DNA from: Mayamaea pseudoterrestris
Lineage: Eukaryota
Length of the DNA stretch: 64,000 nt
Reading direction: 5' to 3'
Assembly: GCA_027923505.1 (NCBI GenBank)
Contig: BROI01000003.1
Location: 1,488,001 to 1,552,000, forward strand
A program made the translations under genes and the position numbers. The notes under the pieces were generated by a model. The model was not told where the DNA came from. It ran no database searches and saw only the letters and a list, made by a program, of their open reading frames with translations. Positions 1 to 64,000 of the stretch are shown here, piece by piece; position 1 is the stretch's first letter; every line of letters starts with the position of its first letter.

Positions 1-1180
1 GCTGAGGGTCACACGCTCACGATCGTGAAGGATATACGGTTCGACGTCTGGCTGGCACGAGACTTTGCAGAGATTACGCTCCGCGACATTGGTTCATGCC
101 GTATCGCAGAACGGACGATGCGCGAAAAGGCACGCACTACGAATACGTTTGTGTATGTCGACGATTTAGCGATAGCGATGAAGAATCCGGAAGGAACTAA
201 CGGATCTTTTAATTGAGAACTACAACTACGTTGAAGGGCGTCGGTCCATTGGCATATCATTTGGGCGCAGACGTTTGGCGAGACGACGACGGCGTACTCT
301 GCTTCGAGCGAAGAAGTACGTCACAAGACTACTAGCGAACTACAAAGAAATGTTCGGCGAGGAACCGCGACCGCAGACAAGTCCACTACGCGACGGCGAC
401 TATCCGGAACTCGAGAAACGAAAGAACTGAGAGACGGAATTGCGAAGTATCAATCGATTGCGCGTTGTTGGTAAGTTTATGTCGATTCGACATTCATGCA
501 GTGTCATGACTATGGGGAGATTCCGAGCTGCGCCAATGAGCGGGGCACTTGGAACGGTTGAAGCATATTTGCGGATACTACGAAGATACCCGGATGGAGC
601 GATCTGATTCAACGTTTCGATTCCAACGGACGAGCCGATACACGCGATAGTTGACAAGATGGATTGGGATTACAGTGTGTACGGCAAGATCTGCGAAGGA
701 GCTTCCAGGAACATGCCATGCTGCGCGGCAAGGCGGTGCGAATGTCAACGTTCGAAGATGCGAACCTGTACCACGATTACATGACGGACGGGCAGCGATG
801 GCAACGCAATTTATTAATGGAAATAGTCGTTGATTGGTTTTCGAAACGCCAAGCGACGGTCGAGACGGACGGTCGAGCGCGTTTGTAGCAGCGAGAGAGG
901 AGCACGGAGCAGAAGGGATTGTAGATTTGGGAGTTCCGTCGAGGATATGGATGTTTGGAGACAACAAACGTGTAACGCAAAGCAGCAACCCATCGTACTC
1001 TAGTCTTCAAGCGACACAATGAGGATATCACTGAGTAGCGAAGATGGGGGAATTATTAATTTTAAATCTACATCATGGGAACGACAAACCCGGCGGATGT
1101 ACTTAACAAGTTTCTTCCACGGGACGGCAAGCAAGACTTAAAGAACCTGTCTTCAAGGAATCTAACTGGCAGGTGATTGA
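1..1180 (+). mobile_element. Ty1/copia (CoDi-like) LTR retrotransposon, RT-RNaseH segment, copy 1 (frameshifted; runs off the window start)
   Basis: Motifs scattered across frames: YVDDL (RT catalytic), SPLRDGDYPEL, HLERLKHICG, DWDYSVYG, FEDANLYHD, WFSKRQATVET, MFGDNK, TNPADVL-KF. Followed by a polypurine tract. Confidence 0.9.
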
Positions 1181-1429
1181 GGGGAGTTGCAGGATGCGAA
1201 CGAAAACAGCGAAAATGAGTCACACCGAATGTCCGAAGACAGGGATTCGGGTTCACCACAGTCACGACGGATGGGAGACGGTTCGAGCGATTCAACAAGT
1301 ATATTGGAAACTAGTGCGATATAGAGTAGAAACAAGCCAGACTTACCAAGCTTGAAGAGTTAAGAAAAGCGATTTATTCGTCTCGTATTGTAAAGTAAAT
1401 CAGTAAGCTTGGATTGGCCATCCAAGACA
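1179..1429 (+). repeat. Polypurine tract and putative 3' LTR (~240 bp) of copia copy 1
   Basis: GAGGGGAG at 1179-1186, then TG at 1188. Ends ...CTTGGATTGGCCATCCAAGACA (hairpin, then terminal CA at 1428-1429). Its 5' part recurs at ~3400-3500. Confidence 0.65.
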
Positions 1430-3500
1430 GCGCAAGCGAAAGGTGCAACGATGATTTGACCAAGTTACAAAAACTGCCGATTTAATCGAACGACAGATGA
1501 CGAAGTATACGAAAGATGAAAGTAATCGGACACGAGCTTAATTGAAACCGAACGATCCGCCATACAAAGGAAGTTCAAGTAACGCTCTCGCCGAATGAGA
1601 CGGAACGACGACGTCGGAGCTTCGCGATCATGAAGAAGGACGATCCGATAACGATCGCAGAGTATGGACTCAAGCACGGCTTACCTGGACACAGGGATGG
1701 AAGCAGCTGAGATTACACTCGGAAGCGAAAGAAGTTTCCGACAGATGTACAGGCAAAAAAAATCGAAAGCAAACGGGTACGCTACAATTTCGCGGCGCGA
1801 AGGGCGCGCAATTATAAAGATGGAAAGTCTCGACGAGATCAACGGCAACATCGCATGAGATGCATTGGCACGAATTAAATTAAACTCGCCAGAAAATATT
1901 ACCACACGTTCAGATCAAGGAGTCGGTATTGCGTGGGCGCGGGGGAAACGAATAAACGTGCACATGAATTGTCAAGCACGATTTGTGAGAAACAGGAGGA
2001 GGACAATGACAGAGCCGCCGAAGATTCATTTACTCGGGTGTTGTGTCATTACGAAGTCCGTAGCGGCGTTAGCGGAACTCAACGGTCTGAACTGGCAGCT
2101 GACGTCGGCAATGCATACTTTGGAAGCGAAAAACAAAAGAAAAGGTTTATATCGTGGCAGGTCCGGAGTTCGGGGAGGGTCACACGCTCACGATCGAAGG
2201 ATTATACGGTTTGCACGTGCACGCTGGCACCGAGCATCTTGCAGACACCCGCGACATTGGCTTCATGCCGTATCGTAGAACCGGACGTGTGGATGCGCCG
2301 AGCAAGGCACGCATCTACGAATACGTTTTGTGTATGTCGACGATTTAGCGAGCAGCGATGAAGAATCCGAAGGAACTAACGGATCTTTAAACGGAGAAAC
2401 ATAACTAGAGTTGAAGGGTCGGTCCATTGGTATATCATTTAGAGATTTGGCGAGACGACGACGGCGTACTCTGCTTGGAGCGAAGAAGTACGGGCCACAA
2501 GACTACCAGCGAACTACAAAGAAATGTTCGGCGAGGAACTGGCGACTGCAGACAAGTCCACTACGCGACGGCGATCATCCGGAACTCGACGAAACGAAAG
2601 AACTTGACGACGACGGAACGGCGGGGCACGAATCGATCAATTGGTGCGTTGCAATGGGCAGTAAGTTTATGTCGACCCGGGACATTCACTGCGCTGTCAT
2701 GACTATGGGAGATTCCCGAAAGGCGCCACGAGGGCACTTGGAACGGTTGAAGCATATTTGCGGATACTTACGACGATACCCGAAGGAGCGATTCGATTCA
2801 ACGTTTCGATTCCAACGGACGAAAGGGAAGTGGTGTTACAAGATGGATTGGGATTACAGTGTAATGGCAAGATCATGAGTTCTCGTGGAACATGCCCACG
2901 CCACGCTGCAAGGCGGTAAGAAATTGTCAACGTTCGGCGATGCCAACCTGTACCACGATTACATCAATGGACGGGCAGCGAAGGGCACGCAATGTTGAAT
3001 GGGACAGTCGTCGATTGGTTTTCGAAACGCCAAGCGACGGTCGAGATTTTCGCGATGTACGGCTGAGCCGTTTGTAGCAGCAAGAGCGGGAGCACGGAGC
3101 AGGATCATGATTCGCTTCACGCTACGCATAAGCTGTGGAGTTCCGCCTCGACGGACCTTCATGGATGTTTGGAGACAACAAGTCGGGTAACGCATAGCAG
3201 CAACCTACCGCACTCTAGTCTGACGAAGCGATTACAATGTAATTGGCATTTCACTTTGTAGAAGCGAATATTATTAATTTCAACCACATCATGGGAACGA
3301 CAACTGGCGGATGTGGCCTACCAAGTTTCTCCCACGGGCTACGGCAAGCACTCAAAGAACCTGCTCTTCAAGGAATCTAACTATTAGCATGAGAGGGGGT
3401 TGAGATGCGGAAAACGAAAACAGCGAAAATCGGAAGAGTTCGTCAATGAATGTCCGATAGGGTGACACAGCGGCACTCGCGGCTCACCACAGCCTCACGA
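1430..3500 (+). mobile_element. Ty1/copia segment, copy 2: pre-RT linker, RT, RNaseH, PPT and a truncated LTR
   Basis: DEINGN, MTEPPK, LAELNGL, ADVGNAY and AGPEFGEGHTL motifs. Bases 2179-3380 parallel bases 7-1170. PPT GAGAGGGGG at 3391-3399. The LTR is cut off by the satellite. Confidence 0.9.
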
Positions 3501-3517
3501 TCGCGTGATGCGTGGCA

Positions 3518-6500
3518 CGTGGCATACATGGTGAATGGATGATTAGGTGCCTGACCAACTTATGGCCCATCATTGACAACAAACATGATTGGAAAGAAAT
3601 TGGAGGGCTCAGCAGGCAATGCTGATGATCCTTGCAGCCAAAAAGGGAGCAGGGCTAACACATTTAACCAATGGTTGAATGTGCGGAGTCTCAGGGCATA
3701 GTGATGGCTTCGCACCCAAATGGACAAGTCTATGAGTCCCAATCAATCTTTCAGTCCATGTTGGTTGTATTATGGGGTCTGCAGGCCAATTTGGAAGTCT
3801 CACTTGCCACTTGAGGTGCACTGCTAGCAGATCCAACAAGTTGTTGGATCTGCTCAGTCTCACCATGGCGTACATGGTGATGGTTGCTGAGGTGCAACTG
3901 ACCAACTTATGGCCCATCATTGACAACAAACATGTTTGGAAAGAAATTGGAGGGCTCAGCGGGCAATGCTGATGATCCCTGCAGCCAAAATTTGAGCAGG
4001 GCTGGCACATTTAACCAATGGTTGAATGTGCGGAGTCTCAGGGCATGGTGATGGCTTCCACGCCCAAATGGACAAGTGTATGAGCCCCAATCAATGTTCA
4101 AGTCCTTACAGGTTGTATTATGGGGTCTGCAGGCCATTTTGGAAGTCTCACTTGCCACTTGAGGTGCACCGCTAGCAGATCCAACAAGTTGTTGGATATG
4201 CTCAGTCTCACCGTGGCATACATGGTGATGGATGCTGAGGTGCAACTGACCAACTTATGGCCCATCACACTTCATGACAAAAAATATGATTTGAAAGAAA
4301 TGGGCTCAGCAGGCAATGCTGATGATCCCTGCAGCCAAAAAGGGAGCAGGGCTGGCACATTCAACCAATGTTTGAATGTGCGGAGTCTCAGGGCATAATG
4401 ATGGCTTCCACACCCAAATGGACAAGTCTATGAGCCTTATTAAATGTTCCAGTCCATGTTGGCTGTATTATGGGGTCTGCAGGCCATTTTGGAAGTCTCA
4501 CTGGCTACATGAGGTGCACCACTAGCAGATCCAACAAGTTGTTGGATCTGCTCAGTCTCACTGTGGCATACATGGTGATGGATGCTGAGGTGCAACTGAC
4601 CAACTTATGGCCCATCATTGACAAAAAACTTGATTGGAAAGAAATTGGAGGGCTCAGTGGGCAATGCTGATGATCCCTGCAGCCAAAATAGAAGCAGGGC
4701 TGGCACATTCAACCATTGGATGAATGTGCACAGTATCAGGGCATAGTGATGGCTTCCACACCCAAATGGACAAGTCTATGAGCCCCAATCAATGTTCAAG
4801 TCCATGTTGGCTGTATTATGGGGTCTGCAGGCCAATTTGGAAGTCTCACTTGCCACTTGAGGTGCACCGCCAGCAGATCCAACAATTTGTTGGATCTGCT
4901 CAGTCTCACCGTGGCATACATGGTGATGGATGCTGAGGTGCAACTGACCAAACTTATGGCCCATCATTGATGACAAACATGATTGGAAAGAAATTGGAGG
5001 GCTCAGCGGGCAATGCTGATGATCCCTGCAGCCAAAATGGGAGCAGGGCTGGCACATTCAACCAATGGTTGAATATGCGGAGTCTCAGGGCATGGTGATG
5101 GCATCCACACCCAAATGGACAAGTCTATGAGCCCCTATCAATGTTCCAGTCCATGTTGGCTGTATTATGGGGTTGGCAGGCCATTTTGGAAGTCTCACTG
5201 CCTCTTGAGGTGCACCGCTAGCAGATCCAACAAGTTGTTGCATCAGCTCAGTCTTACCATCACATACATGGTGATGGATGCTGAGGTGCAACTGACCAAC
5301 TTATGGCCCACCATTGACAACAAACATGATTTGAAAGAAATTGGAGGACTCAGTGGGCAATGCTGATGATCCCTGCAGCCAAAATGGGAGCAGGGCTGGC
5401 ACATTCAACCATTGGTTGAATGTGCGCAGTATCAGGGCATAGTGATGGCTTCCACACCCATATGGACAAGTCTATGAGTCCCAATCAATGTTCCAGTCCT
5501 TACAGGTTGTATTATGGGGTCTGCAGGCCATTTTGGAAGTCTCACTTGCCACTTGAGGTGCACCGCTAGCAGATCCAACAAGTTGTTGGATCTGCTCAGT
5601 CTCACCGTGGCATACATGGTGATGGATGATGAGGTGCAACTGACCAACTTATGGCCCATCATTGACAACAAACATGATTGGAAAGAAATTGGAGGGCTCA
5701 GCGGGCAATGCTGATGATCCCTGCAGCCAAAATAGAAGCAGGGCTGGCACATTCAACCAATGGTTGAATGTGCACAGTATCAGGGCATAGTGATGGCTTC
5801 CACACCCAAATGGACAAGTCTATGAGCCCCAATCAATATTCCAGTCCATGTTGGCTGTATTATGAGGTCTGCAGGCCATTTTGAAGTCTCACTTGCCACT
5901 TGAGGTGCACTGCTAGCAGATCCAACAAGTTGTTGGATATGCTCAGTCTCACTGTGGCGTACATGGTGATGGATGCTGAGGTGCAACTGACCAACTTATG
6001 GCCCATCATGCTTCATGACAACAAACATGATTGGAAAGAAATTGGAGGGCTCAGCGGGCAATGCTGATGATCCCTGCAGCCAAAATGGGAGCAGGGCTGG
6101 CACATTCAACCAATGGTTGAATGTGCGGAGTCTCAGGGCATAGTGATGGCTTCCACACCCAAATGGACAAGTCTATGAGCCCCAATCAATGTTCCAGTCC
6201 ATGTTGGCTGTATTATGGGGTCTGCAGGCCATTTTGGAAGTCTCACTTGCCACTTGAGGTGCACCGCTAGCAGATCCAACAAGTTGTTGGATCTGCTCAG
6301 TCTCACCGTGGCATACATGGTGATGGATGCTGAGGTGCAACTGACCAACTTATGGCCCATCATTGACAACAAACATGATTGAAAGAAATTGGAGGGCTCA
6401 GCGGGCAATGCTGATGATACCTGCAGTTAAAATGGGAGCAGGGCTGGCACATTCAACCATTGGTTGAATGTGCGGAGTCTCAGGGCATAGTGATGGCTTC

Positions 6501-6650
6501 CACACCCAAATGGACAAGTCTATGAGTCCCAATCAATGTTCAAGTCCTTATAGGTTGTATTATGGGGTCTGCATGCCAATTTGGAAGTCTCACATGCCAC
6601 TTGAGGTGCACCGCTAGCAGATCCAACCATTTGTTGGATCTGCCCAGTCT
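3518..6650. repeat. Tandem satellite array, ~9 units of ~348 bp, two palindromes per unit
   Basis: The anchor CTGACCAAC(TTATGG), with a 1-nt insertion at 4944, starts at 3551, 3898, 4246, 4596, 4944, 5292, 5640, 5987 and 6341. Spacing is 347-354 bp. Confidence 0.98.
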
Positions 6651-6862
6651 AATTACTTGGTGTTAGGTTCCTCCCACAACTTCTTGTCCATATTCATAAA
6701 TGTAATGTTCTTTTGTTCATTTACAATATGGAGTACCTGGTTATTTCCTCGGTAGACTGCAATGCCATTGGATATGACGCAAAAGCTAAATGAGAAAACC
6801 AGTGCGACAGGCTTTTAGTGACTGACTCACCGATTGCGTTCGAAGGTCGCCATGATCACATC

Positions 6863-8119
6863 ATGATGTTGTTAATCCCACGGAAAGGTCGCTACATATT
6901 GCTCTTTCAGATCACTGCACTCCTCTGTAACTTTCAAGAAATTGCGGCTCTCAAATCTTTATCTATTGATCGAAGAATGTTACTCCGACGGCTATCGAAC
7001 ATAGCTACCACAACTCTTACATTCGCCTTGACGACGTCGTCAAATGCCTTCGCATTTTCTTCGCAGAACTCAGCAATGACATCATCGAATGTGGTATCAG
7101 GATCAAATCCTACTACACAAGTCGCATACAAGTCGTTTCAACTACCCATGGGTAATTTTGGAGTCAGTGTTCCTGTCGCTTGCTGGTTTCCATTCCCAAG
7201 TGATGCCTCTAAAAGTGAATCTTTTTCTTTCGACAAAACTGCGACTGATAATCCTGTCCGATACGAGCACCGAATATCCGTTAAGCGAATCGGACAGCTA
7301 TTAGCTGGTTGGAATTTCATTCCAGACTTTACATCGCGCAAGTTTTCACTCAGTCCAGGCTTGCCGAAAGTGATGGACGCACAAAATTGTCACCTTCCAA
7401 CCTCGGCACCTCTTGTTCTATTGGCACATGGGTACCTTGGAAGTCGGTTCGATCTCAGTCACTTGGCAGAAAAGCTAGCGTCTGAAGGATTTGTCTGCGT
7501 GGCGGCAGAATACCCCGAGTCTCTGGCTGCTTCTTATGATCGCGTTGAAGGATTGACGCGTCAAGACATCAACACCAAGCTATTGAATTGCATACAGAAT
7601 GACTTGAGTATGACACCAAGGAGCTACGGCATTGTTGGACATTCGCTAGGTTGCGGGACTGCGATTGATACAGGCGATGAACGCTGGGCAAGAGTGTGTA
7701 TTGCTGGTTTTCCGCGACGTCGCGACGGATCACCGATCGAAGGGAATCTGCTGTTTCTGACGTCCATGAATGATGGTGCTGTGTCCTTGGCTCGATTCGG
7801 AGGTAAAGCTGCAATGCCTTCTGACATTACTGTGTTGGAGGAAACCTCGTTGGAGGGAGTGATTGGTTCAAACAACATACCGAAACGTGCCGCAGTCATT
7901 TTCGACCGGCCCGATGCGCCGAATCACATTTCTTTTCTAGCTGAAGGCGTCAATGACGCAATGATTGACTTGCTTTCGCCGCTACTTCCCGTGGCGCAGT
8001 CGCTCAGCATTCCTGTTCTAGATTTCGACCGGTACCAGACCAGTCGAGATAGTTTGGCAGCAGCTAACGCGTACCAACCGTTGGTTGTTGCGTATCTAAA
8101 ACAACAGATGAAGGCATGA
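6863..8119 (+). CDS. Alpha/beta hydrolase (PAF-acetylhydrolase/chlorophyllase-like), probably plastid or thylakoid targeted
   Basis: LLAHGYLGSRFD, nucleophile motif GHSLG, candidate Asp (NDG) and His (NHISF). N-terminal signal peptide followed by DRR...hydrophobic...AFA. Confidence 0.8.
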   Translation: MMLLIPRKGRYILLFQITALLCNFQEIAALKSLSIDRRMLLRRLSNIATTTLTFALTTSSNAFAFSSQNSAMTSSNVVSGSNPTTQVAYKSFQLPMGNFGVSVPVACWFPFPSDASKSESFSFDKTATDNPVRYEHRISVKRIGQLLAGWNFIPDFTSRKFSLSPGLPKVMDAQNCHLPTSAPLVLLAHGYLGSRFDLSHLAEKLASEGFVCVAAEYPESLAASYDRVEGLTRQDINTKLLNCIQNDLSMTPRSYGIVGHSLGCGTAIDTGDERWARVCIAGFPRRRDGSPIEGNLLFLTSMNDGAVSLARFGGKAAMPSDITVLEETSLEGVIGSNNIPKRAAVIFDRPDAPNHISFLAEGVNDAMIDLLSPLLPVAQSLSIPVLDFDRYQTSRDSLAAANAYQPLVVAYLKQQMKA

Positions 8120-8180
8120 TAGAGATAGAATTTATACAATACGTACGTAAAAAGAGACAATTATCATACATCTATTGATA

Positions 8181-9271
8181 TCACACCGTCAGTACGCTAG
8201 TTGCATCTAGAATAGAAGGTGACTGCAGACCAGTCGGCGACCAACAAGCGGCTTGCTGCTCCTCGTATTCGCAGGTTTGTCTCGCCACCTGGCTGACGAC
8301 ACACAAGCCGCACCAAAAGGATAAGCAGCAGTCTTCCCATTGCCCAAGAACACGATATTGAATGGGAATGTCAAACAAGAGCCGAACCTGCCGCCTTAGC
8401 TTGGACAGAACAAACAATGTGTAGATGGCAAACGTCCAATCAACCGAGCGATACATGACATTGTGCGAAAACGAAGTATCATCGTCGTCGTCGAAGGCTG
8501 GAGACAAAAGGTTCCACGCCGCATAAAACCCAACAATCACCAACACCCTCCAAAAGGTGCGTGTCCACTCATGCTCCGGCGCTCTGTCTCCCAGCCAATT
8601 CATTTTCAATCTTGTCAGCACTTGCGCCATGAGAATTTGTGGACAAAATAGGGCATGAAGAAACGACGGATGACATGGGCCAAATCGACAGCAATCAAAC
8701 AAGCCATCCTTCCAGCTTCCAACGTCATGCTCGCGCGCAGATTTGTTGAGAAACGGCGTCCCTTCCGTGGCGTGATTCGCTCCAAATGGCACCGATATCA
8801 CTTGTCCAGGTTGGACGCCTCCTTTTGGCTAATGCGTATATGAGTGAATGGATGGATTGCCATGGATGACGTCAAGAACAGCACCAGCAGTAACACTTTC
8901 AGTGTGCGACCATTACTCTTCGACAACTTACCACAGTCACTGAGAAGCTCTGTTCATTATGAGTCGCCGTAAAGGCGTAGCCTATAGATGCGTTACAACT
9001 TGTCAGGTGAATGGCTGCACCACAATCGCCAGCAGTTAAAAGGAATCAAAGCTGCGAAGAATGCACGCACCTTCTGGCATGGCGCATGGCGCTTCAATCT
9101 GCACCCAATGTGAAGACGGACCGCCATAACGTGCGGCATCAATCGGATGCATGAGGTTGACGGAAGAAAGGAAGCGAAGCACAAAAGTAGCTTTGTCCAG
9201 CACTTTGTATGATGTAATACAAGTAGTAAGTATCGCACCTCGGCGTCGAGTTTCATGGATCTTGGTGGCAT
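8181..9271 (-). CDS. PLAC8/Cys-rich family membrane protein (about 4 exons)
   Basis: WKDGLFDCC, LFCPQILMAQ and EDCCLSFWCGLCVVSQVARQ. Upstream exons splice to give VQIEAPCAMPE/GYAFTATHNEQSFSVTV/PKGGVQPGQ with GT-AG ends. Confidence 0.85.
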
Positions 9272-9627
9272 CGCAGTTGCCGCGTCGGCGCGGGTAGCTC
9301 GGTCGGAAAAACTTACGGTTGCGAATTATGTCCTAGCTAAGGGATGGCAGCCAGGAGAAAAGCAGCGGTGCAAAGAACGATGCAGTATGCCAACAAAGAC
9401 AAAGTTTACTCAGCATACACAAGATAGACGTCGCATACCAATTAAATATAAAGAAATCATTTAGTTTGGGACGTAAGACGCGATTGATACTTGTAAGAAG
9501 AACGGGTAGCAAGGAATCGGGTCTTGCGTCTTGGTGGAATAAGAACTCAGTAGAAAAAACAAGCATGGTGGACATTAGTATGGCCAACACACTTGCTTTC
9601 ACATTTTCTCGGCAATAAGTCACCCGC

Positions 9628-10425
9628 CTAGTTGTTGGTGCCTTCAAATTCAAAGATCCAAGGATGCTGAATGCGGGCGCGCTCCTCCTCCTCCCGCGTC
9701 ATGGCCGGCAAGTTGAGGATCTCGCGAATCTGCATCGCCATGACGGATGAAGAGTTGTAAGAGTTGAATCATAGTTGTTTCGTATAGCGCTGCGAGTCGA
9801 GTACTCACCTCCTCTTCGTTCTTGCCATTCAACATAAAGGTAACCTTCAAACAAGCCAAGTCCAAAAGAGACTTAATGTTCATGTAATTCCCAGCGCGCA
9901 TAAGGTCTGCAGCGAAATGGGAATGCAATCATGAGACAACAGTGCGGCAACGCAGTGGTTCGTAAATGTTTCGTATGCGCCAACGTACCAAAGAGCAGCG
10001 GCGCCGGCATGTTTTCAACGTCAAAGAAGTTCTGGTACCAGTCGTTTCCAACGTTCTAGATGGAGTCAACAATGTGACGAGTTAAATAGCCTTGTTTAAA
10101 CCAAGCAAATACAATAATAAGCGTTTATACGTACCTGCTCAAATGTGTCATGCGGAAGAGGATGAGGAATTTCCGGCATGGGATCGTTTTCATGGTGCTT
10201 GAGAAACTCTACGACCTTTGTAAGAGTCTCGGACTTGACCCGCTCCAAAGCAATGGTTTCTGTGGGAGGAGTGTGAGGTTCCTCCTCATCTTCGTCGACC
10301 AAAAGGGTATCTTTCAAGAGAATGCTTTGAATGGCAGCCTTGAAGGGGAGGACAAACTCGCCGCCATCCGAGCCTGACAAAGTCACCATGTAATTATCGC
10401 TCACAGTTGTAGACCCATCGACCAT
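9628..10425 (-). CDS. SKP1: S-phase kinase-associated protein 1 (multi-exon)
   Basis: VTLSGSDGGEF, TLTKVVEFLKHH, EIPHPL, AGNYMNIKSLLDLAC, GKNEEE/IREILNL and EEEERARIQHPWIFE. Confidence 0.93.
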
Positions 10426-10635
10426 GGTTGATGTTGGCTTTTGCTTATAGTGCAGGGAGAGAAGATGAGAGTTACAAGGAACAATAAATAATGTGTCCCC
10501 GAGTCGACACGATACGGCTGATTGTGTTGTTGCGGCGCGGCGCCCGCGCCCAAGTACCGGTATGACCTTAACATTGCTCATCTTCATTCATCGCCGCACA
10601 AAACACGACGAGCATCAGCCATCGACCTTATCATC

Positions 10636-11535
10636 ATGGAGACGGACAGCGATCTCTCAGGTCTCATTGCACGCAAGGATCACTTGAATGTGCTTCGCTA
10701 TATTCGCGTTCACCAACTGCGAGAGCCGCATCTAGTTTTGACGCATGGCCGGAAGCTCCTCGATTCCAAAAAGCTAGCCACGGACGACCTTACGCGACTG
10801 GCCGTCCTTGAACAAATCTGTCTTGCCGCATTGGACGCTGGAAATCCAGAAACAGCCGAGGACTGCCTTTTGCGCATTAAGGAGACTGGGGTTGCTAATG
10901 ATTCCATGCGTTTTCAACGACTCACGGCGCGCTGCCTTGAAGCGGCGGGCGATTTTGTTGGGGCGGAAATGGTTTACGACGAACTGCTGAAAGATAACCC
11001 AGCCAACCTGATAGCATTGAAGAGAAAGTACTGCATTCAAAAGGCACAACCGGTAAAGGAAGCAGAAACTATGGATGCACTGAACAATTACTTGCAGCAA
11101 AACTACTCGGACACTGCTGCTTGGTACGAAATGAGCCAACTTCGGCTCCAGCTTGGAGACTACGAGGGAGCTGCTTTTGCTTTGGAGGAAGTCATTCTAG
11201 GCGCTCCATCGGACGCAAAACTCCATCTTGAGCTCGCCGAGTGTTACGCGACGTTGGGCAAGCTGGAGAATTTGATTCTCGCGCGAAAACATTGCGCCCA
11301 AGCACTGGAACTGGATCCAAACATGCGGAGAGCACAGTTCAGCCTTGTAGTGATTGCCAATGCATATTTACTCGAATCAGCAAAGCACAAGAGCTCAGAG
11401 GAGCATGAAGATGCTGTTGCACACGAGCTAATCAAGTATGCAGCCAGTCGTCTGACGGATGCTTACGCTGGGACTGACATGTTTGCCGCTGTTCGGGATC
11501 TCATGGACCAATACATCACACAGTCTGATGAGTAA
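10636..11535 (+). CDS. EMC2: ER membrane protein complex subunit 2 (TPR protein)
   Basis: VLEQICLAALD, LNNYLQQNYSDTAAWYEMSQL, AAFALEEVILGAP and ARKHCAQALEL. Confidence 0.88.
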   Translation: METDSDLSGLIARKDHLNVLRYIRVHQLREPHLVLTHGRKLLDSKKLATDDLTRLAVLEQICLAALDAGNPETAEDCLLRIKETGVANDSMRFQRLTARCLEAAGDFVGAEMVYDELLKDNPANLIALKRKYCIQKAQPVKEAETMDALNNYLQQNYSDTAAWYEMSQLRLQLGDYEGAAFALEEVILGAPSDAKLHLELAECYATLGKLENLILARKHCAQALELDPNMRRAQFSLVVIANAYLLESAKHKSSEEHEDAVAHELIKYAASRLTDAYAGTDMFAAVRDLMDQYITQSDE

Positions 11536-11672
11536 CTTATTGATTTAAAATCCTGTTCAAGTTTATTACCAGTCTTTAAGGACTGAATTCGTGCACATGA
11601 TCTAGTCTTGCATCGATGCTCTCTGATAACACGAGAGCACAGACGGTTCGCTACATAGACTACCCAGCGTCA

Positions 11673-12556
11673 TCAAGCCGGATCAACATTCTCCTCTTTG
11701 GCAAGTCCAAGTGGCTTAAGCAACCAATTTAAGTCTTGTTTAGCACCAAGCGACACTGTGCCGACCGTACCAACGGCCAACATCGTCGTTCGAAGCCGAG
11801 CAAAGAATTTGGACGCTTCCGAAAATGGATTGTTGCCTACGAATATTCCCATTAGTTTGACAAAAATGTTTGTGCTTGACAAAGTGCTAGCGAGATCATC
11901 GAGTCGATAATAGACGGCCTCCGCATATAGCTCTTGCAATATCTTGTGGTCTTTTGGAAGAACCAGAGCAGTCTTGGCGGCATCATACGTTTTCTTCAGC
12001 TGATGTGTCGACGAGCACGAAGACTGCACACCGTCGGCTCTATTACGCAGGTACTGTAATATGAATCCCTGCAGAAAAAGCATATAAAAACACTTGTGTT
12101 AAACCCAAGTGGTTGCAGTAGCGAGTGTAGACTCTGTATAGAACTTTGAAAGCAGTCACCCACACCAAAGTGCATACGCGTGACGAGAATACTTACAAAG
12201 TGTTTGGAGTCCCTGTCGATAAAAATTGCTCCATCAAGCATAATCTCCTTGTTCAATTCCGCCCGAGCCACATGGTCCCCGAGTACGGCGCATCCGTTGA
12301 CGGTCGATCGCAGAGTGGTGAACTTCGTGCCGCCGACGGACAGATTAATGCATCCATCGCCGGTGCCATGTCTGGTTATCGTACCGAGGCTCAAAGAGTT
12401 CGTCCCTTTTACTAAAGAAGTGTCAGATGCTTCCGAGAATAGTCGTTTCTGCAAGGTTGGTCGGTAATTTTGACAGGGTCTACTCCATGTTCTTGGCTTG
12501 TGCATTCCTTGATGGAAAAACGATGATAAGTGACGAAAGCTCATCGTTGCAGTCAT
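11673..12556 (-). CDS. BTB/POZ (KCTD, potassium-channel tetramerisation-like) domain protein, 1 intron
   Basis: INLSVGGTKFTTLRST...IFIDRDSKHF / FILQYLRN...ELYAEAVYYRL. The N-terminus resembles a mitochondrial presequence. Confidence 0.8.
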
Positions 12557-12802
12557 GCTTTGGTATAGCGAGAGTTACAGTATGCTCCTTGTCAGGATTG
12601 TTGCCGACAATGCATCAATTGTCGGCCGGTAAAGTTTCATGACAGAAGCCATGCGCTATGCAGGATCGCGATGGATCTCGCACAAAGAAAATGAGTCACA
12701 GTACGATGCACATCAGTTAACTATCAATTACATATAATAATTATTGTTGACGCATAGTACATAATACATTTAGGCAAGAAACGTTCCCCATAGATCATCA
12801 AT

Positions 12803-13701
12803 TTACATTAGCAGCTCAACCTTGTTTTCCAGATACAAGTCACGAATCCGACTGTACCGTACAATCAAGACCGTGCCCTTTACATGCCAATCAGGTGGAG
12901 TGTTATCCGTTGCATTGTCAACAAGGACATCCTCCTTGCATCGCACGAAAATATAAGTCTCCAAATCTGGTTCATCAATCATTTCCGGCTCGTCGAGCTG
13001 CTTGAAAACCTCCTGCGGAAAGTGATCAAGAACCGTTTTACGCAAGTGCCGTTCCAGCATAGTGCCATACTCTTTCAAGTATGCTTTCTAAAAAGACAAA
13101 TTGCAGTGTGAGTCGTCACCATTAACAGTTCGCTCGAGCATGCAAGCAGCAGAGTCATACGAACCTCTAAGTCACTCAGTCGATCGAGATGCTCTCGCAT
13201 ATGCAGAGGATACTCCTCGAGTTTGCCAAGGCGCTGTTTCAGTAGTCCACTGAGCAAAAACTTGGCCCGCTCCGCATCAATCTTGAGGATTCTTGTCATG
13301 AGAGCATCCAAATGAACATTCTCCGAAGATCCTTGCGTTTGTAGTTCCTCCATTCTTTCTTCCTGCGTCTCGAGTGCTTCTAGCAAGGCCTGCACAGTGT
13401 CATTGTCGAATGGCAGAATTTCCGGCGAGCACAATTCCTGCGTCCACAGCGACTGCAATTTTGAGTAAATTGTGTCACCCTTGAGATCTGTAAAGCCTGT
13501 CACATCGCCCAAGTCTAGCCGCTCCTCGTCGGTGGCATCGGGTGTATCGTTGAGCTTTCGTCGTTCGGCTTCCACCAAGGCTGCGGGAAGCGTCAGTTGC
13601 TCTCGGTCTTCCTCATTCCAATCTTCGGCTTGCTCATCTGGTTGCTCGTCCTGTTGTTGAGGCTCCAAGACCTCGTCGAGAAGGTGGTGAAGATCCGCCA
13701 T
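12803..13701 (-). CDS. SLD5: GINS complex subunit SLD5 (GINS4), 1 intron
   Basis: WTQELCSPEILPF, DAERAKFLLSGLLKQRLGKLEEY, RLSDLE, MIDEPDLETYIF and IVRYSRIRDL...VELL. Confidence 0.9.
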
Positions 13702-14120
13702 GGTGAAAGCTTGACTGTGAAGCTGCAGCTTTGCTCGGCGAATTTGTGTTCGTGTCATTGGATGCCGTTTCCAGAGTCGGCGCATATCCTATTGCCTACT
13801 GTTTTGTCCACAGTGCTTTCGGATGGCTTGCTGGTCTTTTTCCGTCACGTCATCGCCACCATGTGCGACGTATTCTTCGAAAGTGATGGGTCGGTTGGTC
13901 TCCCGGCGCCATTACTACACGAAACTCCGGCAGCATCGCATATACTCTCACTACAGCAAAGACAATCCCGCATCTACCTAGCACCTGTTTCTCTTGTGAG
14001 GAAAGTTTCTACCTCGTTAAATCGGACGCCATTCTCGCGGCGATTCCAAGTCGGTTACGGAACACGCAACCCGAACACGTTCAACGCCGATAATTTGCTC
14101 CATTGGCCACTTACCTAACA

Positions 14121-15400
14121 ATGGAGTTTCTTTTATCGCATTCGACCAGCCGGATTCGAACGGTCATGACGAACTCATTGGTGCAGACTGTTGCTGTGGG
14201 AAGGCTTGGTCGAGGACGAAGTCGCTTGGCATCCAACGGAACCAAGGCCAAGAGTCTCATTACCAGCCACCAACAGCGCCGACCAAACAAGTCGGCCACA
14301 ATGAGCTCGTCGTTGAAACAACATTCGACGACAACATCAATGGATTTCACGCATTCCGCTCCGAGTCTGATCAGCAAGGCTGAGTGTGACAGTGCAGCCT
14401 ATCCTTCCATGACGAACCTCCGTGCTCTTTTTGTCGCGAGCGCCATTCCAATGGTTGGATTTGGAGCCATGGATAATATTGTAAGTATGATTGAAATACG
14501 AAACGCAGCTGAGTAGAATGGTTTTGCGACGTTTTGCGCGAGGACACGCGCGGTGCAGGTCTCGTGGCATGTACTTTGGAAGGCTAACACGCTTTTCCCG
14601 TTACACTAGGTGATGATCCAAGCCGGACAGTACATTGACAGCACTCTTGGTGTCTCGTTAGGACTAGCAACGATGGTTAGTACAACGATTATGCATTACA
14701 CAAGTGGACATACACTGCGACCGCGCTCATCTTGTTGCCAATTCATCCTCACTTGCCACAGACTGCTGCCGCCGCCGGTCAAGTTGTCTCTGACGTTTCT
14801 GGAGTCGTGTTTGGCGGAACACTGGAACGTGTTCTTAGTCGAATGGGTGCCATTCCCGCCCCTGACCTTACCAACGCCCAGCGCCAACTCTCCATTTGCC
14901 GAAATGTTTCAATGGCGGGTGCCGTTGTCGGCGTCATTATTGGATGTGCTCTCGGTGCATGCACGTTACTACTCGTCGATTTGGACGCTCGAAATCGTAT
15001 CGAACGAGCGCATCAGTTGAGAGAGATTGTCACGGATATGATATCCGATAAGGATCTGGGCGGTTTGTCTGCCGAGACGTCAACCATTTACCTGGCTGCA
15101 AAGGGGAAATTTACTCTGGACGAGGAAGGGACCGGCAACAAATTTAGAACATCCATGGAGTTTTTGGACGATGCGCAATGTGATTTTGTGAAGGAATGTG
15201 GCGCTCGAAGGGAAACGATTGTGTCGTCATCCGGAAATATTGTGTATGTGCCCGTTGCTGTTGACAATGACTTGATCGCAGTGGTTGAATTTCGCCACAA
15301 CCGGACAAATGACGCAACAACTTTTTCGGAGGAGGACATTTTACAGGCCAAAACGATCGCGAAGCATCTAGCCATCTTTATGACCCGCATCGCCGGGTAG
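14121..15400 (+). CDS. TMEM65-like mitochondrial membrane protein with a C-terminal GAF-like region (3 exons)
   Basis: ASAIPMVGFGAMDNI/MIQAGQYID...LATM/TAAAAGQVVSDVSG. The C-terminus reads YVPV...LIAVVEF...FSEEDI...IAKHLAIF. Confidence 0.8.
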
Positions 15401-15865
15401 CTCGTGTCTCATTGGAGGCGCGTGCACCGATTACATGGGTTTTGCTTTTTGATTCATTTGTAGCCAGCGTTTTTGCGATTTACGAGACGTTATTACATAT
15501 TATTTTTACCTCTTGAGCGTAACTGCACAACTTTTTTTAGACTCTATTGTAGATATCTTCTGAATTGGTTCGCTGCACGTAGAGTAGCTGTTAGTTAGTC
15601 GCAGCGTGACCATTATTTGAATATGTAACGAAGAACAGCGAATAATTTAGCTTACTTTGGCCGGCTTGTGCGCCAACCGTCTGTATGTATCAAACGAAAC
15701 ACACGGTTGCATCCCATCATCGACCAAACTTCATCATTCACGAGCACTTAGATAGTAGATTGTAAAGAGAGGTGCTTCGTAGTGTTTCGGCAAATTCCTG
15801 GTGTGACTCAAAAGACTGAGTGAACGGTTGAGACGTGATAGCAGCGAAGGAACGCGCGCGTCAAG

Positions 15866-18800
15866 ATGCGTGACGGCCCACCGACAATGGCAGCATCGGC
15901 GTCTTTTTCTACGAGCACGCTGCTGAAAGAAATTACCTGTCTGAGAGCTCAACTAAAGGAGCTTGAAGAGGATTCCAAGAGCACTGTTTCCAGTGCAGTT
16001 ACTTGTGATAACATGGTCGGCGGTGAGAGCGAAGCAATGATTCAACTGCGCAAGGACCTGTCACTCGTCGTTCACGAGAAGGCGAACCTGGAAAAAGAAT
16101 TCATGAACCAGATTGCATCCCTGGCGCGCGATAATCGAGCGATTGTCTCTGAGCTACAAGACAAGCTCATACGGGCCGAAGCGCGCAATGTGTCCATCGA
16201 AGGCCAGCTCGGCCAACAAGGAAAGGATGACGCAGACACTCATCGCTGGATGAAAATTTTGGAGGAGGAACGCGATCGACACCAGGACGAGTTAGAGCAA
16301 ATGAAAGTAACTCTTCAGTCATCCGATTTGGAAATAGCTGAGTGCCGACGCGAGCTTGACGACATGGCCGAGCAGCTGGAAGACGTACATGCTGAGAAGG
16401 ATGAGCTGTTGCGCGAAGTAACTGATGTTCGTCTACAATTTAGCGAAGAGCAACGCCGCACAGAAAGCCTCCGCGTCGAGCTGAAGGAATGCAACAACAC
16501 TATTAGCAAGCTGCGACAGGAGGTTGCCGAGAAGGACGAGTTAATTTTGGAGAAGGACAACGCGATTGCGACGAAAGATCAAGAAATGGGCGAAATGAAT
16601 GACAGCATCATTGACCTCGAAAGCCACAAGGAGATGCTCGTTGCCGAAGTCGGTGACCTCAAGCAGCAACTTGAGAAGATCAAGAATACAAAAAAGTCAA
16701 AGAGCCATCTGGACGAGGCACTTTCATCGTCAGAGAAAGAGACGCTCACGAACGGAGTTCAAATGCTTGAGGAGCGTCTGGCAAAGTTCCAGACAAAGCT
16801 CACAGACCGCGACGCAACTATTACAAAGCTTTCTGCTTGTCTCGATGAGGAGCGACTTTGCAATCAAAAACTCAAGGAAGAAATTAAGAAGGTCACTGAA
16901 GCAAGCAATGAACATGACAAAGTTTCGCCAGTCTCACCCTCAAAACCACCATCTGGACGCACGTCGCCTACCTGCATTGTCACGTCACCAGGTTGTAAGA
17001 GTCCCAGCGAAACCGAGACTGTTGGTCCTCGAACACCTGTTTCCACCATTGTTGCTTCCTTTGAGCGCCGCAACTCCAAAGACTCGCCCGATACTAGTTC
17101 TCCTAAATTCGATGATGAGCACGGGCAAGGTACCGAAACTATTCTTGACACAGGACCAGCTTCGTTGCAGCATCTCAACAGCCAACTCAACCAAGAAAAG
17201 GAGGCAAACCGAGCCATGCGTTTGCAGTTTTCACAGACAAAGGATGCACTGCAAAAGAAGCTGACAGCAAGCTTGACGGAAATCCAACGATTGCAAGTGC
17301 AACTCAACGAATCGCAGACGCTGCGACAGGCTGTGGTTGATGACTTGACGCAACAGCTTGCTCTTGAAAAGGAATCGGCCACTTTGCTACGCTCCGACTT
17401 ACAGCAGGCTTTGCGTCAAGTAGGTGACGCTGAGCAGGCTCTAAAAGAAGTCGAGCGGCTGAAGAGTCAACTGCAGGAGTGCGACGAGTTCCAGGTCTCA
17501 CAGGAGCAAAATGTCATGGAATTAGAAAAGGAACTTCTGGAAGAGAAGGAAAAGTCTCACGAACTTCATATAAAATTAGACGAAACCGAAGAACAATACT
17601 CAAAGTCCGTCACCGAAATGGGTAACCAGCTTTTCCGTGAACAAGAGCAAGTTCAGCTTCTTATGATCAAGGTCGAGGCTCAAGAGGCGGAGCATCGTAA
17701 AGAAGCAAAAGATATTGAAGATCGCCTTTCACGCGAGCGAGCTTTAGTCAGCAAATTACGCTCAGACTTGGATAACGCAGGACAGAGCAAATCGTCGCCC
17801 TCGAATATGGAGATGCAGTTGAAAGAAAGCCAGCGAGAAATTAACCAACTTCGATTTCAATTGGCGGCGTTGGAGAAATCGAATGAGGCAATCAAGACGG
17901 ACACGGCCGAAATTGCTAAACTGCGAATGAAGGCACACCAGGCTCATTCAGAGAAGCGTCAGCTGGAGAACAAAGTCACATTGCAGGAACAAGAAGTCGA
18001 TCGCCTTAAAAGTGAACTGTCCTACTGCCTTGTAAGCGGTTCCATGCAGGAAGAAAAGAAGGAAAGCCATGGTTGCGATGAAGGTGACGAGGTGAGCAGA
18101 TTGCGATCACAAGTGCATTCGCTGCAAGAGGAACTTAGCGCGGCCATGACAGAAATAGAGCGATTGCTTGACGAAGTTGAGTCATTGCGCAATGCGCTAC
18201 GAACGGAACCGCGCGTTTCTAGGACAAGCGAGCAAGCGCTTTCTCCGAAGTCACAGCGATCATACGAGGCGCAGATCAACAAACTGCAAGTTGAGCTGAC
18301 GAAGACTCAAGTCGCCAGAAATGAGTTGCAGACGGAATTGCACAAGAAGATTTCAGCACTTGAGGAAGAATTAGAGGCTCTTGAAGCAGAAGCCGAGGAC
18401 GAGCTCGAGGCGAAGGAGAAGGAAATGCAAGTGCTCGCAGACGATTTGGCAGGAAAGGACGCAAAAATTGCACAGCTCGAGGCACAGCAGAATCAGATGT
18501 GCAGTAGCATCAATGATGTGTCAACCAGCCGACAGGATGACATGGAGGAATTGCAGGCAGAACTGATAGCAATGACCTCCAGGACCACTGCCCAAGCGCG
18601 AGAGATACAGGCGCTAAAAACGAAAATTGAAGACACAGAGTCTCGAAAGGGTGAATATGAAAAGAAACTCAAGAGCCGCATCAACGAGCTGGAAGAAGAG
18701 ATTGCGGATGTCACTCGAAATGTCCGCTCACAAGACGTTGAGAATCTTCGTGGCGAGAATAACAAGCTGCGCGATGCCCTACGCGAGATCAAGCTTGAGC

Positions 18801-18964
18801 GAAACAACTTAAAGGATCGGCTGGATGCGCTAGCATCTGATAAGAGCAATTCCAAATCAGCGCAGGTTCTTCGTGATCGTAATATTGTTTTAAAGGAAGA
18901 GGTTGAGAAACTGACGAAGCGCCTCAAAAAGATGGAGGCCAGCATCACTCGCTTCGCGATTTAA
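15866..18964 (+). CDS. Long coiled-coil protein of unknown function
   Basis: 1032-aa uninterrupted ORF with E/K/L/Q heptads and a central SP/TP-rich linker. Confidence 0.85.
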   Translation: MRDGPPTMAASASFSTSTLLKEITCLRAQLKELEEDSKSTVSSAVTCDNMVGGESEAMIQLRKDLSLVVHEKANLEKEFMNQIASLARDNRAIVSELQDKLIRAEARNVSIEGQLGQQGKDDADTHRWMKILEEERDRHQDELEQMKVTLQSSDLEIAECRRELDDMAEQLEDVHAEKDELLREVTDVRLQFSEEQRRTESLRVELKECNNTISKLRQEVAEKDELILEKDNAIATKDQEMGEMNDSIIDLESHKEMLVAEVGDLKQQLEKIKNTKKSKSHLDEALSSSEKETLTNGVQMLEERLAKFQTKLTDRDATITKLSACLDEERLCNQKLKEEIKKVTEASNEHDKVSPVSPSKPPSGRTSPTCIVTSPGCKSPSETETVGPRTPVSTIVASFERRNSKDSPDTSSPKFDDEHGQGTETILDTGPASLQHLNSQLNQEKEANRAMRLQFSQTKDALQKKLTASLTEIQRLQVQLNESQTLRQAVVDDLTQQLALEKESATLLRSDLQQALRQVGDAEQALKEVERLKSQLQECDEFQVSQEQNVMELEKELLEEKEKSHELHIKLDETEEQYSKSVTEMGNQLFREQEQVQLLMIKVEAQEAEHRKEAKDIEDRLSRERALVSKLRSDLDNAGQSKSSPSNMEMQLKESQREINQLRFQLAALEKSNEAIKTDTAEIAKLRMKAHQAHSEKRQLENKVTLQEQEVDRLKSELSYCLVSGSMQEEKKESHGCDEGDEVSRLRSQVHSLQEELSAAMTEIERLLDEVESLRNALRTEPRVSRTSEQALSPKSQRSYEAQINKLQVELTKTQVARNELQTELHKKISALEEELEALEAEAEDELEAKEKEMQVLADDLAGKDAKIAQLEAQQNQMCSSINDVSTSRQDDMEELQAELIAMTSRTTAQAREIQALKTKIEDTESRKGEYEKKLKSRINELEEEIADVTRNVRSQDVENLRGENNKLRDALREIKLERNNLKDRLDALASDKSNSKSAQVLRDRNIVLKEEVEKLTKRLKKMEASITRFAI

Positions 18965-19221
18965 GTCATTAACTACAACCAGTAGAAGAAATATGTCCCT
19001 ACAGTCAATGTTAAAAGTATGGGCAACGTCGTAGAATTATCACTCTCATGGCCCGAGACGACTATGTAACGGGAGAAAAGGGTGCTACTGCGAAAGACAT
19101 CAATAGCTAGACAAGTCTTACCGGTAATCGTGCGACATCGAAGCTGCACCATCGCCGCGACGCGTTTCTTTCGACACCTTTTCAGAAGCAAACCTTTTCC
19201 TCAGCGCTGGCGACGTACGCT

Positions 19222-20250
19222 ATGAGTTGCGATGCCCGCCTCATACAAACACAACCTATTTCACATGCAATTGGAGGCGCGCTGGGATCTGCCGCAGCTT
19301 TGCTCGCATTCTATCCTTTGGAGCGAGCTCGCATAGAGTTGCAGTCACAGGCTGTACGAACACAAGATAGTAACGAAGAGGTTGAGGCGACGAAGTATTC
19401 GGTGAACGTTTTAGTCCCAACATATGCAGCTACTATTCAAACAACGAGCATAAAGACATCGCTTAGAGATTGTCTTTATCAGCTCTGGAAGCGAGACGAG
19501 CTCTATCGTGGAATGTCACCAATAGTCTGCACATTAACAATATCGAATTTTGTCTTTTTCTATGTTCACACCTTTATGAAGCAAGTTATCACAGCTTCAG
19601 CTTTGCGTCCGACCAAGCGGTCACTTCTAATGGCTTCGTGCTTGGCAGGAATACTGAACGTGTTTCTTACCAACCCTCTTTGGGTAGCAAATCTACGGAT
19701 AGTCAATAGCACTCCAACCAAAAACGAAGCTAGTCTTTGGGCACAAGTTCGAGAGATTGCACAAAACGAGGGCACATGTGCTTTGTGGCAAGGTACCTGG
19801 ACGTCCATGCTTCTTGTCAGCAATCCTGTCATTCAGTTCTATACGTACGAGCAACTGAAAAGTTGGCTATTAGCGAAACGACAACGGAGAAGGATTCAAG
19901 ATGAGATGACTCTTTCGCCTTTGGAGGCGTTCGTTGCGGGTGCCACATCCAAAATACTGGCAACGTTGTGCACCTACCCCTTACAACTGGCTCAGTCCAT
20001 TTTGAGGCTTCAACGACGTTCTGTCAATGGTACTCCGGCATGTACGGACGGACCTACGCATTGCCATTTGTACAAGAACACGTGGGACTGTCTCTGGAGG
20101 TTGTATATAAGCGGTGGATTGTCGAAATGGTTCGTTGGCATGAAGGCGAAACTTTTACAGACGACTTTAACGACGGCATTTACGTTTTTAACCTATGAGC
20201 AGATCTTGCATGCAGTCCACCAAGCACATGTGTGCCTAGGGAAACAGTAG
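19222..20250 (+). CDS. Mitochondrial carrier family protein, peroxisomal PMP34/SLC25A17-like
   Basis: Three carrier motifs (YPLERARIELQ, NPLWVANLR, YPLQLAQSILR). Also SNFVFFY and LVSNPVIQFYTYEQLK. Confidence 0.88.
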   Translation: MSCDARLIQTQPISHAIGGALGSAAALLAFYPLERARIELQSQAVRTQDSNEEVEATKYSVNVLVPTYAATIQTTSIKTSLRDCLYQLWKRDELYRGMSPIVCTLTISNFVFFYVHTFMKQVITASALRPTKRSLLMASCLAGILNVFLTNPLWVANLRIVNSTPTKNEASLWAQVREIAQNEGTCALWQGTWTSMLLVSNPVIQFYTYEQLKSWLLAKRQRRRIQDEMTLSPLEAFVAGATSKILATLCTYPLQLAQSILRLQRRSVNGTPACTDGPTHCHLYKNTWDCLWRLYISGGLSKWFVGMKAKLLQTTLTTAFTFLTYEQILHAVHQAHVCLGKQ

Positions 20251-20376
20251 CCTGAATGAGACTCGCAGTCAACGAACGAAGGTCGCTTATTGCTGCGACT
20301 CACTCGTCACGCCGATGTTTTGTGTGTGTCCTACAACGAACTGCGTCTATAGGTTTTAATTATTATACACGTTAAA

Positions 20377-21843
20377 TTAGATCCGCTGGCCGTCCTTCAT
20401 CTGATGTAGCAACCGCTTCAAGCCTCGAGGACTCGAGTGCATTGGCAGAATATCAATAATCTCACCACCTGTATGATCCGCCGGCGATAAAATAAGATTG
20501 GGATTAATGCGAAGAACACCCTTTTGCTTCTTACTGCAACTCGTAGCAACAGATTGCTCACTGTCTTGAGCAGCTCGCTTGGTGCCAGTGGGTGCCTGCT
20601 GGATACTTGGTGATGCAATAAGAATACTCTTTCGGGAGTCGGCTGTGACGACTCGGGATGTAGCTGGCGCATACTTTGATAGCTGCCCATCCGCTGATGA
20701 TACTCCTTTCGACTGGGCATTCGGACAAAGTGACAATGCAGAATGTCTAGAGCTCGACGCATCTCCAACTTCTCCAGATAGCTTTGCCCGAGCACTCTTG
20801 AATTTAGACGGATTCAGCCATACCGTGGAGTTTTTCGTTACTTTGTTGCCACTCTTATTACCATATTCACTTGAGATAACGATAAACTCCGGCGCGATGC
20901 GAGCGAGATCCTCAAGAGCATTAACAAGCTGTCTTTTGGTGACAGATTCTCCTCGATTGACCATTGTACTGCTTGAAACTGTCATAGTTCGCTTCAAAGA
21001 CTCGACCGCGTCTTGCAACGTCAAGATAAGACTAGATTGCATCGTTGCTTTGCGACCGGGAGACATAATCTTTTGGCGTTTGGTAAGAATGAAGCTCGAG
21101 TGCTGCCACAAACCGTTGGCCAGTTGGATAAGAAAGCTACGTCGTGTTCCATCGTCAGACTCAACTAGCTTAAATTCTTCCGTGCGCAAACGCTTGGCAG
21201 TAGCTCGGGCTTGGACTCGCTCATCGATGGTCATGCCTGGCCTGATGAGGTTTGTCGCCCGAGAATCAATTTGAAGAACGTTATCCAATGATGGACCTGT
21301 CGAGCCATTGTGCCCAGCCGTTTGCGCTTGAACTTCGCCTCGATGATCTTTTATTGCTTCAATAATGCTCAGCTTGCTTTCGCTAGATGCTGTAGATGCT
21401 CTACTACGCAAACAATGGCTCAGCTCATCATTCCGTTTTTGGCTCGTTCCAGCAAAGGTGCTCTCCAGAAACCAAGAAAGATTATTGTCGCGAAATATAT
21501 TACGGCCGTGGTATATCTTGTACAGCGAGGGTGAAAGGACTGCTAAGAATTCGAATAAAAGTCGTTCACTGGTGTCCAACTCTTCGTCATTTTCGCCGAC
21601 GAGTTCAAGCCTGGGACGTTCCACCTCAGCCTTTCGAAGCAGACTATAGAAGTCATCGAACGTCAGCCGCCCTTGAAGCGCTCGGTTAAGCTTGAGGCGC
21701 ATTTGGATTGCGGAGTCAACCTTTCTTAAATCATCATTGCTCATCAATAAGGTTGCGTCCAAAGCTGAAGCAGCGACTGACGGTTGCCGACGACAATCAT
21801 CTTCGGAGCTACTTTCAAGATGCAATCCATCCACTTTTGACAT
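20377..21843 (-). CDS. Hypothetical protein, possibly a CDT1-like licensing factor
   Basis: Long ORF with remote resemblance to the CDT1 winged-helix domains: KVDSAIQMRL...LTF, LSPSLY, IDERVQAR and LEDLARIAPEFI. Confidence 0.45.
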   Translation of the reverse strand: MSKVDGLHLESSSEDDCRRQPSVAASALDATLLMSNDDLRKVDSAIQMRLKLNRALQGRLTFDDFYSLLRKAEVERPRLELVGENDEELDTSERLLFEFLAVLSPSLYKIYHGRNIFRDNNLSWFLESTFAGTSQKRNDELSHCLRSRASTASSESKLSIIEAIKDHRGEVQAQTAGHNGSTGPSLDNVLQIDSRATNLIRPGMTIDERVQARATAKRLRTEEFKLVESDDGTRRSFLIQLANGLWQHSSFILTKRQKIMSPGRKATMQSSLILTLQDAVESLKRTMTVSSSTMVNRGESVTKRQLVNALEDLARIAPEFIVISSEYGNKSGNKVTKNSTVWLNPSKFKSARAKLSGEVGDASSSRHSALSLCPNAQSKGVSSADGQLSKYAPATSRVVTADSRKSILIASPSIQQAPTGTKRAAQDSEQSVATSCSKKQKGVLRINPNLILSPADHTGGEIIDILPMHSSPRGLKRLLHQMKDGQRI

Positions 21844-22203
21844 TCTTGACAAGTTAAGTGACACTTGTAAAGTCCAGTAGGCACCGCACTTGTTTCAAAC
21901 ACTTGTATAACCTACTATGAAAGAGGAGACGCAAGCACACAACAGATGATGAGTTCCACATGGTGGTTGATGGTGCGACCGTACGGTACGGCGCAGCAAT
22001 CGTAACACATTATTTATTATGCCCTCCGCGCCCGCCACGTTTGGCCGCGTGGCGTTCTACGATGGGTAGCTAATGTGACATTGCCAGATGATGCAAAGCT
22101 TTCAATCCGAGACATTATGAGTAATAATGCATAACGACGACAAGAGCGTTTATAAGAAGTATGCACTTTATAATTCTTCAATCAGATTTCTCGCACCTAA
22201 TCG

Positions 22204-23737
22204 CTATACAATTGCAGACTGCCCCATGCCAAACACATCAGAAATGTCCTTGTCAGTACACTCCGCCTGCGCATCAATTCCTCCTAGTGGATCACGAGAT
22301 ATATGAAGAGCCCAATTCGCATATACATTCGTCAGGGACGCTTGTTCAGGCTGTGGCGCCGACAGGATGGAATCGCGAGCGTGCTCATGAAAGACACCGA
22401 GGCGGGACATTAAATTTTGCGCAACATTGTCGTCGGTGTCATTGCGCTGTGTAGGCTTGACATTAACAGGCTTGGCATCCATCGCAAGCAAGCTATCATT
22501 TATATGATCATTATTCCAAGCGACAGAGTCCATGTCATGCAAAGATGACGACATGTCGCAAGGAAAGGGATCGAGCCCACACTGGCGATGATGCGAAAAG
22601 TCTTCGCTATTGTCCGTCACCTTTGGCGACGGACGACGCGAAACATGAAACTGTGGAAGGGGCAAACGATTTCTAGCAGCCAATGCAACATCCGATGGCT
22701 GGTGAAAGGTATAGGGACCTGGCAAAATCATTGGATGGTGGCCTTGCTCCAAAGTAGCCGGATGGAAGGGATTCCGGCGATAGAAATTGTCATTGACTGG
22801 AGAAACAAAGTTTGAATTGTCTAGCGAAGGCTTTCGATGGACCGTGCCCGGCGACGGCGGAAAAAAGGCTTCAAGGCAAAGTGGCGGCGATGGACAGCTC
22901 GGTTCTTCTGAAGTTAAACTGCTTCTGTAAGAAAGACTGCTTCGATTTGACTTGGTGGCGAATGATCCAGGGGAGCTTAAGAGTCTCGAGGACGGCGATG
23001 AAAGTGTAGGTGGCGGCGAACCATTGTCAAGCGGAGACCACAAGGATTCTCGCTTGACCCTCTTTAGGGGCGACGCAAACGTCGCGGAAAGCAATTTATC
23101 TGGCTTGAATCCCTTGTTAACGGCCCGCTTGGCCGAGTAATATCTGCGATAGAGCCGAATGATAGGTGAGAGAGTGTTTGCCGTTTCAACTTGGTTGGCA
23201 ATGATGCTAGCCACTTACACATGCAAAAGCCGAAACTCCGTATCTTCCTTGCCGTTCGTATTGTACATGGTCCAAAGCGCTCCACCCTTGTTATCCGAAT
23301 ATTCAGAACGACCTTTAGGGTAGCAGTATCGTTGTTGTATTGCCGTTGGCTGAGGAAACTGGGGCCCTGAAAGTGACCACGGGCAACTCTCAGGAGGGAT
23401 TTCGCCTTCTTTCCAGACAAGATGCTGCAAATGAGGCGGAGCTCGAGGCCCACTATGATCAACCGTTTTAGACTTTACGCGAGGCCGAAGCAGCACGTAG
23501 AGACCATCTGAGAGGTCAAAAAGTGTCGTGAGTCAAATTGTAGCAGCAGTCAAGCAGATGGTTGCTCATGTAGTTTGACGTACCGGGGAATTCATACGAA
23601 GGTGGCGAAAGTTTCAAGCCATTGCTTCCCACCGGAACAATTTGAAATGAAAGACGAAAAGGTGGAGGCTTCCCTTCGTGGAGGCACTCAAAAATGGATC
23701 TAACATCCTTATCTTCAAGACGGCGTATGGTCGCCAT
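22204..23737 (-). CDS. Hypothetical protein (3 exons), globular N-terminal domain and S/P-rich disordered tail; possible transcription factor
   Basis: ORFs 23516-23797, 23215-23496 and 22204-23214 join through GT-AG introns to give ...FRLLHVYYSAKRA.... Confidence 0.65.
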
Positions 23738-24218
23738 GCCAGATGAGTTGCGCCGTGATGCAGAGGGTGTGAGCGAGATGGTTGCGATGCCATCCAATCG
23801 AAATAATGACAGCGTGGATCTCCACAGTCACGATAAACAGCTTCCATGTGCCTATAGCGTGATGTGAGTGGACCGACGCACCCCTGACGAGCGTGGACTG
23901 GAAGGTATAGGTGCTTCATCATGTGTTACGTTTCTCCCGTCTCACTGTTTCAGCAGCTGCTAATCAATTGCCGTCGCAAATTCGCTTCTGATCAATCATT
24001 CGGTCGTTAGTCTCACATAACAGCATGTGATGGTCTTGCCTTGAGAATCTATATCGTAACTTCCGTAGTTCTATCTATTCGTCGTGCCATGGTCGTCAAC
24101 AAGTCGAGCGCGAACATCAAAATCGTTTGCACCCTTGTACCATTGCGACATCTCAAGGTCATCCATGCAATGCGCGGTCATCGTCACGACGCTAATCACA
24201 CTTCTCTATACCTTCACC

Positions 24219-25301
24219 ATGGCAATGCCCCGACTGCTTCTTGCACTACTTCTCTGGCTCCCATGTAGCGCTAGCGGCAAAAGAAACACTCTGTACGAGT
24301 CGGATAGAATGGAGGAATATGTCAAACAGAATTATACTTGGCCAATGCCTCGGGAATCGTTCATTCCACAAACGGATGGGTGGATCAACCTCATGCAGAA
24401 ACGATTCGAGCAGATTGAGCATATAGAAGATACAGATCAACGCTACATGGGATACCATCAAGCAGTGATATCTGCTTTCCTAGCTCCAAACTTTACGGAA
24501 TTTGGCTTTGGGCTCGCACGTTGTCCAGAGGACCTCCTCGCCAAGTTGCGACAAGGCATTCATGAGGGACTCGAAAAGAAGCAGGCATTTCCAGAACCTC
24601 AAGTGCAAGTGATTTTGGGCGAGCAGCCACCCTTATTGATACATCGACAGGATTTGATAAACCTCGTCCTGACTGAAATGCAGCCATTCGCAGAGGCCTG
24701 GAGCAACATGGAGCTGGTTCCTCATCAAGCCTACGGGTTCCGCTTGTATCGCGAAGGGAATCAGTTAATGATGCACACGGATAAAGCACAGACACATGTG
24801 ATCTCTTTCATCTTGCACATTGATAGTTCGGATGACGCAGAGCCATGGCCTATCTTGATTGAAGATTTCTTTGGGAATACGCACGAGGTCATTTTGACGC
24901 CAGGCGACGTCTTATTCTACGAATCTTCCAAGTGCAATCATGGTCGACCATATCGCTTTAAAGGAAGCTGGTACACCTCAGTCTTTGTTCATTATTATCC
25001 CGTCCATGACTGGAAGGAGATAGACCACGATCTTGAGGCTCATTACGCTATTCCGGAAGAATGGGCCGACGAACCTCACGGCGAGCCGATGCATGATCTG
25101 TTGGTTTGCGAAGGCATGTCCTTTAGAGAACCAAACTGTCTTCATGACTGGTGCGCCACTCAAAGTAGCTTCAAATGGAGCGGCCCTGGTGAAGACGGGT
25201 TTCTAATTCAGCCCAACATGGCCAAGGTCCCATTTGACCCACTGGGAATACATGGAGCCCCTGGTGACCGAGCGATAGTTGATAAAAGGGAAGAACTGTA
25301 G
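24219..25301 (+). CDS. ER-lumen 2OG-Fe(II) oxygenase-like protein
   Basis: Signal peptide, YGFRLY, HxD motif (MHTDK), distal His (NHGRP) and C-terminal REEL. Confidence 0.8.
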   Translation: MAMPRLLLALLLWLPCSASGKRNTLYESDRMEEYVKQNYTWPMPRESFIPQTDGWINLMQKRFEQIEHIEDTDQRYMGYHQAVISAFLAPNFTEFGFGLARCPEDLLAKLRQGIHEGLEKKQAFPEPQVQVILGEQPPLLIHRQDLINLVLTEMQPFAEAWSNMELVPHQAYGFRLYREGNQLMMHTDKAQTHVISFILHIDSSDDAEPWPILIEDFFGNTHEVILTPGDVLFYESSKCNHGRPYRFKGSWYTSVFVHYYPVHDWKEIDHDLEAHYAIPEEWADEPHGEPMHDLLVCEGMSFREPNCLHDWCATQSSFKWSGPGEDGFLIQPNMAKVPFDPLGIHGAPGDRAIVDKREEL

Positions 25302-25497
25302 CGTGCTAAAAAAACACTACTTTGAGATCATATATATTATCTAATTCACCATACGTACTTTTTTGGGTGCATCAACATATTTGACACGTGCGACGGTCAA
25401 TAGTGCGGAGGATTAGAGATTGACTAGCGTGACAGTGACATGGTTTAAAGGTAAAAGAAAGCTTCTACTGTAATTATTGCATTCTAAGTATTCCAGA

Positions 25498-26739
25498 TCA
25501 CAGCTCTTCGTGGTCTATCACCTGCGGATTAAACGGAAATTTCTCGCCATTGGGCGCGATCCAAAAGCCTTGCTCGCCCGGACCAGACCATTTGACCGAA
25601 TCAGCGACTCGACACCACTGGTGCTCGCATTCAGGTTCAATCATGCTTGTCCCTACCATCTCCAACCGATTATGTTTGCGAGGACGGGAAGGTGGGTCCG
25701 TCCACACAGGTGGCACGGCGTAGTGAGCCTCGAGCGCATGGTTCATGTCGTACCAACCTCCTTTCGGGTAATAATGGACAAAGACGCTACTATACCAGCT
25801 ACCATTCAGTCGCTTGGGGCGGCCATGCCAGCATTTGGATGACTCGTAAAATAACATGTCTCCTGGTGTGAGAATGACTTCATGGGTTCGGCCGTTGTAA
25901 TCTGACAATGAATCGCAAGCCATGTGAGTTACAGTGTAACATGTTTTGCAGCACAATTCCACACAGAACACCCAGTATCGTCCCAACGTACCTTCAATAA
26001 AGATGGGCCAGGGTTCTGCGTCGTCTGAGCTATCAATATGCAGAATAAACGAGATAATATGCGTCTGCATCTTGTCGACATGCATGGTCAATTGCGAATT
26101 ATTTTGGTAGAGCCGAAATCCGTATGCTCTGTAGGGAATTAATGGAACTCCGGACCATTCTTCTGCATAGTTTCTCAGCTCGTGCAGAACTCGCTCCGTC
26201 AGGTCGGGTCGATCGACGAAGAGAGGGCGATTTCCATTGATAACTTCCGTTTCGGTTTCGTATCGCGCAGTTGGGTATCCCTCACGAATGCCTTTGCGAA
26301 GAGCGGAAAGCAAGCCATCAGGACAGCGGGCAAGTCCAAAGCCGTGCTCTGTAAAATTGGGGACTGTTTTGCAGGAGAAATTGTCAGTTGAAGCGGGCTT
26401 CGCATCCTCGAACAATCACTACTTGATCTGCCCCATGAGCCACTCACCAAGAAACGCGGAATGCATCGTCTGAATATACCCCTCGTAGCGGTTTTCCTCC
26501 ATTTCACCAATTTGTGCGAATCGTTCCTCCATCAAAGCCTTCCATCCCGGAAGATCTGGCGAATAGTTGTTCAGCGGCCAAGTATAGTTTCGCCTGGCAT
26601 ATTCTTGACGTCGGTCGGGCTCATGGAGCTGGATTACCTGCCCATCTGGATTCGAAAGGTCGCCAGTTATACTCGTCTGACACCATGTCAACTTTGAGCA
26701 AAGAGCGACAAGAAGGAATAAGCATAGATGGCGCACCAT
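25498..26739 (-). CDS. ER-lumen 2OG-Fe(II) oxygenase-like protein, paralogue (2 introns)
   Basis: Signal peptide, MHVDK, ISFILHIDSSDDAEPWPI (identical to the neighbour), WHGRP and C-terminal HEEL. Confidence 0.8.
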
Positions 26740-27199
26740 AACGACAAGGTGTTGAGAGAGTGGAAGGCCCTTGCGAGTGGTCGTTCTGTAAGTTTGACCT
26801 GATGCTGGTACCTTCGCATTGATGCGCGGCTTTCATCGATGGTCATGCATGACCGGTCGAATACCGATGCGAACCCAAACTGGACTTATGACTGCGGTTG
26901 AGTCGTGCGAAACGTTTGACATTATTTCATTGGCAGTACACTTTGTTATACAGTGTCAAAACTTAAATCTTTGGACTACTCTTTGATTCCCAGTTCATAC
27001 TTTTGCACGACCGGCATAATTCCAGCCGTCCATCCGTTGTCATTTTCATCTGCCGCTTGACCATGACGGAACGGCGATACCATCACTCTTTGCTCCTCTG
27101 CTCCTCTGGATGAGCAATGTAAGCAAAGTGAAGCATGTAATCACGGGAGGCAAGTAGCATCATTCTGATATTTGGCAGTCAGGGCTACAAGTTTTAGTG

Positions 27200-28381
27200 A
27201 TGTCGCGACATTTAAACAAAAATGCCAATTCGTTCGCGAAGCAACATTCGCTTCCATGTTTACAGCTTATCTTTGTTTTGGGACTTGGCACCTTTACAAT
27301 AGCGTCGATTCTTTCTATTATTGTAGTTGGGAGACTCTTTGAATACAACGAACCAGAGAGCATGCTGCATGCCCACCCCCAGCTGCTCGCTGTTCGCAAG
27401 TTGGACCATGAAGAAATGTTTCGCAAAACTGTCAAAAGCTGCCTCCCTTCTAGGAAATCTAATTGCAAGACTTTTATTCCCGACATTAACGGCACAAAAA
27501 CACAGAGAGTAGCACTTATTTCTCCATCTGGCGGTGCCGCATCAAGTTTTTTTAATGAGCTAATACAACCGATGACTGACTCTTACAATCGCCGACGCGA
27601 CAAGGGTGGGCCAATAATTAACGCTTTTGTGCGGTTCGATGTCCCACCGTATGGGTACGGGAAGACGCATGGCTTGACAAAAATTATACGACTGGTTCCT
27701 CAGCCGTTAATGCTGGAAGTGACAGAGGCTCTTCAGAGTCTCTTGCCGCACGGCGACTCGTTCAAGCACGTTACTATGCAGGATACCAAGGCGATACTCC
27801 GTCAGATTTTACGCTTCCATTGTCGACTCTCTGCGGTAGCTGCTCATACAGCGCTTCTGTCTGTTGATTACCTGGATCTGACGGCAGATGCGGACGTAGA
27901 GCTTGAGAAGTTTTTGTTTGCTGATGATCTTTTAAACGGCAAAGTAAAAGACAAGAAGAGCTACAAACGAAAACGAGTATATACCGAAGCGAGCTTTTTG
28001 GTAAGATTGTGTTCACTGCTTTGCTATGACTTGCGTTTGCTCGACGATAATGTTGCGAATCCCATCTAACCCTTTACACGCAATATTTAGCAGTCGCAAT
28101 TCCTGACTCATCTACAATCCAAATCTTTACTCAACGTGTACGATGTCTTCGACCAAGTCCTCGTGGACGAACTAGCGGCTTCCAAGAATTTGACGATCTG
28201 GCCATGTCCATCCTTTTGGTCAGTAGGCGACGCACCAAACCCTTTTGACATTAGCCCGCTAGTGCAGCGTTTGGCCAAAGCGCTATCTCCAAACTGCAGT
28301 GAACCATTGGCTGACTGCTGGGTTGCGCGCGATAAATGTGAAGCCTCTGGCGATGGACCGTGCAAAAGCACCAAGGGGTGA
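27200..28381 (+). CDS. Type II membrane protein of unknown function (1 intron)
   Basis: N-terminal TM segment and a Cys-rich C-terminal exon. Paralogous to the next gene. Confidence 0.7.
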
Positions 28382-28752
28382 CGGTTTTGCCGCCGGATTT
28401 GCTAGATGTTAGGTCGCATTCAACATTAGGTATTGTTGATGTTCGAAATAAGCGTTGGCCCACTATTATATGTTGTTTTGACAAACAAACGGAGACTTGT
28501 TTCTATGGGCGACGGGGGGATGCGAGGTGCATGGTGACTGACAAAGATAGCTGCCGTCACACCGGTAATGACTCGGACGCCGACACAGACTCGCACCAAC
28601 TCGTCGCAAAGTCGACAGAAACACAGAAATCCCATCAAAGCACCAACTTCTTCGTCGGCATGTTCGGATAGATCCTACCACAATTAACGTTACATCATCC
28701 ATCTCTGATACACCCATGCATTCATTTTCACAAGCGTATAACCAGTAAAGTG

Positions 28753-29811
28753 ATGATATCACCAAATCGAAAGCAGCTGTTGGATCGCAGGGCTCTTCGC
28801 AACCGCAAAACGCTGAGCGTCGGACCGCCCATATTCTTGCTCGTGTTCGTTGGGAGCATTGGCCTGGTCTGGCTGTTGGCGTTGACCATGATATCCTTAT
28901 TCGACAATCAAAGTTTTAAATCTAAACAAGATCTCTATAGTGCATCACCTCACAGCTTTACAGACGCAGCGATTGACCTCTGGCCCAGCGATCGACAAAG
29001 CACAACATTACTTGACATGCTAGTTAGCTGCCTACCTGAACACGATAATGACGAAATTTGCCGGCAACGACGAATACCTGGGTCGACTATTCAACAGATT
29101 GCATTGGCCCGACCTCCTGGAAGGCTTGGCATAGTAATGCAACACTTTGTGAAACAAGTCATCGAGCGCCATTCTTTAACAGACGACGAGGTCAAACTGG
29201 TTCCGGTAACCCACGTTGAGCGTGATCACAAGTTTACAAAGATTGTTCGATTTGCAGTCCTGCCGATTCTATTAGAAGCTGTGGATTTGGCTTTGGAAAC
29301 GACCGACTCGTCATTTACCACGAAAGAAATTTCCATAAGCGACATTGAAGCTACTGTTCGACTCTTGATCCATTGGCACTGCCAACTCTCGGAGATTGCC
29401 AGTGACACGGCGTTTCTAACACTTTCCGCCAAGAAGGTGCTGTCGCGGCCAACTGAAAGTGTCAAGGAAATTGCAAATTTTGTGGGTTTTGGAGTTGAAA
29501 AGAAGGAAGATTGGATGACTGGAAAGGCCGTGGATGATCGTGCTGCCAAGGCACTCGACCGCATTGACGAATGCTCTGAATTTATTTCGAAACTGCAACA
29601 GCAAACACCAAAGCAGGATCTGCAAGCGTTGTTTAACAAAATCATACATGATACGATTGCTAAAGAAGAATGTGGAAACATGGAGATGGACGCCATGCTA
29701 CACAAGTCACGCGTGCCCCGCATCGCACGACACATGCTGGGGCCTGATTCGGATACGGTTTGTGACGAGTACCCGGCCATTGCCTATTGTACCAGTAAAT
29801 TGGTAATATAG
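28753..29811 (+). CDS. Type II membrane protein of unknown function, tandem paralogue
   Basis: N-terminal TM segment. Shares SCLP, TKI(I/V)R, P.(M/L)LE and HC.LS..A..TA.L with the previous gene. Confidence 0.7.
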   Translation: MISPNRKQLLDRRALRNRKTLSVGPPIFLLVFVGSIGLVWLLALTMISLFDNQSFKSKQDLYSASPHSFTDAAIDLWPSDRQSTTLLDMLVSCLPEHDNDEICRQRRIPGSTIQQIALARPPGRLGIVMQHFVKQVIERHSLTDDEVKLVPVTHVERDHKFTKIVRFAVLPILLEAVDLALETTDSSFTTKEISISDIEATVRLLIHWHCQLSEIASDTAFLTLSAKKVLSRPTESVKEIANFVGFGVEKKEDWMTGKAVDDRAAKALDRIDECSEFISKLQQQTPKQDLQALFNKIIHDTIAKEECGNMEMDAMLHKSRVPRIARHMLGPDSDTVCDEYPAIAYCTSKLVI

Positions 29812-29843
29812 AATTGATGCAAGTTATTTATACAACAACTGTG

Positions 29844-31298
29844 CTATATCTCAAACTGCCTGCTAGGTCGAGGACGGAGTCCGCAACTCTCCGCCATGTG
29901 CATTGACAAGATTTTCAACTCTTCAGATATACCCACGTTTTGAAAGGAAGCTGGATTGGTAGGATCTTTATCCAATTGCTCACCATTTCCATCGCCAAGG
30001 AGTTCATCAATAGACAAGTTGTCGCGCAAACGCGCGTCGTCATCAGTCCGTTCGTACGCGGCCACGCTGTGCGTCACCTCGCATGGTATTTCAAGACGGA
30101 GATTCTGGAAATCTCCTTCCTTCCCTGGCTGCTCCACCGATATATCCACCAAACAGCGAATTGATATTGCAACAACATCCGTTTTAATGGAACAAGGAGC
30201 ATCAAGAGGAAGCAGGAGCTCCAGTGTCACACGTTCAATGCATTTTGGATCAAAATACTCGTGCGCCGTGCTGAATAGGTAGGACCGGCTTCGCTTGCAG
30301 GATCCGTCTCGTCGAATCGCGATTTCCTCTCCTTGTAGACAGGCGCAGACTTGATGGCACGGTACCCAATCTTTCGTCAGAGGAAAGTCAAATGTGAGTT
30401 TCACTCGGCTTCCAGGGTGCATAACAGAAGCTCCCAAGAGTGTAAGAATGCAGACTGGTTCTCCCGAGGGATCAGCTACTCGCATGGTCTGAAGGTGCTT
30501 TGGATCATCTCGTCGAACATTGCTAAATTGTGAAGCACCGTGTTGATTGACAGTCAATGTACCACCCGGATGGTGAAGTTCGGCCGCTGTCACAAAGCAT
30601 GGCAAACCGGAGGAATGAACAACAGCTTGGCATGGCGCAAGACGAAACTTCCGAAGACTTGCCGAGTCATCGTCGGCAATGTGGTCAAAATCGGGATGCT
30701 TTGTCAACACCAAGAATGGTGTTTGTATCCACCGCGCATTCTTTTGTGACCGGAGAAGCAGCTTGATGACAACGGCGTAGTAATATCGACAAGAAGTCCC
30801 TTGCATGGAATGCGGCAGCGATACTGGAAGGTTCGCCTGGAATGTAAATGCTAACTGATGATCCTCCAAAGAAATCTCCTCTGCCACCGACACATTTGTC
30901 TCATCTCCCTCTTCCAGTAGAATAGGTTTTGGCTTGACGTCGTCCCAACGACCGACGGTTCGTTCCTGGTATTCCATAAGGTCAATCGGCTGTGTCGCCC
31001 AAAAACAGACGGAATTCTTATCATGATCCATTCCCCATATGAGTGATTTCTTTGCTACAAGCTGAGCATCCTGATATTCTTTAACATTGTGCCATCGCGG
31101 ATCGAGACGACAACGCCCCATGACGCAGAAATCTAACGATTTTATCAAATTTCGAGGAGGGATGATTGATGCATTGTTCGTATCGTCGCGCGTTACTCGA
31201 ACGCTACCGACCAGTGTTCCTCCTTGACGAAAGGCTGGCCGGGAAAAGACAACCTCCACTTGTAGATCTTGTTGGCTCATGTTCATCAAGGATGGCAT
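29844..31298 (-). CDS. RGP1-like arrestin-fold protein (Rab6 GEF partner)
   Basis: Beta-rich ORF with VMGRCRLDPRW and FQANLPVSLPHSMQGTSCRYYY. C-terminal LPLDAPCSIKTDVV. Confidence 0.6.
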   Translation of the reverse strand: MPSLMNMSQQDLQVEVVFSRPAFRQGGTLVGSVRVTRDDTNNASIIPPRNLIKSLDFCVMGRCRLDPRWHNVKEYQDAQLVAKKSLIWGMDHDKNSVCFWATQPIDLMEYQERTVGRWDDVKPKPILLEEGDETNVSVAEEISLEDHQLAFTFQANLPVSLPHSMQGTSCRYYYAVVIKLLLRSQKNARWIQTPFLVLTKHPDFDHIADDDSASLRKFRLAPCQAVVHSSGLPCFVTAAELHHPGGTLTVNQHGASQFSNVRRDDPKHLQTMRVADPSGEPVCILTLLGASVMHPGSRVKLTFDFPLTKDWVPCHQVCACLQGEEIAIRRDGSCKRSRSYLFSTAHEYFDPKCIERVTLELLLPLDAPCSIKTDVVAISIRCLVDISVEQPGKEGDFQNLRLEIPCEVTHSVAAYERTDDDARLRDNLSIDELLGDGNGEQLDKDPTNPASFQNVGISEELKILSMHMAESCGLRPRPSRQFEI

Positions 31299-31492
31299 CA
31301 AACTTTGGAATTTGGATCCTGCAACCTGCACCCCTCTCGCGTCGCTTGCGCTGCTCAATGTGCGGTTGTCGCTAGTGATCGTGAATGATGTCGCACAGGT
31401 ACTTGCGGCACGACTGACAATGATTTCAATCGACCCACCAGCTAACGTGCCGGTACCACTGCTAGTACTCTCTAGCAACAAGAAAGCTATCG

Positions 31493-33091
31493 CTATGTAC
31501 CTCTACCCTTTCGTGATCGCGTCCAGTGCATGATTCGCGCTTCGTCCTTCGGATTGTATAACACAATTGCGGATTGGATCCACTTGTTTCTTCCCGACTG
31601 ACGATTGAGCCAGCTCGTAAAGTACTCATCCCGCATGGGAAGAGCGACGGTGATTCGGCGTGGATCAATTTCATGGTATAGCATAGCTTCCATGCGAGGC
31701 TTTATCCGTTTGTCGAGCGAATAGCCAAGAAGAGTCGGAAGCTTGATAATAGCCTCACGCAGTAAAGCATTGTCGCCGCCAAAGGAATATCGAAGGTAAT
31801 CAATCTTCGGCTGCAGTGACTTTTCGAAGTTGTATCGCAACAGAGTGGGTTTGGTCACCAAGACGCGTTGCAATTCCTCTGGTGATAGTACAAAGGCTTG
31901 TCGTAACGAGTGCACCTTGCCTTCAAGGTTCGCCTGGCTGAGCGCAAAAATAGGTGGCCAGGCATTCACAACCCGCTTCAAGTCCAACCCAACAAGCCCA
32001 ATCTCATAGCGCAGATATCCAAGAATACGCTTGATTTTGCTCAAAGAGTACGAGATCACTCGCGGGAATTTGAGTATAAGGACTGAGAATTCATAAGCAC
32101 TCATGTCTAAATCCTGGATAAACTGGTTCGTTATCGGCAAAATGTGCAACTCTAAATCGTAGCCCAGGAACTCAGGATAGGCAAGGAGCAGCTTTTCAAC
32201 CTGCGAAGCACTCATACCAAGCATTGAGATGCAGTAAACAATGAGCTTGGGAACGAGATTGGCATCGAGACTGTACAAGAGAATACGCGGTTGCTTCTGT
32301 ACAATGCATCGGAGAACTGAGTCATCGGATATCATCAGGTCCAGCTTTAGAAATCGTAAATGAGGCATTAATCCCGAGATAACACCTGCTCGCAAAAGAT
32401 TTGGTTCCAAAAGAAAGAGTGATCTTGCTTCGGCCGTCGTAAATCCCATCACGTCGATAAAGAAATTTATCTTCGATTTCAAATTATCCTTCGAATAGCA
32501 CAAAACGGCGGGAACAGCACAAACAATGCTCCTCAGCTCCGACTTTCCCATGTCCAAAGCGCGCACCAAGAACAATATTGTTGTTGCTATATTCTTCTCC
32601 GCGCTCAAATGCAAAATGGTAGGCTGCTTGCCAATAATCAGCCTGATGTCTTCGTCTGACATGTCAAGACTAGTTTTTAGACAGTCGATCTTGTTGCGAA
32701 TTGTGGCAGCGGTCATACCCAGCGCCGATTCAGCTTCGTATGTGATTCTCCATAAAGTCTCGTCAGGTAGCTGCAATTCATCGCGAAGATAAAAGTACGA
32801 AACATTGGCAGCGAATGATTCCGAAAGCTGGTCGAGCGACAACCCATCGTAGACGGACTCTATTGTATTAGCCAACTCTTCATCCAGCAACCGTTCGTCA
32901 CTGATTGCATCTCCTTTATCGAAACTTGTGGCACTCTCTGATGCTTGATATAGTCTTGTAGTGCTCGAAGATTGACGCCGAAGATTCGGCGCATTGTGTA
33001 TATGAAGCGAGAAGGCGCTACAACAGGTTCCTTGGACACAAAGAACAAACACGTATATTGCCAAGTGCGCAACTGGTCGTAATCTGGTCAT
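31493..33091 (-). CDS. mTERF family protein, plastid-targeted
   Basis: Repeated P.(I/L)L.YSL...(L/I).PK motifs. Signal peptide ending CSA-F. Confidence 0.9.
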   Translation of the reverse strand: MTRLRPVAHLAIYVFVLCVQGTCCSAFSLHIHNAPNLRRQSSSTTRLYQASESATSFDKGDAISDERLLDEELANTIESVYDGLSLDQLSESFAANVSYFYLRDELQLPDETLWRITYEAESALGMTAATIRNKIDCLKTSLDMSDEDIRLIIGKQPTILHLSAEKNIATTILFLVRALDMGKSELRSIVCAVPAVLCYSKDNLKSKINFFIDVMGFTTAEARSLFLLEPNLLRAGVISGLMPHLRFLKLDLMISDDSVLRCIVQKQPRILLYSLDANLVPKLIVYCISMLGMSASQVEKLLLAYPEFLGYDLELHILPITNQFIQDLDMSAYEFSVLILKFPRVISYSLSKIKRILGYLRYEIGLVGLDLKRVVNAWPPIFALSQANLEGKVHSLRQAFVLSPEELQRVLVTKPTLLRYNFEKSLQPKIDYLRYSFGGDNALLREAIIKLPTLLGYSLDKRIKPRMEAMLYHEIDPRRITVALPMRDEYFTSWLNRQSGRNKWIQSAIVLYNPKDEARIMHWTRSRKGRGT

Positions 33092-33428
33092 GAGTAGCAG
33101 TCAAATCATCTCAAGTATGTCTACAACTCCAAAAGCAAAGCCACAGCCATTACTCATCTCGATCACGGACGAGACGAGCGACCAAGAAGGCACGTCATGA
33201 AAACTAATCGTGTCTGTGACGCCCAGTCTTTCTCAATGATGACTGCATTACTCTTTGATATATAGTAAATGAATGATTTCATTCACGCTTGGTATGACCC
33301 GAAGCCATTAATCCCTGTTTCTGCACTTGCGAAGCGCATGCAGATCCAGACGATTTGTATTGCTCACCTAGACAGCAACTACATGACCATTCGTCGACAT
33401 ACCGGTCGACTGAAGAAGCATTCAAATC

Positions 33429-34688
33429 ATGGAATGTCAAGGTGCTCGTCTTATCTCTTCCCCGCTAGCGTTTCCCGAGCCCGTTATTCTTAAGGCGAGA
33501 CGTTGTCCAGGAATTGTCGCGTCGCATCCGGTCGCCTTGACGAGTGGCGACGCTCCCAGCCTTGAGCGGCAGCCATCCGTGTCAGCAGACATACTTATTA
33601 TTGAGAATGGCAGCGAAAGTAGCGACGACACTTTGAGTTATCTCATACACAGGAAGCTAAGGGACACGCCATTCGGATCGTTGCGTATTGGATACGTTCT
33701 GGAGAAGGACGAGTCGGGCATGTATCATGTCAAAGGAGCATCGAACGGAGACGACGAATTTGAAATGTTTACGATCGCAGTCGAAGACAAAGCGAAGAGC
33801 TTGTGTGACTTATCCTCGACAAGGGGAAATCAAAGGGCGGAATTGGCGGCGCTTCAAATGATAGGAAACCTTTCATCACAGGAGCAAATGCCGCATTATA
33901 TGCAAGGTGCCAATGCCATTGCTGCGGATGACTCGTCAATCTATACAATAATGTCATTTCTAAAGGATGGCTCTCTTTACGATTATTGCACAAGGGTTGG
34001 AAGGCTTTCGGAGAATGATGGACGGTTTTTCTTTCGTCAACTTTTGTCGGTGAGTTGTACCACCCTTTGTGGAAGTTGCGTTCAATTGCGTCTATGAACG
34101 GTGATTCTCATTCCGATTTCAATTACAACTAAGGGACTGGAATTATTGGAGCAAACTGCTCTTTGTCATCGTAGTTTGTCATTGGACAATGTTCAGTTGC
34201 ATGGGACGTTGGCTACAATTGTCGGCCTCTCCAGCAGTGCGCTGCGGATTCCCTTTGGCGAGGATGGTGACATGCCGCATTTGATTACACCCCAGCCTCT
34301 TGTGGGAAGCATTGGCGCAAGTACTCAATACATGGCGCCCGAGTTATTCAACGAGGAAGTATTTGATGGACACGCTGTGGACTTGTGGTCAGTTGGAGTC
34401 ATTCTTCTCGCCATGCTCGCCGGAAGCGACGCTTTATTTCTTCTACCAAGTCAGCAAGACTACCGATACAAAGAGATATGTGTGGACTGTCATCTGCAGG
34501 CTCATTTGCGCAAGCTTGGTTGTTCCATCTCGGCTGAAGCAACAGATTTACTGCAAGCAATGTTGACTGCAGACCCAGCGCGTCGGCTCACGCGGACGCA
34601 AGTTGTTCAGCATACGTGGGTAGCGCAGCATACAGATGTACCGGCAATCTTGCCTCCCAGCAAATACAAGGAGGAAGTTGTCCTTTGA
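33429..34688 (+). CDS. Ser/Thr kinase-fold protein, likely a pseudokinase (intron ~34049-34133)
   Basis: YMAPE, DLWSVGVIL and DLLQAML..DP.RR are present. HRD reads HRS and there is no DFG/DMG motif. Confidence 0.8.
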
Positions 34689-35046
34689 GGGAGGTTTTAG
34701 TACCAAGGTACAAGTATTCCGAACACTGGTTGAAAGCATGGTTGCAATGAACGTTCTCTCTGGCTTCCAAGATGGTTTGGTGGACGCAGCATCTCTGTTT
34801 ATAACCTCTTTACGGTAAATATCGACAAACAGTAGCTAAATCTGGGTAGCGAATAACAAACTGACAAGTGGCCTTTCGCCACTTGGAAGCCTGCAACTGG
34901 TGACTTGATCGTGTCGCGCGTGGCGTCACGTCATTCGACTGGACCTCGACCGACGACATCGCAGTTCGTCCAATCCATCATCACACAACATCCTTGTGGA
35001 TCTTGGGATCACACGAAGCTACGTAAACCATAAAGTCAATCAAGCC

Positions 35047-38000
35047 ATGAAGCTGGCCAATTCTTCGTTTCTATTCAGTGCGGTGGCGGTGGTTGGATTA
35101 TCACGCTACAAGGCGAGTGCATTCACAGTGCCCATCACGCTATCTCGACGACAATCGACAGCTTTTCAGCCCGTTGCACAAAGCCACAATGATCCTTCGT
35201 TTCTCCTCAATCGGCGCCATCGACAAACTCTTCCATCTACAACTTTGAGAATGGCGCAAGACGATTTTAACGAGGCAAAGTACACTGAAGCGGCATGGAG
35301 TACAGTCGCTGCCTTGACAAAAGCCGCCGACTACTACCAGGCGCAGTATGTCGATGCTCCATTTCTGCTGGACATTATCCTCAATCCCACGCGGCACCAG
35401 GCTGGCGATGATGCGGAAGCAGCTAGGCGAGTCGTCACCAAGGTTTTGGAAAAGGCAGGCGTCAATGTGGGACAACTCAAGACGGACCTTGATGAGCATT
35501 TGGCAAAACAGCCACGCGTCGGAAACGCGAGCAGCCAAAAGACAATGTCACGCTCACTACAGCAAGTACTGGATGCTGCTAAAATGACGAAAAGTACATT
35601 GAATGATTCCTTCATTTCTGCTGAAGGCTTGTTGCTGGCACTTGTCAAGGAAGACCCATTTACGCGCGACGCTTTACTGAAGCAAAGCATTACCTACAAT
35701 GACATTGTTGCGGCTGTCAAGACGATTCGCGAAAAGAGTGGACCAGCAAACACACGCTCGGCGGAAAACAATTACGATGCTCTCATGAAGTATGGTATCG
35801 ACTTTACGGAGCGCGCCCGGGAAGGCAAGCTTGATCCAGTGATTGGTCGAGACACGGAGATTCGCCGAGCGATTCAGATCTTGTCCAGACGTACGAAGAA
35901 CAATCCAGTAAGTATTTGGACATGTTTAATTCCACTTGTTGTTGGCTAACGAGATTGCTCAGCGTCCAACAACCAAGACAGAATGGGTATCGTACTTGTA
36001 CTTTCACTTGTTATGCATTTGCTGACGCATTACAAATTCAATAGGTATTAATCGGAGATCCAGGTGTCGGAAAGACAGCTATTGCTGAAGGTATTGCGCA
36101 ACGCATGGTTAGTGGTGACGTACCTGATTCTCTTCAGAATTGCCGCCTAATAGGATTGGATCTCGCAGCGCTCGTCGCGGGAGCAAGCATGCGCGGCGAA
36201 TTTGAGGAACGTTTAAAGGCAGTTTTGGAGGAAGTGACAAAGGTAAGTTGAACGCGTTGCCAAGATTTGGCCCGTTCGGCGTCTGTGTTATGTGCACAAT
36301 AAGCGATTCTAAACTTTTATCGCTTTTCATTTAGAGCGACGGAGAGATTATTTTGTTTATTGATGAGATGCATACTTTAGTCGGAGCTGGTGCTGCTCAG
36401 GGATCGATGGATGCGTCTAACTTACTCAAGCCGGCGCTCTCGCGTGGCCAGCTTCGGTGCATTGGAGCCACGACGGTCAACGAGTATCGCCTATATATTG
36501 AAAAGGATAAGGCACTTGAGCGACGATTTCAGCAGGTTATGATTGACCAGCCCAGTCCCGAGGACACTGTCAGTATCCTTCGTGGTCTTAAGTCAAGATA
36601 TGAGATGCACCATGGTGTACGCATTCGCGACGAAGCTCTGTTGGCGGCTGCCAAGTTGAGCCACCGTTATATTCCGGACCGTTTTCTTCCAGACAAAGCA
36701 ATTGATCTTGTCGACGAAGCTTGCGCGAAGTTAAAGAATGAAATTACGTCAAAGCCGACACAGTTGGACGAGATCGACAGAAGAATCATTCAGTTGCAGA
36801 TGGAGCGCTTGTCACTCAAATCCGACTATGAGAGCGACGAGGAAAGCTCAAAGAAGAGTCTTGCTCGAGATGAAGCTGCGCGTTTGGAGAAGATCGAAAA
36901 GGAAATCGAGGACTTGCAGAAAGAGCAAGAAGCTTTGAATGCTCGCTGGTTGCGCGAGAAGGGCAGCGTTGACAAAATTAAGGAACTGAAGGAGAAGATT
37001 GGCCAAGTGCGATTTGCGATTGAAAAGGCCGAACGAGAGTTTGATCTTAACCGCGCTGCCGAGCTCAAGTACTCTGAGCTTCCACCTTTAGAAAATGAGC
37101 TGCAAGTTCTGGAAGGTACTAGCGACGATGGCCAACTGTTAGAGGGCGAGAAGATGCTTCGTGACGAAGTGCTGGCGGATGACATTGCTCAAGTTGTTGC
37201 CGTCTGGACTGGCATTCCACCAGGAAAGCTGATGGACTCTGAACGCGACCGTGTGTTGAATATGGCTGACAAGTTAAGAGAGCGTGTTATCGGACAAGAT
37301 GAAGCGACAGAACTGGTTACCGAGGCTGTGCAGCGTTCGCGAGCTGGTCTCAACGATCCTTCCAAGCCGATCGCTTCGTTCATTTTTCTGGGACCAACGG
37401 GCGTTGGTAAGTTGATAGGAAGTAGCTGTCTATGATACGAGGTCATTTGTTTTTTCATCTCTCATGTTTGCGGATCTATGTGCAGGTAAAACGGAGCTAT
37501 GCAAGGCCTTGTCCGAGTTCATGTTTGACACTGAGGATGCCCTTATCAGGTTTGACATGTCCGAGTACATGGAGAAGTTTTCCGTCTCGCGGCTTTTGGG
37601 TGCACCGCCAGGATATGTCGGATATGATGAGGGTGGTCAGCTTACGGACGCCGTGCGCCGAAAGCCTTACAGCGTCCTTCTCTTTGATGAAATTGAGAAA
37701 GCGCATCCCGACGTTTTCAACATTATGTTGCAGCTCCTCGACGATGGCCGTCTCACCGACTCCAAGGGCACCACAGTATCTTTTCGCAACACGATAGTTA
37801 TTTGTACTTCCAACATCGGCAGCAGTGCGATTCTTGATCTCCAGGGTGACGACCGCGAAGTGATGAAATCTCGCGTCATGGACGCCATGAGGGACCATTT
37901 TAAGCCGGAATTCTTAAATCGTATCGACGAGACTGTAATCTTCAACAGTCTTGGCAAGAATGATTTGAAACAGATTGTTAGCTTGGAAACGCGACGTCTC

Positions 38001-38285
38001 ATGGGCCGCTTGGAAGAAAAGGCAATGACAATGCAGCTAACGGATGCAGCGCTTGACTACTTGGCCGATGTTGGCTTTGACCCTGTCTACGGTGCCCGGC
38101 CTTTGAAGCGTGTCATACAGCGCGAAGTTGAAAGTCAAGTCGCACGAGGTATTCTCAGTGGCAACTTTGTGGAAGGCGATACCATTGTCGTGGATGCTCA
38201 GGAGGGCAAGATTGTCGTAACGAAGCTTGTCAATGCGTCGTCTTCCGGTGCATTGCCTCCAGTCGCTGAGCCAATTGAGGCGTGA
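35047..38285 (+). CDS. clpB: Plastid-targeted ClpB/Hsp100 chaperone (4 exons)
   Basis: ASA-F presequence, [33 protein letters not shown], a coiled-coil M domain, GPTGVGKT and [10 protein letters not shown]. Confidence 0.97.
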
Positions 38286-38675
38286 GGAAAGAGGTATACT
38301 ACATGGTAGACTATGTGTTTAACTATCCCTAATTACATCAAGCAGCGCATATATGGTTTAACAAAAGAAGTTTAGCAGTTAGGTCAGGAAAGCAAAAAGG
38401 TGTCCTGCTATGAGTACAGACAGTAGCAGGATATGGTAAATAGACAAGGTTCTAGACTGGTTCGTTCGGGTCAAAGCGAGGCTTTGCACAGTTTATTGGT
38501 TGTATATTAGTTGTGCCTCCCCGTGTGATGGATGATATATAAGCAGCAGTAGCAATGGCGGCGGTAGCGGTGGAGTGTGGTCTATGTGTTTGCGTGATTG
38601 TGAATAAGGATGCGTGGAATGTGTGATAAGTTTAGCGGTGTGATGTGGTATTGGTAATGGCAAGAGCCTTGTTCT

Positions 38676-39184
38676 CTACTCGCTGCGGCGACGGAAGCGA
38701 CTGGCAAACTTGGCGACACGTTTGAAAGGACCTGTGACCGCCACTTTGCCAGCTTTGGCTTGTTTGGTCGAAGGCTCATCGGCATCAGTGACTGGCCAGT
38801 CATCATAGCTAAAGTTGTATTCCAGTGGAAGACTGTTAGATGGAAAGTACAAGTAAGAGCGAGAATGATAAGTGAGACAACGAGACAACTGTGTTCCAAT
38901 CACCATTCACCTCGTGCCAACAAATACTCGTGTAGAAAGGCGGCAACGGAGACGTTTCGAATGACTTACTCATCGAGGTAACTTGTTTTACGAGCAGTAG
39001 GATGGCATTCTTGGTACCATGTTCCAAACGTTAGTGGTGTCGTTGGCGTTGGCAGCGACCAAGCTTGCAGCAAAGTCGAGCTACCGGTGGAGGTTCGCGT
39101 GGGTCTCGTCACTGACTGAAAGCCGTGCGTTAGCGATAAGAGCAGGAAGGCACTTGCGATAAGTAGGCGAGCTGATTGCTTCAT
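38676..39184 (-). CDS. Small plastid-targeted hypothetical protein (1 intron)
   Basis: Signal peptide ending THG-F, a T/S/R-rich transit peptide, and a second exon ending RFRRRSE. Confidence 0.55.
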
Positions 39185-39928
39185 GGTTGTAAGGGGTTCT
39201 TGAGTTGCGAGCGGGTTGTTGTGTGATGCGTTGTATATTTTCAATTTGTGAGACAAGCAGCAAGTGTTTGAAGCCTGGTCGTGAGTGTTGTTCGTCCTTG
39301 CCAGTTTCAACTGCTCTTGTGCGAAGATGTCATCGGCCTCGGGCTTGAAAGCTTGACACCCGGCTCAAGTTCTTCCGCCAGGAAGGCTGCTAACGCGTGT
39401 AATCCCGCGCGCACTTGATTTATCTGGGCGATGATGCCTCAAAGTTGACGGGAAAGTGTCACCAAACTTTTTGGCCCAACGCGCTCTGGCGATTCTGACG
39501 CAGCAATCGTCATCCCCACCACACAGAAGTTCTTGGTCTTTCATGACATGAAACATCATTTGTGAGTGTCAACCATGGATTGAACTATTGCCCGTGTGTA
39601 CTTCAATCCTAAATTCCGAGTGGAGGCATGTCGCAATAGCCCGCTTGACGATTACGTCATCCGTCTTCCCTTCAGCCTGTCGGACGCATGTCGAGTGATC
39701 CGCCACAGCTTCGCGACTTCGGCATGTCGTTTAACGGGCTTTTGGCTACTCGTACGATACCTATGATACCCGTATCGATAGATATGCTAGTAGTGGTAGC
39801 ATGGCTATTGCACCAGTTTCAAGTAGAGTCCCGTTCCTTTCTAGCGTCATGCATGGAACGAACAAAGCAGTTAACTTTAAACGAGATGTTTATGTAGTAC
39901 AGTATCACCAAACCTGGGTGATTGTCTA

Positions 39929-40804
39929 CTACGCAGCAAATAATCCCCTTCGCTCCTCATGGACATGATTTTGGTATTCTGCAGGAGGTCGAATGTCAAG
40001 AATGCGGAGCATGGTGACATCGCGACGAAACCCGTTGCGTCGGTCCGAGTTCTTTCGTCTGCGCTTCTTAAAAACAACCACCTTGGCGTCTCGCGTGATC
40101 TCCTCCACCATGACATCAACCTCGGCACCACCCACAAACGGCATGCCTACCAAAGTGAAATGCGTCGAGCTGACAAGCATGACATCCTTCAATGTATGCG
40201 TTGAGCCAACGTTAAACGTATCAACCGGCTTGAGGCGATTGACAATGAGTACATCATCCGTTGTGACTTTATGTTGCGATCCAGCAAGCTCAATGACGGC
40301 AAACAATCCACCAGCAGGTGCCCCAGCACGCAGAATGGCAATTTCCGATTTGGTACGCATGAGGGATCCATCGTTGTTGTAAATCAGCGTACCGATTGTA
40401 TCGTCATCGAGTTCATCTAGGTCACTCAGCAAGTCTTCTTCCTCGTTTTCATTAAGCTCGTCCATCTCCTCGTCAAGACTGTCTTCGTCTTTTACATTCA
40501 ATTCTGTCGATGAATTAGCAGCTCGTTTCTGACGCGCCTCTTCGCGTTCCTCCTCCAAGAACGGATCGTAGATTAGATCATCCTTTCCGACGCCTTCCAG
40601 TTCCGCCAAGGCAAGTTGCTTGCCATGCCCAGTACGCATGGCCTCCATGTACTCTCGAGAGTGATCCACCGCTGCAAAGGCGGACGAGAATGAACGAGTG
40701 CACAAGCCAGACGTAAAATGGGCCCGGTTAAAGATGACTCGTCCGCCGCTTCTTGATCCACAAGCTGCGAATTTTATAGCTCCATGACCCAATACCCGTT
40801 GCAT
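39929..40804 (-). CDS. mrpL21: Mitochondrial ribosomal protein bL21
   Basis: FAVIELAGSQHKVT.DD, LVGMPFV and KVVVFKKRRRKNSDRRNGFRRDVTMLRI. Confidence 0.92.
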   Translation of the reverse strand: MQRVLGHGAIKFAACGSRSGGRVIFNRAHFTSGLCTRSFSSAFAAVDHSREYMEAMRTGHGKQLALAELEGVGKDDLIYDPFLEEEREEARQKRAANSSTELNVKDEDSLDEEMDELNENEEEDLLSDLDELDDDTIGTLIYNNDGSLMRTKSEIAILRAGAPAGGLFAVIELAGSQHKVTTDDVLIVNRLKPVDTFNVGSTHTLKDVMLVSSTHFTLVGMPFVGGAEVDVMVEEITRDAKVVVFKKRRRKNSDRRNGFRRDVTMLRILDIRPPAEYQNHVHEERRGLFAA

Positions 40805-41051
40805 GATGTTCAGCGGAAAAGATAGACCGGTTGGGTTATAAATCGTTTGACTTGCGACAATTCTGGCTGCCGATCCTCATGGTGGAATCCGTGAGAAACC
40901 GAAGGGATGTCGCAACGCGAGTCTGTGCTTCGTCCGCCATTTCTGATAGTTACGGTTTCGAGTTACTTGAATATGCGTCAGTCACAAAGATCGCCCGCGG
41001 CAAGCGACAGCGATCACTTTCTTGAAGATCAAAAAGCAGCTGTATATCACC

Positions 41052-41696
41052 ATGATGAAGCAAATCCTCGCCTTCGTTGCCCTTTTCGCCACTGCTTCGG
41101 CTTTTGCCCCAGTTAGCCAAGCAGGTATGTTACTTGTATGCACTGTATTGAAGTCGCGGGACGACTTTGCTCGATGGAGATGTCGACTATGGTTCCGGAA
41201 TATCCATCCGCGAGCGGGGCAAACGGGCAAACAAAAGGACCAGAATCGTATTGCCTTTTGGTATCTTTTTTATCGCTCGCCTTCATGACGGTTGTGATAT
41301 CATGCCAATTAGCGCGCTTGTAATGGTAGAGCCTTGCACTCATCTGATAATACACTTTCTCCTCTGCCGTGACTCACATTCCATTTCTTCTACTCCTTAC
41401 TTGCAGCATTTGGTGTTGCCAAGAGCTCCGCTTTGTCCATGGCATCAAAGGCACCAGAGGCTAGCAACGGCATTGTCGCTGCCATTGCCGGAGTCATGCC
41501 CGCCATCGTTGCTTCCTCTGCCGCACTGGCAACCGAAGGAACAGGCGAGCCTTTTGGAATCGATGACAGCCGCCTTCTTGGAGTTCTTTTTGTTGGACAC
41601 TGGTTGATCCTAACTCTCTGGGCCCAGCAATACAAGGGAGTTGATGAGAGCGAGGACTTCTTTGGCGAGATTGACTACACCTCGGTCCGAAAGTAA
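41052..41696 (+). CDS. psbW: Photosystem II PsbW-like protein (intron ~41125-41406)
   Basis: ASAFAP presequence, thylakoid signal ending ALA, and mature TEGTGEPFG...LLGVLF...W single TM with an acidic tail. Confidence 0.8.
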
Positions 41697-41886
41697 ATTC
41701 AATCATTCCATTCCAGCAGCTCTGTGGTTTATTGGCGCATCATGACGACATTTAGTTGCTACAAAACTAGTCCTTCTCTCTGTAATATGTCATTTAGAGA
41801 TAATTTTACAAGCAGACATATTGCGTGCAGTTATTTGTGTGATTAGGAGCGGAACGCAGTAAGCGAAGTGATCATTCGACAAAGAA

Positions 41887-42511
41887 TCATCCCAGTCGTC
41901 CGGTTGGAGAAGCCATTGCATATGATGGTATGCTATTTCGAGAATCATCCATGGCTGAGGGAGTTGTTGATGTCGACATTTCTAAAGACATGGCCGATGG
42001 ACTAAACATGGACATGGATGCCGCAAAGTTGCTGCGAGGCGTTCTCTGCTGCGAAAGGTGCTGTCTTTCGCACTCGCGACGCTTCAGGCCTTCATAAATG
42101 TCTCTATGAGTGATCCAAAATGGTTGTCGAATAGGAGGCGCAAGCAGTAAGGCGTCTTCGAAAGGTTTTAGTTTTGCTTCGGCTGACTCCGTCGAAAGCC
42201 CAATTGGAACAGGCGCCTCTGGCAGGACTTGTCGACTTAATTCTTTCAAATGGGCGGCTTCCTGAGTTTCCAAATCGTCAAGACTGCAATATGAGAATAG
42301 ATAAGCAAACGAGATTGTTTAGATCCATAGTAGACACTGTGACCATTTAGATTGCCGGTTTGATCGCGATACCGAATCATGCAAGTGCGTGGACTGGAAG
42401 GATCGCCTCATCTGCGCAAAATCCTTACCGAGACCGTCCTCTTGGACGAGCGAGCCACTGAGGCTCCGTCATTTGGTGAAGGAGCTGGTTAGGGTATCGA
42501 AAGGAGCTCAT
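41887..42511 (-). CDS. Putative APC/C subunit 15-like protein (2 exons)
   Basis: Spliced N-terminus MSSFRYPNQLLHQMTEPQWL...RLDDLETQEAAHLKEL...PVPIG resembles ANAPC15 (FP.L.PRVTE.LW...LVPIG). Confidence 0.5.
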
Positions 42512-42821
42512 TGTCTTAATAGGAAGCGATGATGCAGCTTGGTTTCGAAGGGTGTGCCATGGTGAAAGGCGGACGCAGTGCGATCCGGTAAGTCACGGAG
42601 CGATACGATTGGGTCACGGAGCGATACGATCTTTCACGCACGCGTGCACAAACCATCACGATGATCATTGGACGATGGCAGCGGACCAACGATTCACTTC
42701 CCTGCGAGAGGGCCACCAAAGACGTCTAGAGTACTGCTTTATTCTATCTAGCCTCTCTAGATCCACGGACAAGAGTCGTTTGACGAAATCTAGTACTCAC
42801 AGCCGACGTACCGGTAGCAAG

Positions 42822-43472
42822 ATGGCATCCAATGCTGATGATTCAACTTTGGTTTTTCGCGTGGACCTCCCCGTCAAGCCTACACGCCGCTTCGTCAAAG
42901 GCACGGTCCCCCAGCCGACATCTGTACATCTTCAGGTAGATGCTGCAACGGAGAGTAAAGAAGACAAGGATGATTCGGATATCAAGGAACGTGCACCATT
43001 AGGTCATTACTCGCTTGGTGATTCGTCCGCTGTCCGTCGAGAGCTGGTGAAAGACGATGCTGAGGCCTCTCGCAAGAACCGCGTCAAGATGTCCAAAACG
43101 CTGCAATCCGCCAAACGTGACAAGATCATGAAAGAGCATCGTCTCAACCCAAAGCCTCCGCGTGATAGTCCAAAGGCGCATCCATTCTCGCGCTTCCTGT
43201 CAGCCTTCTCCGTGGCGGCTCATCCGGAGCTCAAGCGGGCCTGGAAGTGGATCATGCCTTCGGACATGGAAGATTGCCGCGAACCGGAAGAGAAGCGTTT
43301 CCGTGTTACGGAGAGTGCACTGGATGGAGCAGACGAGGCTCCCGACGAGTCGTCATTGCCGTCCAAGGAAGAAGGCATTCGCGATTCTCCCTCGACGAAT
43401 CGATCTGTGCTTGTCACGACGGTTGCTGTCGTCTTCATTGCTGCTCTTATTGCCTGGATTCGTCGCAAGTAG
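42822..43472 (+). CDS. Tail-anchored hypothetical protein
   Basis: Charged ORF ending in a single TM segment followed by RRK. Confidence 0.7.
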   Translation: MASNADDSTLVFRVDLPVKPTRRFVKGTVPQPTSVHLQVDAATESKEDKDDSDIKERAPLGHYSLGDSSAVRRELVKDDAEASRKNRVKMSKTLQSAKRDKIMKEHRLNPKPPRDSPKAHPFSRFLSAFSVAAHPELKRAWKWIMPSDMEDCREPEEKRFRVTESALDGADEAPDESSLPSKEEGIRDSPSTNRSVLVTTVAVVFIAALIAWIRRK

Positions 43473-43684
43473 ACTCGTTCTGATTCGAAAGTATGCTGTC
43501 ATGGGATTGTTTGTCGATCTGCGCGTCATTGCAACTGACGGTGTGGCAGCATCGTCAATCGATCGCAAAAACTCATCTTTGAGTCTGTGATCCTTACAAT
43601 GTATATACATTATTGGTTTAGATTTATCTATTTATGAACAATACTACTCTCGATTAGAAGCTGCTTCTGTACTCAATAATCAAA

Positions 43685-45997
43685 TTAGCCATGACGAGCA
43701 AAGGTGCCAGACCTGTAGGCCAGCACTTGCTTACTGCGTCCTTGGACAAGTTCTCTCCATTCCAAATCTTGGTCCGAGTCCAGCGCAGCAAGGCACTTTT
43801 GTGTCACTGGAACAGCAATCATCTCGTCGTCTGCCGATGAGTTGCTCATACGATACGTGAGGTCAAGGAATGAACACGCCGCGAGGTATGTCTTCGCCTG
43901 CTTCGCATCTTTTTTCTTTACCAAGAGAACGTCTGACAGGCCAGGTTCACTTGCATCGGATCTTTGTGATTCGACTGGAGATATTGAAGGACATTGCAAA
44001 GACTTGCTATCCAGACGCTTCTTGATTATTATTGGCGTCAAATGAGCCACGTCAAGTGCGCCCTCTGAGAGATCAATTGTCAGCATGTGCGACTTGGCAT
44101 ATGTTTGTTGAAAGCCAAATCCATGTACACCGCCTCCGACAGAAACGATTTCCAAGATAGGCCCCGACGAACAAACCGGAAGGCTAACGTGATGGACCAT
44201 CGATCCGAAATCAATGCGACTTTTCGAAATTAATCTGTTGGGTCTACAATACGCATCGACGCCCTCGACCGTAGTCTTTAATTCAAAGATCATCACTGCC
44301 GTTTGCTGAAATGTCCCAGCTGAGAGTCCTCCGCAAACCACAAGGCTCCTTCGGGTTGCGTCACCAAGAAGGACGGCAGAGTGACCGTAAGCATGGGACG
44401 AAACGCCATTAATGGTCAAGAACGTATCCTCCTTCCCATCCATTGCGTTGAACAAGTAGCTGTCTAGCTTTTTCTGTTCTCCTTTGGTAAAAGTCTCAAG
44501 TAAATTGTTTGCATCCGATCGACCTCCAAACACGAGCACTTGATCATCTAAAGCAACTGCACTGTGATGGAACCGAGGTGTGTCAAACAATGGAGTAAAG
44601 ATAGTTTCCCAAAGCAAATGTGCACTCTCGTTGTCGTCCGGTTGCAACATGGAGAGTACATGAATACTGGCGAAGGTAGAAACATTATCGCGTCCGCCCA
44701 CTAGAACAGCAAGCTGGTCAGTTCCGCCGCTCAAAGCGCAGAGCGTATGACCCCATCGTGATGCTGGCCGTTCACCTCTGACGTCTATCGGGCGTTTAGC
44801 AATGGCATAAGACGAGTAATTATATTCGCAGAGCAACAAATCATCGAGCGGCCGTGTGGGACTGGTTCTCCCCCCAAAAATGCAAAGTACAACTGGATCC
44901 ACTGGCAGCACGCAAGCGGCTGCAAACTCACGCTCACCCCAAGGCGTCTGTTGGCTGACAAGTCCAATAATGCTAGTTTCCGCATCATCGAGCATATAAG
45001 TGTCGTCCATGGAATGCATCAACTCCCAATGATTGTGCCATTGAAACCCGTGCCGTCGCAGCCGATACACTTTATCGGATCGTGATGGTGCTGAATCATT
45101 CTTATCCGATACTAACGACGGCCCACTGCCGTAACCGCCAATGACCAGTACGTCTGTGATATCCTTGCCTTTGTGCTCGCCAGACACAGCAACAGCAGCA
45201 TGCCCCCAAAGATTGAGGTCCGGTAAGGGCTGGACGTAGATTGGCTGCCTCGCTTGAAATAGAGTTGCCTCTACTTCTTCATATAATCCCTTTATTCTGC
45301 TAGTGTTCTCTCGTAGCTTGTTGTTTGCTTCTGCGACAAGCGACCTCCAGTATGGCTCGGGTAGTTTCCAAGGACCCGATGAAGCCATTGGCATGGTCAT
45401 TGCGAGGCTGTATGATCGTACTGCGACAGTAACCCGAGAGGGAGTCACCACCATGCCTGACTCTCGGAAACCAAGACCTAGTACCAGCTTCATTAGTTGT
45501 CGTCCTCGCTCCAGATTCGCGGCAGCAACGTGCAAAAGCATTGGCTCGAGACGAAAGGTGCATGGCTGCTTGTGACCATCGTCGTGGTTCGTATCACTGC
45601 CTTGAAACACCTGTTCCATGTTACTCATATCCACTGGATCATGACTCACAAAGAGCCATCCGCCACTGCCTTTGCCGCTATCCAGTTGATCGATTTGTGC
45701 GGCTCGATCGTCGTGATCCGCCGTGTCGAATTCCGTTGTCTCGGCTCGGACTGGAGCAAAGACAGCGATTCGACCGGAACAGGAACTAAGTGTTGCAAAC
45801 GATGGATGCTTATTGATGAGGTCTACCAAATCGCGAATCGGTGCATCAACGGAACCTTTGGGTGATTTGTCGACGCCAAAAGCGTAAAGAGTGTCATGAG
45901 TCCTTTTTCGAATGGATGAAAAGGAGGGCAAAACAGTCAATGGATCGTCCAGAAAATCGGGAAGGAAAGAATCATTCTCATTGTTGCTATGCATCAT
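43685..45997 (-). CDS. TYW3: tRNA wybutosine synthesis protein TYW3 fused to kelch repeats
   Basis: DKSPKGSVDAPI, TLSSCSGRI, GGWLFVSHD, EPMLLHV and GFRESG. Kelch repeats include RWGHT, RFHHSA and FGGR. Confidence 0.88.
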   Translation of the reverse strand: MMHSNNENDSFLPDFLDDPLTVLPSFSSIRKRTHDTLYAFGVDKSPKGSVDAPIRDLVDLINKHPSFATLSSCSGRIAVFAPVRAETTEFDTADHDDRAAQIDQLDSGKGSGGWLFVSHDPVDMSNMEQVFQGSDTNHDDGHKQPCTFRLEPMLLHVAAANLERGRQLMKLVLGLGFRESGMVVTPSRVTVAVRSYSLAMTMPMASSGPWKLPEPYWRSLVAEANNKLRENTSRIKGLYEEVEATLFQARQPIYVQPLPDLNLWGHAAVAVSGEHKGKDITDVLVIGGYGSGPSLVSDKNDSAPSRSDKVYRLRRHGFQWHNHWELMHSMDDTYMLDDAETSIIGLVSQQTPWGEREFAAACVLPVDPVVLCIFGGRTSPTRPLDDLLLCEYNYSSYAIAKRPIDVRGERPASRWGHTLCALSGGTDQLAVLVGGRDNVSTFASIHVLSMLQPDDNESAHLLWETIFTPLFDTPRFHHSAVALDDQVLVFGGRSDANNLLETFTKGEQKKLDSYLFNAMDGKEDTFLTINGVSSHAYGHSAVLLGDATRRSLVVCGGLSAGTFQQTAVMIFELKTTVEGVDAYCRPNRLISKSRIDFGSMVHHVSLPVCSSGPILEIVSVGGGVHGFGFQQTYAKSHMLTIDLSEGALDVAHLTPIIIKKRLDSKSLQCPSISPVESQRSDASEPGLSDVLLVKKKDAKQAKTYLAACSFLDLTYRMSNSSADDEMIAVPVTQKCLAALDSDQDLEWRELVQGRSKQVLAYRSGTFARHG

Positions 45998-46180
45998 TGA
46001 TCCGATTTCTCGACCCCTGTGCCTTCTGATAAACACCGATGCAAGGTAGAAATAGTGCGTCTTTCGCCATGGTCGTGCGCGGTCAAATCCATGGTGTGAG
46101 TGGTGTCGACTTGTGAAGCGTGAATGAAAAGCGTGACATGTGACATCGACGTCGACACCTCATTTTTTCGTCCGTCGACC

Positions 46181-47525
46181 ATGAGAATTCGAAGGCGCAA
46201 ATGGCGCTCTACGTTCATCCTTTTGCTGGGGACAATATTCGCAGCCTTTGTTTGGACGAGCTTTAGACTTCACAAGCAGCTTAGCGATCACACGCAGCTT
46301 GTTCCTCGCTTGGAAAATGACCTTCGCGATGAAAATGTCAGTCGAAACTACAATCAAACAAAAAATCAAACTACTACAAATCAAAACTGTTCAGCGTGCC
46401 TGCTGGTCATGGATGACAATCACATTTTGATTGAGTGGCTTGCTTATCATTCCTTCGCGTTACCTCTATCGAGAGTAATCCTTGCCGTCGACCCGCGAAG
46501 CGAGACCTCGCCAAACTCTGTCATTCGGCGTTGGCACGGGCGAATGCAAATTGACCAATGGAACGCTTCCGACTTTATGACGACAGTGGAGCTTGAGCAA
46601 GCCGAGCATCATGTTCGAAAATTCTTCAAGGCTGAAATTCTAGAACAGCCTAATCTTATTCGCCACAGAGCTCGACAACGAATCTTCTACTACAAGTGCA
46701 TGAAGCAACTCAAGGCGGAGGGGCAAGGATGGGTTGCTTTAATTGACACGGACGAGTTTTTGTCCATCAACTATCCGACGACTACTAAACTTGGTCTTGA
46801 TGCGCCTCCAATTGACCAGCCGGGGTCTCTATTGTCATTTTTGGAGAAGGAGGTGAAGCGTCCCGGCAACAATCTTACGTCGGCATGTGTTCAGATTCCT
46901 CGGCTCCGCTTTGGTGCCGTGGAAAGCACGCAACAAGAGATCAACCGCTTGGTACCATATGGTCTGAATGCTAGTCTTTTTCAAACGATGCGATGGCGAA
47001 GACACGCTGCGCCCAGGAATTTGTTTCATAACAAAATATCCAAGACCATCATTGATCTTAGGCGGGTCGATTGGGACCTGTTGTCGCCAGTTGATAGCAT
47101 CCATCGTCCAATTTTGGGTCTTTGTGGACATCGTCGACTATATATCCAGAACAAGGAGCAGGTTTTTGTCATACATCACTATCTTGGGTCACGCGAGCAG
47201 GTAAGTGTTGTGTGCCATGGTCTTCATGATGCATTGCCCCAAGTTCCTCATCCATTTTTTCAGTACTTTTATCGAAACGATTCGCGCACTGGCAAGGAAC
47301 GAAGTGAATCTGTAAGTGCAATGCGAGTTGGTGTTCTATTGTCCTCGCCCATCTTACCCGAAATCTTTTTGACAGTCGTTTGCAGTGGCGTCGAAACTTG
47401 ACGAGATGCCAACAGGCAATGACGATCTGCGCGCTTGGCTCCAGGGATTTTTTCGAGAACATGGAAAGACAAATGCTTTAGCCTTGCTGAAAGGTGTAGG
47501 GATGCTAGAGAATGTGGCAACGTAA
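46181..47525 (+). CDS. Glycosyltransferase (GT92/GT2-like DxD), type II membrane protein, 2 introns
   Basis: SACLLVMDDN..LIEWLAYH, WVALIDTDEF and HHYLGS. The last exon ends LLKGVGMLENVAT. Confidence 0.78.
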
Positions 47526-47747
47526 TTGCTTTCCAACTGTAAGAGCAGGGCTGACTCTACGCAAAGATCCGAATGTCCACTGTATACCGTTGTGACATAG
47601 ATTTTGCATCGCTTTGTTCGATCGCATGCGATGGCTGATGCAGATCCAATTTTCGTCCGGATCACCGACTTTCGCTTGATCAGCCAGGAATGCCTGCTGA
47701 ACAGACCTTTGAAGAGACTGCTGGTGGGATTTCAACTGCAGTAAACT

Positions 47748-48472
47748 ATGCAAACACATGGAATATTGCTCTGTTTGTGGGGTCTTTGTATCATCTCGTC
47801 GGTCGTGGTGTCTTTGGCTGCGTCGTTCCAGCCATCGCTGCGGCCGTCTCGGACAAAATCCCAATCGCGGCACATCATCGGTTTATCGACTAATGATGAT
47901 ACTATCAGATTGTCGGTTCAAGATTTTGAATTTCGCCTTCGAGACGCTCAATACAACGAACTCGGGCAGGTTGCCGATGTTATCATGAGCTCATTCTACA
48001 GTAATTCTACTACCCCTTGGAGACAAATGTTTCGACTAGCGGAACTGAATCGAATCCAGCAAAATTTCCCACACGAAGACAAGGAGGTGCACCGGCATAT
48101 AGTCGCTGTGACCGTGGTCAAAGGAGAGGAGCAGGTGATTGGATTCTGTGATCTCGACGATCGATTACCCAATCTGAACACTGGATATAGCTGCAATCCG
48201 CGGCCATACGTTTCAGATCTGTGTATCTCGCCTCAGTGGCGGCGAAGAGGTGTAGCCAAAGCTATCATTCAAGAATCTGAGACGTACAGTCGTGAAAAGC
48301 TCAAGAAGGAGGATATCTACATACGAGTCGAAAGTCACAACGAACAGGCTCTTACGTTGTACGAGAGTCTAGGCTATTGCAAAATATACAATCCAGACAG
48401 TCCAAAAAAGCAAATATTTTTGTTGCGCAAGGAGCTACGGGTGGTCGGCGAAGCTATCATAGAGGAATCGTT

Positions 48473-48533
<61 letters not shown>

Positions 48534-48536
48534 TGA
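47748..48536 (+). CDS. GNAT acetyltransferase, probably plastid-targeted, with C-terminal Q20
   Basis: YVSDLCISPQWRRRGVA and N..AL.LYESLGY. Signal peptide ending AAS-F. Confidence 0.88.
48474..48533 (+). repeat. (CAG)19CAA microsatellite
   Basis: Perfect trinucleotide run directly before the TGA stop. Confidence 0.98.
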
Positions 48537-48857
48537 ATACACAAGTGCACTAGAAGGTTCATTCAGATGACACTACCTCCTGATGCCTTTTTCCAACCAT
48601 AATATGCCTGCTATGCTTGGTGCTAGTATGCGTGAAAATGGTGCAACGCGAGGGCAGGTATATTAACAATCAGCTCAATGGTGCTAAAGTGTGTGGCCTA
48701 CCCTCTAAGTCTATTTCCAGCCATTGTCGCATTTAAAATATTTCTAGCTTAATGGTAGCCTTTTATGTATGGGAGAAAAGATGCCCAAACAGATACCAGC
48801 TCCATGGTGCTAACGTGCGGCCTCCAAACACTGTTGCGTTGACCAACACCAGCTCAT

Positions 48858-51522
48858 CTACTTAAACTCGCCATCGAAGCCTATAAACCCTGTTAGTCGA
48901 AAGACTGGATAAAAGGGCTTGGTAGATAGTTGAGAACACCAGTTCCAGGCGCTCGTTAGCCGACCGTCGATACAACTGCCTGCATCGTAGTAAGTGTCGC
49001 CCCCAGAGCCGTCAAAAGCACATCGGAAGAAGTCGTACAGGATGTCTTTCCGCAGTTTATTAATACCGCCAAAGCCTTCATCTACCATCAATCTAATTCC
49101 CTCATCGTCGTCATGTAAACGTTCTAGGTTCTCGAGGCATGCCACGATGGGACCGAGGATTCGCGGAACTGTAGATACAAAATACAGACGTCAGCAGAGA
49201 GAATCCCTTTACAATGCAATCGCGGCATACTTTACAGACCTTGAGTATACTTGTCAATAAAACTTAAAGCACTGAGGAGACGAAGAACACGTTGTAAGCA
49301 AGCATACGCAAACACAAACTGTCATGCACAAGAGAAACATACTTTGGCACGTTGTGATCACCCATATGAATCACACTCGACCCCACCCAACGCTTCACTT
49401 TGCTCTGCACACGCACAAGAATCCGTTGCATAGCCTTGTACGTTTGTGGCGACTGCTGTACACGCTGGAATCCCTGTCCAGTGTCTTGCAAGGAGTAAGT
49501 GACCGACTCGCTTAGAAGATCGCCTTCCGCCATAGCCCACAGGCGAAACATATCATCAATTATGTCGCGCCAAAGAGTTAAACTCTGCAAGGTAAAGTAA
49601 TATTGCCGCTCATGACTATGTGAAAGCCGAGCACCGTCTTCGCCGCTGACAATGCTAAGCGAATAACCTTCGTCAGCTTTGTCAGGGGAAAAATACTGTT
49701 GCAGATAGTTGATAATCTTGTCGATGGGAACACGGTTGCTGTTCAGGAAAGAATTATTGTCGCAGATGGAGTATAAGCAAAGGTGAATGTCGTCCTGACT
49801 CAGTTCAGCAGATGAATACTTTTTCTTGAGAACGAGTACGGATCGTTCCTTGATACGGATTTCAGAGTTGATCTGTGCTCGAGACTTTCGTTCCGCCAAA
49901 ATTTCCTGAGTGGCTGTTTCAGTAAGGGGATCCGAAAGTAAAGCAACACCATTCCGCTCGTCCAGGAATTTGTACACTGTTTCGATCTGGCTCATGCATG
50001 AAAAGCCTATATGCTGACGGACCGAAGGTGACACGGCGTCCTGAAGGACAAAGACAAGCTTTCCATACTCCGTCCTCATTTTTTCGGGATTCATAATCTT
50101 ATGCCGTCGAGCAATCTCAAACATTTGTCGAAAAGAAGATTCATATTCCTTTAAATTGTCATCATGCGCAAGTGAATGACCAGCTTCAAAGTCGCAGGCG
50201 ACCACTAGTCCTCGCAAAATGGACGAAATGCCTTTAAGCTGTTCGTGCGTGCGGCGAGCAGATGAGCGAAAGGGTCGGTCAACGTCGGTAGTATACTCGC
50301 AGCAAGTCATAAATGCTTCGACGAGGCGCAACATTTTTCGTTCCCCGAGACTTAGGCGCAGGGGAATATACTTGGCTCGTTCGGCAACAGAATTGTAAGC
50401 CAAATCATCAGCGCTCTCCTTATGGTCAGTCCCAAAATCCTTATCTGCTATACTCTCCAGTGGGTCGACATCCTGCGGCTCAGCGAGGAGCCGCGCAATA
50501 GTGTCTCTCTCTTTGGCCGAAGCAGAAATTATATCACTTGCTTCCGACGAAGAAGAAAAGGCGATAGTATATTGCGTTGCTTCCACAATCTTTAGAAAAA
50601 TCGACTTCAAAGTTTCCTCGTTTAACAAACCGGCATCAATCGCTTCTTGGTTAAGACGAATGGATACGCATGTGCCTGATTCGCCACGCACATCCTCAAA
50701 TTGGTCAAATCCTTCCTCCACACTAAGCTCCGTTCCCTCGCCCCGAGGACGCACGATCGAAAACTTGTCGAAAGCATTGCCAAAGTCAGTCGGACTACCA
50801 TTGAAAACGCCTACTTGATACTCATAGTAGTCATCGTGCTTTGCTTTGGTGCCGATTCGTATGCCAGTTCCAAGCGAGCAGAGAGCGGCGTAAAAGCCTC
50901 CAATGTCCTTGGCCAAGCAAGACTGGGCGCGCTGATTCTTGTCCACAACCTTGCCATCCGCTGCAGAGGCATCTGTATCATCTCCCTCGGTTGCATGTTC
51001 TTGCGTAGATTCATTGTCGTTGTCGTCTCCACTGACATCTGCTTCGTCTTCCGTGGTTGAGTCTTCTTCTGTGTCACTACCACTCAGCTTTGAACCATTC
51101 GTGCTGGAGTAAAAATCCGTCGACGAAGGCACCGCCTTGCTCGTTCCCAACAAATTAATTAGATCAGCTCTTGTCATGCCACATCCAAGGTCGGTCAAAG
51201 AGAGTGTGTTAGTGTCCGAATTGGCTCTGATGCGAATGCAAAGCCGATGCTGGAACGCAGGGTGCTGTCGAACGCGTCCCGGCACCGAGAAAAAGACCGT
51301 GTCCATGGCTTCAATCGAGTTACTGACTAGCTGAGCCAGTGCATTGGGAATAGTTTCGACTATTCTCTCATTCTTTCGACTCTCGGGCGCTTCAGGAAAT
51401 AGAACTCCTGCTTGCAATCGATCTCTCAGTGGCGCTGGAAGATCATAGGTTGCGCGACTTACGTTGTGCGCCTCGGGAGGTGATCCGTCGCCGGGACTCT
51501 CATGTGTTTCAAATGCGCTCAT
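48858..51522 (-). CDS. UPF0652-family protein with an N-terminal HSP90-like HATPase domain (introns near the 3' end)
   Basis: N-terminal LAQLVSNS.EAMD and TDLGCGMTRADLINLLGT. C-terminal RAKYIPLRLS..ERK.LRL, MNPEKMRTEYGKL, GARLSHSHERQY and DAGSCIDGRLTSAWNWC. Confidence 0.85.
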
Positions 51523-52160
51523 AATGGAGGCAATGATCGATCTTCGACTATTGATAAACTACTAGCAGCAAACCTCCACTATCGGCGAATGATGATAAAG
51601 GAATGATGGGCCATCGAGAGGATGTGAATGTGCGCCTGCGATCCTGATGTCGTATCGGCAATGGACCTCGTCATTGTAAGATCCCGTAACAACACAGATG
51701 TGTAAACAAGTAGTACTTGCACGATATCATAGCTAGCACCATGCTGCCTATCACTTCAGTTTACCTTCACCTATCTCCAGAAAGACAAAGACATCGCAGA
51801 ACGATGTCCCGCGACTTAGAGATCCTTCCCGTTTGTGCCCCATCACATGCACATTGCTCATGGTGCGAAATACAAACCTTGGCACATAGACTCGTAGCAT
51901 GTGCGTTGCGCCTGTGTCGACTCGAATCACACCCGATTGTCGATTTAAAAATTCGTAAAGTATAGCGGTGCTGATGGTGGGACTAACTACTGAGAGTCGA
52001 AATGCCATCGTGGAGACCCACGTTCAACGCTACGTCGTTCCGCACCGTGGAATGTTACCATGTCGGTGCTTGTTGATTGCATAAAAGGTGGTAGAATACC
52101 TCTGGAGCATCTGCCTTTTGCTCTGACCAGCTGAAACACAAGCCAGCAAGAAGAAGAGCC

Positions 52161-53159
52161 ATGGATTATGCCGACGGGTACACCGGTTGGACGCAGCCCA
52201 GTGGAGGCCAAATGGATTACGTCTTCCAGCTTTGCCGAAACGATGACTGGTCCGGTATTCTACGCGAGCTCAAGAAGCACCCCATGATTGCTACCACCTC
52301 CATGATTATGGACAATCACATTTCTACGACAGTCCTCCACCAAGCCATCACCTCCAAGGGAAACACGCGCGAGCGGGCTGAAGTCGTCGGACAAATACTC
52401 AAGCTTACACCGCAAGCTGCTGCGATCAAGAATGGATACGGATCCTTACCACTTCATGTAATTGCGCAGCGCAACACCAAGATGGACGCACCAACTAAGG
52501 AGCTTCTCATCAAGGCGCTCGTGTTGGCGCATAAAGAGGCGTTGATTGAACCCGGCGGCGTCGGAAAGCGCACCCCACTTCATATCATCTTTACCGATTA
52601 CATTAGCCCAGCCTTGACGCGCTTGATGATTGATTACGGATCAGACGCATGTTTCATGCGCGACAAGAAGGGGTTCCTTCCCGCGCACGTTGCTTGCAGC
52701 CGCCACTGTTCGCCTGAGAAGCTTCGGATGCTGCTTGGTGTCAACCCGCAGGCGCTTCGCGACGAGACTGTCGATGGACATACCCTTTTGTCCCTGGCAA
52801 CGTCTACGGCCACCAAGTCGCATCCAAACTATGCACTGATTGATGAGTTGAACCGGCAGCTTTTAGTATCTTCTTCCGGTCAGGCTACGATTGATGACTT
52901 TACCTTGGAAGGAAGTCCGCCGCCAGCTGAAAAGACTTTTATATACAGCACACCTTTGACATCAGATATGTCGGCGTCTATGGATTCGCACGAGTCTCCT
53001 CTGACATCGCGTCGGATCCGCAAGCGCAAGTTGGTGGTTCCGGAGGATGCGGCAGTGAACTTGCTGTTGCATTTTTCGCGCCACGGATCTCCACGAGTTG
53101 AACACATGTCTCCTCCACGTGTGGAGCCTATTGTTCATACGGACTTTGCTGAAGTATAG
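52161..53159 (+). CDS. Ankyrin-repeat protein
   Basis: TVLHQA, GSLPLHVIA, RTPLH, GFLPAHVAC and GHTLLSLA. Confidence 0.8.
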   Translation: MDYADGYTGWTQPSGGQMDYVFQLCRNDDWSGILRELKKHPMIATTSMIMDNHISTTVLHQAITSKGNTRERAEVVGQILKLTPQAAAIKNGYGSLPLHVIAQRNTKMDAPTKELLIKALVLAHKEALIEPGGVGKRTPLHIIFTDYISPALTRLMIDYGSDACFMRDKKGFLPAHVACSRHCSPEKLRMLLGVNPQALRDETVDGHTLLSLATSTATKSHPNYALIDELNRQLLVSSSGQATIDDFTLEGSPPPAEKTFIYSTPLTSDMSASMDSHESPLTSRRIRKRKLVVPEDAAVNLLLHFSRHGSPRVEHMSPPRVEPIVHTDFAEV

Positions 53160-53307
53160 CCTGTACTTTTAGAAAGGTAATTTTCCATGCGCTAGTCCCA
53201 CTGCTCAGATAAACTTGCGGAAGTATGGACGTGTAACCACTGTTACTGAAATGAATCTGAAGGTTCAACAAACAAAACATTATAGAATAACTCGATATCT
53301 AGCTTAG

Positions 53308-53577
53308 TTACTCATTGTCCAGCTCTTTTGTCGGTGGTGGAGGTCCACAGGGTTGTATCATTTTTGTTAGAAACTTGAGTTTCATGCGACCGATGCTTTC
53401 GTTTGTTGCCACGGCCATGTATGACAGCTGATCGTAATGTCCAACGTGCGACGCGTATGTGTCTCGGTGCTGGTTCACCATAAATTCATGTTTGGTCATA
53501 TCCGCATGTCCTGTCCCAATATAGCGAGCCTTGAGCTGTTCGGCACTTATGCTTGCGCCGCCTGGAGTGGTGCTCAT
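53308..53577 (-). CDS. SF3B5: Splicing factor 3B subunit 5
   Basis: EQLKARYIGTGHAD.TKHE..VNQHRDTYAS.VGH...KMIQPCGPPP. Confidence 0.95.
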   Translation of the reverse strand: MSTTPGGASISAEQLKARYIGTGHADMTKHEFMVNQHRDTYASHVGHYDQLSYMAVATNESIGRMKLKFLTKMIQPCGPPPPTKELDNE

Positions 53578-53719
53578 GGTGATGGTGGCTGCTCTCACTT
53601 TTTGTGTTGATGGGCGCATGTCGCACAAACCACTCAGAACCACTACGACCTTAATCATGTCTTAACGTGACTCTTGTTCTTCCTTCTTCTTTGTCACACA
53701 AAAGTTGCCGTCTTTCACC

Positions 53720-54724
53720 ATGGAGATGGCCACACCGATGATTGACGATTACATCCGTCCTTTCGAGTGGTTGACGTCTCCCGCGTCACTGAAAGATTTG
53801 ATTGAAAGGATTGATCCATCTAAGATTCTTCATGTCGGCTCGGGCAGCAGTGTTGTCGGCGAGCATCTCGTTGAGACCCTGCCATCCATTCTTGAATGCG
53901 TAAACGTCGACGTAGATGAGAGTACGCTTCATAGAATGAAACAACGCTGGTATAAGAAGCACGAAGCAGACAGAGCGATGATTGATCGCTTGATATATGT
54001 TCATGCGGACTTGAGTTGCCGGACGGGCCTCGACCAGTTTGAGGATGCATCGTTCGATTTGATAGTAGACAAGAGCACGCTCGATTGCCTCCTGTGTAGC
54101 GAGAATGGAGCGACAGGATTATTGACACATGTTTATCGATTGTTAGCTGTGGGTGGGACATATCTCATGGTTTCATTTCACGAAGTCAGTTTTCTGCAAC
54201 CATTGTTGAATCTTCCTGGAGCAAACTGGAAAGTGCAGCATGAAGTCATGACTCGACGGGTGGAAAACTTAGCGGCGGCTGGCCGAGCTCATGGAAAGCT
54301 TGCGGCTGATCTTCATGTTGATGCGAGGTTGAGTACTTCCATTGACTCTATTACTTCGACCGATGACGATCAAGGCCGCAAATTGACAGTGAATGTCTTC
54401 CAGTGCGTGAAACTCAGCGGGAATCGGCTGACGTACGAGGAAGTTCATGAGCACATACTCGCGACTAATAGTCACTGGTACAAAAACATGAATCCTATGG
54501 TAACGAGTAAAAGAATCCAAGAGTTGCGAGAATCATTCGGTGAAACGGAGCTCCTAAGCCTACCCGACGCATATAATGTCATGTTTACCAACGCTGAACG
54601 CGAGGCACTGAGTTACGACTTGTTCATGGAAGATTGGCAAGCATATACCATTGACAAAAAGGCAATCGAAAGCAATTATATTTCCTACCAGACAGCCATC
54701 GATTTTCTCGAGGAAATGCAATGA
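53720..54724 (+). CDS. Class I SAM methyltransferase (METTL13-N/EEF1AKMT4-like)
   Basis: FEW, ILHVGSGSS and FDLIVDKSTLDCLLC. Confidence 0.82.
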   Translation: MEMATPMIDDYIRPFEWLTSPASLKDLIERIDPSKILHVGSGSSVVGEHLVETLPSILECVNVDVDESTLHRMKQRWYKKHEADRAMIDRLIYVHADLSCRTGLDQFEDASFDLIVDKSTLDCLLCSENGATGLLTHVYRLLAVGGTYLMVSFHEVSFLQPLLNLPGANWKVQHEVMTRRVENLAAAGRAHGKLAADLHVDARLSTSIDSITSTDDDQGRKLTVNVFQCVKLSGNRLTYEEVHEHILATNSHWYKNMNPMVTSKRIQELRESFGETELLSLPDAYNVMFTNAEREALSYDLFMEDWQAYTIDKKAIESNYISYQTAIDFLEEMQ

Positions 54725-54739
54725 GGAGAAACACAACCA

Positions 54740-55734
54740 TCACTCTAAAATGTCATTGTCAGTCGACACGGTTCGCGTGCCTCCAGTTTTGCTCAGTAGC
54801 ACCGTGTCTTCTATACGTATTCTATGACTGAGAGCCTTTGTCATGTCGTAGATGGTCAGCGCGGCAATGCTGGCGCCTGTAAGAGCCTCCATTTCCACGC
54901 CTGTCTTGTGAGTGACGCGACACTCGCACCGAATGACGGCGACGCTGCTGTCAATCAGTTCGATTTGAATGTCCACAAAGTCAAGCGGCAAGGGATGGCA
55001 GAGGGGAATCAAATCGCTTGTTTTTCTGCATAGAGGAATGAACGTTAGGGTGAGAATTGTTTTGTCATGGTGGTGTACCAAGTTTCAAGCTGCATACTCA
55101 AATATAGTTTAAATACTCACTTGGCCGCCATGATTCCAGCTAATTTAGCGCACTGAAATATAGGACCTTTAGGACCAGTAAGCTCGTTTGGTTGACTGTC
55201 GTAGCCATATGACCGGAAGGCAGAGGACACTTCGGGCGGAAACACAACTCGCGATTGCGCGACAGCGACTCGCTGTGTGGTTTGTTTACCTGCTACGTTC
55301 ACCATTTGAATTGACTGTCCATCACTGGATACATGTGATAGACCAGAGTTTTTTGGCACCAGGGGAGGCGATGTACCCGACTGTCTCGAAGGCTCTGTGG
55401 TATTGCCAACTGCGGCGCCAAAATCATCCTCCAATGTCATTCGCTGGCCAAATTGCGTTTCTCGAGCGAGCTTTACTTCATCCAAGAATGATGGGGCATG
55501 CCGGTGATTACCAGCTTTGCCCCAAGCTTCATGTTCCTCTAGTGTGTATCCAAACAGAAGCTCTCGCTCTGCCTTGAGCTCCATCATTTGCTCCTCAAAC
55601 AGCCGATGAAGCTCTTGCGATTCTGGTGTCTTCCCTCCTCCGGTTATATGCCGAGGCAAATATGTTTTCCGTATCAGACGAGTGAAGGATCCATGCTTTG
55701 GGTGTAAGTTTTGACATGCCAATCTACCGAGCAT
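54740..55734 (-). CDS. moaC: Cyclic pyranopterin monophosphate synthase MoaC/CNX3 (1 intron)
   Basis: LSHV...MVNV..K..TQR.AVA, KGPI...AKLAGIMAAK/KTSDLIPLCHPL and TGVEMEALTG. Confidence 0.95.
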
Positions 55735-55998
55735 ACTTCTGTTCTCTTCCAATTATCTCAAAGACTGGTTGTTGGTTGATGGCCAAGCCATCAGCAACCG
55801 AAACGGATGTCGCCGCGCCGCGCCGCGCCGCGAAGGTGTTCATGTCCTACTGGTTACTACTGCGACGTGCCTTGCACAATTTCTTGGCCGCGAAGTTTCC
55901 AAGTACAGTACATAACAGATAGTAGCGCACTATTAGGTCTTGTAACGCTTGTCACTTCACTAAACTATAAATTGATGCTATATGAAAGCTTGTGCATC

Positions 55999-57136
55999 CT
56001 ACACATCACCAAGCGTCGCGCCGCCCATTGTCGCCATCGGATCGGCAACTGCCGCAGCCGAAGCCTCCTTCTTTCCAACCATAGCTTCTGCAGATGTCGG
56101 GACAAGTACAACGTTCCTCCAGTCAATTTCGGATTCTTTTTGCATCATTTCAACCAGATCGTGGATGCTCATTAAATTAATGGCGGGTTCGACGCCCTGT
56201 ACGTCTGCTGGCGCCTGCGCCATAAACTGTTGCCATGTGCTCACCATCATTTGTAGCGAGAAATACATTGGAAGTAACGTAATTGGCTCTCCTTTTTCGC
56301 CATCTGCTGGTTGCTTCTGCATGCGCATTTGTGCAATTGTGAAAACTGGTATCTCATTGTAAGTAGCATTGAATTTAGTCGCTTCCGTCATGGCCTTCTT
56401 TATGGCAGCCTGCGCCATTTCGGGTGTCATACTGCCTGCCTCCTTCATCTTTTCTCCGTCCTCTGGGCTCATGGTCAACAACATGCGGGCTCCGAGCAAA
56501 TCACGTGTGTCGGGGACAAGGCGATATTCGACTCCTTTCGTTGCTTCGCCCTCACTATCAGCTGCCCCCGGGGTTTTCAATATCACTTCCTTCTCCGGAT
56601 TATTGATCAAATTAAACCAGATTTTTCCAAGAGAAAAAGCAGAGACTTTCAAGTCCATCTCTTCATTGGCTGATTTGAGTTGTGTCAGGGTTGCATTTGC
56701 CTGCATCGGGTTCAAGAAGAAGTAAAAGACAGATGTGTCATTTTCTGGCTTTAGCACAACACCTGCCCCGTTGGAATCTGTTACAGCGTAAACAGGAATA
56801 TGTTCCATCCATTCTTCAATTTCCTCTTTGCTCAGAGCTGGGTATAATTCCTTAGATTCGGTCGCGGTAGCTGTCGCCCCGTCGTCGGTTCTAAAAGGCG
56901 AGGTACGTGTAACAAGTCAGCCAACATACCATTCCATAGAGCCAGTCAAACGCATTATCACATCCATTTGCTTACTTTTCGTCTTTACCGCCACCAAATA
57001 AGCCACCGCCACGCGGCACTCCAAAAAGTGACGGTGAATGACGAGAGTTCGATACAAGATTCCTGGCGAAAGATGCCGTCGAAGAAACAACGGAGAAGCA
57101 ACTAAACAGCAAAGTCAACGCAGTAAAAGTCTTCAT
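55999..57136 (-). CDS. Tic22-like complex-plastid import protein (1 intron)
   Basis: Signal peptide followed by PRGG. Two-fold internal pattern IPVYAVTD...FFL and IPVF...PMYFS. Confidence 0.65.
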
Positions 57137-57607
57137 AATGTTGCCACTCGAGTTATCTTGTTTTCTGTTACAGCTTTGTAAGTGCTGTCGCGATGGGTCT
57201 GATGTTTTGATCGTCACAACAATGGAACGAAAACGTTCGAATGGACGGTTCTCGAACTTCAATCTCGCACCACGACTCGAAAACGGACGACGTCCAGTGC
57301 AATCGACACGCGTTGATTCACTGCAGCTTCCAATTCGCAGAAGTTAGCTAGCTAAAGTGCACCGTTTTACATGTATTTGGAGCCTGTCCCAGTAACAAGC
57401 AGATGGAGGATAGGTTGTGTCTCAACTTGGTTGCCAGGTGAGCAATAGTTATACTTTCACCAGCTTACTCAGTGAGAAATCAACCTTGTCCGAAGGACTA
57501 CTTGAAGCCGCTACTGGATACTGAAGGATAGTACAGAACGACCAATACTGTTCCTTGAGATTTAAATGAACTAACTTATTAACCATGTTTGTGCAATGCA
57601 GGATCAG

Positions 57608-58072
57608 TTATCTATTGGCATTTGTTCCTCGCATTGAGCCATTTCCAACATTTCCACGCACCGTTCCCAAACCCATGCATTTATCCAAATGCGGAGCAAA
57701 GCGCGACACTGCCACTTGACGATTGCAGATCTGGCATTCCACTAGATACTTCGGTTCCTGGGCAGGAATGGCACCCCAAATATCGGCATTACTGTATATG
57801 GGTCTCCGCAGCTTCGTTGCTGTGTCCTCGTTTGACTCCATCTTCACTGCAATGGGTTCTTCAACACCTATATCGTCGCTTAAACAGGACGAGTCCAGCC
57901 GAGCTCTCTTGTTGATATCCGCAATTTCTTCGACGGCATACTTTTCAATCGCCGCTTGCGCCTCCTCGTTAGTCTTGTACAAGCCTGGATATAGCTTCCT
58001 CCTTTGCTCTAAATGAGCAATACGCGAGTCTTCGTCGTTTAATTCTGTACTTGATGAACTAAAGTCTTTCAT
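57608..58072 (-). CDS. SGF11: SAGA-associated factor 11 (ATXN7L3-like)
   Basis: DIWG...VECQICNRQVAVSRFAPHLDKCMGLG zinc finger. Confidence 0.9.
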   Translation of the reverse strand: MKDFSSSSTELNDEDSRIAHLEQRRKLYPGLYKTNEEAQAAIEKYAVEEIADINKRARLDSSCLSDDIGVEEPIAVKMESNEDTATKLRRPIYSNADIWGAIPAQEPKYLVECQICNRQVAVSRFAPHLDKCMGLGTVRGNVGNGSMRGTNANR

Positions 58073-58358
58073 TTCTTAGACAGCAATAAAAAGAGGAATC
58101 TCCCATGGTGAGTGATGAGTGTTGTCGCGCGTCCGATTCTTTCGGCCGGATGTGTTGTCGCATCAATACTGGTGCGACGTTTGAAGTCGGTGCGCGAGAT
58201 TTGCTCGATCATCATCAAGTCGGTGCATCATTTTTACCATGGCGTTGCAGCCGGCTGCGTAGCCTAAACGAAGCGCTATTCATATATCAGCACCGACAAT
58301 TCTATCACAAGCAAGTATTTGAAATAATTTTAGATTCGAAAACCGCAGAAGTAAAACA

Positions 58359-60291
58359 ATGACGGACGAGTTCATCGATGTTGCTTCGTCTCCCTCGAGC
58401 GGCACCAATTTACAGTTCGCCCAAGCCTTTCAACAAGGATCGAATATTAAATACTATTCAGCGGCCAAAGATATCATTGACTTCAGCGATGGAGAAGATG
58501 ATAGCAGCCAAGCACAGCGTCGACGACGCCGTCGGCAACGAAAGCGGCAGCGAGCACTCGAAAACCATGACGAGACACATTCAGCAGCACGTGGCAAGAC
58601 GGATCCAAACGAGCGTGGAAAAAGTTCTAGCATGACCCGAAAGTCTCCGCCACACAATGAGCCGTCGCCGCGAAATATGAACTGCCCTCCAGGTCTATCC
58701 ATTGCAGAAATGGCCGTCCTTGATATATTCCCCGACATTTGTCTTGAGCATCTAAAAACGCTTCTCCAGCAGAACAGTCACCAGTCGGACATAGTCATCA
58801 TGCAGCTCGTCGACAGTCCTTCTTATCCCAAAGAGAGCAGCACTACGGCAATTGGGTCCCCCTTGGTAAAATTGGACGAACGAAAGTGGTCGTTCGACTT
58901 TATGGCAAAAGGAACCTTTGTTGGCACGAAGTGGCTGCACCCATTGTATGCGGACGAGGCAAGAATCCTCATTCAAAATCTTCTCCCGATTTTATCTTTA
59001 AAAGCTCTCAACAATCTACTTGAGAGAAATGATTACCGATATGCCATTTGTCATGACAAAATCATGACGGCGCTAAAGGCTGGGGCCGATGATGAGCTGC
59101 AGCAGTATCGACGACTGGATGCGTTTCTCTTGAGCGGGCACTTGAAAAGTCCAGACGAACAAAAGCCGGCCATTGCGTTATTGACGGGATTCGGAGTCCA
59201 CCAGGCGTTTATTCGAAATCCACGAAAACAAGTTCCTGTTAATATAACGGATCCAGTGCTTTTGGAGGAGAAGCGATATGTCGAATGGAAGTGGCGTGAG
59301 TACAGTGAAAATATGCAAGCGCGATTGCAACGAGAGCGGCACAAAATGGAAGCCGATCGAGCTGGAGCAGGCATTGAATGCATTTGCTGCTTTGATACAT
59401 ATGCGTTCAAGGACATGGTGTATTGTCAGGACAAAGGGCACTTCTGTTGCTGCGAATGCTTAGAAACGTTTGCTAAGACAAAGATTTGGGGAGAAGGAAC
59501 CTTTGGTTTGGACAAAACAACTAAGAAACCATTGCTTGATCTGATCTGTTTTTTTGGAGGCGACGATGGATGTACTTCCTCCTTTGACAGAAAATCTCTG
59601 ATGAAAGCACTGGATGCAAAAACACTGAAAAAGTACGACGAGTTACAGTGCCAACTGGTTGTCGGTGGCGTTTTCGGAGATGACCTCCACTCGTGTCCCA
59701 AGTGTAGCTATAAAGCGGCCGTCCCAGAGGGTCAGATGATTTTTGCATGCCCAGTAGAGGGCTGTCGTTTCGAGTCATGCCGAGGATGTGGCGAGGCGGC
59801 ACATATTCCTTTGCGGTAAGCGAGATCAGATTAATGTGCGGTATGGGCGCGCAGCAAGCTTATATACTTTATACTCTAACAGGTGCGACGAAGTGGAAAA
59901 GGAAGTAGCAGCAAAGGGACGGCTGACTGTAGAAGAAGCAATTAGCCAAGCGAAAATTCGCCGATGTCCAAATGCGCGATGCAAGCAACCATTTTTGAAG
60001 TCGGACGGCTGTAATAAGGTAGCTTGTTCGTGTGGTACATTTGTTTGTTACATCTGCCGCAAGTCCATCAAAGATTACACGCATTTTTGCCAGACGCCTC
60101 ATTGCCAGCATGCTGGTTGCAACAAGTGTCCGCTGTGGACAAAAGGAGACGATGATGACGCTCGAGCCATGCGTGAAGCTGGGCTACAGGCGGCCTCAGA
60201 ATATGCGTCGACAGCTACTGGTGTAAATATCGATGTTGATGACATTCTCAAGGCTGGTGTGACAAAAGCTAAAGCTGCCGCTCAAAAGTAA
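58359..60291 (+). CDS. RBR E3 ubiquitin ligase, RNF216/TRIAD3-like (intron ~59817-59883)
   Basis: RING1 ECICCF...GHFCC.EC, IBR CPKC...SCRGC...HIPLRC, and RING2 KSDGCNKVACSCG...CYICR. Confidence 0.9.
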
Positions 60292-60347
60292 CTCATATTA
60301 GTTTGTTTATTGAACGTTTGTCTATTCGATCGCCAAAATTAATGAAA

Positions 60348-62918
60348 CTATGCCCATCCTGATAGTCGTATCTTCCTCGAAACTCGATGCTTTACAATGA
60401 CAAGCACTAATAAAAGACCGACAACAAGAATTGACAGTAAAGGTCGACTGAACGAGGCCGGCAGCAAATCGAAACCTCGCGAAGGAGATGTTCGCGAGAA
60501 AAATAAATCTGGTCCACCAAAGGCCAAAATTAGCGACTGTGACTCCAAATCAGTCGGCGCGGTGATTATGCCAGTAACATTTTCAATAGTCTGATTGTAA
60601 GACAACGACAGGAAGGAGATCATCGGAATGTATTCTGAATACTGGACCAGCCCCTCTTTTTTCTCCGCCTCTTTAAGATCCCCAACCGGGCGTCGAGGAT
60701 CTACAGTCTTTCGGTCAATATTGTATAATTGTCCGTCAGCGCCGGCGAGAACTAAACGATGGTTGCTGATACCTCGGTGCGTCATCGTCACTCCAATGGC
60801 GGTGATAGGTCGAGCCAGGCTATACATTTTGGCAAGGACCAATGGCTTTGACTCACGCGCATCCAAGCTAGAGAACACTTGGCTTTGATCAGATGCAGTA
60901 AATGCGGTAAGTCCTTTGCTGTCAATCATACCTTCGTATAATGACAAGACTCCAAGCTCTGCACGTCGAGTTTTGGCGTTACTAAATGTGTAGTATATCC
61001 AGTTCTCCGAGATCGCAACTGCCGGCCGTGGATTGGCCACCGCGTTGGCATGGCTGATGCGATACAGCACGCGCCCCGAAACTGAATCCACAATATTTAC
61101 ATACAAGTTTGGTTCATCAGGTATGGTGGATGCTGCAGATCCATCGTCTACCGTAACGCCAAGAGGTTTGCGACTCTGTTTTCCACTCCCTTCGCCTGCT
61201 GCCGCCTCGAGAGCCAAAGATGCTTTCAATTTATTTGTTGTCATGGAGTCGTTCCGCGCGGTAACAATTACCATCAGATGCGGATTTATATACTTTAGCA
61301 GTAACGAGTCATCTCCTACCGCAACCGAAGGAGATGATATGACTTCATCACGCATCGGATGCGCAACGTGCACAATCCGCTCGTTAATGAACGACGTGGA
61401 TCCAGTCGGAATTAATTTCGAATCCAAGCTGGAAATCCAAAATGTCTCGAACAGAGCCTTTTCCCGGTCAATTGCGTGTGTGTAAAATCCATTTTGTGTC
61501 AACGACAAGGTCGCTCCGATGGCTTTTACCACTTGTTCTGAATCCGGTGCCGCGAGGACACTTCCGTCTTTCAAGACGACCATGGCGCTTTGCTGGCACT
61601 CATCCGACGATGAACTCGTTGATACGGGCAAAATCTGTACTATTGGTGACGACAAGTGCACATTTGCTTTGCTCGACAAAGTATAACCAGTAGTTCCGTC
61701 AATGCAGTTCCAATGCAACTGATCAGCACTGTGCGAAACAATCAATACTTGCTTCGAGAGAGTACCTCCCTGAATCCCATGCGTGCCTCTGGGTCCATTG
61801 GCAGCACCATGTACCATGACGTGCTTTGTCCCAGAATCATTCGGAAGATTAACAACGAACGACACTTGGGCACGATGTTCACCAATGGTGTCCATGCCGT
61901 ACACAGCGTGACTTGTAGACGAAAGAAGCAGCGCCGACTTGATAAAGCCAAATAGATGATTGTTGGTTTCCGTCTCAGCCAGCGCCGAGAACGAGCTGAT
62001 TCGATTCCATTGAGATGTCAGTCGAGATTTAAAATGAAGCAGATTGTTTACTTGATTGTGTTTCAGCTTGTGGCTGGAATCAAGTAGAATTGCCTGCGAT
62101 ACAGACGATAAGCCTTCATGCGCTGTCCATCCAATTTTGCATGAACTGGTAGTGCAAGAAGCTATAACGGAGACGCCCCTGACAGTAGTCACAAGAAGAG
62201 TGGCCGACGAATCGTCCTGGCACACGAGCAGTCTCAAATCGTCAGCTTGATCGTCGGGAGCAAGACCTAGATCTACCAAGTCTCCTTGATTTGTTGCAAT
62301 CTTTGTGCAGCTTAAGTCAAGCGATGTGTGCTGTCCGCGACAGTCAAGAGACAACTCAGGCCTTCGCATGTTGACTGAGATTCCACCTGCACGTTGCGAA
62401 AGAAAATCTCCATTGCTGGCGTCAAAAACATGCACCTTAGACTTTGACGCGACCTGAATAGCTTCGCCTTCATTGTTTGCCTTCAAAGATGTCCAACCTT
62501 CGTCTTGAGGCAGTGGTTGCTCCCATAAGAGGCTTCCATCATTGGCACCCCAACAGCGGATGATGGAGGAAGAGTCGATGGAAAAGAGTCGCTCATTGAT
62601 TGGCTCGTAGAGCACATTGAAACGATCATCACGAATCGAGCTGCACACGTTTCTTCTCCATTTCAACGAGCCGTCTTGAAGAGACCGGCAAGCCACATAA
62701 CACGACGAGCCTTGCATTTCCGCACCCGCATCCGAGGTCAGAACGCACTCAGTCTTTACAAGCGCAGCCAAAGAGTTCGGTTTCATCGGCCCATGACCTG
62801 CCGTTGCAACCGTAAAATCCAAAACTCCGGCTTCCTCATATGTGAGAGCTTGTATATGCCATGGCAGCAGCAAGACGAGAATTGCAGACCGGATTAACAT
62901 TGCGAAACAGATCATCAT
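60348..62918 (-). CDS. EMC1: ER membrane protein complex subunit 1
   Basis: Signal peptide, EEAGVLDF, GDDSLLLKYINPHL, SENWIYY, DPRRP, TDLESQSL..A.GGPDLF...PSRGFDLL and a C-terminal TM. Confidence 0.93.
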   Translation of the reverse strand: MMICFAMLIRSAILVLLLPWHIQALTYEEAGVLDFTVATAGHGPMKPNSLAALVKTECVLTSDAGAEMQGSSCYVACRSLQDGSLKWRRNVCSSIRDDRFNVLYEPINERLFSIDSSSIIRCWGANDGSLLWEQPLPQDEGWTSLKANNEGEAIQVASKSKVHVFDASNGDFLSQRAGGISVNMRRPELSLDCRGQHTSLDLSCTKIATNQGDLVDLGLAPDDQADDLRLLVCQDDSSATLLVTTVRGVSVIASCTTSSCKIGWTAHEGLSSVSQAILLDSSHKLKHNQVNNLLHFKSRLTSQWNRISSFSALAETETNNHLFGFIKSALLLSSTSHAVYGMDTIGEHRAQVSFVVNLPNDSGTKHVMVHGAANGPRGTHGIQGGTLSKQVLIVSHSADQLHWNCIDGTTGYTLSSKANVHLSSPIVQILPVSTSSSSDECQQSAMVVLKDGSVLAAPDSEQVVKAIGATLSLTQNGFYTHAIDREKALFETFWISSLDSKLIPTGSTSFINERIVHVAHPMRDEVISSPSVAVGDDSLLLKYINPHLMVIVTARNDSMTTNKLKASLALEAAAGEGSGKQSRKPLGVTVDDGSAASTIPDEPNLYVNIVDSVSGRVLYRISHANAVANPRPAVAISENWIYYTFSNAKTRRAELGVLSLYEGMIDSKGLTAFTASDQSQVFSSLDARESKPLVLAKMYSLARPITAIGVTMTHRGISNHRLVLAGADGQLYNIDRKTVDPRRPVGDLKEAEKKEGLVQYSEYIPMISFLSLSYNQTIENVTGIITAPTDLESQSLILAFGGPDLFFSRTSPSRGFDLLPASFSRPLLSILVVGLLLVLVIVKHRVSRKIRLSGWA

Positions 62919-63169
62919 GGTCGATCAAGATTTTGCGCGGTTGCCGCGTTGCGCACGGAAACGGACGTCGCAGCGCAACTCCTGTGAGACACGAATGACG
63001 TCGTCCATCCAATCAGATTGCGTCTTCACAGCATTGGATGTTCATCGCCAACCCGATCCAATGACAAAGCAAAATGGCAACCTTCATGCATCAACACAAA
63101 TTCTTCCTCGTGAAACCAAGCAACACCATTCACTCTCTACTACTCATCTCTACTATCATTCTCGTCATC

Positions 63170-63775
63170 ATGGCTTCCTCTACTGTCGCCATGACCGCTG
63201 CTGCTGCCTCTGGATTCTACAAGCGCCTTCCATTGCAAATCAAGCTTCTGTCGCAGAGAGCTACTCTTCCCAAGGCTGGATCCGACTTGGCAGCTGGCCT
63301 TGACCTTTGCTCGGCCATTGATATTGTCATTCCAGCGCAGCAACGTGCGTTAGTGCCGACGGACTTGTCGGTGGCCTGTCCAGCTGGAACGTATGCTCGC
63401 ATCGCTCCTCGCTCTGGTTTGGCATTGAAGCATGGGATTGACGTTGGTGCGGGTGTCATTGATGCCGACTATCGTGGACCTGTTGGAGTCATTCTCTTCA
63501 ATTGGGGAAAGGAAGACTTTGTCATCAAGCATGGTGACCGCATTGCTCAAATGATTTTGGAGCAGATTGTGCTTCCGGAGATTGTGCAGGTGGATGATCT
63601 CTCTGACACAGTGCGAGGTGACGGTGGCTTTGGCAGCACTGGTGTCAGCAGCGAGCCGATGCCGAAACGGTTGCGGACCGAGGCAGAGGAGGGAGGAGGG
63701 AAGCGCCGAAGAGAAGAAGGAAATGGATTAGATCTCGAGCAAGTACGAGTACGAGAAAGTTTTGCCAGGGCGTGA
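63170..63775 (+). CDS. dut: dUTP diphosphatase
   Basis: All five motifs are present: [29 protein letters not shown] and [10 protein letters not shown]. Confidence 0.97.
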
Positions 63776-64000
63776 GGTTTGGATCAGCATTTATGCAGCA
63801 CCGTAAATAAAACGTGGGGAGTATTTAATTTTAATCGTACAAAAGCATATGCGATATATATTTCTCAAGTGCAAGTAGCTTCGCGTCGAAAGAATGCTAG
63901 CGTTTCGATAGCATCCGAACCAGGAAACAATATATGGCCTTCCGCGTGTGTACATTTCCATTGGCCGTCCCGCACCAGAGCCTGGTAATCGCGCACAAAA

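What the first reader, a model, noticed from the sequence alone, without database searches (positions are those of the whole stretch)
3518..6650. Satellite with two homologous palindromes per unit that differ only by compensatory changes
Seen: each 348-bp unit contains P1 GCACATTCAACCA-A-TGGTTGAATGTGC (e.g. 5747-5773) and P2 AGCAGATCCAACAA-G-TTGTTGGATCTGCT (e.g. 5568-5596). The arms are homologous, with consensus GCASATYCAACMA. They differ at three positions, and each change is mirrored on the opposite arm, so both palindromes stay perfect. The unpaired centre base varies between copies (A/T in P1, G/T in P2). Both palindromes are followed by AGTCTCA..GGCATA..GTGATGG. Inference: symmetry is maintained, either by selection (dimeric protein site, cruciform, recombinase or resolvase site, hairpin RNA) or by intra-palindrome repair. 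This is a candidate functional chromosomal element such as a centromeric or boundary array.
Basis: partly seen in the sequence, partly recalled or inferred. Interest (0 to 1): 0.8.

Follow-up and report, generated by a model that had tools for sequence, protein, structure and literature searches.

The report
Abundant diatom satellite with paired palindromes
This is a small local array of a very abundant diatom satellite repeat whose two sub-units each carry a near-perfect palindrome that stayed self-complementary while its letters changed; satellites with such palindromes are a known kind, and no function is shown here.

Summary
Window 3518-6650 is a 348-bp x 9.0 tandem array. Every unit carries P1 (13-bp arms) and P2 (14-bp arms). 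P1 and P2 differ at three arm positions, each mirrored. New here: the unit is an old head-to-tail dimer of a ~174-bp monomer (halves 57.5% identical, z=7.7), so P1 and P2 are paralogues. Six differences falling as three complementary pairs has chance about 5e-5. Within the array there is no compensation. All 12 arm changes are one-sided, only 9 of 18 palindromes are perfect, and arms vary no less than non-CpG flanks (2.5% vs 3.8%, p=0.18). The family is very abundant: summed contig depth is about 2,500-6,800 times the single-copy flank in one run and 700-2,300 times in another. It is CpG-depleted (o/e 0.15-0.18 vs 1.06). The host is a diatom. Best reading: an ordinary, probably methylated satellite whose dyads are kept paired by a pairing-dependent process, template switching or selection on a cruciform. 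A centromere role is untested and does not fit known diatom centromeres. The kind is known, for example the mollusc satellite phBglII400.

The parts
3518..6650 (+). Tandem array: 348-bp unit x 9.0, each unit a dimer of two ~174-bp diverged monomers
   Evidence: TRF; unit alignment; half-versus-half alignment
3658..3684 (.). P1 copy, unit 1 (2 arm mismatches, centre A)
3826..3854 (.). P2 copy, unit 1 (perfect, centre G)
4005..4031 (.). P1 copy, unit 2 (1 arm mismatch, centre A)
4174..4202 (.). P2 copy, unit 2 (1 arm mismatch, centre G)
4355..4381 (.). P1 copy, unit 3 (1 arm mismatch, centre A)
4524..4552 (.). P2 copy, unit 3 (perfect, centre G)
4703..4729 (.). P1 copy, unit 4 (1 arm mismatch, centre T)
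4872..4900 (.). P2 copy, unit 4 (perfect, centre T)
5052..5078 (.). P1 copy, unit 5 (1 arm mismatch, centre A)
5220..5248 (.). P2 copy, unit 5 (2 arm mismatches, centre G)
5399..5425 (.). P1 copy, unit 6 (perfect, centre T)
5568..5596 (.). P2 copy, unit 6 (perfect, centre G)
5747..5773 (.). P1 copy, unit 7 (perfect, centre A)
5915..5943 (.). P2 copy, unit 7 (1 arm mismatch, centre G)
6100..6126 (.). P1 copy, unit 8 (perfect, centre A)
6269..6297 (.). P2 copy, unit 8 (perfect, centre G)
6447..6473 (.). P1 copy, unit 9 (perfect, centre T)
6616..6644 (.). P2 copy, unit 9 (2 arm mismatches, centre T); the array ends 6 nt after it
6072..6096 (.). Example of a third, imperfect dyad (11-nt arms, 82% complementary) just 5' of P1; it appears in every MFE and centroid fold

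Best explanation
Window 3518-6650 is one short interstitial array of a very abundant satellite DNA family of a diatom. The 348-bp unit is an old head-to-tail dimer of a ~174-bp (nucleosome-sized) monomer. Each monomer carries a 27-29-nt palindrome followed by a shared block (AGTCTCA..GGCATA..GTGATGG). Since the two monomers split, the palindrome letters changed at three positions per arm, but complementarity between the arms was kept. What is conserved is therefore intrastrand pairing, not a particular sequence. I take the most likely mechanism to be pairing-dependent. The dyad folds back as a DNA hairpin or cruciform during replication. One-sided changes are then either erased or copied to the other arm by replication template switching (quasi-palindrome correction), and the re-perfected variant spreads by array homogenisation. 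The satellite itself is probably methylated, silent repeat DNA. Shown here: the array, the dimer structure, the mirrored differences, the high abundance and the CpG decay. Inferred: hairpin formation in vivo, template switching as the corrector, and methylation.
For: Array. The halves centred on P1 and P2 align globally with score 40, against -43 +/- 11 for 300 shuffles (z=7.7). Identity is 107/186 overall, 20/27 in the palindrome and 87/159 outside it. All 6 arm differences between P1 and P2 form 3 mirrored complementary pairs. The chance of that, given 6 differences in 26 positions, is 4.6e-5. In the formal count, 3 of 13 pairs change on both sides and 94.9% of cells are paired, against 25-35% when the partner is slid. 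No shuffle of 500 reaches the covariation score. Positions that are free to differ between P1 and P2 are still always mirrored, which argues for pairing rather than base-specific protein readout (inference). One pair is C:G to G:C, which has no wobble intermediate, so a one-step double change fits well. Template switching is reported to create and repair perfect stems in this way (PMC8794818, abstract and introduction read). Single strands of a unit fold better than shuffles, with P1 and P2 in the MFE and centroid structures (z -4.1 to -4.7). In P1 the centre alternates A/T, which is what a loop inversion would give (weak). Abundance: in X1, 3,353 contig pieces lie on the unit, with summed word depth 246k-673k against 98.8 on the unique flank. 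In X2 there are 1,177 pieces, with 21k-68k against 29.2 (the tool warns that this is not a copy number). Some loose ends start right beside the palindromes (place 6443 'before', place 6296 'behind'). This hints at sub-families that keep the dyad while the flank has diverged (weak). CpG o/e is 0.15-0.18 in the array and 1.06 in the rest of the window. The remaining CpG positions vary at 13/61, against 97/2530 for other positions.
Against: Inside this array nothing is being corrected. There are 12 one-sided arm changes and no compensated ones, and 9 of 18 copies are imperfect. Arms are not significantly less variable than non-CpG flanks (p=0.18 by cells, p=0.59 by columns). The three compensations all sit on the single P1/P2 split, so they may be one or two events. 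The covariation statistics are inflated by that two-clade structure. In the genome-wide contig data a P1 position next to the loop (6462 G>T) is about 50% variant in X1. Its partner 6458 is not among the 40 rows shown, but 71 rows were not shown. This looks uncompensated but remains unresolved. There is no evidence here for hairpin extrusion in vivo or for methylation. Selection on a functional structure would give the same pattern.
Confidence: 0.5

Rival explanations
1. Selected non-B-DNA element of a satellite centromere or pericentromere. The dyads extrude as cruciforms that help to specify or stabilise CENH3 chromatin, and selection keeps them perfect.
For: The monomer is ~174 bp and the family is very abundant. 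There are strong dyad symmetries, as proposed for centromeric satellites (PMC5889037, abstract read). Complementarity was kept across the monomer split.
Against: This array is only 3.1 kb. It sits between decayed repeats and a gene in a gene-dense window. Its GC is 43-55% per 100 bp. The diatom centromeres described so far are short low-GC regions without highly repeated elements (passages of 10.1101/2021.11.10.468027). Within the array the arms decay like the flanks. No chromosome-wide map or CENH3 data could be obtained.
Confidence: 0.15
2. Binding site of a homodimeric DNA-binding protein (two paralogous sites per unit), read as double-stranded DNA, in the manner of a CENP-B-box-like satellite motif.
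For: The palindrome plus the shared downstream block AGTCTCA..GGCATA..GTGATGG is the best-aligned stretch of the two monomers. AGTCTCA occurs three times per unit, always on one strand.
Against: A dimeric protein constrains identity at contacted bases and nothing at the others. Here the three positions that changed in identity are still perfectly mirrored, and pairing runs through all 13-14 positions up to the centre. Identity in the palindrome (20/27) is only modestly above the flanks (87/159).
Confidence: 0.1
3. Transposon-borne satellite. The repeats are the internal tandem repeats of a Helitron/Helentron-like or MITE-like element, and the palindrome is a recognition hairpin for a Rep or transposase, or an abutted-terminal-repeat junction.
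For: Satellite-like arrays carried by Helentron-type elements, and palindromes at repeat junctions, are described in bivalves (PMC5139131 passages; PMC7492417 seen only in the listing). Both ends of this array lie 6-10 nt 3' of a P2 position. The array abuts decayed repeat copies.
Against: No terminal inverted repeats or target-site duplication flank the array. No other unit copy or fragment occurs in the 64-kb window. No Pfam domain was found in the array ORFs or the adjacent decayed copies. If monomers were elements with terminal repeats, each element's own two ends would match only 10/13, while the junctions are perfect. That is the reverse of what a transposase would maintain.
Confidence: 0.1
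4. Transcribed hairpin RNA. The array is a source of structured RNA or small RNAs, or a self-cleaving RNA as in retrozyme-type satellites.
For: RNA folds of both strands are more stable than shuffles (z -4.1 and -4.7).
Against: No Rfam family reaches its gathering score. The best matches are 25 bits against a cut-off of 40 and 26.5 against 100. From my general knowledge, stems of 13-14 bp are short for Dicer substrates. The C:G to G:C change has no wobble path.
Confidence: 0.05

Closest known systems
phBglII400 satellite DNA of molluscs (PMC5139131, passages read)
   Same: The monomer of about 400 bp is internally repetitive (two alignable halves). Each half carries a palindrome. Array-to-flank junctions map at the palindromes (13 of 16 at the longer one). 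In this window both array ends lie 6-10 nt from a P2 position.
   Different: It comes from an unrelated organism, and homology could not be tested because no sequence was at hand. Its palindromes are 10 and 12 bp. Mirrored differences between the two palindromes were not mentioned in the passages I read.
Dyad-symmetric centromeric satellites (Kasinathan and Henikoff 2018, PMC5889037, abstract read)
   Same: [quoted passage not shown]
   Different: Those dyads are under 10 bp. Here the arms are 13-14 bp and nearly spacer-free. Centromere location is not shown here. The diatom centromeres described so far are low-GC and repeat-free.
Template-switch (quasi-palindrome) correction of hairpins (Monttinen and Loytynoja 2022, PMC8794818, abstract and introduction read; PMC5453318 seen only in the listing)
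   Same: Perfect stems with multi-base compensatory changes that can arise in one replication event.
   Different: That was described for RNA genes and human mutation clusters, not for satellite monomers.
Dimeric higher-order satellite repeats
   Same: Two diverged monomers (57.5% identical) are homogenised together as one 348-bp unit.
   Different: The monomers are much more diverged than the copies of the unit (about 91% matches between copies). No higher order beyond the dimer was seen.

Membership tests
Satellite DNA | Head-to-tail tandem units | tested here: met
   348 bp x 9.0 copies, 91% matches
Satellite DNA | High copy number across the genome | tested here: met
   Summed contig depth on the unit is about 2,500-6,800 times (X1) and 700-2,300 times (X2) the single-copy flank, from 3,353 and 1,177 pieces. 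This is a rough index; the tool warns it is not a copy number.
Satellite DNA | Non-coding | tested here: met
   Stops occur in all frames within each unit. 0 of 5 array ORFs hit Pfam. No Rfam family reaches gathering.
Satellite DNA | Long arrays (tens of kb or more) in heterochromatin | not testable with these tools
   No whole genome is held. Only this 3.1-kb array could be seen.
Dimeric higher-order repeat | The two halves of the unit are homologous | tested here: met
   z=7.7 against 300 shuffles; 107/186 identical
Centromeric satellite | CENH3 association; one major block per chromosome | not testable with these tools
   No ChIP data and no genome-wide map
Diatom centromere of the Phaeodactylum/Fistulifera type | Cluster of 100-bp windows at or below 32% GC, without highly repeated elements | tested here: not met
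   Array 100-bp windows have 43-55% GC. Only 2 of 640 windows in the 64 kb are at or below 32%, and never more than 1 per 3 kb. The criterion is from passages of 10.1101/2021.11.10.468027.
MITE / DNA transposon with terminal inverted repeats | Terminal inverted repeats and a target-site duplication around the element | tested here: not met
   Only 6-8-nt chance matches between 3300-3530 and 6631-6900
Helitron/Helentron-borne tandem repeats | Constant element ends with a subterminal hairpin; Rep/helicase master copy | tested here: inconclusive
   The last unit ends 6 nt after the P2 hairpin. Internal units read differently at that place, the 5' boundary shows no defined end, and no Rep/helicase was looked for beyond the Pfam scans. 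The end motifs are recalled, not tested.
Known structured RNA or ribozyme satellites (Rfam) | Match to a covariance model at its gathering score | tested here: not met
   10 matches at E<=10, none near gathering

The most novel reading that the evidence does not exclude
This pennate-like diatom, unlike Phaeodactylum and Fistulifera, may build its centromeres or heterochromatin on a nucleosome-sized satellite. In that reading the 13-14-bp-arm dyads are selected cruciform-forming elements, and the mirrored P1/P2 differences record selection on DNA shape rather than sequence. It would be the first satellite-based, structure-specified centromere in diatoms.
Probability: 0.12. Interest if true: 0.75.

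Novelty: new member of a known kind. Interest (0 to 1): 0.4.

Why it matters
My two literature searches returned no description of an abundant diatom satellite. The diatom centromeres described so far are repeat-free. An abundant, CpG-decayed, nucleosome-sized satellite with conserved dyads is therefore a useful marker for heterochromatin, methylation and chromosome architecture in this lineage. The P1/P2 pair is also a clean natural case for asking whether perfect palindromes in non-coding repeats are kept by selection or by template-switch repair. As it stands it is a well-formed example of a known satellite feature, not a new kind of element.

Tried and rejected
- **Whole genome and earlier findings:** Genome-wide mapping and a full covariation test were therefore impossible.
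- **Metagenome scan:** the pattern left the three variable pairs as N. It gave 1 locus (L001), a chance match inside a coding-looking stretch and not a palindrome.
- **Viral contigs:** 0 matches.
- **Sequencing runs:** 8 runs from 2 studies; no RNA holder is listed, so nothing can be said on expression.
- **Runs X6 and X7 (organisms C and D):** they hold 174 and 79 satellite pieces at summed depth of about 60-480 but none of the unique flank. They come from the same study as X1, where the satellite is about 1,000 times deeper, and their likeness spectrum is similar. Carry-over or a minor admixture explains them as well as a shared satellite would, so I do not count them as cross-species conservation.
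- **Rfam:** nothing reaches gathering.
- **Pfam:** nothing on the array ORFs or on the decayed upstream copies. My 'copia-like' impression of those copies rests only on recalled motifs.
- **Element boundaries:** no terminal repeats or target duplication.
- **Array extensions into the flanks:** left p=0.29, right p=0.05. The '9.0 copies with the same phase at both ends' hint (re-inserted circle) is therefore marginal and was dropped as evidence.
- **Order above the dimer:** none is clear.
- **Abutted-terminal-repeat (tandem MITE) model:** rejected, because the junctions are perfect while each element's own two ends would match only 10/13.
- **Palindrome letters in papers:** one unrelated primer hit.
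- **Centre-base hypervariability:** 5/18 cells, but only 2 columns and shared descent between units, so it is not significant.

Full report
**1. The observation**

Tandem Repeats Finder reports one large array at 3518-6650. Its period is 348 bp, with 9.0 copies, 91% matches and 1% indels. I cut the array into nine units and aligned them.

A degenerate 27-nt pattern covering both finds 18 matches in the 64-kb window. All 18 lie inside the array, and none appears in 100 shuffles.

The consensus arms differ at three positions, and each difference is mirrored on the other arm. The centre base varies: P1 has A in 6 copies and T in 3, and P2 has G in 7 and T in 2. The block AGTCTCA..GGCATA..GTGATGG follows both palindromes.

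Only 9 of 18 copies are perfect. The other 9 carry one or two one-sided arm changes each.

**2. What the unit is**

I centred one half of the unit on P1 and the other on P2. The two 174-bp halves align over most of their length. The score is 40, against -43 +/- 11 for 300 shuffles (z=7.7). Identity is 107/186.

The 348-bp unit is therefore an old head-to-tail dimer of a ~174-bp monomer, and P1 and P2 are paralogues. Identity is 20/27 in the palindrome and 87/159 outside it.

Given six differences among 26 arm positions, the chance that they fall as three mirrored, complementary pairs is 4.6e-5. The formal count on the 18 copies (12 distinct) gives:
- 94.9% of cells paired, against 25-35% when the partner is slid;
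- three pairs with changes on both sides;
- 0 of 500 shuffles reaching the covariation score.

All three pairs sit on the single P1/P2 split. They may therefore represent very few events.

**3. Inside the array there is no compensation**

All 12 arm substitutions are one-sided. Arms differ from the consensus in 12/486 cells. All other positions differ in 110/2591 (p=0.075).

Much of the flank variation sits at CpG positions, which vary in 13/61 cells. Against non-CpG flanks (97/2530) the arms are not distinguishable: p=0.18 by cells, and 10/54 against 66/285 variable columns gives p=0.59.

The signal lies only in the deep P1/P2 comparison.

**4. Context**

The host is a diatom. A DUF2009 protein encoded in the window has its best non-self relative at 70% identity. 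Named hits include Amphora coffeaeformis (60%) and Fistulifera solaris (57%). The window's own contig is 1.59 Mb.

The window is gene-dense with about 48% GC. Upstream of the array lie two decayed direct copies, 4-1216 and 2175-3430, which are 78.8% identical. Pfam does not recognise them. Downstream, a hydrolase-like ORF starts about 170 bp after the array.

Several searches for a known element type came back empty:
- no other copy or fragment of the unit lies in the window;
- no terminal inverted repeats or target duplication flank the array;
- the array ORFs have no Pfam match;
- no Rfam family reaches its gathering score.

**5. Genome-wide abundance**

No genome is held. I therefore laid public contig sets on about 1.1 units plus the right flank.

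| Run | Contig pieces on the unit | Summed word depth on the unit | Depth on the unique flank |
|---|---|---|---|
| X1 | 3,353 | 246k-673k | 98.8 |
| X2 (a second study) | 1,177 | 21k-68k | 29.2 |

The tool warns that this is not a copy number. As a rough index it indicates on the order of a thousand or more copies.

Contigs in both runs bridge the array-to-flank junction (records 8 and 16), so the junction is real.

Two further runs, X6 and X7, hold satellite pieces at low depth without the flank. They share a study with X1 and show the same likeness spectrum, so I do not count them as other species.

Among the 40 variant rows shown (71 more were not shown), the palindromes carry two:
- the outermost P2 pair (6297 T>C, 9-28%);
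- a P1 position beside the loop (6462 G>T, about 50% in X1), whose partner 6458 is not listed.

Some loose ends begin right at the palindrome edges. This hints at sub-families that keep the dyad while the flank has diverged.

**6. CpG decay**

CpG observed/expected is 0.18 in the unit consensus and 0.15 in the array. It is 1.06 in the rest of the window and 1.49 in the upstream copies. The few remaining CpGs are the most variable positions. This is the usual footprint of long-term cytosine methylation, so the satellite is probably methylated repeat DNA. That is an inference, not a measurement.

**7. Mechanism**

Positions that were free to change identity between P1 and P2 stayed mirrored, and pairing runs through every arm position. 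This argues for intrastrand pairing rather than base-specific readout by a dimeric protein.

One change is C:G to G:C, which has no wobble intermediate. Single strands of a unit fold better than shuffles, with P1 and P2 always formed.

Replication template switching is reported to create and re-perfect stems, including multi-base compensatory changes in one event (PMC8794818, abstract and introduction). I therefore favour pairing-dependent correction plus array homogenisation. Selection on a cruciform is the main rival (PMC5889037, abstract). The present data cannot separate the two.

**8. Centromere reading**

The diatom centromeres described so far are short low-GC regions without highly repeated elements (passages). 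This array has 43-55% GC per 100 bp. The window contains no cluster of low-GC windows and no telomere repeats. The high abundance elsewhere keeps a structural role possible, but it is untested.

**9. Comparison with known cases**

The closest described case I found is the mollusc satellite phBglII400. Its monomer is internally repetitive, with a palindrome in each half, and array junctions map at the palindromes (PMC5139131, passages). Here both array ends lie 6-10 nt from a P2 position. The flank-extension tests (left p=0.29, right p=0.05) make the exact ends uncertain.

My searches found no paper describing an abundant diatom satellite and none printing these palindromes.

**10. Verdict**

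The feature is real and well formed: a new member of a known kind, namely satellite DNA with conserved dyads. The functional proposals remain open.

Noticed in passing
window 3518-6650: Strong CpG depletion of the satellite (o/e 0.15-0.18, against 1.06 in the rest of the window). The four remaining CpGs per unit are the most variable positions (13/61 cells, against 97/2530). This is a likely footprint of cytosine methylation.
   Followed up: partly
window 4-1216 and 2175-3430: Two decayed direct copies (78.8% identical over about 1.3 kb) full of stops, ending just before the array. By recall they look like a retroelement pol fragment, but Pfam finds nothing. Their CpG o/e is 1.49, the opposite of the satellite.
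   Followed up: partly
unit consensus positions 137, 247, 307 (e.g. window 6129, 6239, 6299): The heptamer AGTCTCA occurs three times per unit, always on the + strand. There are 22 in the array, against 6 (+) and 1 (-) in the other 60.9 kb. Two copies follow the palindromes and the third lies about 30 nt before P2.
   Followed up: partly
window 6072-6096 and the same place in other units: A third, imperfect hairpin (11-nt arms, 82% complementary) sits directly 5' of P1 and appears in all folds. The homologous place before P2 has only a weak overlapping dyad.
   Followed up: no
window 6462 (P1 of unit 9), from public contigs: About half of the summed depth in run X1 reads T instead of G at an arm position next to the loop. 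The partner position is not among the rows shown, so this is possibly a common uncompensated or P2-like variant.
   Followed up: no
runs X6 and X7 laid on window 6255-6650: Satellite pieces are present at low depth in two other coded organisms of the same study, without the unique flank. This could be a shared satellite or carry-over between libraries.
   Followed up: no
window 4269-4274 and 6010-6015: Units 3 and 8 share a 6-bp insertion at the same place, and units 4 and 9 share several variants, including T at both palindrome centres. This hints at a five-unit spacing, but mean differences by lag show no clear higher order.
   Followed up: partly
window 48473-48532: A perfect (GCA)x20 microsatellite lies inside a 262-aa ORF (47748-48536, + strand).
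   Followed up: no
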